Source of the DNA: Dimorphilus gyrociliatus
Lineage: Eukaryota; Animalia; Annelida
Direction of reading: 5' to 3'
NCBI GenBank assembly: GCA_904063045.1
Contig: CAJFCJ010000021.1
Coordinates: forward strand, 372,001-436,000
DNA length: 64,000 nt
Positions 1 to 64,000 of the stretch are shown in pieces. The first letter of the stretch is position 1. The number at the start of each line of letters is the position of its first letter. Below the pieces are notes generated by a model. That model did not search any database and had not been told where the DNA came from. It saw only the letters and a program-made list of their open reading frames with translations. A program made the position numbers and the translations under genes.

Positions 1-339
1 ACGTGACCGAAACATATACTATAGAGGGCGTAATAAAAAGTAATAACATTTCAAAACACTGACTAAGCTCGTGTATCATCAAATGCTTGTCGGGATATGT
101 TATTCATACGTGGTTTTTTTTCTAAAAACTTGGTTGCCTAATCATTATTAGTCAGCAGAGCTAGAAATTTCTCAATGCCGATTGGCCGCCATTATTTTGC
201 TTTATTATTCCGCTAGTCGAGGTTATTGCATACTATTTCGAAACTAGGAAATTTTACGCAGTCGCAACTTTATTTCGGTTTTCCTGCTGGTCAACCGCAA
301 GTTTTCTGCAATTTTCTTGGCGATAAAGAACATTTAATT

Positions 340-2675
340 ATGCCTAAATTACGTAATTGGAAAAAGAAGGCTGCTAGTAGACGTGCTGCCCTTATTCGAT
401 GGGGCAAAATTAATCCTAGTTGTAAGTCAAACTTTAAGGCTATTCCTCACCTATTTGTTCTTACTTTCGCTTATCCGTCTCTGTTCTTCGATACTGATAA
501 CTAAACGAACACTTATTCTTCGTATTATCTTTTTTCATCTGTCATTATTCATTAAGTTATGCTTTAACTCTTTGTTATTTTTTTTCTTTTACAGCTACAA
601 TACAGCCTCAACTGAATGATTCACCACAAAAAATGGCGCCTAAAACCGTTCAGGGAAGAATGGGTGGTTTAGATATGCTACTTCTTGCAGGACAACAACA
701 GCTCTACAATGACGAAGCAAAAATCAAAGCTGTCCATCCCCCTCGTCCAGTTCAAGTTCCTCAACAGAACCTTTCTTTATACGAACGACAAAACAACATT
801 CCGAAATTGGCTACGCCAGCCTTAACGAGCTTCAGTCCACATTCCTCAGAAAATACAAATGCAAGAACCTTTTCTCAAAGACAATCACACGCGACCGTTT
901 TAAATCGTTCGCTCAATTTTGTACAACATCCCTCTCAGCCTCATCAGCTACCTCCTTGTGTTTATCCTAATGAAAATGTACACAATTCCACGCATTTAAC
1001 TAGGACATACGACCAGAATATACCTATTGATTATTCTAGTTCCAACGATATGCCTTTAGATTTATCTTGCAAAAAAGGGAAGGACGAAAAACAAAAGAAA
1101 ATGTCGCTGATGCAATTGGCTGAAATGTGTTCATCTCAACTACAAGCTGTAGAATCACAGAAGCCACCTCAAAATCAATCTACTCCTAAAAGGCAGCCGA
1201 GTCCTGCAAAACCATTAAATACTGCGTTGAACGGTTCATATCAGAGTTTATCTGCTTTCATCTCTCATAAAATTGAAACTACAGTAAGAGGTGGTGACAC
1301 CCAAATACCAACGGTAAATACAACAGTAAATAAGAAGGACGAAAATTGGAATGAAAGAAAAAATGAACCGAAACAAGAACAACTAAATGGTAAAATGATG
1401 ATGGATCGAATAATTGAAAATTTGCTAAGTCAAAACACATCTAATAACTCAAAGTCAGGCGTTTCTAGGTCAGCCATGTTTCAGAATGCGATGGTCAAAG
1501 CGGAAGGTCAGCCTTCAGAGAACAATGTTTATCAACCGGTGAATACGAATACTAGTTCAAAGATGAAGATGAAGACAAACGCAAACTCAAACGCTAATAC
1601 ACATACAAATTCAAATATAAGTGTAAATCCCAATGCGAACTCGAGAAATTCTGCTCCGCCAAAAAAGAGATACCAAGCCCAAGCAGCAAACACGAAAGAA
1701 AAGACTTTTGTAAATTACGGCGATGTCCAAGAATCGCTCATACGAAGTATTATTTATTCAGATAGTCAAATGGTAAAAGATGAGAAGGAGGAGAAAAAGA
1801 TTGCCGTTGTCCCTCCACATACGGCTACTGCCGTTAAACAGTCTAATCATTCACACCAATCTAATCATTTGAAGGAATTAAGTAAAACTCCAGTGTCTTT
1901 GACAACCATTGGAAAGGGTTTACTTAATACTCCAACTATCACGGCCATGGCAGCAGTTATACCGCATGTGATGTGGAATCACAATCATATCGACACACCT
2001 AACGACGTGCCAAAAGAAGGAAGTCATCAGCCTTTACCATCTCAAAAACGTACTGCCACTGATGAAGAACACATACCACCTAAAAAGAGGAGGGAGCACA
2101 GAATGGTACATACACCTCAAGAACAAAAGAAGGAAGAAACAAAAGAGCCCCGGCCTTGTAATAAAGGTAGCTAAAAAGCTTTTGTTCTCCTCCTCGATGT
2201 TAATCGATTTGTTTGATTCCAGTGAATGAGAAAGTACAGCAGAATAACGTAGTTGTATCTTCTTCTGAATCTACTACTTCAGCAAATTCTTTGCCTGCCT
2301 CACCCGCCAACTCATTAACTGGTTCTCAAAAACGAAAAGCTCGACGGAAAGGTATTACCCGCCTGATTGTCAACAAACCTGATACTTCAAATGCTGGTAA
2401 ATAAACTATCTAATAATAAATTTGTTTTTGCAGTTTTATTAATTAATCAATATGCTTATTTTCTTCTTTAAACAGAACCAGGATCACCTACCACCAGCGA
2501 GGGGTCTCAATTATCTCAGTCAGTTTCAGATAGCGAAATGTCAAGTAACGAACAGTCAGCAGAAAGGAATAAAAAGTCTGAAACGGAAGTTGGGACAGAA
2601 AAGCGTAATAACTCACATTCAGCAAACGATAACGAAGAAGAGGAGGACGAAGGTCGATTAGTTATTGATGAATGA
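340..2675 (+). CDS. Uncharacterised 675-aa low-complexity nuclear protein carrying corepressor-type linear motifs
   Basis: Four phase-compatible exons: 340-421, 595-2166, 2223-2396, 2476-2675 (GT-AG introns, 2028 nt = 676 codons). The product is rich in S, N, Q, P and K with no recognisable folded domain. It contains PLDLS (1053-1067), LDMLL, MDRIIENLL, basic NLS-like stretches (PPKKRR, KRKARRK) and an acidic C-terminus ending RLVIDE. Confidence 0.8.
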
Positions 2676-3286
2676 TTGCAGTGCATTTTTTTCTATTACT
2701 ACGTCGAAAATCCGATTCTTATTTTAAATGTGTTTTTTTTTTAATTGTACAGACTACTATCATTTTAAAAGAATTGTTTTGTTAATGACTAATTTAGTAA
2801 TATTCCTCTTTTAAAGCTTCAAAATATTTTGAAGCATTTCAAATACATGGATTATTTGTAAAATATGTTCTATTTATTACGGAAGAAGATTGTTTCAAGC
2901 GTAATTTGATACAAGATACAGTTAATTGTATAAAAATATCGTAAAAATGAAGTTTTTGTATAACAACAAAGTCTTACTTAATCGCTGTTTTTATCAGATT
3001 AATAAATATTAATAAAAATTAAAAGTAGCTAACTGTACTATTGACCTAGATCAACATTCGTAACATTTCCAGATAATTCACCTATCAATTTAAGGTCAAA
3101 TATTGACACCATGTTTACGATTTATACCGCCATCTTTCGATAACAAATTTGTTACACGGTCTTTTCGTAAATAATTTTTTATTATGATTTATTTATATAT
3201 TTTTCATAGTATATCTAAAAATTTTGGGATAAATATGAGTAACTATCCATGGGATTAACAGTATATGAATAACTCGATCCAATTGA

Positions 3287-4298
3287 TTAATCTGTACCAA
3301 AATACTTCATTCCGAAATGTTTTGGAGCAACTGAATTTACTTCAGATGTTAAGATTTTTAAGCCTTTAAGATCTTTTAGAGCTTTCACACCTGTGCGTTA
3401 ATAAAAAGTAAATAATAAAATAAAAGTAATCATAAGTAAATAAAAGAAAGAAATAACTGAACATTGAAATTTAACCTTGTGGAGTGCAAAATAAATTTAA
3501 GACTATTATATTGTGGAGTTCGACAGAGTGATTCTGTAACACTCGAACAGCTTTTATGATCGTATTTCCAGTACCTGTTTTATAAAACATTCTCCATTAA
3601 CATATATATTAAAACTATTGGGGTTAATTTACTTACTCATTATTGGGTACATTAATAAAACTTTGCGCTTATGTATGTCAGAAGGAAATTTTGAATAAAA
3701 CAATTTAGCTTCTTGAGTGTCTTCCTCGCTTTGTATGAGGATTTTACCAATTCTTATAGATCTGCAACAATCCCGTAAGCCTTTTTCCATAGCTTCACCG
3801 CTTCTCATAATGCTTACGCCACAATTTCCTTTTTCGAACATAAGACCTTCATATTCAGAACCTTCCAGAAAAGATTTGTCCATTAGGCTTAAGATTTAAA
3901 AATATATAAAAATATATATATGGAGTAATCTTAAACCTGTTGGAGTTTGAACAGTGCTGGGGCTGTATGGCAACTGATTTAGCCCCTCTTCAACGACTAG
4001 ACGTATCTATAAAAAAAATGAAATAACATATTTGCATTTTTATTTTGCATAGCAATATCGAGAATTGTTACCTACCAAACGATCAGCAGAGAAAATGAAT
4101 TCATTTCGACTTGTCGTCCTGAAGAAGTTTAAATGTATTATATTTCAAGTACAATTTTTTAAAGGTAACTTACTTATCTCTCAATATTGTTTGCAATTCC
4201 TTTATTTGATCTGTCACTTTGAGATGAATTAGTTTACAGCCATAATCTTCATCTTTAGGAATAGTTAAAGTATCTTGAACTAAGTCTGGTTCGCCCAT
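3287..4298 (-). CDS. UPRT: Uracil phosphoribosyltransferase homolog
   Basis: Exons 4298-4174, 4118-4076, 4006-3937, 3861-3637, 3574-3476, 3390-3287 join in phase. Translation contains GNCGVSIMRSGEAME..LRDCCRSIRIGKILIQS, LLMYPIMSTGNT and the C-terminus HFGMKYFGTD, all typical of animal UPRT. Confidence 0.95.
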
Positions 4299-4421
4299 GA
4301 TGATCAGATATTCTTCGAAACCTCGTGCAGAATTGTATTTTCGACCTGACAACAGGAAGCGGAAACTCTGAACAATAATACAAAAAAGATACCGAACAAG
4401 AAAAATACTCTCTAAATATTT

Positions 4422-4633
4422 AAAATGGCCGCTGTAACTCTTTAGTAGGTTACCATTAGTGCTTTAGTTTATGCTTTTTAAAGATCTCGTAAGACCATTA
4501 TTATTTTCTATAATAGCTTAAACTTTTCAATTAGTACTACTGTTATCGTTAAATAAATAAAAATCTTATATAGGGTAAATATGAGTGTACTTACGAAGAT
4601 TGCTAAGAACAAAGTCAAAATCAAAGATGGCGG
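4422..4633. promoter_or_regulatory. Bidirectional UPRT/SIAH promoter region with two YY1-like motifs
   Basis: The divergent start codons are at 4298 (-) and 4801 (+). AAAATGGCCGC at 4422-4432 and AAGATGGCGG at 4624-4633 match the YY1 consensus AANATGGC[GC]. Confidence 0.5.
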
Positions 4634-4800
4634 ATGTTGGTAGACGAAGAAATCGATCAGCTGGAACGAACCTCCCAGATTGCTGCAGAATATTACATAA
4701 TCCTTCCGAAAATACTTTAGTACGAATGTCGTAAGTTTCATAGTTTTTACCAACTAAGAATCACTAATAACGCTGTATTGCAATTTAGATTGTACCAAGA

Positions 4801-5814
4801 ATGAGCCGAGGCGGGGCGAATGGACTTGGCAGTGTCTTGCCAAAAACTTCCTTGAGTTTGGATAATAGAGGGAATATACCTAGTAGGAGAATCGTAAATG
4901 TACCAACTACCGCGGTCGATTCTTCTCCCATGCAGGGTACAGCCAGCACCCCTCTCCAACCGCAGGCAACTGTTGTTCCGACAACGATATCTATAGTACC
5001 TTCCGATCATAATATGACCGGACACGTTTCCATGTCAACGACTGGACAAACAGCTGATTTAGCTGCATTATTTGAATGTCCTGTATGCTTTGATTACGCT
5101 CTACCACCAATTACACAATGTCCATCCGGTCATATAGTTTGCGCCAGTTGCAGACCAAAGTTGCCGTCTTGTCCAAGCTGTCGAGGTCCTATCGGAGATA
5201 TAAGAAATTTAGCTATGGATAAAGTTGCCGCTAATATACAATTTCCTTGTAGATATCAAAATGCCGGTTGCACGGATATTTTCTTTTATCAGGATAAACC
5301 TGATCATGAAGAAATATGTGAATATCGGCCCTATCATTGTCCCTGCCCGGGAGCTTCGTGTCGCTGGCAAGGATCTCTTGAGCAAGTCATGCCTCATCTA
5401 CGTCACGCACATACCTCGATAACGACTTTGCAAGGCGAAGATATAGTTTTCTTAGCAACTGACGTTACTCTCCCAGGTGCTGTAGATTGGGTTATGATGC
5501 AATCCTGCTTTAACGAACACTTTATGCTAGTCCTCGAAAAGCAGGATAAACAGGATGGTGTGCATACCTTTTACGCAGTCGTGCAATTAATCGGAACTAG
5601 GAAACAAGCTGAAGCATTTGCTTATAAATTGGAATTAAACGGTCCTAGACGACGATTAACTTGGGAAGCGACACCTCGTTCGATTCACGATGGTATTGCA
5701 ACAGCAATAGAACAATCCGATTGTTTGGTTTTCGATACAAACATCGCTTTACTTTTCTCTGAAAACGGTAATCTTGGTATCAATGTGACGATATCAGCTT
5801 GTAATCAGCAGTGA
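4801..5814 (+). CDS. SIAH1: E3 ubiquitin ligase SIAH / seven-in-absentia
   Basis: Single coding exon of 337 aa. It has the RING ([28 protein letters not shown]), the SIAH zinc fingers and the substrate-binding domain ([50 protein letters not shown]). A 5' intron lies at 4731-4788. Confidence 0.97.
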
Positions 5815-5897
5815 TTACATCCCCTATTGAACTATTATCCTGGCACAGCCAGTCCTGCTCGCCTCTTGAATTATTTTAAATTGTTGTTTTTTTTTCG

Positions 5898-7860
5898 ATG
5901 TTAGTTCTTCGGACTATTAAAAGGACTATGATGGTTGCTGCCGCTTACAAGAAGCTAAACCTGCCAATGGATACGGTAGATTTATCCAAAATTAAAGCAG
6001 CCTATTCAAATTTATTAAAAGAATTACATCCCGACACTTCAAAATCACCGAATGTTGAGCAACTTCAAGAAATTCGCACGGCATATAAGACTCTCGTCTC
6101 TCATATCTCAAAACCACAAACCAAAGTTGAACAAAGTGAAGATATAGTAGAACTTGCAAATAACTCCGAAAGGCAAGCTCAACATAGGCGATTTTTGGAA
6201 TACGAGGTAAACAATATTAAAATATATATTGCTTTTTAACTTAAGTTTACAATTAATTGAAAAACCGTGTTGAGAATTCTTCAACATAGAAAAGAGCTAC
6301 AGTACTGTTTTTATTCTGATTGCTGTTTCTGATTGACTATACGTATTAGATATATAAGAAATGTTATATCAAATACTTTAGGACAGTTAATACATAATTA
6401 ATATCTTTTCCTTTCGCTGATCGACATCAGGAATATGTTTCTTCAATATTAATTATAAACATGTTTTGTTCCTTTATTCCTGGAAAAATACTTGATATTG
6501 TAATCATTATAATATAGAAGGACCTGGATTGCTTCTCGTACAAAAAAAATAACGATGAAAAATATGACTCAGATAAAAATCTGGTTTAAATGAATCATTT
6601 AATAATATGTATTTGTCAGAAGTTTTTTGCATCTATTTTGGGTTGGAATGCCCTCATCAAAACCAGTCATACGTGAATAATATACAGTGTATTGTTTTAG
6701 TCATTGAGGAAAAATCTTTAATTTAATTATATAAACTAGATATTTTTATGTTAGCAAAAGATGTATATAGCATAAAATACGTATACTTTTCATTTGATAT
6801 TTGACATATAAGCACCCTTATTATATACCAAGAATTATTGTTACCAAGTTTCAATAATAGCAATAATACTCTTTTATGAAAAATATTTCCCTTAGCTGGA
6901 TTATGAATTGTCCTATTTGGTAGATCGATAATTAGCTTTTTGATTAAATAATACCAGATTTTTATTGAAATTAAAACATATTCTATTCGATTCAGTTTGG
7001 AATATATTATTGATTCTCAACAATTCGCATTGCGGCCACACTTTAGGGTATAATTTATCATTTGTTATACTCTCCCTGGGAATTTAACTTTTTCATTAAC
7101 AATTGTTAGATGTCTTGAAATCCTCTGAGATTATTTTACGCAGTTGTTTTATTTTTAATTAAGCATTCTTTACAACACTTTTATTTATCCATTAATACTT
7201 TTATAGGGAATGGGAACTATATTCGAGCGTCAGCGTCAAGCATCCAGCCGACGAGTTCAAAATGCTTTAGATAGTATTCATGAACGAACCGTTTCAAAGC
7301 ATATACCTCATGGATTGGTTTTAGCTAAGAAACAAAAAGCATCGAATGCCATGGAACGAGTTGTTGAAGATTTAATATTAGAAGCTTTTTCTCGAGGTGA
7401 TTTTACTAATTTACCTGGATCCGGAAAACCCATTAAGTCGGATGGATTGGTGTCCCATATAGACAGTGCATCATTTCGACTGAATAAAATTTTAATGGAT
7501 CAAGGATATAGGCCCGAATGGGTGGATCTGCATGCAGATATAAAAAGATCTATTTTGCAAGCAAAACGCAAATTTCGAACTAATCAATCGTTTAGTGAAT
7601 TGGAAACGAGCATAGTCGAAATCAACAAGAAGGTTTTCAAATACAATTTAATAGTACCGTCCATGCATCAGCAGTTAATGCCCTATGATATAGAGGTTCT
7701 TTACAAAAAGTTCCTTGAGTTACCACCATTAATTGAAACTCAGCAAACTTCGGCTACATCTCAAGAGAAGCCTGTTGAATTTAATGACAATATGACATTA
7801 AAAGGTTTGCTGAAAGACTGTTGGCGGCATTTAAAGCTCTTGTTTCGCGGCATTTTTTAA
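5898..7860 (+). CDS. DNAJC28: DnaJ homolog subfamily C member 28
   Basis: Exons 5898-6206 and 7207-7860, separated by a 1000-nt phase-0 intron. The J domain has an intact HPD (LHPDT). HRRFLEYE-GMG spans the junction, followed by the DUF1992-type region (AFSRGDFTNLPGSGKPI, LNKILMDQGYRPEWV). Confidence 0.9.
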
Positions 7861-8417
7861 CTAGGTATTTGCTGATTTTTTTTAAAATTTTCACTCTTTG
7901 CACGTGTAATTAATTTGCTTCATTTTTAGATATATTGCGTTTAGTCAAATTGTACATATAGTAAATGTATTAACAAAACGATATCAGAATATAATTTAAA
8001 AAAGGTGTGAAGAATAAATATGTATAATTAACGTGTTTATTCGTTCGTCCATCGAAATCAACAGACGTTAGTACGTTAAGAGTTGAATCGACAAAATAAA
8101 CTTTCAACTATTTCATTTTTTCATCGTTATATCCTTTGAACAATAAAATGCGATAAATCATGTAATAATTATAACTTGGCACAACTTATTGAAAAAGTTT
8201 TTATGTTAAATAAAGTGCGTTCTTTGCATTACTATGTCAATACTTTGTTTTTATAGAATTTAATTAAAAGTGGTATCATGACTTCTCGTTAATTTCAGAC
8301 TTAATGAATTATAAAGAAATTCTATGTTTCTTTTCAATGAAAAGAACTTCCGCCGGGCTTTTCCGGTTTAGATATTTTTCATACAATGTAAACTGGTAGA
8401 CCACTATTGTGTGTAGA

Positions 8418-11400
8418 ATGGCTACTGCATTACGTTTGTATCTCTCGTTGGGATGTTCCAAATTTTCAAATACCACAGTTGCTCGATGTGGTCAACTAAA
8501 TGTTAAACTTTTAAATCCTGGGAAGTCAATTAGTAATCAGTCATGGAGCATGCGATTAAATGCTCGTCGCTTCCATCAGGTACAATAACTTAATTTCGGC
8601 TTATCTGCGTTCGCCCTTTTAAAAGTTCTTGACAATTTCTTTCAGTTAAGTAAGACAAAGAGTAGTAAAAGGAATTTATTTGGAAAGAATGAAAAGAAGT
8701 ATAACTTTGTTAGTTGCAATAGTTATGTAAATACTCCTGGAACTATTCAAAATAATTGAATTTTCAGAGTTATCCAATAGTACGAAAGTGTTTTCATCCT
8801 GGCGTTTCAAATATTTCGAGAGATGCAATAGCAGGAAAACAAGCCAAAGTAACAGGATGGGATATAGCAAAAACAATGTTAACCTATGTTTGGCCCAAAA
8901 ATAAAAAAGGAATAAGGATCAGAGTAGTCATTGCACTATCTCTATTAGTTGGATCGAAAGTAAGAAAATATTCAATAACTTTTATGCATCTGTTAAAAAA
9001 TTTAAAGTTCACAGAGCGATATATTATTTTCTTTTGCTTCTTATCACAGGTCTTGAATATTCAAGTGCCTTTTCTTTTCAAGAGTCTAGTTGATCATCTT
9101 AACGATAAAAATAATTTGCTTAATATGACTACACCTCAGAATACAGTAATAACTTTAGCAACTGCTCTTGTTATAGGATGTACGGTGACATTTATAGCCT
9201 CTCCAAATTTTAAGTCATTTTTTAAATATGGCAATTATATGATTTCATTCTGCAGATGGCGTAGCTAGAGGAGGTGCTGCTGGTTTTAACGAACTTAGAA
9301 ATGCTATATTTGCTAAAGTTGCGCAAAATTCAATAAGACGAGTAGCAAAGAATGTCTTTTTACATTTGCACTCACTAGATTTGAATTTTCATTTGAGTCG
9401 TCGAACGGGAGCCTTGTCAAAAGCTATTGATAGGGGTACGAGGTAATAAATTTTTATCATTTAGCTAATTATTCATTCTATATTTAGATGTATGTTCTCT
9501 TACTTTTTTTATTTCAAAAGCCATCATGATTAAGGGAAATTTCTATATCTCGAATATTGTACTATTTTTAAACGTAGTTCTTAAGAAATTAGTAAATTTG
9601 CAATGTCGAATCGTGAAATAAGAACAAAAATAGATTTATAGTTATAAAGCATAAAGAAATAAGAAAATTAGTTTCATGCGATAGCATTTTAAATATTATT
9701 TCGATTTTATATTCATTTAAATAATATCTAAGATAATAATTTAACCTAGTTCTCTTTGTACCAGTTATTAACAACAATTTAAAATAACAATAATAAGATT
9801 TTTTTAAGATTGCTCATTTCCTATCTTAATTATTTATCAGAAATTATTTCGTCTCTTCCTAGATCTGTAAAGTAGTAATAAAGATATTTCGTATTATTTA
9901 AAATTCTATCGACTTGTATTTAGAGTAAATAGAAGCTGGAATTAGTTAATGATGTATAATTAGAGGTAGATCAAATATTCAACCTTGATTTTTATCTAGG
10001 TTAGCCATGATCTGATTTTCATGAAGAATATAGATATAATGTTATTATAAACAAACCATACGCTTTCATTATTCTCTTTGATTGTTTAGAAATAATGTTT
10101 TAACCTTATCCTTGGAACAGTTTATGATGATGCTAAAACACAGCGTCTCGTCTGGAGCCTATAAATAGTCTATTTGCAGACAAAGTCTCTCGTTAATTTA
10201 GTTCTTCTTTCTATGCTTGATATTTTATAATTTTAAGGAGTTTCTTCATTCTATACTGATGTCTTGAAAAAATGTAGTTGTAGCTTAATTATTGTACTTT
10301 ATAATAAACAAATCGAAGAGTAGAAAAAGGATAAAGTAGACGAAAATGAGACAAAATCTTAACACTTAAATTGCTTTAATTTACGTTAGATAGAAAATAT
10401 GCTTTAGAATATCATATATATTACAATTTATAAGAAAAGTTCTCTTTCTTCTAAAGCCTATTCCTCTCATGTCCTTGTATTTCTCTTCATTTATTAAATC
10501 TTTGTTTCCTAAATATGAAATTAAAGTCTCATGGACATTATACGCTTTTTTTTTATATAGAAGATATGACAGCTGAATTTGACAGTAATTAACCATAGTT
10601 GCCATAGATATACAGCATTTAGCTATTTTTCGTTTATTCAAGAATGATAACTTATTTACATAAAGGAATGTATTTTTCATTCGTCCAATTAAACATTTTC
10701 CAAGCGATTACTGTTAATTCTGAGACGCTTTTTAAAATTTATAAAAATGTCACATATACTAAGAAATTTCTTTCTGAGTAATCTGTTCTGCAAAGTCGCC
10801 CACCGATTTTTTCGGTGCAATACGTAACAGAGAGAGGGAGAGAGAGTTTGAAGTAGATGGAGAAAGAAACGAAAATATAAAACTATTAAACAATTTACTA
10901 ATCCTTAAAAGAGTCTGTTGGCACGGAATTCTCACATATTCTTCTTAATATTTATTCAGAGGCATCAATTTCGTATTAAGTGCTCTCATTTTCAACGTTG
11001 TTCCTACTATTTTAGAAGTTTCCCTTGTTAGTGGCATTCTTGTAAGTTGACTTACTATTAATTAGTATACTAGATTGTTTTTTAATGAAATTTTTTTTAC
11101 AGTATTATAAGTTTGGATTGCAATACGCCGGGGTAGCCTTAGCTTGTATATCAGCCTATTCGATTTTTACGCTTGGAATAACATCCTGGAGGTATCTATC
11201 TAGTTTATTAAAATAAAAATGAAATATATGGATTTATATCTAATTAAAATTATTATTGTTGTACTCTTATTCTTATTCTGTTCTTAATGCTGTTGAAGGA
11301 CAAAATTTCGGATCCAAATGAATAAAGCCGACCAGGTATGTATTAAACAAAATAATGATAATAATAATCTAATTACCGTATTTCACCTTTAAAAGCATTA

Positions 11401-13462
11401 CTATATATATATATATATGACGCGTGTCTGCATAAGTTGATGTATAAAATAGCATTTTCACTTAAAACTGTGTCATATTTATTTACTTTAATAATATATA
11501 TTTTGAGTTTAGGTACTAAGGTTTTTCCATGTTTTTCTTAGTATTTTAAAATTTTATAAAAATCTTTTCCATCTAAAAACTATTAACAGGATGCTGGCAA
11601 TTTGGCTGTCGATTCATTAATAAATTACGAGACAGTGAAATATTTCAATAATGAAAAATTCGAAGCGGAGAGATATGATAAAGCTTTAGCAAAATATGAA
11701 GAAGCTTCTTTGAAGACAACTACAACTTTAGCTGGTTTAAATTGGGGTCAACATGCCATCTTTTCTGCCGGTTTAACAGCGATTATGTATTTGGCTAGCC
11801 AAGGTATTGCTACAGGTAAGTCGAAATTGATTTTTAATGTGTTAATAAATATAAAATTATACTAAATATATATCTCTTTGTTAATAGGAACAATGACGGT
11901 AGGCGATTTAGTGATGGTTAATGGCCTCCTATTTCAGTTGTCGATACCTTTAAATTTCTTGGGTTCAGTATATAGAGAAGTTCGCCAAAGTCTTATCGAC
12001 ATGCAGACTATGTTTTCCCTGTTGAAGGTCGATACTGATATCCAGAATGAGAAAGATGCCCCTAAGCTTCAAGTTTCGGCAAAAACCGCTACGGTAACTT
12101 TCGAGAACGTGACTTTCGGTTATTTAGCCGATAGAAAAATACTCGACTCGTTAACTTTTCACGTGGAAGCCGGAAAAAGGATTGCTATAGTCGGAGGGAG
12201 CGGTTCAGGGTATGTTTCTTTTCCTCTTTACCGGCTTCGTTGCGTAAAATCACGTTTTTCTTAATTAGTTTTCCTGTTTAACTTTATTAATTATATTTTT
12301 ATTTACTAATAATTAAACTAGTTTTCTTCCCTCCTCATAATAATTAAAAATGAAAAACTTAAATATCTTTCGTGAGCGAAATAGATTTAAGGATTTAATT
12401 TCTGGATGTAAAATTGTATTAAACCCAATTAGTTGTTATGGTAAGAGCACCTTATTTATAAGGTTAAGTGATTATATATTCTAAACACGATAGAAGATAG
12501 GAACATCTTATAAATATATAAGCTGCCTTTGATCAGTTAGAATCATTCTTCTTTCACTCCCAAGTCGGCCTCCCTCCTCCCCTTTTAAGGTGGCACTAAT
12601 TTAAAAAAGTCTTTATATATTTTTTTTATTTTTATATTCATAAAATACAAAACTGCATAAATGAATAAAATTATAAATTCTATTAATATTATTATATTTA
12701 GTTCGCTTTTCAAAAATCGATGTAATCAGCAAAGTGAATTTTATTTCTTTTTTGCTTATTCCGTTCTGTTTTTTCTTTTTAGTTAAAGTTACATTTTGCG
12801 CTTTTATTTTGCTTTAAAGGAAATCAACTCTTGTAAGATTACTCTACCGATTTTACGATCCTCAAGAAGGTAGAATTCTAATCAATGGCCAAGATGTACG
12901 TCAAATCGATTTAGACGATTTTAGAAAATACGTTGGAATTGTTCCTCAGGACTGTGTTTTATTTCATAATAGTATATTACACAATATAAAGTATGGTAAT
13001 ATGGAGGCTTCACCTGCACAAGTGGAAAAAGCATCTAAGATGGCAGAAATTCATGATTCTATAGTTGCTTGGCCCGAAGGCTACAACACTCAGGTTGGGG
13101 AAAGAGGTCTAAAGTTGTCAGGCGGGGAAAAGCAGAGAGTGGCAATTGCGAGAGCCATTTTAAAGAATTCACCTATTTTAGTTTACGACGAAGCGACAAG
13201 TTCTTTAGATTCTATTACGGAAGGCAGAATATTAGCTGCCTTGGACAGAGTAACTGCAAATAGAACAACGATTGTTATAGCTCACCGGTTATCGACAGTT
13301 GTCAACGCCGACGAAATTTTTGTTCTACAAAATGGGCGAATTGCTGAAAGAGGCTCTCACTATGAACTTATCGCCAAAGAGGATAGCCTATATAATCGGT
13401 TATGGCAAGAGCAAAATCGAATAATATTTGAACAAGAGAAGGAAGAAACCGAAAAAAAGTAA
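8418..13462 (+). CDS. ABCB7: Mitochondrial ABC transporter ABCB7/ATM1 (Fe-S cluster export)
   Basis: Ten phase-compatible exons: 8418-8579, 8768-8959, 9050-9179, 9256-9442, 10960-11041, 11103-11191, 11299-11335, 11590-11815, 11888-12209, 12820-13462. It has a presequence-like N-terminus, [38 protein letters not shown], Walker A GGSGSGKST, signature [13 protein letters not shown] and Walker B VYDEATS. Confidence 0.97.
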
Positions 13463-14975
13463 AAATGAAAAATAAAAACAAATGAAAAAGAATAATTACA
13501 AAAGTGTAAAAAAGAAGTTTTCTTTAGACCTGTAAAGAAATCAATCAGGAAATATTTAGAGATATGCAATTGAAGAATTAACTATAATCAATAAATTGCG
13601 CATCTCGTTTGTTTCTTTCCAAAATAAACCCATTTAAAAATCTATTTTTCGTTTTACAGATCTATATTTGTATATAGCACATTTATATATATATATTTAA
13701 ATATATATAAATATATTTCCCCACAAGGTTTAAAGCAGTGATCACGTCTGTTATATCATTTTCTTTTCCTTTTCTCCTTTCATGCGTTCTTTCTTCTTTT
13801 TCTTCCATGATTCCTATATTTTTAAAACACGATTCGTGATAGGAACACACAAGAGAACGACTTTCTCTAGGAACTCTTCCTTTCAGTGATCGTAATTCCT
13901 ATATAAAAAACAGAAATGTAATCCTTTCTTGTGCCGTTTGATCAATTTAACAAAAGTATATTATTCTCTCTTGTAAATGTACAATCGGCACGATTTTGAA
14001 AATCAAACGATTCTAATGTTTTTCAAGCATTGCCTATGGCATTCCTAAATCGATATTAACAGACAACTTTGCAGGAAGTGGTCTTTATAAGACTTGCAAG
14101 TTTTCAGCAGAAGGGAAGAGGGGGTATTACATAAAATCTCTTTAATTCTCTTGGTCTGTTTGATGTATATGGTAAACGTCAAGGCATTTGATTCGTATAT
14201 AAAAAGGAGCTCTTTTACATGTAAGAGATCGTTGAATGCGGAATAAGGTATGTTTTTAAATAAACTGCGAATTGCGTATGTTAAAGATATAATAGATGAA
14301 TAGATACTATAACATATATAAGGTAAAACTTAATCTACGTTTGAAATTCGATTTTATAATGATAAAAAAATACAGCAAGAGTGAGAGTAAGAAAGAGCAT
14401 GTTTTAAGATGGAGGTAAAAGGAAGAAAAAGTGAGCAAAGAAGGATGACAGGGGGAGGACTGACGTGATAGCAAAGTGTAAAAGTAGCGAGAAAAAGAAG
14501 GAAAGAATAATTTGTTTGGCTTCCGATAAGGTTACAAATAATCTAACTGCCGATGTCAGTCCATTCTGTCTCTTTCGTTATATCTTCCTTTCTTCTCAGC
14601 GTGCTTACCTTCTTTTACATAAATTAACAATTCTTGTTTTAATTATTTGACCTAAATATAAATACAATATCCATTATCCTTTTTAAAAAATCATACTTGT
14701 TTTCAGTTTCTCATCTTTTATGCTATGCTTTCTTTTACTTTTCTTGTTCTTCTCTTCTTCCATCCTTCATATCTAGCCTGTTTTAATTTTAAAAGTAAAT
14801 TACATACATAAAAACAAGGCGTGACTTTTGAAATTAACAATGAAGGTAAATGTATTAGCACAGTTGAAAATTGCTTTACGTGTAGGAAGCCAAATACTTT
14901 TGTCCCTTAATAAAGAATATTTAAGATATAGTTGTATAAACATGGTAGTTTTTTTTATGTATTGTATGAGAAAGC

Positions 14976-15508
14976 ATGGAGAAATACATTATACTTTGTT
15001 CATTACTAATACTATCATTAACTATATCAGTATTATTAATATTATTATAATTATGACTAGCAATATATAACATTTTTAACCTTGATGAATTTTTGATGTT
15101 CTACCATCACATAGTCTATAATGCGAACTATTTAGTAGCATAGTTTATATATATATATATATATACAGTATATACATATATATATCTACTGTATATACAG
15201 TATTATATTAATGCAATAGATTAATTAAGCTCAGTAAAAAATGAAATGTTTCTTCCTTACGGCAGGATAATATATTCTTGAAATGTAACTATGATGGAAA
15301 ATTGGTAGATAACGCATGGAATAATAATTGGAGAAAAGATGAGGGGAAAAAAGTTTCTACGTCCTATAAGACTTCTTTATATATGGCGGTCGAGACAGGT
15401 CAATTATTTTTTATTTAGTAGCATGCTTAAAGATACTGTTTGATGGATTTTTAATTACCCATTACACCTTCAACTTTGAATGTACATCTAATACGTATAC
15501 TATATAAC

Positions 15509-15561
<53 letters not shown>

Positions 15562-16168
15562 CTTACTCTTTCTCACTCCAATATCGTATTATTCCCAGTT
15601 ATAAGCTGATATTCGAGGATAATTATGAAAGATGAGAGATAGAAAAAGAAAGTATATTCTCAACGATGAAAAAATAAGGATTTCTGTTTGAAATATTCAT
15701 CCTAGCATCCACTTTGTTTATTTATTTACTTTTTCAAAGGAGAACCTATTTATCTATTTCGAGTTTATGCAATTTGTCCATTTCGTTTCTATATAAAAGG
15801 GTATTTACCAAATGAGGTGAGTAATTAGACGGTTGTAGGTAGTCATCTACTTGGATTTGAAATGAATGAACTTGCGTAGATAAATATATTGTAATACGAG
15901 AAATTGGCAAGAAAATGATAAAATCTTTGCTGTTTCCACAACGTCTTACTCATAAAAATTTGGCAATTAGTAATTTTGTAATATTATTACAAGTGTATAT
16001 TTCGAATAAACATAAAGAAATTCTTTTTTCTGCATCAATTACTCCAATGAATCAACTTCCTCTTATGTCCAATATATTGGAATAATTAACTACTTAAAAT
16101 TATTATTCCAGTGTTCATCTTCAAACATTTTTTCTTTTTATTATATGAAAAAAAAGGAGGCAAACTAA
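14976..16168 (+). CDS. Candidate small secreted protein (about 106 aa), missed by the ORF track
   Basis: Phase-compatible chain 14976-15029 (MEKYIILCSLLILSLTIS, signal-peptide-like), 15266-15398, 15740-15816 (strong GTGAGT donor) and a tentative last exon 16112-16168. No homology recognised, and the last exon is uncertain. Confidence 0.4.
15511..15556. repeat. (TA)23 microsatellite
   Basis: Uninterrupted TA run read directly. Similar runs occur near 29580, 40080 and 51390. Confidence 0.95.
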
Positions 16169-17073
16169 AGCAAAAGTTGAAAAGCTGATTAGAAAGAAAT
16201 CGTTTCTTTAATCCCCGCTGGAGACTCAAAAAATTGATATTCGTTCTTTTTTAGATCATGTACACTCAATAGGAAGACGTCTCTTCTTATTAAATGTACG
16301 TAAACAATATATATATATATATATATACAGTATATATATTATTAATAAATTTTATATTTATGTATAGCGTCAATATATGGCTACATAGTATCTTTATTTA
16401 ATTTATAATTCTGCATACGCATATAATTTATCATATATTAATATCAATATAGGAGCAATTTTTTTCTTTTATTCAACTGTAAAGTATATTCTGTTATGGA
16501 AGAAAAAAGAATGGTACTCCATGATAAAATAAAAAAGGAATTCGCTAGTTTCCTGCTCCTCTATGTATAGAAAACGAGCAATTAGCTGAAACAGTAAACG
16601 CATATTGTACTCTCCGTCCTATATCAATTAGTGAAATCGTTCTGTTCGCTAATTTGATAGAGTGAGGCTATCTAGGTGAATAGAAAGAGTGAATGAAAAA
16701 ATAGTCTATTTTTATATATGTATATATGTCAATATTGTTTCGTGCATCCCGATCGTATTTGTTTAAATTATGTGAGTAAGTTTTTACCGAAAATCTATAA
16801 AAGATTGACATCATATATTATTATTGAATGGAATATGATGAGGAAAGATGATAGCTATGAAAACAAGAATGATAGAAGGAAGGAAATGATAAAAAGAAGA
16901 AGAATATTATGAGCAAAACAAATCAAGATTGATTAATAATAATAGAAAAAAAGAGAAAAGTAAATAAAACATTTACATAGATTGAATATTAAATAGTGAT
17001 ATTTAGTGGTAGATTTAGTAGAAAATAACTAGCATTATTAGCTGTTTTTTATGAAGAACTAGAAATACAAATA

Positions 17074-17103
17074 GAAGAAGAAGAAGAAGAAGAAGAAGAA
17101 GAA
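17074..17103. repeat. (GAA)10 microsatellite
   Basis: Read directly. It explains the spurious poly-Leu ORF at 17015-17218 (-). Confidence 0.95.
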
Positions 17104-17382
17104 GGAAAATAAGAATAAATAACAATAGTAGCAATGGCATAAGAAGAACAATAAGAAGGTGATGACAATGACGATAAGGAAGTTTTACTGTGAACAATAT
17201 AGATTTAATCTTTCGCATGCTGCTCTGCTCCTTTTAATGTTTGCTTCAGTTCGATTTTTGTACATTTTCTATTTCAACCAAGTGAAAAATTGTCTTAAGA
17301 ACTGCTACAATCGACACTCTTCTCTTTTATTCATCTTTAAGTTCTCTTCCATCCATATGATTGATGATTCTCTTTCTTTTCA

Positions 17383-18741
17383 TCAAGATCTTAGCAATTG
17401 AGTTTCGCAGGTGTCTGGGTGATTCGGACCTCGTTTCAAATCGGTTAAAGCCATTGAGTTTCGGCTTGGTGACAATGATCTGGCTCGACAACCTAAGCAC
17501 TCACCCAAAATTGCCCGAAACCGTGAACGAAAAACGCAATAAATAATGAAATTGACACTGGCATTAAATATTTCTAAAACTGTGGCAAATTCGGCTAACC
17601 ACCAAGATATTGAGCACGGCTGACCAACATCGTAGTGAGTAAGAATGAGAATAAGTCTGGATGGTAGATTACATAATATAAATACTAACACTACTATTAT
17701 CATTATCTTTGTAATGTTATCCTCACTCGCGGCCGGAGAATTCCTATTCTGTAGGCTGGCTCTTTTTCTAAGTACCACTTTTCTATAGACTATCGTCAAC
17801 TTGGTATTCAAAAATATAAGAATCAGTAAGGGTAGTCCAAAAGCGAATAGATTGTAGAAAATATTCTGATATAGAAGAGTATAAGATGTATTTATTGTCA
17901 AAGTAGATTCTACAGATGCATTCGCATAAACTTTATGCTCAAAAAAGCGTGGTACGTTATAGAGGACGCTGCATATTAAGACAGCAAAGGTAGCAGCTCT
18001 CATCCTCGTCAAACTGCACCAAACATTCGCACTGTATGGGCGGCAAACAGCCATGAAACGGGACACAGCCACAAGCACTGTAATATACATGGCAGCCATT
18101 TGACCAATAAATAATATTGGATAGGTGTAGACTCTTATGATTGACCAAGCCAAGTTCTTTTGTTGAACTTCAGAATCTCTTGACATAACATAGAGAATAT
18201 CTCTAACACTATAATGAATAACTGAAAGAATAAGAAAAACTGCATCCACAACAGCCAAACTTTGCAGGAGGAGAGAGGCAACTGGACTACACTTGTCTCG
18301 ACCAAGAACAAAAAATGAAACAAAATTTCCAACTATTCCAAATATACAGAGACTGCCGCATACTATGACATTCACGTACAAACGGTTGAGCATACAATTA
18401 TAGGGCACCGTCACATTCATTATCTGACGGAGAAGAGAGACCGACTGCAAAGTTTCAGGTGAGACTTCTCCGCTAGACGCCACCTGGTAAGCGAACGGAA
18501 CCTAGGGGCGTTTAAGCTTATAAGCATTAGAGTTTATACGAAGTAGTAAATTAATTTACATTCTGTCCACAAGTAACTAATTCCAAAATATTATGTAATT
18601 TATTAATTAATTAGCTAAGCAAAACTAGTAAAGGACAAGTTTACGTTGTGATTGGAACAGTTGTAGAAGAATGTGATGATAGTTAATTACCAGGCATGCG
18701 AAAGGACCTGCTAAAGAGTCGTATAAGTCTACGAAACTCAT
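17383..18741 (-). CDS. Class A neuropeptide GPCR, FMRFamide-receptor-like (383 aa)
   Basis: Exon 18741-18691 (MSFVDLYDSLAGPFACL, phase 0) splices to exon 18483-17383. Seven hydrophobic segments, GIVGN in TM1, LAVVD in TM2, SRFMAVCRP at the TM3 end, LYNVPRFFE in TM4, CNLP in TM6 and NASVNFIIYC..RSRFR in TM7/helix 8. Confidence 0.88.
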
Positions 18742-18801
18742 TCAATCGTTAAATTCTTCTAGAGTAAGTGGCAGAAAGGTGAATAGACGTACATATATGC
18801 T

Positions 18802-18832
<31 letters not shown>

Positions 18833-21800
18833 GTAACATATGTATATATATATGTGTGTGTAGGAAAAAATGAGCATATAGACTCTCATAACACAAACGT
18901 TATATAATATATATTATACATTAGTTACATACAAACATGTACACATGCAACCATTGACTAGGGTAATGATGACAATAGAAAAATGAGTTGTAGAAGAGAG
19001 AAGGTGAATAAGAATAAACAGATTTGTTATACTCTATAATAGCATACATAGATAGATTGATAGATAGATAGATAACACATTTAAAAACAATAATTACGAC
19101 TAAAAAAATTGCACTTCTTAATTTAGTTAAAGGTTTTGTTTCTATTTATTTTACTGTTTGTAATACATTTACTGTGGAAAATTATGTTTTCTTAAACTCC
19201 CTTTTGTCCTACTTTTAAGAGAAAATTAATTCTATTATTTACCTTTGCTTTACCTTCATGACTTTAATAATAAATAAAGAATGAAAATTCCATGTCAATA
19301 AAATGTTTGATGTTTCAAAAAAATTTTTTCCACGAGTACAGATATCATTATATCCTAATAGGAAGTAGAAGAGAAAGTGATCTTCTTCTTTTTTTTACCT
19401 TGTAATTTCTATTATCCAGCTTGTTTGTCATCTGGTTCAATGTTCTAGAAATAACACATTTTTTTTTTATCTTTCATTTTCATTATTTCTATAAGAAGTA
19501 TTTAAAGTATTTTAATTTATCACCTGCTTCAAAAAAAGAGAGTACAATTAATAAAGCCAACTATATAGTTTAACATTTATCAATTAATCTTTTACTATAA
19601 AGCAGTTTAAGTGATCTATCGGGTAGGGAGGGGATGAGAAAGAGGGCGCTAATAGCTCTCGATGAAAGTTGTATACAGGAAAAGAGAGTAAGATGCATAC
19701 AGAGAAAGTGAAAAAGATAGCAAATGAGATAGAAGAATAGAGAGAAAGGTAGAATAATTTTTCTTGCTTTACAAGCAAAGAACGATAATTTATTAACAAG
19801 GCAATATGGAAAAGAGAATGGAGAGATGAAGAAAAACAGCAGATTTGTTTATGAATGAATGAGTAGTTGATGTTAATATAGTCTTGTTTACAATAATATT
19901 ATTGACTTATGAGTTGATAATTTAGAAAATTTACATCCTATCGCATAAACATTAAAGAACAAACGACGTCGAGTCACGTTATAAAAAGCATTAACCTACT
20001 CATTTCATCCAATGAAATTAGCATTGATTACTTCCAAGTCCATCAGAAATTAAGGTTATAAGATAATATGAATATAGATAGATGGAGGGTTCATTAGTCG
20101 TATAAACATATATGCTTTCATTTGAGGAATCTTTTGTATAAAAATAGATGATACATATACATAAATAGATACAACATATTTTTTATAATAACACAGGGTA
20201 ATGAGAGGATAATAGAATGATTTAGATATTCTCAAAGCGTTTAATCAGTTTATAAAAGAGAAAGAAAGGAAGAAGAGAAGAACATGATATAACTAGACTC
20301 GTAAGTAAAATATGGTTAATTCGATCGGGAATCTGTTAAAGTAGCATCTCAGCGTTATTCCTTAGAACGTTGGCCTGACCGTATATGAAGGTAATTTATT
20401 GAAAAGTACTCTTTGTAAGATAAAGTAACTACCAACTACCGGTTTCTTATTCATGTACACATCTTTTTCTTAGTAATTTCATTATATTTCTAGAAAATCT
20501 TTGTTATCTACCGGATGTAGATAATTATTTCAAAACCATATTAAATAATTGCGCTATTGTGTTCATTAAAGCTAACTTTTCCTAGTGCTTTTCTTTTAAT
20601 AACAGCCTAGTTCTGTTCTTTCTCTTTTCATAATCCTAAGGGTTGAGCTATCAAAAGTATAATCAAAAAATTTCGTTGATCATTACAATCGATTATGCAA
20701 TTTTTTATCATTAATTATGAGTGGACAGCTTGATACTCCGACTTTGACAGATAATACAAATCCATTAATAGATCAGGGTAAGATGATATACTCGTTGATG
20801 CGTATGTAATTAGCTTGTGAGAAGAAAAGAAAATGTAATTGTGACGTTTTCTTTTCTTCTATTAGAATATTTTACTTCCTTTCTAATATGCAGAAGGGGA
20901 GGGGAGAGGGAATGAGAAGAGAAGAAGATATTTTTCTGATGTTTCCTCATCAAAAATAAACCTTATCAATAAAATTTTTCCCGTAGTCTTGTTACTTCTT
21001 TTAATTTTCTAAGAAATCTTTTACCAGAGTCAGGTATAAATGTTACATTTCCATCATAAAATGATCTTTTGTAAGAGTATTGCACAGGAAGAGAAAGAAA
21101 CAAGTTTAATTTGTTGTTTTTAATATATTATTCCTTAAATGGAATGAAAACAACCTTTATGCTTCAAGCTAGAATATCGTATTTTTATATCTTTCTACTA
21201 AAATATTCTATATTGAAAATAGTCGGCGAGTAATAAAACAATTATATTATTTTTAGTATATTATATAGTATAGTTATTAAATAATTGTACATTTATTATA
21301 ATCAATCTGTACAGAGAAAAATTCTCCTTTCCCAAAAAGAAAATGAATGGGAAAGAATGTAGATGATGAGGTGATTGTATAAATAATACTAGAGTCTTTA
21401 GTATTGTATAGATAAGCCAACTTATATATCACTTTTTTTTTTTAAATGCTTAGTTCTACCCATTCCGGTTAATTTAATGGGAAATTATCATCTTTTTTTT
21501 GAGGGGCTTTGCAAATTTTACAGGGATATTGGCAGTAGTTATATCTATCCCTTTTAATCTATTTCTCTTTTTATATGTATCTTATCCTTTAACACCATTT
21601 CTTTAATTTTCTTCTTTTCAACTTTTCCATTGATTGTCAAACCTATAAACTTGAGGATTTATTTTTATTATTACTCTTCAAACAAGCCTCAGTTCGATGG
21701 TAAAACAATTCACTTCGTCCACCATATATATACCTCTTTTCTCAATTCATTCCACCTTCACAGTCTTGACGTCAATTCTTGGTTTTCATTGGGAAAAACA

Positions 21801-22887
21801 ATAGATCTTGTTTCAGGACGCATTATCCAACGAGAAAATAAGACCAGCAGGGATACTCGATAAAGAGAGGAGAAAGCGATTTGTTTTCCTATTATTTAGA
21901 AATTTAGCACGTATACTTTATCATTGAAAGTGCGGTATCTTTTATAACATTCGCTCATTACTACACATTTTTATTAAATATAAATGAAGAGAAGAGAGAA
22001 AAGAAGGACGAAAAACATAGAGAGAAAGATGAAGAAAAACGTCATTGGGTTTAAGAAACGTACGTATCTTTTGTTGGGAAAATTTTAATTATATCACCAA
22101 ATATAGTTGTTTGTAGTAATAAAATCAAACAGAATAGCTTTGCCTTATAGTGAATACCATTATAAGTCTCTTAATAAAGGTTAAATTGTTTGTATAATTT
22201 CTATTATTAGCACTTTTCCTGTGACTTTGTTCTTTGGAAAACAGAAGAAAAGAACTTTAATTAACGTTATTATACAAAATAAAGAATGGTGTTATCACAA
22301 ATAAAGATCACATTCAATTACCTGTGTACAAAATATAAGGATGTATAACATTAACTAATTAAATTTTCAATTAACCTGTAATAGAATTTAATTATTAATA
22401 CTAAAAGAGAGAACTATTTAACGAAACAATACAATCTTTAGAAATCTGATGAAAAATCCAAATGAATAGAACAAAAGAGGAAAAATTACAATACATCTCT
22501 TTTCCACTATTTTTTCTTGTGGGCAAAGGTTAAGTAAACTATTTCCTTATAATTTAAGGATACGGAGAGAGAGATAGAGAGAAAGAAAAAGGGGCGAAAA
22601 GGAAGACATATTTTGTTGTGTGTAACCGCAAGCATTCTGACGTAGCCATACTAATATAACCTTTAAAAATCTTATGTATTTTAATAGGTAGGCAGTAGAT
22701 GTATAAAAATGATTACTATAATTTTAACTCAGTTATTAGAAGTCGATAATAGATAAACAAAAGATAAGAAGATGTTAAAATAACAAACGGCTTTTTAGTC
22801 ATCTTTGATGATTTCATCTATAAAAAAATACGTAGTAAAAGGATAGCGATTTTAATGTTTGTGTATTAGCCAAACATTAATTTTATA

Positions 22888-23700
22888 TTATTTTGTGAAA
22901 AATGATATTGGAAAAGGTTCTTTATGCCAATTGTTTGACATTGCAATATTGTTGTATTCGCAGTTTGGACTGTAAATCTTATGTTCTTCGAATGGATCAT
23001 CATCTTCATCGAAGCCCTTGAGGCCAATAGCGCATTGGAAACATCTCAGTGCTGTATCAAAATTGGCAAATGCAAAGCCTGACAGAGCTGCCCTTCTTGC
23101 ATTCATTTTCCCATTTTTAAACGGCCAGTGATCATTAAAGCTGTTGTATCTATGCATTAGAGAGCTAAAACTTTCAAATCTGACACTTTGAGTCAATGTT
23201 ACTGAATCTGGATGAATATCCTTTTTCTCTTCGGGCTGATGATCGATGAAACACCCAGACATTTCTGTACGTTGTATATCAATAGCTTCATCTTGGAAGT
23301 TTTTACCATACGATGATAAATCTTGTTTATATTCTGTAAAACCACTTGCATTAGTTGACGCTTGTTTAATTTCATCTTTATAAAGGCTATCCACATTATC
23401 TGTTTCACCAAATGAATCTGTACTTTCCTCATCACTCGATACTTTCTCTTCCGGAGGTGGTATGAAATATGAACATGTTGAATGATGATAAGGCAAAATT
23501 CTGTTTAAATTGTTAAGTTCTATATCACACACACGATGTACTATTTGACAAAGACAACATATCAATTTAAAACTGTCAAAAAAATATCCATTTTCAACCA
23601 GCCGATATTTCATTAGACCTTCCACTGGAGAATTTTTGAAACTGATGAGCCTAATGATCTTCTTTGAGAAATCTCGACTACGTTCGGGTTTCATGTACAC
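22888..23700 (-). CDS. Intronless BIR-domain (inhibitor of apoptosis-like) protein: two BIRs, no RING
   Basis: The C-terminal BIR reads RYNSF..HWP......AALSGF......LRCFQC..GL...DEDDDPFEEH..YSPNCEY with CCHC ligands intact. The N-terminal BIR is degenerate (RLISF..SP...LVENGYF...ICCLC...HHSTC). An acidic linker separates them. Confidence 0.82.
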   Translation of the reverse strand: MYMKPERSRDFSKKIIRLISFKNSPVEGLMKYRLVENGYFFDSFKLICCLCQIVHRVCDIELNNLNRILPYHHSTCSYFIPPPEEKVSSDEESTDSFGETDNVDSLYKDEIKQASTNASGFTEYKQDLSSYGKNFQDEAIDIQRTEMSGCFIDHQPEEKKDIHPDSVTLTQSVRFESFSSLMHRYNSFNDHWPFKNGKMNARRAALSGFAFANFDTALRCFQCAIGLKGFDEDDDPFEEHKIYSPNCEYNNIAMSNNWHKEPFPISFFTK

Positions 23701-24497
23701 TTTGACTGTCTATCTGGCTTTTCAGAATATCACTTTTATATTAAGGTTATAGGAGTTTTATAACCACACTAATATAACCATGGTTATCAGAACAATCTTA
23801 TGAACATAACCTCGCGTTATCCAGAAAATTTTTATTATAGATATATGGTTATATTGATTAAAAAAGATCCGTTTTAAATTTAGGTTAACCAGCAAATATT
23901 AACAAAAAAGTAACATGAACCTCTTAAACATCCTGGTTAAGTCTAGGATTGATATTGGCGAATAGTTTCTTTTCTTCTATATTGTATTTATTATTAAAAG
24001 ATATATTGTCAATTTAATTCGAACAACATTAAATTTTTCATATTTCTCTGATTAATCGTTGCAAAGTTGAGAATGATTCAGTTTCCTTTTTGTATCTATT
24101 GTAATAAGTATTCTATGAGAGTTGTGATGAATTGATAAAATTCATTCATATTTCTGATCTTATGAATAAGGAAAATTTGAGAATTTTATCCTTGTACACT
24201 TTGCTTTCAAATTAATATATTAAATAGTAGAATTGTTGAATAATTAATTATTATGGCGCGTAGTTAATTCACAAATTGGAATAAAAAATGACTGTATTTT
24301 CAGTTAAATATTGAAACTGGAAAAGTTGTATAGATACTATAATACTGTATAAGTTACTTTGTTCAATTTTGATGAAATATAGAGACTCTTTTTGTTTGAA
24401 TTAAGCCAATTTATTCTTTTATTTTTCTTCCAAAATAAGCTACAAATAACTTTACGAATAAAAAAAGAAAAAGACACTTTTTAAGGGAATTTCAATA

Positions 24498-25066
24498 TCA
24501 TTGAAAATTATCAACTTCCTTCTTTTCGTAGACAATTGGTCGTTTTTCAAAATGAAGACCTTTCTTTTCGAAAACAACTGGTTTTTTTTCAAAATGTAAC
24601 AGCCTTTTTCCAAATTTCATTAATCGTTTTTCAGCTTCTATACCTGACTCTTCTCCGCCAACTTTAGTGGTTGGTTGATTTATCTGCTCCCATACTTTTG
24701 ATTTTAATCCGGTATACCAAAATACGCATCGGCAACATTCGACACAAGAAGATGCGCATTTAGTTTCGCAAGGATTCTTATAGAGTAGTTGGCAGCTACA
24801 TCCATCTGCTAGACGTAATCCACCAACAAATAAAAGAGCACCTAAATAAATAGATAAATGAAGAGATCTATAGCAAACAATGTTATAAAACTTTTCTATT
24901 TCAAGTTTCTTCAAAAGAACCTTGAAAGAAACAAAAATATGTTGATATACAATATATACAGTATATATATATTTAAATAATTGTATACTTAGAAAGAAAG
25001 AAAGATATAATAGGTTCAGTAAAAAGTTTTACTTAAGGAGAAAAATAAGATGCGAAGGCGGCTCAT
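24498..25066 (-). CDS. Secreted neuropeptide-like precursor (125 aa): Cys-rich module plus RFamide-like repeats; possibly a divergent CCRFamide-type precursor
   Basis: Exon 25066-25033 joins exon 24841-24498 in phase 1. Product: MSRLRILFFSLSALLFVGGLRLADG / CSCQLLYKNPCETKCASSCVECCRC...EAE-KR-LMKFG-KR-LLHFE-KK-PVVFE-KK-GLHFE-KR-PIVYE-KK-EVDNFQ*. It has a signal peptide, dibasic sites, a Gly amide donor and an upstream TATA box. Confidence 0.85.
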
Positions 25067-25105
25067 ACTCTCAAATTAATGACTATTCAGTGTAGTTGAT
25101 CCGGC

Positions 25106-25113
25106 TTTATATA
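25106..25113 (-). promoter_or_regulatory. TATA box of the neuropeptide-like gene
   Basis: TATATAAA on the minus strand, 40 nt upstream of ATG 25066, with an Inr-like TCATT near 25078-25082. Confidence 0.7.
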
Positions 25114-26180
25114 GCACTTAAGTTGATTGCGCCATATTGAAATTTTTATATGTAAAATACTGCACTTCATTTATTATTGATCAAATGGGAATAATCTACT
25201 GTTGCTTCTGTTAACTTACTAATATAGTTTCTTCTTTTAATAAGATTTCAACTGATAATGGATAAGCTCAAAGGAGTTTATAATTAGAATATTTTTTCTA
25301 AATTCTCATTAGCATATACAAATCTTCTTATTCTTTTTCGTTTTATTATTGAATTTTATCGTTTAATCGAATTATAAATTAATTTAACGAAAATTCAAAT
25401 AAATTTCTTCTTTAATGTTCTGTTTTTAAAGAATTATCTACATTTCTCTTTACAAATTTATCTATTCCTCCCTCTCTTTCATGTATATATATATATATAT
25501 ATAAAACTTTTAGTGTTATTTCTTTAAAGCTATACTGTTAAAAGTTAATCATTTTGTTTTTTCAACAATCGCCATTTTATTCTTCATTAATATTAGTATA
25601 CGTTAAAGGTTTGACATTAATTGGAGAGAATTAGGGGCATAAGATAATCTTAACAGTTTTGTTTTTCATATTGGTATTGTAGTAAAGTAACAAAAGATAC
25701 TAATAATGGCTTGATATAAATTACAATTTGTCGGGTTTAATATCACCTTACTACTTAAAGGAATTAACCTTTTAAGAGAATAAAACTAAACTATACTCAA
25801 GAGATTTTAATCTAGTCCTCTTTGATAAACCAAATCTATAAAAATTTGTTTGTTGTTTAATCAGGAAAATATGATAAGGCATCAAAACAAAATTATTATG
25901 TTGTGTGTTTTACTGAATAAATGTAGATAGGGAGGAGGAATGGGTTGGCACCAAATAAAAGAGAGGAATAGATAGATAGATAGTTTAATAAAGAAGGAGA
26001 TGGAGAGAAAAAGAAAATAGTTGTTTACAAAAGTAATCTTGTATCTGAGTGTTTTTTGTTTTTTTATCTTTCCAAAGTTTTTTAGAATACAATGACATTT
26101 TTGTTACTTTTACAAAAAAAAAAGAAAAAAATATATCCTAATTATTTTTAAACGGAATGTTTCTTTTTTTAATGAAATCT

Positions 26181-30614
<4,434 letters not shown>

Positions 30615-31817
30615 TTATTAAGAAAAGTCTTGTCCGAAATTGAAGTGTCAGCCGACTGGTGGAAGTTACTACACCGAAGAAAATAGTTCGACTTTCCTAT
30701 AACGATAAAAACAATTATTAAATTTTTACATTTCTCTCTACTATTTTTTTTGTTAAAACTAACAATTTTAACTTATATACAGTTAATGTGAATGATATTG
30801 TATTAATAAAATACAATCAATTTTATAAATACAAATTTTTAACGATATTAATGACGCATTTCCTGTTGGCGCTTGTATTTCGAAGGGTTCTTTATTTTAT
30901 AATATATATATATATATATATTATTTTCTATACATGTATTATAATTAACGATCGTAACAATGGATATATATATATATATATATAATTGATCCTTTGATGT
31001 AATTGGATAAAATTAATTTAAAATTTATAAAAGTTCAAAATCTCTTTAATATTTTATTATATTAAAAAGATTACAAATTAGTTAACTTGGGTTTAACTTA
31101 TCGTTAAAGCCTTTTGTATGAAAATTCTTTAATGTAAGATTGAGGTATATGAAGTTAAGATCAGTATAATTTCTATAAATCGCTAGAGGTTAGTAGTTCA
31201 CAATAGATCAAAGTTAATTTGAGGCGATGAGTAGAAGATTAAATTACTTTTTCGCTATCTGATTAAATTATTGAGGTAAGAGACGAAAGAGAATGTTTAA
31301 AGTAAAGCATCTATATCCTAAGATTCCTTTCAGAAAGCTTAAATCATAGACTTATAGATTTTAAATAAGAAAGAAACAAATATCAATTATGTTGTTAAAG
31401 TATTAGCTTTTTTCTCCCTCTCACCATCTCTGTCTCTTTCTCTCTATGTTCCTTAAATAAATATAAAATATTTACGGTGTTTTGCAGTTGATTTTCGAGG
31501 TTCTATACAGTATTTAGTATATTTAGAATTTTAATGTACTATATCATTTAACCATTCAAAAGATTGATCTAGTTGATTCCTTTAGTTTTTCAGTTCTACT
31601 ATAAAAGGTTTTGGTCTGTCTTTAACGTTATATACTTTTTTAATTATACATACAGCATCTAGTTCTTATGCTGAAGAAGTAAATTCGAAAAGAAGAATAA
31701 TTACTTGGCCTGAGTGTTTTGCCTTCAGATGTTGGTATCAGTAAAAACTGTTATAGATTGTTTCGCTATTATCTAAGCGGTTAAAATATTAGGACATTTG
31801 ACATTTTGCTGCTAAGA

Positions 31818-34140
31818 ATGGCTAATCATAGCTTAGATAATAGTTTATTAAAAGTCCCTATATCAACGGGATTTAGAAGACTTTTCTATATCGTAAAGCC
31901 CAGCGAGAGTTCATTCGCAAAGGAAGCTGAAGTTCCAAACTATGTAGACGAGGTAAACTAAACTGTGTCAAGAACTTTTAGATAGTAAACACCTGACTTT
32001 GTACTCTTTCTAAAAAACACTCAGGCTATTCCATTCTTTTTCACTCTAATCATTCTGGAGAATTGTCTCAATTGGTGGCATGGTAAGAAAACTTGGAGAA
32101 TAAACGATGCTGTCTCTTCTGTATCATCTGGAATGGTTAGCCAATTACCTCTGTAAGTTTTAAATTAAATAAGTTATAATTTTTAAATAATTTAGGTAAA
32201 GTTTTGTTGAATAATAAGATAGGATAAGAATGAGAAGAGAAAGAATAACAAATAAAGTAAACGATGATGAAATGATAACTAAAGAAAAAATTTATTTTCA
32301 AATAGATTGCTTAAATAGATAATAAGTTATTATAATTTATACTATCAATAATAGTACGGTCAGGTTAGAAATTAGGATACTACCTAAATTTAGCTAAATT
32401 AGGTCTATAATTTCCTGGATTTCCCAATTATGGAAATAGTATATTTAGCATTTAAATTGATGTATTATTCTCTATATTTGTATTCTTTTTATTCGTACCT
32501 TTTTAGTCTATTTGGAAGATCTATTGAAGTTGCGGCCTATTGCTATGTTTATCATAATTTTCGAATTAAAGAATTGGATTGGAATTGTGCAACAACTTGG
32601 TGGATTGCTGCCATAGTTGTTGATTGCGGTTATTACTGGTTTCATAGAGCTGCTCATGGTTAGTTTACTTATAATTATTTTCTTGGAATATATTTCCTAT
32701 TAGAATAATCCTTTATTATAGAAATCAATTTATTCTGGGCCGGCCATCAGGTACATCACAGCTCTCAAGATTATAACTTGGCTACAGCTCTAAGGCAATC
32801 TATTCTGCAAAGATACACTTCATGGATGTTTTACTTGCCTATGGCACTTTTTGTTCCGCCTCAGGTTTTCATGGTTCATATACAATTCAATCTTCTTTAT
32901 CAATTCTGGATTCATACTGAAGTAGGAATATATAACATATAATTTTAATATTTTACGATATTTACTTATAAAATAGCTAGTTGAAAACTTAGGACCACTT
33001 GAATATATTTTCAATACACCAAGTCATCATAGAGTTCATCACGGAAGAAATCCATATTGTATTGATAAAAATTATGCAGGAACTTTAATAATTTGGGATA
33101 GAATGTTTGGAACATTTCAACCGGAAACTGAACAAGTAGAATACGGTTTGGTTCATCCATTGCAAACATGGAATCCTATAGAAATACAAATTTGCCATTT
33201 GAAATGGATATGGCAAAGATTTAATGAAGAAAAAACCATTAGTGATAAATTATCAGCATTGTTTAAGGGACCAGGATGGCAAAGAGGAACACCACGATTA
33301 GGAAATCATGAAGATTTACCAGAAGTAAATATTATAAAGAGCATTATTTTATTGTTATTTTCGTATTATCTAGTAACTTAGTACTTTATCTTTAAGGTTG
33401 CATTTAGAAGCTTTAAAGATTAAATGATAAAAGTAGAAGAAAATTAATAACATTTTGATATGTTTTCTAGGAGTACTTTATCATAAAAGTAAATATGTTA
33501 TAAGAGAATTTCTTTTATCTTTTTCAGGTCGAATATCCAGTAAAATGTTATGATTCAAGTATATCACCGATGTATAGTATTTACATACTCGTTCATTTCC
33601 TCATTTTGAATATAACTTACACGGAAATGGTTCAATTTCGAGCTGTACGTTGTTATTTCTTGATTTCGTATATATATTAATGATAACATATTTATCTACA
33701 GGGGTTGACACCTGTTCAAGTAACACTGGCTATAGTATTTATCCTCTTTTCACTGACAACATTTGGCTGCCTTAACGATCGAAGGTTAGATAATAATAAT
33801 AATATTAATTTATATTTTTAAACTCTATCAAGACCTATTTTTAGATCATACGCTCCTTACTTAGAAACTGTAAGATTATTAGTTCTTCTAGGTTTATTCT
33901 TTCACTTTGATCCTGAAAATAATTTACCATCTAAGTATATTTTTTACTTCGTAAGTATACATAATCCTTTTTAATATTAATATTAATGTTCAAGATTATC
34001 ATGTTACTTAATCATTTATGTGTTTGCAGTTCGTTAAAGTCTTCTCTATGTTCAGCTGCTGTCTATTTTCACTTATTTCGTATCGTTATTTCAGTACTGG
34101 AATATACTTTGATGAGAAGCTTAAAGCTAAAACAGCTTAA
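31818..34140 (+). CDS. AGMO: Alkylglycerol monooxygenase
   Basis: Multi-exon gene. It reads FRRLFYIVKPSESSF..EVPNYVDE-AIPFF, YYWFHRAAHE, WAGHQVHHSSQDYNL.TALRQS, NLLYQFWIHTE (fatty-acid hydroxylase His motifs) and WDRMFGTFQPE, and ends KAKTA* at 34140. Confidence 0.93.
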
Positions 34141-34605
34141 GATCAAGTTTCCAAAACTTCAAAACCATTGTGTATTTTTATATTAAAAAACAACCATATA
34201 AAGTTCAAAATATTCAGTTTGAACACGATTATTTTTATATTATTTATTGAAAAATACAAAAAATTCCACATTAATATTAATTAAAGAAATACTTTTTAAT
34301 ATGTACATCTTTTATGGTCTCTATAATCTGTAATTACTATCTTAGATTGTTTGAAAGGAGGAAAATTTTGCTGTAAAAGATATATCTATTTGAAATGATA
34401 CGAAAACTTCTTTGTAAACTGTGAGAAAAGATTGAACAAAATCAATGATCACCCGGTCGAACAAATAGTAATTGATCCACAGCGACTGTGAGCGCCGTCT
34501 ATTTTTTGAATTTCCTTTGCTGATTCTCCAATAGCAACCAGGGAATATACAATTCTTTAAGAGATATAAACAAAAGTCCAACTTATTAGATTTAAGTGTT
34601 GAAAA

Positions 34606-36376
34606 ATGGCTAAAACTTTAGAAACTCATCCTTGTGTGGAAACACCTCCTGCGGGACTGAAAATTGCTCCGGGTTCTCTATCAGCTTCACATTTTACGGT
34701 ATGTCAAGATCCACAGACGATTCCAGAATCTATGGAATCAGTTTTTAAAAGGGACTATCCACCATGGCCGATTGACAGTCGTCCTTCAGCCGCTGATCGT
34801 TTACAACCAGCTAAATTATTCGGAGTTGATGATCGTCATTTTAATGCCAGAGCTAGCGAAACAACTCATGCTTATCCAGCCTATGATGCTTGTAAACCAC
34901 AATTAAGATCTGATAGGTTGAAGTTAGCTTCGACAAATTTCAAGATGGATGCCGATCGAGATAAGATACCAGCTGAAATAAGTACTCAAAAAGCCGATTA
35001 TACTCCTAAGGCTTGCGACAGAGCAAGAGCTAATCCTCAGGCGAATTTGTCAAGTATTCCCTTATATGGTTTACGGTCAGATGTCCCAATGTCTGATTAC
35101 AAGGATAGATATAGAAAATTCGAGGCTGACAAACCGGAAACAATTAGACCGGCAGAAGGAAAGCCAACAATATTAGGAGATCAAAGACAACATTCATATA
35201 CTACAACTCATAGAAAAGTTTTCGAACCAAAAACAGCTGAAAGATTACCCCCTCTACCGGCTCCCGTTGGCAGTAATATACCAGCAGGTATAATAGAATA
35301 TCCATCAGTATAAATACAATCAAAGTTTTAAGATGTAAGTCTTCGCTACTTTATCTTAAATAGGTGATCCAGAGAAAGTAGGAACTGGTCCAACCGTACA
35401 TCAAATGAGCTATGTCAAGCATGATCCCAGCCTCTTAAAAGGCTATAATAGATCAGCTGTTGCAGGTAAATTGCAACAAACTCATTTCGATCAGACAGAC
35501 GGTTCTGGTAGATACGATAACTACTCAACAACTTTCAAGGATAGCTACGTGCCTCTGGCTGCTCCTGAAAAGAATTGGAAGATGTCAAAACACAGGAACC
35601 ATAGCGACTTGCCACAGGGTGATCCCAAGCCCTTTATAGCTTGCACAACTCACAAAGTCGATTACATTCCTAATAGAGTTGACAAAGTTAATCTAGTAAA
35701 AGGAGCGGATAAGAGAACAGCTAGTAACGTAGAATTCGGTGATCCTGATCAAATGACGTCCTTTTATTCAACCACAATGCGAGATGAATTTACACCAAAA
35801 GAGGGTGCTAAGGGTTCTTGTGTAATGGATAATAGTAAAAGTTCTATTCCAATTAAGTTGTATGGTAATTTGACCTTATATTATCCTTCTCTTTCACTAG
35901 CTTCTTTTTCTTCCTTCCTTTACTCTCTCTCTCTCTCTCTCTAAATTAGATATTATATAAATCTCTTTTTTAATTTTAGATAATTCATTTGATGATGGTA
36001 CAACGTACAAAAATGATTTTATCGAAAAGAGACAAGATAAGCTCGTTCCAGATCCAGATGCCCTTGACAACGTAATAATTTATTTATACTTTACTAAACA
36101 TAAGCCTATGAAGTATAAAGATTTAATGAAATTTCTTTTTAACAGTTGAGAAAGACACACTTTGACGCTCCTTTAGCTAACACAAGAGAATTTAAGACAG
36201 AACATAGAGAAGCTTTCGTTCCATTCGCTGCAACTGATAATGTTGGCGTTGACCCAACAAAATTGCAGAGGAGTTCTGTTCCATTGGGAAGTCTTGGAAA
36301 AACTATAGTGCAAAAAGATAATACAACGTATTATTCGGATTATGTTAACCCAGTTAAAAACAAATTTCTGTGTTAA
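34606..36376 (+). CDS. Ciliary microtubule-inner-protein-like repeat protein (SAXO5/TEX45-like)
   Basis: Exons 34606-35287, 35364-35864, 35980-36071, 36146-36376 join in phase. Repeated Mn-motif-like units (S/T..K.DY.P, TTH..VF, STT..DSY) alternate with STNF/THF/SN[IV]P.GD segments. The N-terminal LSASHF..DP..MES.FKRDY resembles TEX45/SAXO5 from recall. Confidence 0.7.
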
Positions 36377-36594
36377 AAACAGTTAGTTCTCTATCGTTTT
36401 ACTTTTTATTAACTATTGGCTATTCAAATAAAACAATAAATGAATAAATGGTTACAAGTAAGTAGAAATAGAGAGAGAGAGAGTTTATTCTCAATCTTTT
36501 CAAACTCCAACAACAACAAACATAACCACAAAACTCGTTAATTTAACAACATTTAAGTATATTATCATTGTCCAGTTTATCCATAGGAACTATA

Positions 36595-37659
36595 TTACTC
36601 ATGATCTGATATTGTAGACGTAGTTGTACCTTCAGTCGTTTTTTGGGATTTAGTTCTCCATATATTCAAAAATTCGGAACGGAATTTAGTACCAGTTAAG
36701 CAATATATATAGAAATTTAAAGCGCTATTACTGGTCATTAGTGGCACCAGTAATCTTATGACTTTAGTTAATCTTATATCTGATTCTTTTTGTGATATAT
36801 ATGTATTATTAAAATAGAGAATAACGTTGAGAATATGAAATGGTAGTGATGAAATTATGTAATATAAAGATATGCCAAGTAATGTAATTGTCATTTGATT
36901 CAATTTCTTATTAGATTTATCATTTTTCATTGTTGTTACCTCTTTTCTTTTATTATTAGCTTTAACCAATGTCCATATCATTCCAATATTTATTGTCAAA
37001 AGAACGAATGATGGAATTAAGCAACCTCCATAAGCCATAAATTGTAACATGACTTTTTCATCGAGAAATCTAGCCGTTTTTGAAACTGCTTGACAAGAGT
37101 AGAACGACATCCATTTATTATATGGGTTTTTATAAGGTATAACTCTCCCCTTTCCATAAGTATAGTAATAATATATAAAGGTAAAAAATGTTATTAGAAT
37201 AATAAGGCAACAAGATATTTTCGCCTTGAATTTCGTACATATTGATTTGGCCTTTGTAGGCAAAAAGAAGTAAATACTTCTATCAACTGTCATTGCAACA
37301 ATTAACCAAGCACTTCCAAATACAGTAAAATAATAGAAATGTGCGTAGAATGCGCAATGTAAGATTTTCGAACTATTATCACTAATAGAAAAGAAACCAT
37401 AGTAGAAATCTAAAGTAACTATTGTACATTGAAAAGATAAGGTCACTGTATCAAATATTGCTAAATATCTCAAATAAATTGACATTGTTGTATGATTAAA
37501 TCCTTTTCTAGTATTGATAATAAAACTCATAATATTACCAAAAACACCAAAAACGAAAATTAAGACATACATTACTGTACCCGAAATTGCAATATACTTT
37601 ACATATGAAAATGATGGAATTTCACCAACAAAAGTTGTTATTGTTGAATTTTCCATCAT
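36595..37659 (-). CDS. Intronless class A orphan peptide-receptor-like GPCR, paralog 1 (354 aa)
   Basis: Seven TM segments, GVFGN, LAIFD, AWLIVAMTVDRS and NSALNFYIYCLTGTKFR. Confidence 0.9.
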   Translation of the reverse strand: MMENSTITTFVGEIPSFSYVKYIAISGTVMYVLIFVFGVFGNIMSFIINTRKGFNHTTMSIYLRYLAIFDTVTLSFQCTIVTLDFYYGFFSISDNSSKILHCAFYAHFYYFTVFGSAWLIVAMTVDRSIYFFLPTKAKSICTKFKAKISCCLIILITFFTFIYYYYTYGKGRVIPYKNPYNKWMSFYSCQAVSKTARFLDEKVMLQFMAYGGCLIPSFVLLTINIGMIWTLVKANNKRKEVTTMKNDKSNKKLNQMTITLLGISLYYIISSLPFHILNVILYFNNTYISQKESDIRLTKVIRLLVPLMTSNSALNFYIYCLTGTKFRSEFLNIWRTKSQKTTEGTTTSTISDHE

Positions 37660-38931
37660 TCCTTTCTTCTTTCAACTATTATGTATCGAAAAGTGAAATA
37701 TTCTCATAGATAATAGAAATTCTATTATATCTTATACATAAACTATTTATACAGGTTATTTTCCCCATTATTGAAGGGTGTGGGTATAATATTTATATAA
37801 TAATACGTTGTTAACCATTCTTTATCTTAATTATTATCTACTTTTGAAATTCATATAGTATTTCTAAGTTTTTAAATCTTTAGATACTTTATTCTTAAAG
37901 AAATAAATGATAAAGACTTCTCTTAAAATATTACACAGAAAAATGTCTTTAAAACCTTTTTTTCTCTTTTTTTAAATGATAAAAAATGAACTTAGATATA
38001 CAGATCAAACACAGAACTAATACACTCTTAAGATGAAAGTTCTACTATTTTCTTCTTATATATTTGCTATTCATTATTAGACTTACTAAACTCAGTCAAA
38101 CATTTTTAAGTTTTCCAACGTGGGAAAGAGAAAGAGAGACTTAAAAGACAAAAAATTGTATTCAAAATATAGTTAATTCTCATTAAAACTCTCTATTATT
38201 TCTAATGAAAATAACAACAGAATGACAATGTTAATTTGACAATATTTAATTATATCAACATTGCTTAGTAAATACACAATAAGAATTGAATGGTACAATC
38301 AGGTTTTTGCAATTTAGTTCTCCATTTATTCACAAATCAAAAACTTGGAATCAGTTAGGTAATTTATTACTTATTGTAACAGAGATTCATTTTAGAATAG
38401 AAGTCTACCAAAATCATAAGGGATGGGAACTTTCATCAGTTGAATTGGTAGTGTTGAATGTATATTGATCAATGTTTATATCATTCTAGAATTTACTATT
38501 AGAACAGTCAAGCAAACTTATATAGGTATTAATCTCCATCGAAACCTTAAAATCAAGAAATCTGGCAGCATTTGTAACTGTTTCACAAGTGTAGATAGAC
38601 ATTTAGTTATTAATAAGGTTTCTATAAAACTCGTAATATTTCTTCAAATTTAACTTTGATATTCCTATATATTAGTATATATATAAATTTATATATACAG
38701 ATATAATTATATATGAGAGATGCTACACATTCTTTATGTTAATTATAGTCTATGTTTAATATTTCCAAGTCTGTACATCCTTAGATATGTTACTCCTAGA
38801 GAAATAAATAGATAAATGAAAGAGAATTTACAAGACAATCTACTAGAAATTATCTTTAAAATATTCTACTTAATATATGTACGATATATAATTTATGATA
38901 CATTCTAAATTAGTCTTTGACATGAATTCAT

Positions 38932-40002
38932 TTAACTTGAAGTTTTAGATTGCGTAATACTTTCTTTTGTATTCGGTTTGTAACCCCATAGTTTTAAAAA
39001 TTCATTACGAAATTTTGTACCAGTTAGACAGTATATATAGAAATTTAATGCGCTGTTACTAAGCATAATCGGACCTAACAATCTTGCATATTTTATTGTT
39101 TTTATATCGGTTTCGTTTTGAGATACGAATGTACCATTAAAGTAAAATATAATATTAGAAATATGCCAGGGAGAAGAAGATATAATGTAATATAAAGATA
39201 TGCCAACTAAGGTTATGGTCATTTGGTTTAGTTTCTTCTCAGATTTATCATCATCCTTTTTGTTCGTTACCTCCTTTCTTTTTTGGCTAGCTTTCACCAG
39301 CGTTGATATCATTCCAATGTTAATTGCCAAAAGAATAAACGATGGAACTAAACAACCAGCATAGCCTATAAATTGTATCATAAACTTTGAATCGAGAAGT
39401 CTAGCTGTTCTATTAACGGCTTGACAAACATAGAACGACATCCACTTGCTGTAAGGATTTTTAAATGAGACTACTCTTCCTTTTCCATAAGTATAATAAT
39501 AATGAAAAAATCCTATAAAAGTAACCACTGCAATTGTTGTACAAATAACCTTTGACTTGAATCTGGTTGAAATGACTTTAGCCCTAGTTGGTAGAAAAAA
39601 GTAAATACTTCTATCAATTGTCATAGCAACAATTAACCAAGCGCTTGAAAATACGGTAAAGCAATAAAAATGGGAGTAAAATGAACAATTCAATATCCTA
39701 GAAGCCATATCAGGTAGCTCGTAAAAACCGTAGTAATAATCCAATTGAACTACTACTGTCTGAACTAATAATGCTATTGTATCGATAATTGCCAAAAATC
39801 TCATGTAAATTGACATTGTTGTATGATTAAATCCATTTCTTCTGTTTATAACAAAGCTCATAACATTGCCGAAAATACCAAAAATTACTATTATTGAATA
39901 CAGTATAGTAGTTGTAATTGTAATGTATTTGGAATAAGAGAATGATGGAATTTCCCCGGTATATGTCTTACTGGAGTTATCTGTTAAATTTGAGCGTTCC
40001 AT
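38932..40002 (-). CDS. Intronless class A orphan GPCR, paralog 2 (356 aa)
   Basis: Same architecture and long identical blocks with paralog 1 (GEIPSFSY.KYI, GFNHTTMSIY, GKGRV..KNPY.KWMSFY.CQAV). Confidence 0.9.
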   Translation of the reverse strand: MERSNLTDNSSKTYTGEIPSFSYSKYITITTTILYSIIVIFGIFGNVMSFVINRRNGFNHTTMSIYMRFLAIIDTIALLVQTVVVQLDYYYGFYELPDMASRILNCSFYSHFYCFTVFSSAWLIVAMTIDRSIYFFLPTRAKVISTRFKSKVICTTIAVVTFIGFFHYYYTYGKGRVVSFKNPYSKWMSFYVCQAVNRTARLLDSKFMIQFIGYAGCLVPSFILLAINIGMISTLVKASQKRKEVTNKKDDDKSEKKLNQMTITLVGISLYYIISSSPWHISNIIFYFNGTFVSQNETDIKTIKYARLLGPIMLSNSALNFYIYCLTGTKFRNEFLKLWGYKPNTKESITQSKTSS

Positions 40003-40071
40003 GATTATAGAAGTTTATTTGAAAGAAATTTTATAGGTAAAGTTTACTAGAGTGATAACTTTTTAATAGGT

Positions 40072-40105
<34 letters not shown>

Positions 40106-40918
40106 TAATTAGGGTGTTAATTATCTTCAAAAACGCTCACAAATCATTAATAAGTGCAAATCAATTGTCTATTTCTCTTTCATATATAACTTTATTCCTC
40201 TATCGTTGAATATATTGAATATTTAACTAATTTTGAACATCACTTACGTAATAATATATCTTCTTACCTACTAAGAATAAAGAGAGGCAATACTACTATT
40301 CAAGTTAATATTCATATTGTATGAATAAATTCAACTTTTCTGTTTTATTATTTAACTTTAATCAATTTTTTCTTCTCTTTTCATTTATAAAACTTCAAAT
40401 AAAAAAGTTATTGATAAATGAAACTAGAAACTAAACTTTTGATGATGAATTATTTAGGTACAAAAATAGAGTAAGTATGCTTGCTTAATCGTTTAAAATA
40501 TCTTATCCAAAAATCAGTTGCATTGTTGTTCTATCGCTATTTCTTACCTTTTTAATATTTAATAAATATAAATATAATTATGGTCTAGTTTTTAACCTTA
40601 AGAAAACATTAATTTTTCATTAATGAGTATAATAAGTATTTACTATATGTATACTTTGAATATATATAGTAGTTAAATGGATATATAGATAGAGTTACTC
40701 TTTATTTCTACCTAAAAAGAACAAGTTTAGTAAATAAACCTTTAAAATACGAGTACTGTAGTTAAAGATAATAAAAAAAACAAGAGCATAAAAGGAACAA
40801 ATAGGATATTGTATATTCAAGTAATTTATTTAAATATGATAATTAGCTTATTTATTATTCATAAAGAAGAACAAATAAATCAAGGGAAAGTTGAAATTAT
40901 TTCTAAAAGTTATTTCTA

Positions 40919-42022
40919 ATGGAAATGTTCATAGGGAGAAGGAGACTAATGAACGGAACAAATGAAACGGATTGTTACGAAAATGATGCTACTTGTTACT
41001 CTGAATTAAAATATATTGTTGCAATAGCAACATTCTTTTATTTAATCATTTTAATTCTTGGTATATTTGGAAATGTAATGAGTTTCATTATCAATAATAG
41101 AAAGAAGATAAAGAATACAACAATGTCAATCTATTTAAGATTTTTGGCAATTTTTGATACAATAACCTTATTATTTCTTATATTATATTCATCTTTCTAC
41201 AATTTCTATGGATTTTTCGATATAAAAAATACTTCTTTACAAGAGTTTTTATGTACATTAGCACCGCATTTTTATTATTTTACAATACTTGGAAGTTCTT
41301 GGCTAATAGTTGCCATGACCATTGATAGAAGCATCTACTTTTTCTACCCAACCAAAGCTAAATTTATATGCACTAAATCTAAAGCAAAGATTATATGTTC
41401 ATTCATAATTTTATTGAGTTTTTTAATATTTAGCCATTATTATATTAGAGAAAAAAAAGGTATTTTTATATCAGTTTCTAATGATAATAATGCATGGTCT
41501 TCATATTATATATGTAGGGCAGTTTCAAACACTGCTAGATTTTTCGATGCAAAAATAATGATGTTAGCTATCGCCTTGCTAGCGTGTATTATTCCATCAA
41601 TAATTATATTATCTATAAATATACGGATTATTCAATCACTAGGAAAAGCTGATAAAAGAAGAAATTCACTACTAATCAAAAATGATAAAAAACCTAGACG
41701 TAAAACAAATCAAATGACATTTACTCTAATTGGAATATCTTTATATTTTGTCTTTTCTTCACTACCTTTTTATACTATTCAAATTATTTCATTTTTTCAA
41801 GAGGCACTCTATCTGAAACCATATTTCAATAATCGATTTACTAAATGGACTAAAATACTTTGTCCCATATTTATAAGTAATAGTGCATTGAATTTTTACA
41901 TTTACTGTTTAACCGGTTCAAAATTCCGTGAAGAATTGAAAGTTTTATGGAAAGAATTAACGAATAAACAAGATAATCATCTAACTAATAAAAGAACATT
42001 GGAAGATACAGTATTACATTAA
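40919..42022 (+). CDS. Intronless class A orphan GPCR, paralog 3 (inverted, 367 aa)
   Basis: Seven TM segments, TMSIYLRFLAIFDT, WLIVAMTIDRSIYFF.PTKAK and NSALNFYIYCLTGSKFR. It is divergently oriented to paralog 2. Confidence 0.9.
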   Translation: MEMFIGRRRLMNGTNETDCYENDATCYSELKYIVAIATFFYLIILILGIFGNVMSFIINNRKKIKNTTMSIYLRFLAIFDTITLLFLILYSSFYNFYGFFDIKNTSLQEFLCTLAPHFYYFTILGSSWLIVAMTIDRSIYFFYPTKAKFICTKSKAKIICSFIILLSFLIFSHYYIREKKGIFISVSNDNNAWSSYYICRAVSNTARFFDAKIMMLAIALLACIIPSIIILSINIRIIQSLGKADKRRNSLLIKNDKKPRRKTNQMTFTLIGISLYFVFSSLPFYTIQIISFFQEALYLKPYFNNRFTKWTKILCPIFISNSALNFYIYCLTGSKFREELKVLWKELTNKQDNHLTNKRTLEDTVLH

Positions 42023-43122
42023 TATAAACAAAAATCACTAGAATGGCATTTGAAATTGTTGTTTAATGTCAACGTTATACCCTATTTATACAATTCGTTT
42101 CTGTAGAAATCCCTGTCATTCTATGCAACGAGAAGGAGTTATACTCAATACATTTGTCTTTTAATATTAAATGGAAAGATTGTTTTTCAAAACTGAGAGA
42201 AACTTATAAGCATGCAATGTTTCAAAAATACAGAAATATCTTTTCTTTCAATGTCGTAACAAATTCTCTGATTGAAAGGATAGAGGAGCTAAGAGAGATA
42301 TTTAATGTCAGCTAGTTGAAAGACTATGATTTTGTTGCCCAAATCATACACCAGAGGAATGAAAGTGGCAACCAAAGAGAGAAAGATGAACCTACTATAA
42401 AAAGAGGAGCAAAAAAAGAAGAAATGTTCTAGAACTGTTCTTAGATAGTGAAGGAGTAAACTTGCCCTGATTATTAGAAGAGGAGAGAATAAATTATATA
42501 TCCAAATATTCCAACTTAACAAAGGAAAACCTAAAGCTAGCTGTAGGAAATAACTGCTCAAAAGAGGAATCCTGCTTAAATACAGTATTTTAGGTGTTGC
42601 TACATCCTGATTTATCTTCAAATATTTACATCTCTGTTAACCAATTAAGAAGAATTAATTTAAAATATCGTATTTTCATTAATTCAGTTGAAAATTGGTT
42701 CTTAAAGTCTTAAAGAGAACTAATAAGAAAGTAAGAATTATGCATCGAGAAATAGAAATAAATAATAATTGGGATTTATATAAATGAAAATGATATTATC
42801 GAGTTGTTCCATTTCAATTTGACTATTCAAATTGTATTATCATATCGCTTCTTCCTTCTTCCTTCTTCCTCTATTATCCTTGAGCAATAATTGTTCAATT
42901 GTTTTTATGAATATGTATGACATGTTTAAACAATAAATAGATATTACGAAATGTGTTTACAGTGCAATTTTATCAGCTTTTATTGTATTTTTCACATATT
43001 AAATTATTTAATATACTTAAACATATCACAAAAAGAAGCTATTTTATTGATTTTATAAACTTTTATCTCGGAATTTTTCTTCTTTGTTTATTCATCTTTC
43101 TCTTATTCTTTTCATTTTCCTT

Positions 43123-43153
<31 letters not shown>

Positions 43154-46100
43154 CAATATAATAATCTCATTTCATATTTAACCATCGAGAAATTACAATT
43201 TAGAAAAGAGAGTACTTTCTAACTGGTAGTGCAGCCATTATATTTTGCTACAATCACTAAAGGATTTCGCATTAAAGTAAAATAATCTGTTAAAGGTTTT
43301 TTAAATAGGAAAAGCTGTCAACTTGGGATATCGCGAGATTAATTTGATTAAAAATGTAGGAAGTTATACATCCTCTACTTTTTTTTTACCTTAGTTTTTT
43401 TTTAAAGAATATTCTATTATTTTGAAATTAATCAACTTCTTTTCTATCTATCTTCAATGAATAAGAATCAATAAGACGAAATATTCAATGATTTATATTT
43501 GGTTTTCAATTAACACTGACTATATACTCTTAATTTTTGAGTTGTAACAAAATCAGATAGATGGCGTTCTCAAAATATCACGGAAATTTTTTGTTATTAA
43601 ACACCTTTAACCCTTTTAGCTAGATGTAAGGTAAATTTGGCATATAAAAAGGCTTATTCCTAATACTCGGTACCGGCACTTACTATAATGTAAGATCACC
43701 TCTCTTGCCAATAGTTTTCGTCCTCTCTCTCTCTCTCTCTCTCCCCCTCCCCTTGTATAAACATGTAATAAACATATAAACAAATATACAGTATACTATA
43801 TATTTCTCCTTCTATATCCTTTCATTTTTACATATTTGCTAAAACTTATTTTAAGCGACTATACAACAATTTCTTCAATATTTTATATTTGATGTTGTAC
43901 AAACTAATCTTACAAAGGCAATACAAAAAATCCCATTAAATTGAATTTTTTATTCACAGTAGAATAACATGATAAACTAAAAACAATTCTATATATTGCA
44001 TAGTTATATAAATACAGTATTGATTAAAGCGTTTATTTTAGAAGCTTATAATTAAATCCTTTTTTCTTTTTTTTTCTCTAAACTATCTGTACCTTTCCCT
44101 TCCGCTCAATTCCCCATTCATCTCTTCCTCTCTCTCTCTCTCTCTCTCTCTTACTTGATCAATTTATTTTGCTTTCTTTGGGGAAAATAGAGAACAATCA
44201 ATTGTCGAAAGCCTGTCTTCAGAGTAAATAAAAGTAAGAGAGTAGCAACAAAATCTGCTTTTGAAATTATCTGTAAACATTAAAAAACAAGATAATTAAT
44301 AAAAGAGAGTTTTTATTCCCCCTAACCTCCCCACTTCAACAGTAGATTTGATGAAAATTTTGCCTGTATTCTTGTGTATATTTACTCTATGGAATCTATA
44401 TGTATATCTATACATATATGTGTGCACAACAAGTGGATAATTATATATTTCGTTAGATACCTGTAAGATGGCGTATTTTCTATCATTACTGTTAAATAAT
44501 TGATAAAAAATAGAATATAGCAGAAGGATATATAGTGTATATATATATATATATATACAGCATATATTTAATGTATACGGTAAAACAGCAAGGATTAAAT
44601 TGCATAGATTAGTAATATTTAAATACTAATCCAAGTGAAGCTGTTAACAAATAATACATTCATTCTACATAATATATGATGTATAGTAAAGGGATGACAC
44701 GAATAATTATTCCCGTTATATTTCTCAAGAGAATGATATCTTATATAGAGAATAAATCATATGCAATACTGTATATATATATATATATATTATATATGGT
44801 AGTGTGTATATTTGAAAATGTTCCACGAATAGAACCGCAATACGGCATTGTTAATAACCCCCCGTTATTTAACAAGTGTTTAACTATTATTCTCTTTTGT
44901 CTTGAGACTATAGAATGATATACAAGAGAATAATTTATTAATGAAAGTATTGGAAAGAGTTAAAAATCAACAGAGAAGCTTTAGATAAAAAATAATAATC
45001 ATGTTAAAATACATCAAAATATCAAAAATTTCCCCTTTTAGCAATATAGTTGCTATTTCCAGCTTATTAAGCATTTTTTTTTGTAAATGTTTTTATTCTT
45101 TTTATATAATATTACATAATATTATATGTTGTATATTTAATATTAAAGTAATAATTAATGTAGTATTTTATACAGAGAATACATTGATTGAAAATGAAAA
45201 TTTAAAAGGGTTCTATAATTTCACATAGAATATTAAATATACAAAAGTATAGATTAAACAACATTCTTTGTAGCTATTAGATTCATTATATTATCAATAG
45301 TACAAGTAAAATTTTAAATACTCGACAAAATGAAGCATTTATTGAAAAGGAAAAATAAAGTTACTGTTGCAGAAAAAATCCTTTTCTTTCCTTTTCTAAT
45401 TCAATCTATGAATTAACCAGAAATTGAAGAAAAGAGAAAATTCTTCTCATTCAGAAATATTAATTTTTACTTAATGAAATAATATATTATTTACTTTTTA
45501 CATTAGAAATTAAATATACTCAAGAGAAGAAGAATAAGACTAATTTAAATAGACAATATATAAACAGTATATACAATACATTACCTTATATATTCTATTG
45601 AAACTTCCTTTCTTTCTTTTTTTTCCTTCTTTTTCTTTAATTTCTTTTTAATTAAAATGAATTACTTATTGTTTTTCATATGTCTATATGGATAAAAGAA
45701 ACTTTTGTGCTTAATTCATTGAAATATTGATTTATTTATAGTTTTTCATCTTAATTTATCAACGCAAACAAAATAATAAAAAACTTCTTAATAACTTTTT
45801 CCTTTTTTCCTATACGCCTATGTAAAAGTTTACTTACGAATATTTTCAAGGCAAAGTGTATAAAAGGCATTACTTATTGCTATAGCAAATAGTAAATAAG
45901 GGATAAATATTGACTTTTACTGTTACCGCTACGAGAATAAGCAATATTTTTCTATTTACTATAATAGTCAATTAATTAAAGTACTTTTTCAACTTAGTTT
46001 CAATATTTCAAAGTCAAAACCCCGTGTTTTTATTTAATGTACAGAATTCTATAGTTGGACTATTATACTTTTCATTCATTCTTTCTTTCTCTCTTTCTTT

Positions 46101-46600
46101 CTATCTGTCCCTTTTAGTTGTTCTTTTTCTTTATTGAATTTCCGCCTTTTTAAATTTAATCGTTAATTAATTTTGACAAATCCTTATTGATATTTCATAT
46201 ATACTGAATATACTGTATATATATAATATTCGTTAACTTTTCTTAAAACTTAATGGATTTTCATTCAAAACTCTTTACTATTTACTATCATAATTATCTG
46301 CCGAGACTAAAGCGTATAATAACTATGACTCGTCTTTTTTTTTTTTTTTTACAAATTTTCATAAATAGAATAATTTATGCGAATATTTCTTAATTGAAGT
46401 CAGTTATTAATTATTCCTCTTTCTCTCTATCCCTTTTTATACTAAATTCTTCTTATCGTAACGATGTTTTCTCTTTTGTAGTAAAAGTAACAAAATTACT
46501 TTCTTGGAAATAGTAAGACTTTCGCCAAGAGTAGTCTTTAAAGATTATAAGTCTATTCTGTTAAAACACGCATAATCCTTTCTTTAACCCCGTTCTCTAA

Positions 46601-46615
46601 TCTCTCTCTTTCTCT

Positions 46616-46656
<41 letters not shown>

Positions 46657-46681
46657 CCTCTTTCTCCATCGTTTTTTCTTT
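46601..46681. repeat. Polypyrimidine tract with (TC)15 core
   Basis: Pure TC run at 46623-46652 inside a pyrimidine tract. Other (CT)n runs occur near 35925, 43125, 43725, 44130 and 60230. Confidence 0.9.
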
Positions 46682-47325
46682 TCGAATTTGCGTTCTAGAA
46701 GAAGATATCGGACCTACCAAAAAAACCTAACTGATTATGACAAATGACTTACTCTCATTAATTATTCAGGTTCCTTTAACCAACCAAACTGAAATTTTAT
46801 ATTATCGAGGTTTTTCTATAAAATATCCCTATATACTAATTCGATTTAAAAGAAAGGAAAAGGGAAAAAGAGGCAGAAAACTAAATTAAAAAAAAAAAAT
46901 AAAAAGCACTTGAGCGACACCTGTGAATAGATATTTTTTTGTCACGGTGTGTATTAGCTAACACAACTAGTTTGACTTAACTTCTCGATTTTCGAATATT
47001 TACTCAGTCTGTTGACAAGTTTTGTGTATATTTGTGTGTCGTAGAAGTGAGTTTGTTGCGGAATAAGCAAAGATTAAATACATACGAAAAGGAAAAATAT
47101 AACATAAACATTCGCCAACGGATCAAGAGAAGAGATATTTAGAAAGGAAAAAAACGAAATAACACCCAAATATTTACTTGCAAGCTTAGAGGATTGAAAG
47201 GATTGACAAGAGAAGAGGAAAGAGAAAAGAGAGAAGAGGAAGAGAAAATTAAAAACAAGAGGGAAAAGAGTGGAAGCAAGAATAAAGAGAATAACGAAAG
47301 TATTTAAAGAATTTGAAAGGAAAAT

Positions 47326-48627
47326 ATGTGGGAGAAACAAATGATATCATTGTGGGTTGTATTGGTGGTGTTAGGCTCAATAATATCGTCTGTTTTCGAC
47401 ATTGCTGCATTATTTACAAATTCTTGGGGCGTTACAAGTCTAACCTATCAAAAGTATTCATGGGGATTATGGAAGGTAAGAGAAATAAATATATGTATAT
47501 ATGATATTTGTTATAAATTAGCATGAATAGCATATACTGTATATCCAATATAATATTTTTCTTACCTGTTCCTTTTATTCAATCTATAGTTTTGCAATGA
47601 ATCAAAAGTGACAGCCGAAAGAGAATGTTTCAAAATTAACGAAAAATACGATCACGGTATTATAACTCTTATTATTTTTATTATTATTATCGTATTTATG
47701 GCAGGTTTTCTCTATATTTGTACTAATTAATTGTTTGAACGCAAAAGCGTTCAGAGGCAAATAGATCTAAATACCCTAGATATTAGTAAAAAAACGATTT
47801 ACTTGAAATAATCAATTATACATTATTTAACAAAATACAATTTATGACTGAGAGGAGAATAACAAAAATAGATGTGACGTCATTAGTTGGAGAATTTTTC
47901 GATTCTCTTCTTATTGTTTTTATGAAAAAAAGCTGAAAAGGAAAATATATACAATTGTTAAATAGAAAACGTGAATTCTATAGTTTTTAATGGAAACAAA
48001 TATTGTTCAATAATAAGCAGATAAATTAATAAAAGCACATTTTCGAAGGTGTCAATTATTAATATAATTATAAATCATTCGGTCCTTTAAAGTGTTCTCA
48101 ATCTAAAAATAGACTAATTCTTTTTATTACAAATTGCACAAATACTGCATATATATATATATATATTATTTTCTCTTGTTTTACTCTCTATTTCTTATTA
48201 GATTGGATATATCTTGCTCAAGGTGTTGATATTCTGGCAGCTCTGTTTGGTCTTTGTTCCTTCTTCACTTGTATGGCTTTAATGTGCAGCCTAAAGCTAG
48301 ATTGGATTAGCAGCAGATTGGCAGTGGTTATAATTGTACCAATAAGCTTTGCTGCAGGTATCTATCCAAACAACCAACTTTATAACGGATTAAATATACT
48401 TTAATAATTAATCATCTTTCTTTACAGCATTGTTCAATTTAATTTCTAGTGCTGTTTTTGGTGCAAACTTATCAAATGAGTTTCAAGCTCGCATTGAATT
48501 TTCTCAAATATTCAACATAATTTCAACTATACTCTACACGCTGAGTGCTATCTTCGCCATCTTTGACCTTCAAAATGTATGCCTTAAAAAACAACCGACC
48601 GGAAAAGGTCTCATTAGACCTATTTAA
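47326..48627 (+). CDS. Four-TM claudin/PMP22/EMP-superfamily protein
   Basis: Exons 47326-47475, 47590-47656, 48202-48357, 48428-48627 join in phase. The ECL1 signature W...GLWK-FC...C is present, with four hydrophobic helices and a short tail ending RPI. Confidence 0.85.
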
Positions 48628-51383
48628 TTAAAAAAACAAACAGAATAAAAACAAAACAAAAGTCACAAAAAATGAAATAAGAGGCAAATTAGCTCTTATA
48701 CAATTTACACTATCAAGATTCTATTGACATGTGAAAAGACACTATGAAATATACTGATATTAGAGAACAGTATTGACTGGATATGAGAAACAAAATGTAG
48801 AATATAGTATATACGTACTACTTGTAATAATAATATACAACTGTTTATACCGTGAAATCCTCGTTACGAACTTTTTACTTAGTATATGCAGTGTATAAAC
48901 TAGCTACAGCAGCAAAAATTTTGCCCTTTTTTGATTTTGTAACAATGCATTTATACTGTTTCCAATCATGCGTACTCAATGAATGATATTATTCCAATAA
49001 AAAGAACTTATTTATGTAACCGTATTTTGTGTGAATTGGGTCATATTAGATTTAAAAAATCATATACACTATTAAGGTTTTTATTATTATTCTATCTGTC
49101 TATGAATGTATCCGACTCTCGCCCTCTTTCATCATTTCTATTTTCTCCCTCTTTCACAACAGATGGCGCACGTATCAAAAGAAATTAGTAACTTCAACTG
49201 CCTAAAAAAATAATTATGAAAAGAAGAAATGTTTTTAGCTGATTATATCGCGTTGTCATGGAAATTATCAAAATAGAATACTTTGAAATATACAAGAATA
49301 GTAAAAGTGAATAGTTTCAACAATCTTGAATCAATAATTACATTCTTGATAGTGAAAAATTTCAATAATCTTTTATTTATACATACATAGACGCAATGTA
49401 TGAATCGATATAGTATACAAAAAATTACTATCAACTGTAGTATATGGATTGTAGACTCATTCGATAAACATTTAAACTGAATGTCCATATTGACAATAGC
49501 AATACAACACTAGAATCTTTAGAATTTCTTATTACTCTTCCTCTCCTGCAAAATGAGATTGAAAAGGTTAACATGGTCTTTAAACTTTTCTCTCTCCTTG
49601 AATTCTTTAAATAGAACGGTTCGAAGGAGATTTGGAAATTATATAAACTTTATCTCTATTGAGGTAAAATCAAATTTCCTCACTAAAACACAATTTATTC
49701 TGAATTTCCTCATACATCTGTTGTTCCTTTAGATGAATGAAATACAGTAATAAGCACATTCCTATAATTAAATGTATCTAAATATTTGGATATACGCGTA
49801 AAAAATATTGTATATCTGTTATATTCTCTTAATCCGATAGATGACTCTTTAAAAGAGAATAAGCATTATTAACCATATTAATACTAAACAATCATATACA
49901 GCAGTATAATGTACAACGTTTTATGCTGTATACTTTGCATATTAATTCTTCAAAGTCACTTTCCAACACATGGTGTAAAAAATATGGCTATATTAAAGAT
50001 AAATGAAAAAAAAAGAGGTTATTAACCTATTACCATTATCATTTAATTAATCCGGAAATTATGTTAAATGATATAAACATATTACAATTTAATGTATTAG
50101 AATTTTTATAATATTTATATAAAAGTAAAGGTTGCATCTTTACCTTTTCAATTTTAAAGAGTAGATTCAACACTAAGTCGAATTTTAACAGGAATAAACC
50201 ATTTATATTCAGGTGTAAATAATCAAGTATTGGTTATTTACGCTTAGAGAGAAATTGATTTAAATATATCAATCAACTTTTAAGCGGGAAAGAGTATCGT
50301 AATACTTTAAATATGAACTTTTTCATAGAAATGTCAATAGTTTATTAAGATTAATAGATATATTCTTTGGAATTATTAGTCCAATTTTCATAAAAACACA
50401 TAGGTCGTAAAGTTATAAACTTTGCATCGAAGGAGAGGCAAGCACCCTCGTGAAATATTTAAAAAAAATTCAACCAGCTGACGTTCTCATTTCTATATTT
50501 ATTCTGATTTTTTCAATAAACATTATCTGTTAATGAATATTATGATTTATTAAATGCTGTTTTTTGCATAATTCTTTTGTAAAACACCCTTTAAAAAATG
50601 ACTAGTAATAGATTAATTCATCCGCTTTTGGTAGATATCGATGGAAATCGACCTTAGTAAAGTAATAGAGGTCAATAAATTTGGATAGATTGAAAATAGA
50701 CGTGAAATTGATGCTTAATCAATTCTCATTTCATTTGAGAGACGGAAATTCATTAATTAATGAACAGTTCTGTTCAAATATCTCTCCTAAGGGAATGTTT
50801 AATCAAACAACAATTTATACACAAATAAACCATACAGATGTCACCTCTTTTTCTCCTTAAAGCTATTAACTTTTTCTACTCGTAACATTAAACAGAAACA
50901 GTGGAAAAGAGAAATATCGCTTATTTTCTCAAATTCGTAAAAAGGGAAAGAGAGGAGATGAGGGGATAAGTGAGTGAGGGAGGGCAAAGAGAGAGGAAGA
51001 GAGGGAGTGAGTGTGTGCGTGTATGAGTGGGCGAGTGGATAGATTGAAAACACATATTTTCAATTGAATACCCAAATATTAAAGATAAAAAAGTATTTCC
51101 TTCTGTTTAAATTTTTACAAAAGTTTCATTTATTCCAAAAAAAAGAAGAAAAATAAAACAAAACAAAAAATATTCCTAAAACAGAGAAGTTTTTCAGAAA
51201 ATTGAAAATATCAAATTGTTAAACCTGTTTTTTTTTCTTTCCATACCTATATATTAACAGATATATATTTTACATATATAAATATATATAAAACAATCAT
51301 TCTTACATTTTCATTCCTAAATATAAAAATATCTAAGAGGGATCTTTCATTCGTTACGTCCAGATTTAAGTTGCATATAAACA

Positions 51384-51417
<34 letters not shown>

Positions 51418-52109
51418 AATAATACAATATATTCAGATATTCATAAAATAAATATATAGTTATTAGTACCTGACTCATTATTCCTATGCAGTATGTCTAT
51501 GAATTTAATATATTTTTATATACATATATATACTATATATATATATATATATTAGTACAATATAGTACATAAAGATAAAAGTTATATTTCGTGTATTGCT
51601 GGCAACAGGAAACGGTCGACTACAACTGCAAGAGTCAACAAAACAAGCTTAAATTTTCTAGAAATCCGAATATGAAACTCCACTACGTTTGGTTGCAAAA
51701 AAACACTACAATCAAGTGCTACAGCAAAGAAAACTGCAAAGAGAAATAATAGTAAGATATTTTTTTAGCCAGAAACAGCCTTGATTTTAGACGGGGGAAC
51801 AGATGGCGTTGGCATCGAAATATTTAACAGTAATGTAGATCTACTAAGCTATGACTACTATTTTCCAGTGCTAAACTGCCTATGATCTTGCATCATAGTG
51901 TTTTTAGTTCGCCTGTTTTATTTCCTCTAACTGCTGTTTTTTATACAGGCACCGAAAAACTCGTAGTTTCCCAATGAAAACAAAATATAGAACTAGTCGC
52001 CTCGTAAATATATATATATACATTAACATATATAAAAAAGTAACGCCTTCTGAAAGTCCATCTAATAATTATGTTGCCTTAATGAGGCCTATATAAAACT
52101 ATAACATTG

Positions 52110-53399
52110 CTAAGATATAACTGGTTCTATTGAATTGAGGTGTTTGTGTTTTTCTGCGTGGCGTCTCATACCGGCGTTTGTCTCCACATTTGAATGACAA
52201 AGCAAGCATTTATAATAAAACTTCTTATGTTGTCTAGAGTGTTGCTGAAGTTCAACACCAGTTACACCGGTAAAAAAGCAACCTCTAACCAAACATCGAT
52301 AAACTGGGCCCCAATTCTGACCGTGATCTCCACTTGCTGCAACGCAAGCATAAGCAGCATCGTGCACCTCTACAGCCCCACCAACATCGGGAAGTTCATG
52401 CTGTTCGATCACGTGATTGTGGGCGGAACCCTCGAAAACGAAGAGTTCATGGCACTCAACACAGACGTAAAGGCGCCTGTTTCTTTGAAAAACAGGATCC
52501 GAACGAACATGGCAGTATTGCTCCGTTGAATTCCGTCGAGATGACGGAATTTTCCTAAGATTCTGCATATGGTTTTGTAAATCTGTATCCGAAATAAGAA
52601 CTTTTGGCATACTACGTTCTACTCTTTCAACTAGTAAACGACTTTTGCTAAGTTTCTTCGTTATACGCCAATAGGGATGATTGCATATAATATGAGACTT
52701 GAATGATGAATATGTTCTCGTTCGAAAAAAGCAAAGAGAGCATTCCATAACTTCATGTGGTGATATGACAAAAAAGTTTATATCGATCTTATCTTCCGTG
52801 GAAGAGGTTGGTGAAGAGCCACCAGAATCCAATCCAAAGTATCTTTCCTCCTCTACGGAATCTACACTAATAGGCGAATCGGGTAGTTCCAGATGAGCCT
52901 GTTTAAGGAACGGTTCATACCATTCAGTTTCACCATCGTCAGTAGGAGAGGGAGTGGGAAAAGACTTTTTATGTTTTACAGCTAGTCGTTCCTCGTTTCC
53001 CTGAGGGCAACGTAGCATCTGCTCTAAAAGAGAGGCGGATGATGAATTCGAAGATTTCCTAGGTGTCGGCGAATTACAACAATAAGTATGATCTGTCACG
53101 TAGTTTGTTGATATTTGACGTTCCATATCGTTGAGTAGGCCGACGGCATCCTCAAAGATGTCATCTGGGACGAGTTGATTGTCAAAGAGGTGATCAGTCG
53201 CGATATCCAAAAAGTCGCAGTCGATCGAAGGTGGTATGTCGAGAGATAATTCATCCTTTATAGGTTTTTTTAAGTGTTCCGTTAATACACGTTTTAATAG
53301 TGATTCTTCCTCTTTTAGTTCAACGTGGTCGTCTATTGAAATGGAAACATTTTTAACACGTGTATTACAACAGAGAGTATCGAATTCGTAACATGTCAA
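52110..53399 (-). CDS. C2H2 zinc-finger protein (four dispersed fingers); 5' exons unresolved
   Basis: Fingers: CSLC..SHIICNH, CVEC..HNHVIEQH, CLVRGC..QQHSRQH, CLLC..RRHAEKH. The likely exon start is 53332 (acceptor caatag), in phase with an upstream exon ending at 53478 (..KIKTEVV). The true ATG was not found. Confidence 0.8.
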   Translation of the reverse strand: MTCYEFDTLCCNTRVKNVSISIDDHVELKEEESLLKRVLTEHLKKPIKDELSLDIPPSIDCDFLDIATDHLFDNQLVPDDIFEDAVGLLNDMERQISTNYVTDHTYCCNSPTPRKSSNSSSASLLEQMLRCPQGNEERLAVKHKKSFPTPSPTDDGETEWYEPFLKQAHLELPDSPISVDSVEEERYFGLDSGGSSPTSSTEDKIDINFFVISPHEVMECSLCFFRTRTYSSFKSHIICNHPYWRITKKLSKSRLLVERVERSMPKVLISDTDLQNHMQNLRKIPSSRRNSTEQYCHVRSDPVFQRNRRLYVCVECHELFVFEGSAHNHVIEQHELPDVGGAVEVHDAAYACVAASGDHGQNWGPVYRCLVRGCFFTGVTGVELQQHSRQHKKFYYKCLLCHSNVETNAGMRRHAEKHKHLNSIEPVIS

Positions 53400-54425
53400 T
53401 CTTTACAATGAGTTGTGTCCTCTACGCTTGACTTATAGACTAATAGACATGTCTCAGACAAAAAGGGTGGCACTTACCGACAACCTCCGTCTTTATTTTA
53501 AAGATCTCGTTCTCATCGCCCATCTGCTTCAAAAATCTACCTATTAAAGAAAAATGATATAGTGTATCTCCGTCTTATCCATTATCTATACTAATCTACT
53601 AACTAATCTGATACAGAATAAAAAAAATACAATTTCAAGTAGCTTTGGGCCTTAAAGGCCTATTTCAATTGTTAGTTGTAAAAAGTATGACGAAAAAGGT
53701 CATGCATTTGCCAATTGAAATCAAGGACAAACTATTTGGCTTTTATTTAGGCGTCGTCTCTAACAAGGCCTATGTTCATTATAGAATCAGGGTCATCAAC
53801 CTGACCTCCATAAGCCTATTGGACCTATTATCGCCCTACAGAATAACCGACCGATTTAATTTTTATGAAAGGACATGTCTTAGACTAGTCATCAAATTTT
53901 AGATTGAAATTAAGAAATAAGTTTACCGTTAATTTTACATAGAATAGAAAAGACTTACCAGATAAAAATAGCGATGCCTGCGTGTTTATTTTCCGCAAGC
54001 GTGCTAGAGCTTGCGTTTCACGTATTCGACAGAGGTTACCCGGATGCTCTTAATAATTTATTCATTTAATTTAAATTTTTTTTTTCTTTTAAATATTCTT
54101 TTTTTATTTTCTTAGTTATTATGTTAAACGCTTTCTATTAAATTTATTCCTTAATATCATAGGGTTTCGTTTTCCAATCCTCAAAAGTTATCCAACAATT
54201 TCCCAATTTCAATATAGTATTACAGAAACCAGTCTATTGTCGTCTGCTACTATTTTTAGCGGCTAAAATCTCGGTTATCTCAAAAATATCATATAAGAAC
54301 GAGTTATATACTATTTTACCCAATAACAGGGTCTTTAAAAGTATGTTAAAAACCAATTGAATCAAACTTTTACTTTATTATCCCAATAAGATCGCTACTA
54401 ATTGATTATTTATTTTACGAAAAAA

Positions 54426-54433
54426 GGCGGGAA
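54426..54433 (+). promoter_or_regulatory. E2F-type site upstream of RFC2
   Basis: GGCGGGAA lies 26 nt upstream of the RFC2 ATG (54459). E2F control of replication genes is established. Confidence 0.6.
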
Positions 54434-54458
54434 GTTTGAACGTCTCTATTATAAAAAG

Positions 54459-56139
54459 ATGGATTCTTCAATGGAAATCGAAACTATATCAGAATCAGTT
54501 AAGAATGATGAACCCTCTAACGAAACAAATAAATCTAAACAGAAATCGAACAATTCTAAACTTCCGTGGTAAGTTAAAGTAAAAACAAAAAAAAACGAAC
54601 CCAAAGTATTAAACGAAATACTTTCCATGCCAATGTCTTGATTGTGAGGTTTTTTTCAAGAGAAGGAACTCTTAAAATTTATGTTGCTTTATATACAATT
54701 TAGTAGAGAGGATATAGCACAAATTGGATTTCGCTGTTAGCTTAATTAAATATCCATTCGAAACCACTAAAAATTGCATTAAAAAGCCTAAAAAATGTCA
54801 AATGAATTTCAGGGTTGAAAAGTATAGACCAAGCAAGCTACATGAAGTTGTTGGAAATTCCGAAACAATAAAACGATTAGCCGTATTCGCCAAGAACGGG
54901 AACGTTCCCAATGTCATTATAGCCGTTAGTTCATTTCCCTTATTAAAACGATTCAAAGAAAGCTTATTGATAATTCCTTCACAGGGACCACCAGGGACAG
55001 GAAAAACAACAAGTATACTATGTCTAGCCAATGAACTATTAGGTGATCTTTCAAAATCAGCCGTTTTAGAATTAAATGCATCACACGATCGGTAAAACTA
55101 AAATAAATTTTCCCCTCTTCCTTTTATATATTCATTATTGTTTTGGCTCCAGAGGAATTGATGTAGTAAGAAATAAAATCAAGATGTTCGCTCAAAAAAC
55201 TGTGAATCTACCTCCAAACAGGCATAAAATCATTATTCTGGACGAAGCTGATAGGTTTGACAAACAGGAAACTATATTTATTAAATAAGCATTTTGCTAA
55301 ATATTTTAGTATGACTATGGGAGCTCAACAAGCTTTGAGAAGAATTATAGAATTGAATTCGAATACAACAAGATTTGCCTTGGCTTGTAATGCTTCTGAC
55401 AAAATCATAGGTATTCTGATATTTAAATAAGATATTGATCTTGAAGCTCTATTTATTTTGATAGAGCCTATTCAATCAAGATGTGCTATGCTTCGCTACT
55501 CCAAATTAAGCGACGCCCAGATACTTGATAGAGTTTTAGTTGTATGCCAGGAGGAAAACGTAAAATATACGGATGATGGTTTAGAAGCTATTGTATATAC
55601 AGCTGAAGGGGATATGAGACAGGCATGAATTTTTTATTCTGTTTCTCTATTTTTAAACTTGAAACTATTAAATGTTCCTTGTTTAACACTATCATTCTAT
55701 AACAGGCCTTAAATAACCTACAATCAACCTTTGAAGGATTTGGTTTTGTGAATAGCGATAACGTGTTCAAAGTTAGTCCTATTAAGATATTTATTGGCTA
55801 TCCAATATCGCATGGTTTATATTTTTGTATTCTATTTTCCAGGTGTGTGATGAACCGCATCCAAATTACGTAAAAAATCTGTTGACACACTGTGGAAAGT
55901 CAGAGTTTGACAAGGCATATGAAATAGTTTCATATCTTTGGAATCTAGGTTATTCTCCCGAAGATATTATAACAACAATAATGAGAGTATGCAAAACTCA
56001 CGATATGCCTGAATTTATGAAATTAGACTTTGTTAAAGAAATAGGGTTAACTCATATGAAAGTTATTGAAGGTAACGGAAGCTTATTGCAAATGGCCGGA
56101 TTATTGGCTAGATTATGCAAAGTTGCTAATCCGGTTTGA
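54459..56139 (+). CDS. RFC2: Replication factor C subunit 2
   Basis: Multi-exon gene. It reads [19 protein letters not shown], Walker [72 protein letters not shown] and VCDEPHP. Confidence 0.96.
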
Positions 56140-59100
56140 AGAGTTGATCGATTCATTATTGAACTATAAGCTAACGAGGAAATGTGTTCCATCGATTTTT
56201 TTCGATCAATCTTTTTGCTAACCTTTGTCCATTTTTTATATTACCGACTCCTAATCTATCCTTGAATTTTACATATATAGCATACATTATATATCTATAT
56301 ATAAACGTATATATTTATGTATATCTATACATTATATATAGCTCTAAGCAAGAAAACGAGCATCATTTTCATATTTTTTTACATCTATATAAAAACAATA
56401 TCTGTCTTTTAAATATAGAACTACGTAATAACTCATATACATTTTTTCTTTATTACCAGAGGTCAAGTACGTCCTCTTTTACTTATCATTGTCCTTTTAG
56501 AAAACAGGTGGCTGACTTTCTTTTTTTTTTTTTAATACTATACTGAAATCATTAATTACGTTTTTTACTCTCTTTAATTCTCTACTATCTTACTCTTATA
56601 AGAATATATAGAAAAACAAAAAACAATTACCTATTATATTCTTCTCTTGAAGTACCGCCTCCTTCTTTTTAATTTACAGTAAATTATCTGCTAAATAGCC
56701 GATACAAATACTTAGTGACTTGAATTTTGATAACGTTAGCCGCCTGTCCTAAATTAGGAACAACTTGTAATACCTTTTTTCAACTTTCTATTAATAGTTT
56801 AATTATGTAAATGCTATTAAATATATACAATATTTGAAAATATTAGGTGTATGCTATAATATTAATCTTTAATAGGAATTTTTTAAAAGAAAAGAGTTCA
56901 GTAAACTTTTTCCATGGCAAGTTAAAATAAGCAAACAGACCATTAAACAAATAAAATAAAATCAACTGACTTTCGGACAAAACGTCCTTGTAGAGGATAA
57001 AAATTTTAAAAATTTCTCTTTTCTTATATCTACTAACGTCTTTATTTTAGTTCAATTATAAAAAAAGTGCTATTTCTTTAGAGGTAAAAAACCACTTTAT
57101 ATTAATTATTTAATATATCACTTTGCTTTCCTTAACAAACTTTATAATTAAAATATTAAGAGCGAATGGAATCAGATCACAATCGAATTTTAGGCTTTAA
57201 AAAGAGAATGTTACAATGTATAAGCATTATATTGATACCTTCTATACAGTATATCATAAGGATATAAAGTCGATTAATCTAACCGAGAAAATAGGGAGAA
57301 TAAAGGTCTTCAAAACTGTCTGCTCTCCTGGCTTTTAGGCTATTTGTTTAATTTTTATGTTCGATCGATCTTATCACCCTTTAAATAACGTAAAACAAAT
57401 ATTTCTTCTCTCATTGCAATAAGTCCCATTATAAATTAGTTGTATTCCTTAATATTTCTTACATTAGTACAGCAGTATTTCTATATGTCTTGGTATATAC
57501 TAATAGATAGAACAGTGCACTTTTCAAACATACTACGCATTTTTTTGCATTATTTTCTAATACATTAAATATATACAGTATATACAATTTCGTATAAAGG
57601 AGAAGTTATATATTGCATTTATCTCTTTTGATTTTCCTTCAATCATTCCCCTTTCATCTTTCCTTTCAAAATGAAATTTACGACAGTTTTTCCATTCAAG
57701 TAATTTGTGACCAAAAAGAAAATAAACAATGTTTAAATAGTTGATTGCCATTAATAAATCTCTCTCTTTTTAAAGATAAATACGAAGAACAATAACATTT
57801 TCTAACTACTAGAAGACCCATACAACATATTGAAAGTAGAAAATAGAGGTTATTTTCTCTTCTTTTTTCATTTCCCTATGTTCTTTACTTAGCTTTGTCT
57901 TTTTTTTTATAAAAAAAAAAACCATACTAAACACGTTGCAAAACTGTTGTAAAACATATCATTTAATGAGCTATTAAATGTACTTTTATTAATGTATAGG
58001 CAATATTAAACACGATAAAAGTGAAAAATAATAATATATACAGTATATATATACAGTATATATATACAAATATATAAAATCTAGCGAAAATCTATTGAAA
58101 TTTGTTAAGATAAAAGGTAAAAAGTAAACCAAAAGGTTGTTAATACAATTACTATAGATGCAAACAAAATAAGGAGTGTTTAAAAACAGCTGTACAGTTC
58201 GACATTTATCAACAATAAGTCACGTTTGCGACTGATTTCCCAGATGTATATACTTTAAAGGTATAAGATCTCACAGTGCATAGTTTTCTTTTATTTTAAA
58301 AATTGAATATATTTACATCTTATTATACAATAAGCAAAGTTGTAAAACTGTATGATTGACAACGGATTACAAGGAAGAGAAAATATTGTCTTTTTTTTTA
58401 GTATTGCTATTAAAAGATATTAGGGCATATGGGAAATATCTCATACAAGACAAAGGATACATACTATATATTATATACTATATATCTCTATTTATACATG
58501 TTTAGTCTGTATATATTTATAGATTTGCATGCTTCCCTCATTATAAGAAAATACTGTATATATACTATACATTATAATAGTTTCGTGTCTGTCTCTCTCG
58601 CTCTGTGCGTATCAAGCAAGAATTTCACGATTAGTCCCTTTGATATATGATTATTTCTTTTGTAACAATCACAAGCAGATTACCTTTTAATATACAAATA
58701 ATAGATATCTGTATTTCTTTTTAAAACGACTTTGTGATGTAGGCCTGTTTAACCTCTATTCTATTAATGTGAATAGGAGCAGGTCAGAGTATTGTTTATG
58801 CTTTTCATGAAAGGTTAACTAGAGATTTTAGTAAAAGGGAAAGTTTTCGCCAATTAGTTGCTACCAGAAACGAGAGATTTTTTACTTTTGTCTCGACTAA
58901 CATCATCAGTTTCCCTTTCTCTTTCGTCTTCTTCTTCTTCTTCTGCTTCGACTCTAACTAAAAGTGGGATACGTAGTAGGAGAATATAACCTTTGAAGTT
59001 GTATAATAATAAGTTAGTTGCTGTATATTAATATAAATCAGCCATTAGATTTATTTCATTAAAACTATTAATTATCTTCTCCCCCCAGGTAGTTTATCTT

Positions 59101-59567
59101 GAAATGTTAAGTTAAGAACTTTAAGATTTGTAGGACATCTAGTTAAAATATTAATCACTTATCATATTTGAATATGAAATTCTACAGATTCTATAGATAA
59201 TAATAATACAATTTAGATACAGAAAAGAACATATAAATGAAACAACTAGGCTATATTCTATATATTTTGACCTAAATATATCAAAAAAGAGCATTCTTAA
59301 TAACTCTCTATTTACCAGTTTCTTTTTATGTATCATAAACGTAACCAAACTGAAAATTACTTGTAATGATTATTGTAGTATTATTAATTTTAGCTTAATG
59401 TAGTATTTCCTCAATAACCATTCCTACTCTTTGTCTATCTTGTTCAGAGAGGATATTTAATATTAGGCCAATTAAATAGGTAGAAATTTAAATAATTTTC
59501 TATGTGCTATATATGAGATATTAATCTATTTCCTGTCATTCCTCACCTGTATTATCGCTCCACACGC

Positions 59568-60223
59568 ATGAATTCTCTTAAACGTTTTTATCATGGTATA
59601 TCATTATATTCTAATAAATTTTTACTTGCATTCGAATGTGAATCTTTTTCAAATATATAACTAAAGAGTTCGTTAATAGAAATCTAATATACCAATTGTG
59701 TTTTTTATATAAAAATAATTGTGTAGTTCGTTGTCAATACACCGAAAAAATGCATTCCATGACCTTTTTTAGCTAACGGATTCATTATCAAAAAGACCGT
59801 CCGAAAAGTAAATCGAAAGAATTTAATTTACGCCTACATTAGTTTGTTTTTATTGACGTTGATCCACCACGAATTCTTGGCTTACTATTGGGTTTCGTCG
59901 TCTTGGAAAAATCCTAGTTCAAATTACCAATCGGAAAATGATGTGAAAATCTTATTTTTGGCGGATCCACAATTGTTGAACGACGAAGAAAATTCATGTT
60001 TGTCTAATTTGGCATTATGGGACTCTGATAGGTAAGAATACGTTAATAAAAGATACTATATAATAAATAGGTATTAAATTATAGACATGTAGAGAAAGGA
60101 TACAAATTTTCCTTATAAGCTCAATTAGAATTTTCATTTGCTATTTATAAAGATAGAAACAGAGTGAGATGAATGCGGATATTTAAAAAAAATACTAGAT
60201 GGCACTGTAGTTTAATGCTAGAT

Positions 60224-60255
<32 letters not shown>

Positions 60256-61433
60256 AAATAATTAAGTTTTTTCTTCTTGTTAATAGTCACCTGTCAATAA
60301 AATTCAATATATTATTAATGGAATATTACAAAAGAAAATTTTGTGTAGGGAACAAAATCTTTATAATAATTGACGATGAATTTAATTGATATAAACATTA
60401 TAGAAATAAGGAAATCGTATTTATTTTCATAGTTTTTCAATTATTTTCTTTGTTTTTATAAAAAAAAAACTTTAAAGAAAAATTAAAAGAAATAAAAGTT
60501 TAAGCTTATTCTTTCATTTTTTTTTCTTCCCTTCCAAAAAGATATGTTAGAAGAACATTTGAAACTGTGATAACTTTCTTCAAACCGGAAATTGTTGTTG
60601 TAGTAGGAGATGCACTTGACGAAGGTAGTACGGCTCACTCTTCTGCGTTCTTACGATCTGTTAAAAGATTAAAATCGATATTTAATAAGAAGGAACTATT
60701 TGAAACAATATATGTTGCTGGTGACAACGATGTTGGCGGAGAAGGGCTTGATTTTAGGGTTCCATGGAAATTACAAAGATGGGAAGGTTTTCTTAATGCT
60801 AAAGAAAAAGATGTTATTCCAAAAAAATTTTTAAGACTATTAACTATGCATTATGATATCTACGATCTCGATGATGAAGACACTCCCTATTTGTTAGATA
60901 GATTAAATAACATTGGTTGGGGTTCAATAAGGGTTATTGTTAATCATATGCCTATTTTAAGTCGATACCGTCCTTATTTTGAACCACTTATTAAGGAAAC
61001 TAGGGCAAATCTCATCATTTCTGCTCATACACATCATTCACACTTAATGACCTGCGTGGATTGCCGTGAAGGACATCATAAGGCTTCCAATACTTGGACT
61101 GGTGGTGTCAGGCGTCTAGATGATTTTTATGGTGTTGCTAAACTAAATATTGCCGACCCACTCATTATACACGAGTTGAATATCGCCACCTGCAGTTATC
61201 GCATGGGAGTTCAAAAGATGGCGTATCTATCGACAGTATTTCAAAGTAATGGAACCCTCCTTGCATCTTTCTTCCACTTACCAAATCGACTTGGCCACCT
61301 GTATAGTTACGTAATTTTTATATGTCTTCCAGTGGTCATATATATTCTGACCGTCCTTTGGTTTTACCTAGTAAAAGCTGTCCATCTGGTTGGCATTAGG
61401 CGGTCGGAGGGTTCGACTTGCCAACGTATATAG
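59568..61433 (+). CDS. Metallophosphoesterase, MPPE1/PGAP5/Cdc1-like
   Basis: Exons 59568-59595, 59773-60031, 60542-61433 join in phase. There is an N-terminal TM helix, ILFLADPQL, WDSDRY, VVGDALDEG, YVAGDNDVG, VNHMP, SAHTH, TCSYRMG and a C-terminal TM helix. Confidence 0.85.
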
Positions 61434-61616
61434 GATTACACCAGCTTTTTCTTGGCAGGAGGTCACTAAGAAAAGGGAACCGAAAACTAAAGAAGGGAAT
61501 CTCATCTTATTTTAAATACACTTTTTATCTAGTATTTGAATCTAAGAGAGAAAATATTATAATAATAAAGCCGCACCCATATAGAGCGTATTATGTAGGC
61601 TGAAAGCAGAGTCGCG

Positions 61617-61731
61617 CAGCTGGCAGTAGTCAAGAGGTAGTTATGGCATTGATCTGGAACCGTGCTGCAGCACCTGTTAAGCTCGGTCGGTTCGGTTGCA
61701 GGTGGCGCCTGGCTTATCTGTTCTGCACCTG
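61617..61731. promoter_or_regulatory. E-box cluster upstream of ATOH8
   Basis: CAGCTG at 61617, CACCTG at 61671, CAGGTG at 61699 and CACCTG at 61726: four sites within 115 bp. Confidence 0.6.
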
Positions 61732-61751
61732 GCACACTCGACCGTCAGAAA

Positions 61752-62186
61752 ATGGAAGAAGTACAACGCCGTAACAAGCGTAAGATGAGTGAACCGAGGA
61801 AACGTATTAGGTTAGAGCAGGAAGACGATATGGAAGATGAAGGAAACAAAGAAAGATGTTGGGAAGAAGTCGCTACAAATAGTAAAAGATCAAGAAAAAA
61901 TTACAAAAATATGACAAGGGAACGTCGAGTCGAAGCAAACGCTAGGGAACGATCCAGAGTTCACACAATTAGTGCTGCCTTTGAAACTCTTAGAAGAGCC
62001 GTGCCATCTTATTCCTACAATCAAAAATTATCAAAATTGGCCATTCTACGGATAGCTTCCTCATATATTCTCGCCCTAGCCCGCCTAGCAGGAGACGAGC
62101 ACGACGAAAAGCCAGACTTTGCCGAATGTGTCGATATGTGTACAAGAACTATTCAAGCGGAAGGCAGAGCTAAACGCCGTCATTGA
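61752..62186 (+). CDS. ATOH8: Atonal-family bHLH transcription factor ATOH8/net
   Basis: The bHLH reads TRERRVEANARERSRVHTISAAFETLRRAVPSYSYNQKLSKLAILRIASSYILAL, followed by the family-specific tail DFAECVDMCTRTIQAEGRAKRRH. The first ATG is at 61752; the ORF-track start at 61662 is a GTG. Confidence 0.93.
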   Translation: MEEVQRRNKRKMSEPRKRIRLEQEDDMEDEGNKERCWEEVATNSKRSRKNYKNMTRERRVEANARERSRVHTISAAFETLRRAVPSYSYNQKLSKLAILRIASSYILALARLAGDEHDEKPDFAECVDMCTRTIQAEGRAKRRH

Positions 62187-63412
62187 ACTAGCTCTTTCAA
62201 TTGATTTTCATTCTTTTTTATACCGGATCTGTGATATAGAACAGCTGTTTTATCTATGTATATATACATACGGCACAATAATGGATATAGCGCGTATATT
62301 CTACAGGATTAATCAATGAACAGGTGCTGCGATTTACGTAAACAATTCGAACGCCGTTGCCGGGCGCTAGCTGCCAGATGTTTCGCAGATAAGCCTAATT
62401 TGTTGCTACACTCTCAATTTAGTCGGCTTTTTAGATAAGATGCGGCGGGAAATTCCTACCCGTATCTTTTTCTAAATAGATAAAAGCTAGGCTAGTGAAC
62501 GGAAGGGAAGAAACAGACAATGGGCTAAAGAAAAAAAAGAATTATTATGAACCTTACTTCTTTATACGATCAGTTTTATATACGTGCAAAAATTTTATTA
62601 TTCGCGTAGTTCAGAATTCTTAACTAGGTGGCGTCTCTTAGATGTGATATATCAGTCGCTTTCCATTGTAATTTCTCTTTTAATACCTTTTGACATCTCT
62701 TCAACGATGTCTTACCAAAAGAAAGAAACTGAACATTTTATAGCCAATAAGTTATTCTCATTTCCTTATTTGTGTCAAAATGGAATTTCTAATATCTCTA
62801 ATTACAGGACTAAGTAGTAAATCCTAGAATTTCAAATCTTCCGCCTTTCCTATAAGTTTTCTTCCTTTTTTATTTCCTAGATACTATATCTATATACTTC
62901 TTTTCCTTTGTCACGATTTTGAAGTTGAGAAGCATGTAAAATTGAAATGAAAACTACTCTTGTACGGTTTTAAAACATAATTAGACAGGTTTGTTAGTAG
63001 ATTGAGTCGTTGATTCTTACCAACCCCCTACTTGGTTTTCATTGTTATCATAAGAGAATCGTTTTCTTACAATATCCAGTTGTAGATCAATGAAGGAGAA
63101 AAAGAATGCATTATTTTGCAGAGTACAAAAAAACTGACGTCATACTTTAGTACAGGGCGAATAGATTTAATACAGTGACCGTCTCCATTGAGCTTGTAAA
63201 AGAGACGTATCAACCCGTTTAAGGTTAGGCCTAAAGACGCACTGGCTTTTTAGCAAAAGGTCGCTTTGTTTGGCATGGTTTGCCGAATGATCGTAAATGA
63301 GAAAAACTAACGATAGAACGCATTGTATTCCTCAACTTACTCAATTGTAGAACAAGAGCTGGTTATAGGCTTATGTTAAGATTAAAGATACTAAATGTAT
63401 TGTGTATCACAT

Positions 63413-64000
63413 CTATAGTAGAAGGTGACCTTTCAACGTGACCTGAGCATTCCCAGTTAACTCTACACGGTCATCTAAGACACTTATGTTTACGGTGCCT
63501 TTTCTTGCTCTGCCTTGTCTTGCTCTCATTTTCTTTTTATTCAAGATGTCAGACCAAAAACTACTAAGAGTCGTATGTGCTGAACCAGTAACGGGATCTT
63601 CATTTACTCCTAACCAAGGAGCAAACATTCGCGAAACAAAATCATAGCTTTTGCCTTCTTTATCCTTGAATTTGTCTCCTTTCATTGTCACTGATATCCA
63701 TTCAGTAACGCTTGTATTTAGTAGCCTATGAAAATTTGGCGTAAAAGCTTCAAACTCTTCAGCACTAACTGAATCCTTTAGGTGAACAAGTCCATATTTC
63801 AGATTCTTTGATAAATAGACGCCTTCAATAGGTAAATTACCCGAAACTTCATCGCATACTATCTTCCAATCTCCTTCAATACTCTCAATTCTTTCCAATG
63901 TTTTATCCAAAGGCAATGAAATAGTTATACCTTCTCCATGCTTTCTTGCAAACAAACTACCACTCTTTCTTGTGACGAATTCAATTTCTTCGTTCTTATT
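63413..64000 (-). CDS. PBLD: Phenazine biosynthesis-like (PhzF/PBLD) protein, 5' part beyond the window
   Basis: It contains YDFVSRMFAPWLGVNEDPVTGSAH, the PhzF/epimerase-fold motif, and the C-terminus RVELTGNAQVTLKGHL. Coding sequence appears to continue past 64000. Confidence 0.88.
   Translation of the reverse strand, partial: NKNEEIEFVTRKSGSLFARKHGEGITISLPLDKTLERIESIEGDWKIVCDEVSGNLPIEGVYLSKNLKYGLVHLKDSVSAEEFEAFTPNFHRLLNTSVTEWISVTMKGDKFKDKEGKSYDFVSRMFAPWLGVNEDPVTGSAHTTLSSFWSDILNKKKMRARQGRARKGTVNISVLDDRVELTGNAQVTLKGHLLL

Follow-up and report, generated by a model that had tools for sequence, protein, structure and literature searches.

A single-copy gene of the annelid Dimorphilus gyrociliatus encoding a candidate prohormone with an eight-cysteine module and a cassette of Glu-ended peptides

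We analyzed a 64,000-nt stretch of the genome of Dimorphilus gyrociliatus (here, the window; all coordinates are counted from its first nucleotide), in which a small gene for a putative peptide precursor lies on the minus strand at 24498-25066. It consists of two exons, and its spliced coding sequence of 378 nt is translated into 125 amino acids. The coding part of exon 1 (25033..25066, with the ATG at 25066) provides Met1-Leu11 and the first base of codon 12, and is followed by a phase 1 intron of 191 nt (24842..25032) that falls within the signal peptide. The donor is GTAAAA, with the GT at 25032, and the GT..AG intron closes with a polypyrimidine tract and a TTTAG acceptor whose AG ends at 24842. 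The coding part of exon 2 (24498..24841) contains the remainder of the protein, including the stop codon (TGA, 24500-24498).

The upstream neighbor, also on the minus strand, is a SMAP-like ArfGAP gene (26181-30596), with a zinc-finger ORF (CADC...) at 30267-30596 and a Q-rich C terminus encoded by exons 26547-26387 and 26303-26181, the stop being located near 26181. [quoted passage not shown] Three of them are single-exon ORFs that form a cluster (36595-37659 and 38932-40002 on the minus strand and 40919-42022 on the plus strand), while the fourth (17383-18483, minus strand) is on the other side of the precursor gene, 6 kb away. Finally, a BIR (inhibitor of apoptosis) domain is encoded by an ORF at 22888-23700 on the minus strand, which is represented by a separate 896-nt contig (22691-23586) in the transcript data described below.

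The encoded protein can be divided into five parts. Residues 1 to 25 form a signal peptide, called by inspection of the residues and the mean Kyte-Doolittle value, made up of MSRLR, a 15-residue hydrophobic core (mean 2.4), and A-D-G, which, placed before Cys26, is a classic -3/-1 signal-peptidase site (V-D-G in the orthologue). The predicted mature N-terminal product starts with an eight-Cys module (residues 26-54, 24714..24800, CSC...CCRCVFWY), in which the spacing C-x-C-x7-C-x3-C-x3-C-x2-CC-x-C places 8 Cys within 24 residues, followed by VFWY. Next comes a variable, mildly acidic spacer of 28 amino acids (residues 55-82, 24630..24713) with a net charge of about -2. The peptide cassette (24519..24629) reads KR-LMKFG-KR-LLHFE-KK-PVVFE-KK-GLHFE-KR-PIVYE-KK in a seven-residue register, i.e., one LMKFG unit and four Glu-ended pentapeptides that abut directly, and the protein ends with the hexapeptide EVDNFQ (24501..24518), which is poorly conserved (EQETY in the orthologue). 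All these elements, together with the two-exon structure, agree with the preliminary description of the locus. A six-frame translation of the window contains a single in-phase heptad run of this kind, 200 shuffles contain none, and this locus alone in the window has at least 7 Cys within 24 residues. We found no DNA-level tandem repeat in the cassette of the window, which indicates that its periodicity is maintained at the peptide level.

Transcript evidence for the locus was found in one public run alone (X1; 2017, whole animals, kept as assembled contigs). A 2,906-nt contig of this run matched the window without a single difference and joins 24839 to 25031, a cut that is movable by 2 nt and thus equals 24841/25033 with GT..AG ends on the minus strand, so that exactly the 191-nt intron predicted beforehand is skipped. 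At its other end, the contig stops at 24405, 10 to 18 nt after two AATAAA signals (24423-24418 and 24415-24410), delimiting a 3' untranslated region (UTR) at 24405..24497. Since a second GT..AG intron is skipped in the same contig (26303/26387) and nearby intergenic stretches have no depth, the run is derived from RNA, and the absence of a spliced transcript, named beforehand as a refuting condition, does not apply. Upstream of 25031, the contig is unbroken as far as 26303 and reaches the final coding exons of the SMAP-like neighbor, whose transcript contig in this way continues for ca. 1.1 kb past its stop into the Cys-peptide gene. Assembled contigs cannot show transcription starts, and one that spans two genes is no proof of a single transcript.

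Upstream of the ATG, at a distance of 47 nt, the sequence contains a TATA box, TATATAAAG (25113-25105), which the orthologue shares; no ATG intervenes between the box and 25066, and an A occupies position -3. The 169 nt before the ATG (25067..25235, minus strand), which comprise the promoter and the 5' UTR, are 79% identical, ungapped, to the orthologous contig L002, compared with 45% for the intron, a value that is background for this AT-rich DNA. A block conserved so far above the intron argues for a promoter that belongs to the gene itself, and we infer a separate mRNA start for the small gene. The constraint on this block is unusual, as the synonymous sites between the same two sequences are saturated. 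The D. gyrociliatus genome paper reports long UTRs, no operons, and no trans-splicing (PMC7854359), and so the simplest reading is that a long or read-through 3' UTR of the SMAP-like gene overlaps a separately started mRNA. The gene had been described as TATA-driven; the box is indeed present and conserved, but the start is deduced from it, and the contig runs on into the upstream gene.

A single orthologue (P0001) was detected, encoded on an unspliced 1,319-nt Logan contig (L002) from another sample, that of a related worm. Besides TATATAAAG and the 5' UTR, the two genes share the 34-nt part of exon 1, the GTAAAA donor, and the position of the intron, which in L002 is 211 nt long. In the Cys module, 8 of the 8 Cys and 23 of the 29 residues are identical, with a 2-residue insertion in one loop, and CCRCVFWY, EAEKRLMKFGKRLLHFE, GLHFEKRPIVYEKK, and every dibasic pair are kept, some of the latter with KK/KR swaps between the two species but never lost. 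LMKFGKR, LLHFE, GLHFE, and PIVYE are identical, while only W, QPTT, and G-x-EAE are retained from the spacer. The cassette has five units in the window and eight in the orthologue, whose three extra units are PLKFE-KR. These are encoded by 3.5 copies of a 21-nt unit with 92% identity (L002, 932-1004) and thus derive from a recent tandem duplication of one cassette unit.

The distribution of substitutions along the protein follows the same division. With the Nei-Gojobori method, applied to two sequences only and with dS saturated, dN/dS was 0.038 for the Cys module, 0.52 for the spacer, 0.45 for the C-terminal tail, and 0.12 for the whole protein, and in the cassette pN was 0.068 versus a saturated pS of 0.87. 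As judged from this pair of sequences, purifying selection is strong in the Cys module and in the dibasic-flanked cassette and relaxed in the spacer, which bears out the earlier proposal of a secreted bipartite precursor. At several units, the two species use different codons, GAA and GAG, for the final Glu of the pentapeptide, and such synonymous changes indicate that this residue is maintained by selection and did not arise by decay of a Gly. A precursor with constrained peptides and cleavage sites, a spacer that is free to vary, and a changing number of copies has the classical signature of a multi-peptide prohormone. We regard it as very probable that this is a real, expressed gene that codes for a secreted Cys-rich protein.

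Searches for further relatives gave little else. Word-indexed protein searches with the exon 2 protein and with a two-sequence profile each returned P0001 alone, and a full HMMER profile scan of 1.84 billion representative proteins found it as the only genuine relative. The other 43 matches of that scan were cassette-only matches to translated seven-residue microsatellite-like repeats, of which seven were inspected and rejected. This protein collection does not contain the proteins of the D. gyrociliatus genome itself (a 354-amino-acid GPCR ORF of the window is missing too), and absence from it is no sign of an unannotated gene. In Pfam, the only match was a subthreshold one to ELH (PF02323; 11.1 bits, E value of 0.25, gathering threshold of 20 bits) that involved cassette residues only. 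A PDB sequence profile search of the Cys module gave no match at E values up to 10, and the ESM Atlas gave no usable match to either the whole protein or the Cys module alone. AlphaFold2, run on the Cys module with a two-sequence alignment, reached a mean pLDDT of 56.5, too low for the model to be usable. No paralogue was found in the D. gyrociliatus genome (77.9 Mb, 349 contigs) at E values up to 10, and the gene is thus single copy. The motifs LMKFGKR, GLHFEKR, CCRCVFW, KFGKR, FEKR/FEKK, and CCRC matched no corresponding precursor in the parts covered of the supplements to the genome paper, Thiel 2021, and Conzelmann 2013, and a literature search for LMKFamide or KFamide retrieved nothing relevant. 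The novelty claimed at the outset has therefore held across the proteins, Pfam, PDB sequences, the Atlas, and those parts of the proneuropeptide supplements, where no described precursor has the same architecture. On these comparisons, the gene appears as a lineage-restricted member of a well-known class, the secreted multi-peptide precursors, one whose Cys framework is unmatched and whose Glu-ended cassette is unusual. It is probably not a member of a named family but a new lineage-specific hormone-like or neuropeptide-like gene.

The reading that we favor, with a probability of roughly 0.55, is that of a single-copy, dinophilid-restricted gene for a secreted precursor of the prohormone or neuropeptide type. 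The features by which proneuropeptides are recognized (Conzelmann 2013; Thiel 2021) can be found here: a signal peptide, as seen by inspection; conserved dibasic sites that flank conserved short peptides next to a less conserved spacer; and repeated units (five, or eight in the orthologue) together with one conserved Gly-KR. A difference in unit number of this sort is typical of multi-copy neuropeptide precursors. Signal peptidase would remove the signal peptide after Ala-Asp-Gly25, prohormone convertases would cut after each K-[KR] pair, carboxypeptidase E would trim the basic residues, and peptidylglycine alpha-amidating monooxygenase would convert LMKF-Gly into LMKF-NH2, all of them steps of established secretory-pathway enzymology. 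The predicted N-terminal product comprises residues 26 to 82 (57 amino acids, about 6,357 Da), with four putative disulfides and a compact 24-residue core. The other predicted products are LMKF-NH2, the free-acid peptides LLHFE, PVVFE, GLHFE, and PIVYE, and EVDNFQ. Neurons, or endocrine or gland cells, would release these products together from dense-core vesicles, and the products would then act on receptors.

Some features count against a prohormone. The amidation Gly is carried by one of the five cassette units here and one of eight in the orthologue, all the others ending in the selected Glu, and the initial view of the cassette as RFamide-like has to be abandoned; from its sequence, it would mainly yield a free-acid xxxFE set. 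It is unusual for a neuropeptide precursor to have Glu-ended pentapeptides that follow one another directly, with no acidic spacers in between. In addition, KK pairs and sites before Pro or Leu are reportedly, by the rules of Rholam and Devi, less favored by convertases, although mollusc precursors do use KR-Pro.

To a species studied for its minimal annelid nervous system, the gene adds a secreted precursor that is lineage-restricted and under strong constraint, and that catalogues based on homology would overlook. The D. gyrociliatus genome has been described as having a canonical complement of neuropeptides and GPCRs (PMC7854359). The gene also offers a test case for Glu-ended pentapeptides as signaling products, for the fold of the eight-Cys framework, and for the origin of an orphan precursor in a compacted genome. 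Lineage-specific orphan proneuropeptides turn up regularly in spiralians, and the general picture is for that reason unchanged.

The main alternative, which we consider possible but doubtful, is a secreted Cys-rich effector of gland or epidermis (antimicrobial, toxin-like, adhesive, or mucus-associated) in which the eight-Cys knot is the functional part and the KE-rich heptad tail is left uncleaved or serves as a pro-region. So high a Cys density (8 in 24 residues), in a framework that is unmatched in Pfam, PDB sequences, and the Atlas, is common among fast-evolving toxin and defense peptides, and both the taxonomic restriction of the gene and the lack of an amidation Gly in most repeat units would suit such a protein. 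However, conservation is normally lowest in pro-regions and tails, and in this protein the constraint on the cassette equals that on the Cys module. Its conserved dibasic boundaries with K/R interchange and its variable number of units also fit cleavage units better than a structural tail. Besides, defense and toxin genes usually belong to multigene families under diversifying selection, which contrasts with a single-copy gene and a Cys module with an omega of 0.04.

A bolder extension of the prohormone reading concerns the neighboring GPCRs, which the preliminary description had put forward as candidate receptors. The four ORFs are indeed 6 to 17 kb away, but they are orphans, and co-location is all that ties them to the precursor. 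Their best solved relatives are the opioid, somatostatin, TRH, and angiotensin receptors (E values of about 1e-8). The one GPCR that was searched has relatives with 44 to 49% identity in Logan assemblies and 29% in Owenia fusiformis, all of them unnamed proteins. By sequence, the four can be described as orphan, fast-evolving, and peptide-receptor-like. We regard as improbable the idea of a dinophilid-born module in which a knot with a new framework, free-acid x-hydrophobic-x-Phe-Glu pentapeptides, and LMKF-NH2 would be co-released onto these orphan GPCRs. If true, a ligand-receptor system would have arisen, and would still be linked, in a miniaturized annelid lineage, with a conserved Glu replacing the usual amide. 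The clustered GPCR ORFs also match models of Srw-type serpentine receptors.

It is very unlikely that the gene is a diverged member of a named family (CCRFamide, FMRFamide-like, CCWamide/CLCCY, trissin, or ELH/bag-cell). The resemblance of LMKFG to FMRFG or FLRFG, with Lys for Arg, would speak for such an origin, as would the weak ELH match over the cassette; membership is largely refuted by the architecture, the Cys frameworks, the scores, and the profile searches, none of which recovered a family member. The parallel drawn earlier with CCRFamide was correct in that this is a lophotrochozoan family (Conzelmann 2013, PMC3890597), and there are real similarities, namely, a small secreted precursor, a Cys peptide right after the signal peptide, and an aromatic-Gly-KR amidation site. 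However, both the architecture and the Cys spacing differ. CCRFamide of Platynereis dumerilii and Lottia gigantea is one peptide of ca. 40 amino acids with 4 Cys that itself ends in RF-Gly-KR, and in Platynereis the spacing is C-x3-C-x11-C-x4-C (...ACQAFCKANF...CLTDICRSMYRGRISRFGKR) (PMC3890597). In contrast, the protein described here has 8 Cys with another spacing, 28 residues of spacer and a KR before LMKF-Gly, Lys instead of Arg before the Phe, and a run of Glu-ended pentapeptides afterwards, so that neither a peptide ending in RF-Gly-dibasic nor the 4-Cys spacing was found.

The cassette recalls the multi-copy FMRFamide-like and YFamide precursors of annelids and molluscs: in both, short peptides whose last or next-to-last residue is aromatic stand in tandem between KR or KK pairs, in copy numbers that vary between species. 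An FKF-amide is even predicted from the YFamide precursor of Platynereis (Conzelmann 2013, PMC3890597). Those precursors, however, have a Gly at every unit, acidic spacers between units, and no Cys-rich module, whereas instead of multiple x-x-R-F-Gly units we found one K-F-Gly unit and otherwise [FY]-Glu. The ELH/bag-cell precursor of Aplysia also has several non-amidated pentapeptides next to a larger hormone, and its RLRFH and RLRFD, of the form x-L-basic-F-x, resemble x-L-basic-F-acid. Nevertheless, there is no ELH/DH44-type 36-mer here, the large product being a predicted disulfide knot, the Pfam score is below the 20-bit cutoff, and homology is not demonstrable.

As compact disulfide-rich secreted peptides from small genes, the CCWamide/agatoxin-like, CLCCY, and trissin peptides are similar to the N-terminal product, and CCWamide too ends in C-x-C followed by hydrophobic or aromatic residues. 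None of them has a C-terminal multi-peptide cassette, and the frameworks differ (C-x6-C-x(5-8)-CC-x4-C-x-C-x6-C-x-C in CCWamide and a C-x6-C-...-CC-x4-C-x-C type in CLCCY). Compared by eye with Dinophilus, Platynereis, nemertean, and phoronid sequences, both the spacing and the position in the precursor, at whose C terminus the CCWamide and CLCCY peptides lie, were different. Trissin, whose framework is presumably C-x2-C-x3-C-x3-C-x7-CC, would share the stretch C-x3-C-A-S-x-C, which might count for that family, but the loop lengths do not line up. Moreover, according to Thiel 2021 (PMC8557429), trissin-type receptors were not found in annelids. With regard to the sequences in the supplement to that study, the D. 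gyrociliatus RGWamide precursor P11866 matched two exons of the genome at 100%, which confirms the species, while the Dinophilus gyrociliatus "CCWamide-like" sequence had only a 66% genome match (C32:245090-245194), which is either a paralogue or the result of the true exon having gone unscored.

Least credible of all is that the ORF is not an independent gene but an untranslated part of the spliced 3' UTR or read-through of the SMAP-like gene, as the contig that continues unbroken from the coding exons of that gene through 25031 might suggest. Against it, such a two-gene contig shows no single transcript, purifying selection acts at the codon level over the whole protein and most strongly in the Cys module, the conserved TATA box and 5' UTR block directly precede the ATG, and the species is reported to have long UTRs and no operons.

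One further junction was observed in the same run, where a contig (depth of 66) joins 22586 to 24945 and skips 2,358 nt. Its short side has 21 letters, the ends of the skipped segment are AA..TG, and the joining point falls within an AT-rich 9-mer repeat in the intron of the precursor gene. It is probably an artifact of the repeat or of the assembly and not a splice.

Follow-up and report, generated by a model that had tools for sequence, protein, structure and literature searches.

A two-exon gene of Dimorphilus gyrociliatus encodes a putative secreted precursor in which one amidation-type unit is followed by four conserved glutamate-ended heptads

Gene model and neighbouring genes

The window analysed here is a stretch of 64,000 nt from the genome of the tiny marine worm Dimorphilus gyrociliatus (GCA_904063045.1, CAJFCJ010000021.1:372001-436000) that is AT-rich (26–36 % G+C) and in which the genes are closely packed. 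The short peptide cassette that is the subject of this work forms the 3′ end of a predicted two-exon gene on the minus strand, the structure of which is supported by comparison with an ortholog described below, and the coordinates of the features of the gene are collected in Table 1. The encoded product would be a putative secreted and lineage-restricted precursor of approximately 125 aa that consists of a signal peptide (recognized by eye), a module containing eight Cys residues, a variable linker and a cassette of heptads, each made up of a pentapeptide and a dibasic pair. On inspection, the N-terminus has a basic start (MSRLR), a hydrophobic core of 15 residues and small residues at positions −3 and −1, and this signal-peptide-like layout is retained in the ortholog.

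Table 1. Features of the peptide gene, in order of transcription. Positions are counted from the first nucleotide of the window.
Feature	Position	Strand	Basis or remark
Conserved promoter block	25067..25230	(-)	79 % identical to ortholog locus L002 over 164 ungapped nt
TATA box TATATAAAG	25113-25105	(-)	47 nt upstream of the ATG, inside the promoter block
Exon 1: ATG (25066-25064), 11 codons + 1 nt (MSRLRILFFSL + A)	25033..25066	(-)	Donor GTAAAA at 25032
Intron 1, 191 nt, phase 1, GT...AG	24842..25032	(-)	Acceptor tttag at 24843-24842
Exon 2	24841-24498	(-)	Read to the TGA stop
Exon 2 start: remainder of the putative signal peptide (S-ALLFVGGLRLADG)	24801..24841	(-)	Predicted cleavage after A-D-G
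8-Cys module, C-x-C-x7-C-x3-C-x3-C-x2-CC-x-C, then VFWY	24726..24800	(-)	Omega 0.04 versus the ortholog
Fast-evolving linker, TGLKSKVWEQ...GIEAE	24630..24713	(-)	Omega 0.52 over 28 codons
KR-LMKFG-KR, the sole Gly-extended unit; predicted product LMKF-amide	24603..24629	(-)	Translation; identical in the ortholog
Four Glu-ended heptads, LLHFE-KK, PVVFE-KK, GLHFE-KR, PIVYE-KK	24519..24602	(-)	Translation
C-terminal hexapeptide EVDNFQ + TGA (24500-24498)	24498..24518	(-)	Translation
Two overlapping candidate AATAAA poly(A) signals	24410..24423	(-)	75–90 nt past the stop; inferred from sequence

Directly downstream of the peptide gene there is a single-exon ORF of 270 aa (22888-23700 (-)) with a BIR (inhibitor of apoptosis) domain (PF00653, E 1.8e-16). 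Just upstream, and on the same strand, lies a multi-exon gene (approximately 26180-30600 (-)), the first large exon of which (30267-30596) resembles by eye an SMAP-type ArfGAP zinc finger, and the later exons are Gln/Pro-rich.

The heptad cassette

An earlier sequence-only reading of the window had described four Glu-terminated peptides after LMKFG, each with a Glu codon one A>G change from GGA and together forming a duplicated 14 aa unit, and this description was found to be accurate. Translation of positions 24629-24501 (-) gives KR-LMKFG-KR-LLHFE-KK-PVVFE-KK-GLHFE-KR-PIVYE-KK-EVDNFQ-stop, exactly as claimed. The Gly codon is GGA (24611-24609), and GAA is found in all four of the Glu-ended units (24590-24588, 24569-24567, 24548-24546 and 24527-24525), with the middle A of each codon at positions 24589, 24568, 24547 and 24526 of the window, corresponding to positions 396589, 396568, 396547 and 396526 of contig C21. 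The duplication is present in the DNA as a direct repeat with a 42 nt period, 24520-24554 and 24562-24596 being 86 % identical. The cassette includes six K[KR] pairs at heptad spacing, half of which (3/6) are KK, and at two of the dibasic sites a Pro residue would lie immediately after the cut. Convertases generally cleave KK less well than KR.

The genome was also scanned for two heptad-spaced [F/Y]-E-K-[K/R] motifs, using the reversed pattern as the control. The pattern has six matches in the 77.9 Mb genome and the reversed pattern has seven in the whole genome, and single pairs are thus at the level expected by chance, while a run of four is found at this locus alone. Three of the six matches are from the peptide gene locus, with its four consecutive units, and the remaining three (on contigs C14, C15 and C46) are in the wrong frame or do not lie in an ORF and were set aside as chance matches.

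An ortholog and its conserved promoter

A single ortholog was identified by a word search, namely P0001, a protein of 118 aa encoded at locus L002 in genomic DNA from Logan run SRR23372229. It shares 62 % identity with the product of the peptide gene by BLASTP and 69 % in the exon 2 alignment. L002 and the peptide gene have in common the TATA box, the ATG, the length of exon 1, the donor site, and the position and phase of the intron, and from the shared promoter and gene structure we infer that P0001 comes from a related dinophilid. The possibility that L002 is simply a contaminant copy of the same genome was considered, and is excluded by a nucleotide identity of 67 % in the coding exon. The corresponding values are 79 % for the promoter block and 45 % for the intron, where the location and phase have been kept and the sequence has not. 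In exon 1, four of the seven codons that differ are synonymous and the other three fall in the hydrophobic core. The Cys module of P0001 is conserved, with one loop two residues longer.

After EKR-LMKFG-KR, P0001 continues with LLHFE-KR, PLKFE-KR, PLKFE-KR, PLKFE-KK, GLHFE-KR and PIVYE-KK and ends with EQETY, which shares with EVDNFQ its first residue alone.

The 164 nt immediately upstream of the ATG (25067-25230 (-); L002:266-433) are better conserved than the coding exon, although synonymous sites between the two genes are saturated. The conserved stretches in this block include TTAAGTGCTATATAAAGCC, GAATAGTCATTAATTT and AGATTATTCCCA. Such stretches are likely to be cis-regulatory elements for one particular cell type, and some of them look like homeodomain binding sites.

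Searches for further relatives

Sequence searches were based on exon 2, the 11 codons of exon 1 being too few for a query. When the D. gyrociliatus genome (77,897,245 bases in 349 contigs) was searched, only the peptide gene itself was matched, and no family for it was found in Pfam, NCBIfam, PDB sequences or the ESM Atlas, a sub-threshold Pfam match to ELH (E 0.26) being regarded as noise. Among 1.84 billion protein cluster representatives, P0001 was the sole relative retrieved with a profile. The 43 other profile matches involve the cassette only, and the 16 of these 43 that were inspected consist of low-complexity sequence repeated in tandem, in proteins that are unrelated or spurious, examples of the rejected runs being RPVHFSQ, RPLAFEE and KIKFGKR. 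A word search restricted to the Cys module produced no candidates, and an AlphaFold2 model built on the two-sequence alignment, with a mean pLDDT of 37, was too poor for fold comparison. One of the profile matches, P0019 (169 aa), is made up of about ten tandem [KQ]IKFG-KR units, which have the same heptad design as LMKFG-KR, and it could be either a genuine xIKF-amide precursor of some other animal or a spurious ORF within repeated sequence.

In the published set of D. gyrociliatus neuropeptide precursors (PMC7854359, supplement 4) the gene does not appear, though the screen that produced this set included a script for cleavage patterns on precursors (PMC7854359). In the literature, LMKFamide was mentioned in no paper found, nor was any paper found that links RNA editing to the creation of amidation sites.

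Selection on the cassette

Selection was estimated from Nei-Gojobori counts on exon 2 in one pairwise comparison, that with P0001, for which dS is saturated. Over the whole of exon 2, the synonymous sites are essentially saturated (pS 0.68) and the overall omega is 0.13, with values of 0.04 for the Cys module, the most conserved part of the protein, and 0.52 for the linker. Across the 37 aligned codons of the cassette, pN is 0.068 versus a pS of 0.87, which corresponds to changes at approximately 6 of 90 replacement sites versus 18 of 20 silent sites (Fisher p = 6e-13), and the pN of the linker is 0.414. Hence, in this comparison the Glu residues are under purifying selection in a cassette that is flanked by a freely changing linker, and the alternative that the tail is decaying, which had been allowed for in the sequence-only reading, is contradicted both by the near-frozen replacement sites and by the units kept in the ortholog.

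The individual units follow the same pattern. LLHFE, GLHFE and PIVYE show no difference between the two species, and when the ortholog was checked for Gly or Glu at the amide-donor position, as had been proposed, Glu was found in all six of the equivalent units (four GAG and two GAA codons) and Gly once, at LMKFG. This single Gly is kept through a synonymous change, GGA here and GGT in the ortholog, as are the other residues of KR-LMKFG-KR, where the codon pairs that differ are CGA/AGA, TTA/TTG, GGA/GGT and AGG/AGA. The dibasic pairs are never lost between the species, and the second position swaps between K and R. Two sites, those after PVVFE (the third PLKFE in P0001) and after PIVYE, are KK in both species, and the others are KR or vary between KK and KR. 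On this comparison, purifying selection maintains the genomic Glu in the amide-donor position as well as the lone Gly and the dibasic pairs, and frozen peptides and cleavage sites beside a free spacer are the usual pattern of a peptide precursor.

The number of Glu-ended units is four here versus six in the ortholog, and units have therefore been duplicated or lost since the species split. The duplicated elements are the 42 nt unit here and three 21 nt PLKFE-KR units in the ortholog, pointing to tandem duplication or loss as the way in which the number of units changes. As all of these units in both species have Glu, the difference between Gly and Glu is older than the split. It had been suggested that a unit changed from Gly to Glu was amplified to give acidic non-amidated peptides. 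The presence of Glu in all of the units, the change in copy number and the purifying selection agree with this suggestion in all but its direction, a comparison of two species without an outgroup being compatible with Gly>Glu and with Glu>Gly.

Proposed processing and function

The explanation that we favour, and consider on balance to be probable, is that the heptads are the C-terminal peptide cassette of a lineage-restricted prohormone, in which the Glu-ended peptides likely have a function of their own. According to established prohormone biochemistry, prohormone convertases would cut after KR and KK and a carboxypeptidase would trim the basic residues. Peptidylglycine alpha-amidating monooxygenase would then convert LMKF-Gly to LMKF-amide, and the Glu-ended units, which would not be substrates for the amidating enzyme, would be left as free acids. 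The cell would thus release one amidated peptide together with LLHFE, PVVFE, GLHFE and PIVYE, each with a free C-terminal Glu, and if the sites that are KK in both species were to go uncut, longer Glu-ended products such as PxxFEKKGLHFE would be formed. The genome encodes copper monooxygenase (PHM/DBH-type) domains, and 7B2 and many amidated precursors have been published for D. gyrociliatus (PMC7854359). Peptides flanked by KK (WI) and a Pro residue right after KR (FVRIamide and FLamide) are also found among the predicted precursors of this species (PMC7854359).

The Glu-ended units match LMKFG in their degree of conservation whereas the spacer has drifted, and for this reason these units most likely have their own function; they could serve as co-released ligands or as modulators of an LMKF-amide or FMRFamide-type pathway. 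However, the conservation of the units is evidence of constraint and not of ligand activity. An amidated-type unit would have become non-amidated, as is thought to have happened when the annelid WI peptides arose from MIP. A more specific proposal, which we offer tentatively and think rather unlikely, is that xxx[F/Y]E peptides represent a new bioactive class in annelids, created via a Gly to Glu change in an FMRFamide-style unit and co-released, with either their own receptor or a role as antagonist or modulator at an LMKF-amide/FMRFamide-type receptor or a peptide-gated channel.

Release and activity of the Glu-ended peptides, if they occur, would make this a case of an amidated family giving rise to an acidic non-amidated one. 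Both states would then lie side by side on one small precursor, and the origin of peptide-receptor pairs from tandem copies would become testable in a tractable worm for which genome, CAGE, ATAC and RNA-seq data are available. Should the peptides prove inert, the gene would remain a clean case of selection on 'spacer' sequence that needs an explanation. In addition, the gene adds one lineage-restricted precursor to the published neuropeptide list.

Alternative explanations

The Glu-ended units could be cleaved and yet inert, acting as acidic spacers that offset the charge at the dibasic pairs or aid sorting or processing, with the bioactivity residing in LMKF-amide, in the 8-Cys module or in both. 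Acidic-ended spacers are common between amidated copies, SSSFWD, PSEFWE and SQFWD between the AKFML-Gly copies of the D. gyrociliatus FLamide precursor being an instance, and it is the Cys module that is the best conserved part of this protein. However, the true spacer of the precursor, the linker, is free to change and the Glu-ended units are nearly frozen, including at hydrophobic and aromatic positions that an inert spacer would not need. Moreover, the unit that was multiplied in the ortholog is Glu-ended and not amidated. We therefore regard inert spacers as unlikely.

It may also be that the tail is not processed at all and is a conserved, charge-alternating extension of a secreted Cys-rich protein of gland, matrix or antimicrobial type, the likeness to a peptide cassette being coincidental. 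Processing is itself a prediction from the sequence, KK occupies half of the dibasic sites, homology to known neuropeptide families was found neither in Pfam nor among the 1.84 billion representatives, and the published neuropeptide list does not include the gene. Against this, the exact EKR-xxxFG-KR amidation signature has been kept through synonymous changes, and the K/R swap at the second basic position is that expected of cleavage sites. The heptad layout is also shared with FMRFamide-type precursors of D. gyrociliatus (e.g. KR-LIKFG-KR-FMRFG-KR), and the number of units differs between the species, as is usual for peptide cassettes. An unprocessed tail is thus quite improbable.

The sequence-only reading had further raised the possibility that A-to-I editing of the middle A of the GAA codons, which would then be read as GGA, switches amidation on after transcription. 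Each Glu codon is indeed one A>G change from a Gly codon, and the GAG codons of the ortholog would likewise become GGG. There are also two loci, C5:3350664-3354027 (+) and C21:906589-907977 (-), where an A_deamin domain has a dsRNA-binding motif just upstream, and from these an ADAR enzyme is probably encoded in the genome. The second of these loci is approximately 470 kb from the window on the same contig, and A_deamin was matched at two more loci, on C8 and C19, neither of which has a dsrm match next to it. In addition, the Phe-Glu-Lys codons UUUUCGAAAA are self-complementary and would allow a local AU-rich hairpin of approximately 13 bp. UUUUCGAAAA is a perfect palindrome, and neighbouring units (24540-24595 (-)) can pair into the hairpin. 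The pairing is a consequence of the codons used, and the ortholog, with its GAG codons, does not share it.

However, this local hairpin is all that was found at the cassette when the pre-mRNA was folded in search of an ADAR-type duplex. Inverted repeats that touch the cassette are no longer than 18 nt and are 72–80 % complementary, and the fold of the 3′ portion of the mRNA is no more stable than those of shuffled sequences (z +0.19), that of the ortholog being less stable than those of its shuffles (z +1.37). The whole pre-mRNA has a z of −2.3 (20 shuffles), and the stable helices are in the intron and the region of the Cys module, not in the cassette. Favourable neighbours for ADAR are a 5′ U or A and a 3′ G, and in each of the four codons the target A stands in the context G-A-A. 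A G on the 5′ side clashes with the base-flipping loop of ADAR and is a disfavoured context (PMC11334849). Furthermore, synonymous sites are saturated across the cassette (pS 0.87), conservation is likewise lacking in the intron and the 3′ flank, and a genomic G at this codon position is seen only in the LMKFG unit in either species. Conserved editing sites usually show constraint at the surrounding synonymous sites. With no duplex, a 5′ G and unconstrained synonymous sites, the editing switch finds no support and is very improbable.

Finally, that the tail is decaying or that this is not a real gene is hardly credible, since, though the gene is known here from genomic DNA and no annotation or database record of the protein from this species was retrieved, conservation extends over the promoter, start, splice sites, intron phase, Cys module and cassette at saturated synonymous divergence and the overall omega is low.

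Comparison with known systems

The preferred reading, a prohormone cassette with constrained Glu-ended peptides, can be set against several known systems. The precursor resembles those of FMRFamide type in having a putative signal peptide, a Cys-containing N-terminal region and tandem heptads composed of 4–5 residues with an aromatic end, an amide-donor position and a dibasic pair. FMRFamide-like 2 of D. gyrociliatus includes KR-LIKFG-KR-FMRFG-KR (PMC7854359, supplement 4), and the LIKF-amide predicted from it is one residue from the predicted LMKF-amide. However, no unit here ends in Arg-Phe-Gly, the only Gly-extended unit ending in K-F-G, four of the five units have Glu in place of the donor Gly and there are eight Cys residues rather than two. 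Sequence homology to FMRFamide-type precursors was not detectable in searches of the D. gyrociliatus genome or of the 1.84 billion representatives.

Like achatin (GFGD/GFGE), the Glu-ended units would be very short, non-amidated, KR-flanked peptides with an acidic residue at the C-terminus, and the D. gyrociliatus achatin precursor includes KR-GFGE-KR, with GFGE rather than GFGD (PMC7854359, supplement 4). In Platynereis, achatin G{dF}GD activates a GPCR (PMC5747525). However, the cassette includes no GF[GA][DE] units, the peptide and the precursor are unrelated to those of achatin, and achatin activity requires a D-amino acid at position 2. Hence, assignment to either the RFamide or the achatin family failed, and what the precursor does have is dibasic-flanked repeats with a Gly signal.

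The annelid WI peptides are non-amidated and are considered to have diverged from the amidated MIP/Wamide family (PMC3890597). The evolutionary idea is similar, namely replacement of the amide-donor Gly followed by multiplication of the new unit, and the WI units of D. gyrociliatus are also KK-flanked. They differ in that the replacement is Ile, Leu or Val and is found in a separate gene, whereas here it is Glu and amidated and non-amidated units occur in one cassette.

A Cys-rich domain and short dibasic-flanked peptides on one secreted precursor are also found in the prokineticin-domain and FLamide precursors. In the Platynereis prokineticin-domain precursor, the LFV-amide peptides immediately follow the signal peptide and precede the Cys-rich domain (PMC3890597), whereas the peptides here follow the Cys module. 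The FLamide precursor of D. gyrociliatus has eight N-terminal Cys residues, and in it AKFML-Gly alternates with SSSFWD, PSEFWE and SQFWD (PMC7854359, supplement 4), so that acidic-ended units stand beside amidated ones as they do here. However, the Cys spacing is different, and Pfam and HMM searches give no match to either family. Acidic-ended units may be commoner in D. gyrociliatus precursors than the names of the peptides suggest.

ADAR recoding sites are alike in the Glu to Gly codon change and in the presence of ADAR-like genes, and the cassette departs from them in having no duplex, an unfavourable 5′ G and flanks that are not conserved.

Annelid precedents exist for each single element of the cassette. 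What sets it apart is the combination of one amidated and four to six Glu-substituted units in one conserved heptad cassette on an unrelated, putatively lineage-restricted precursor.
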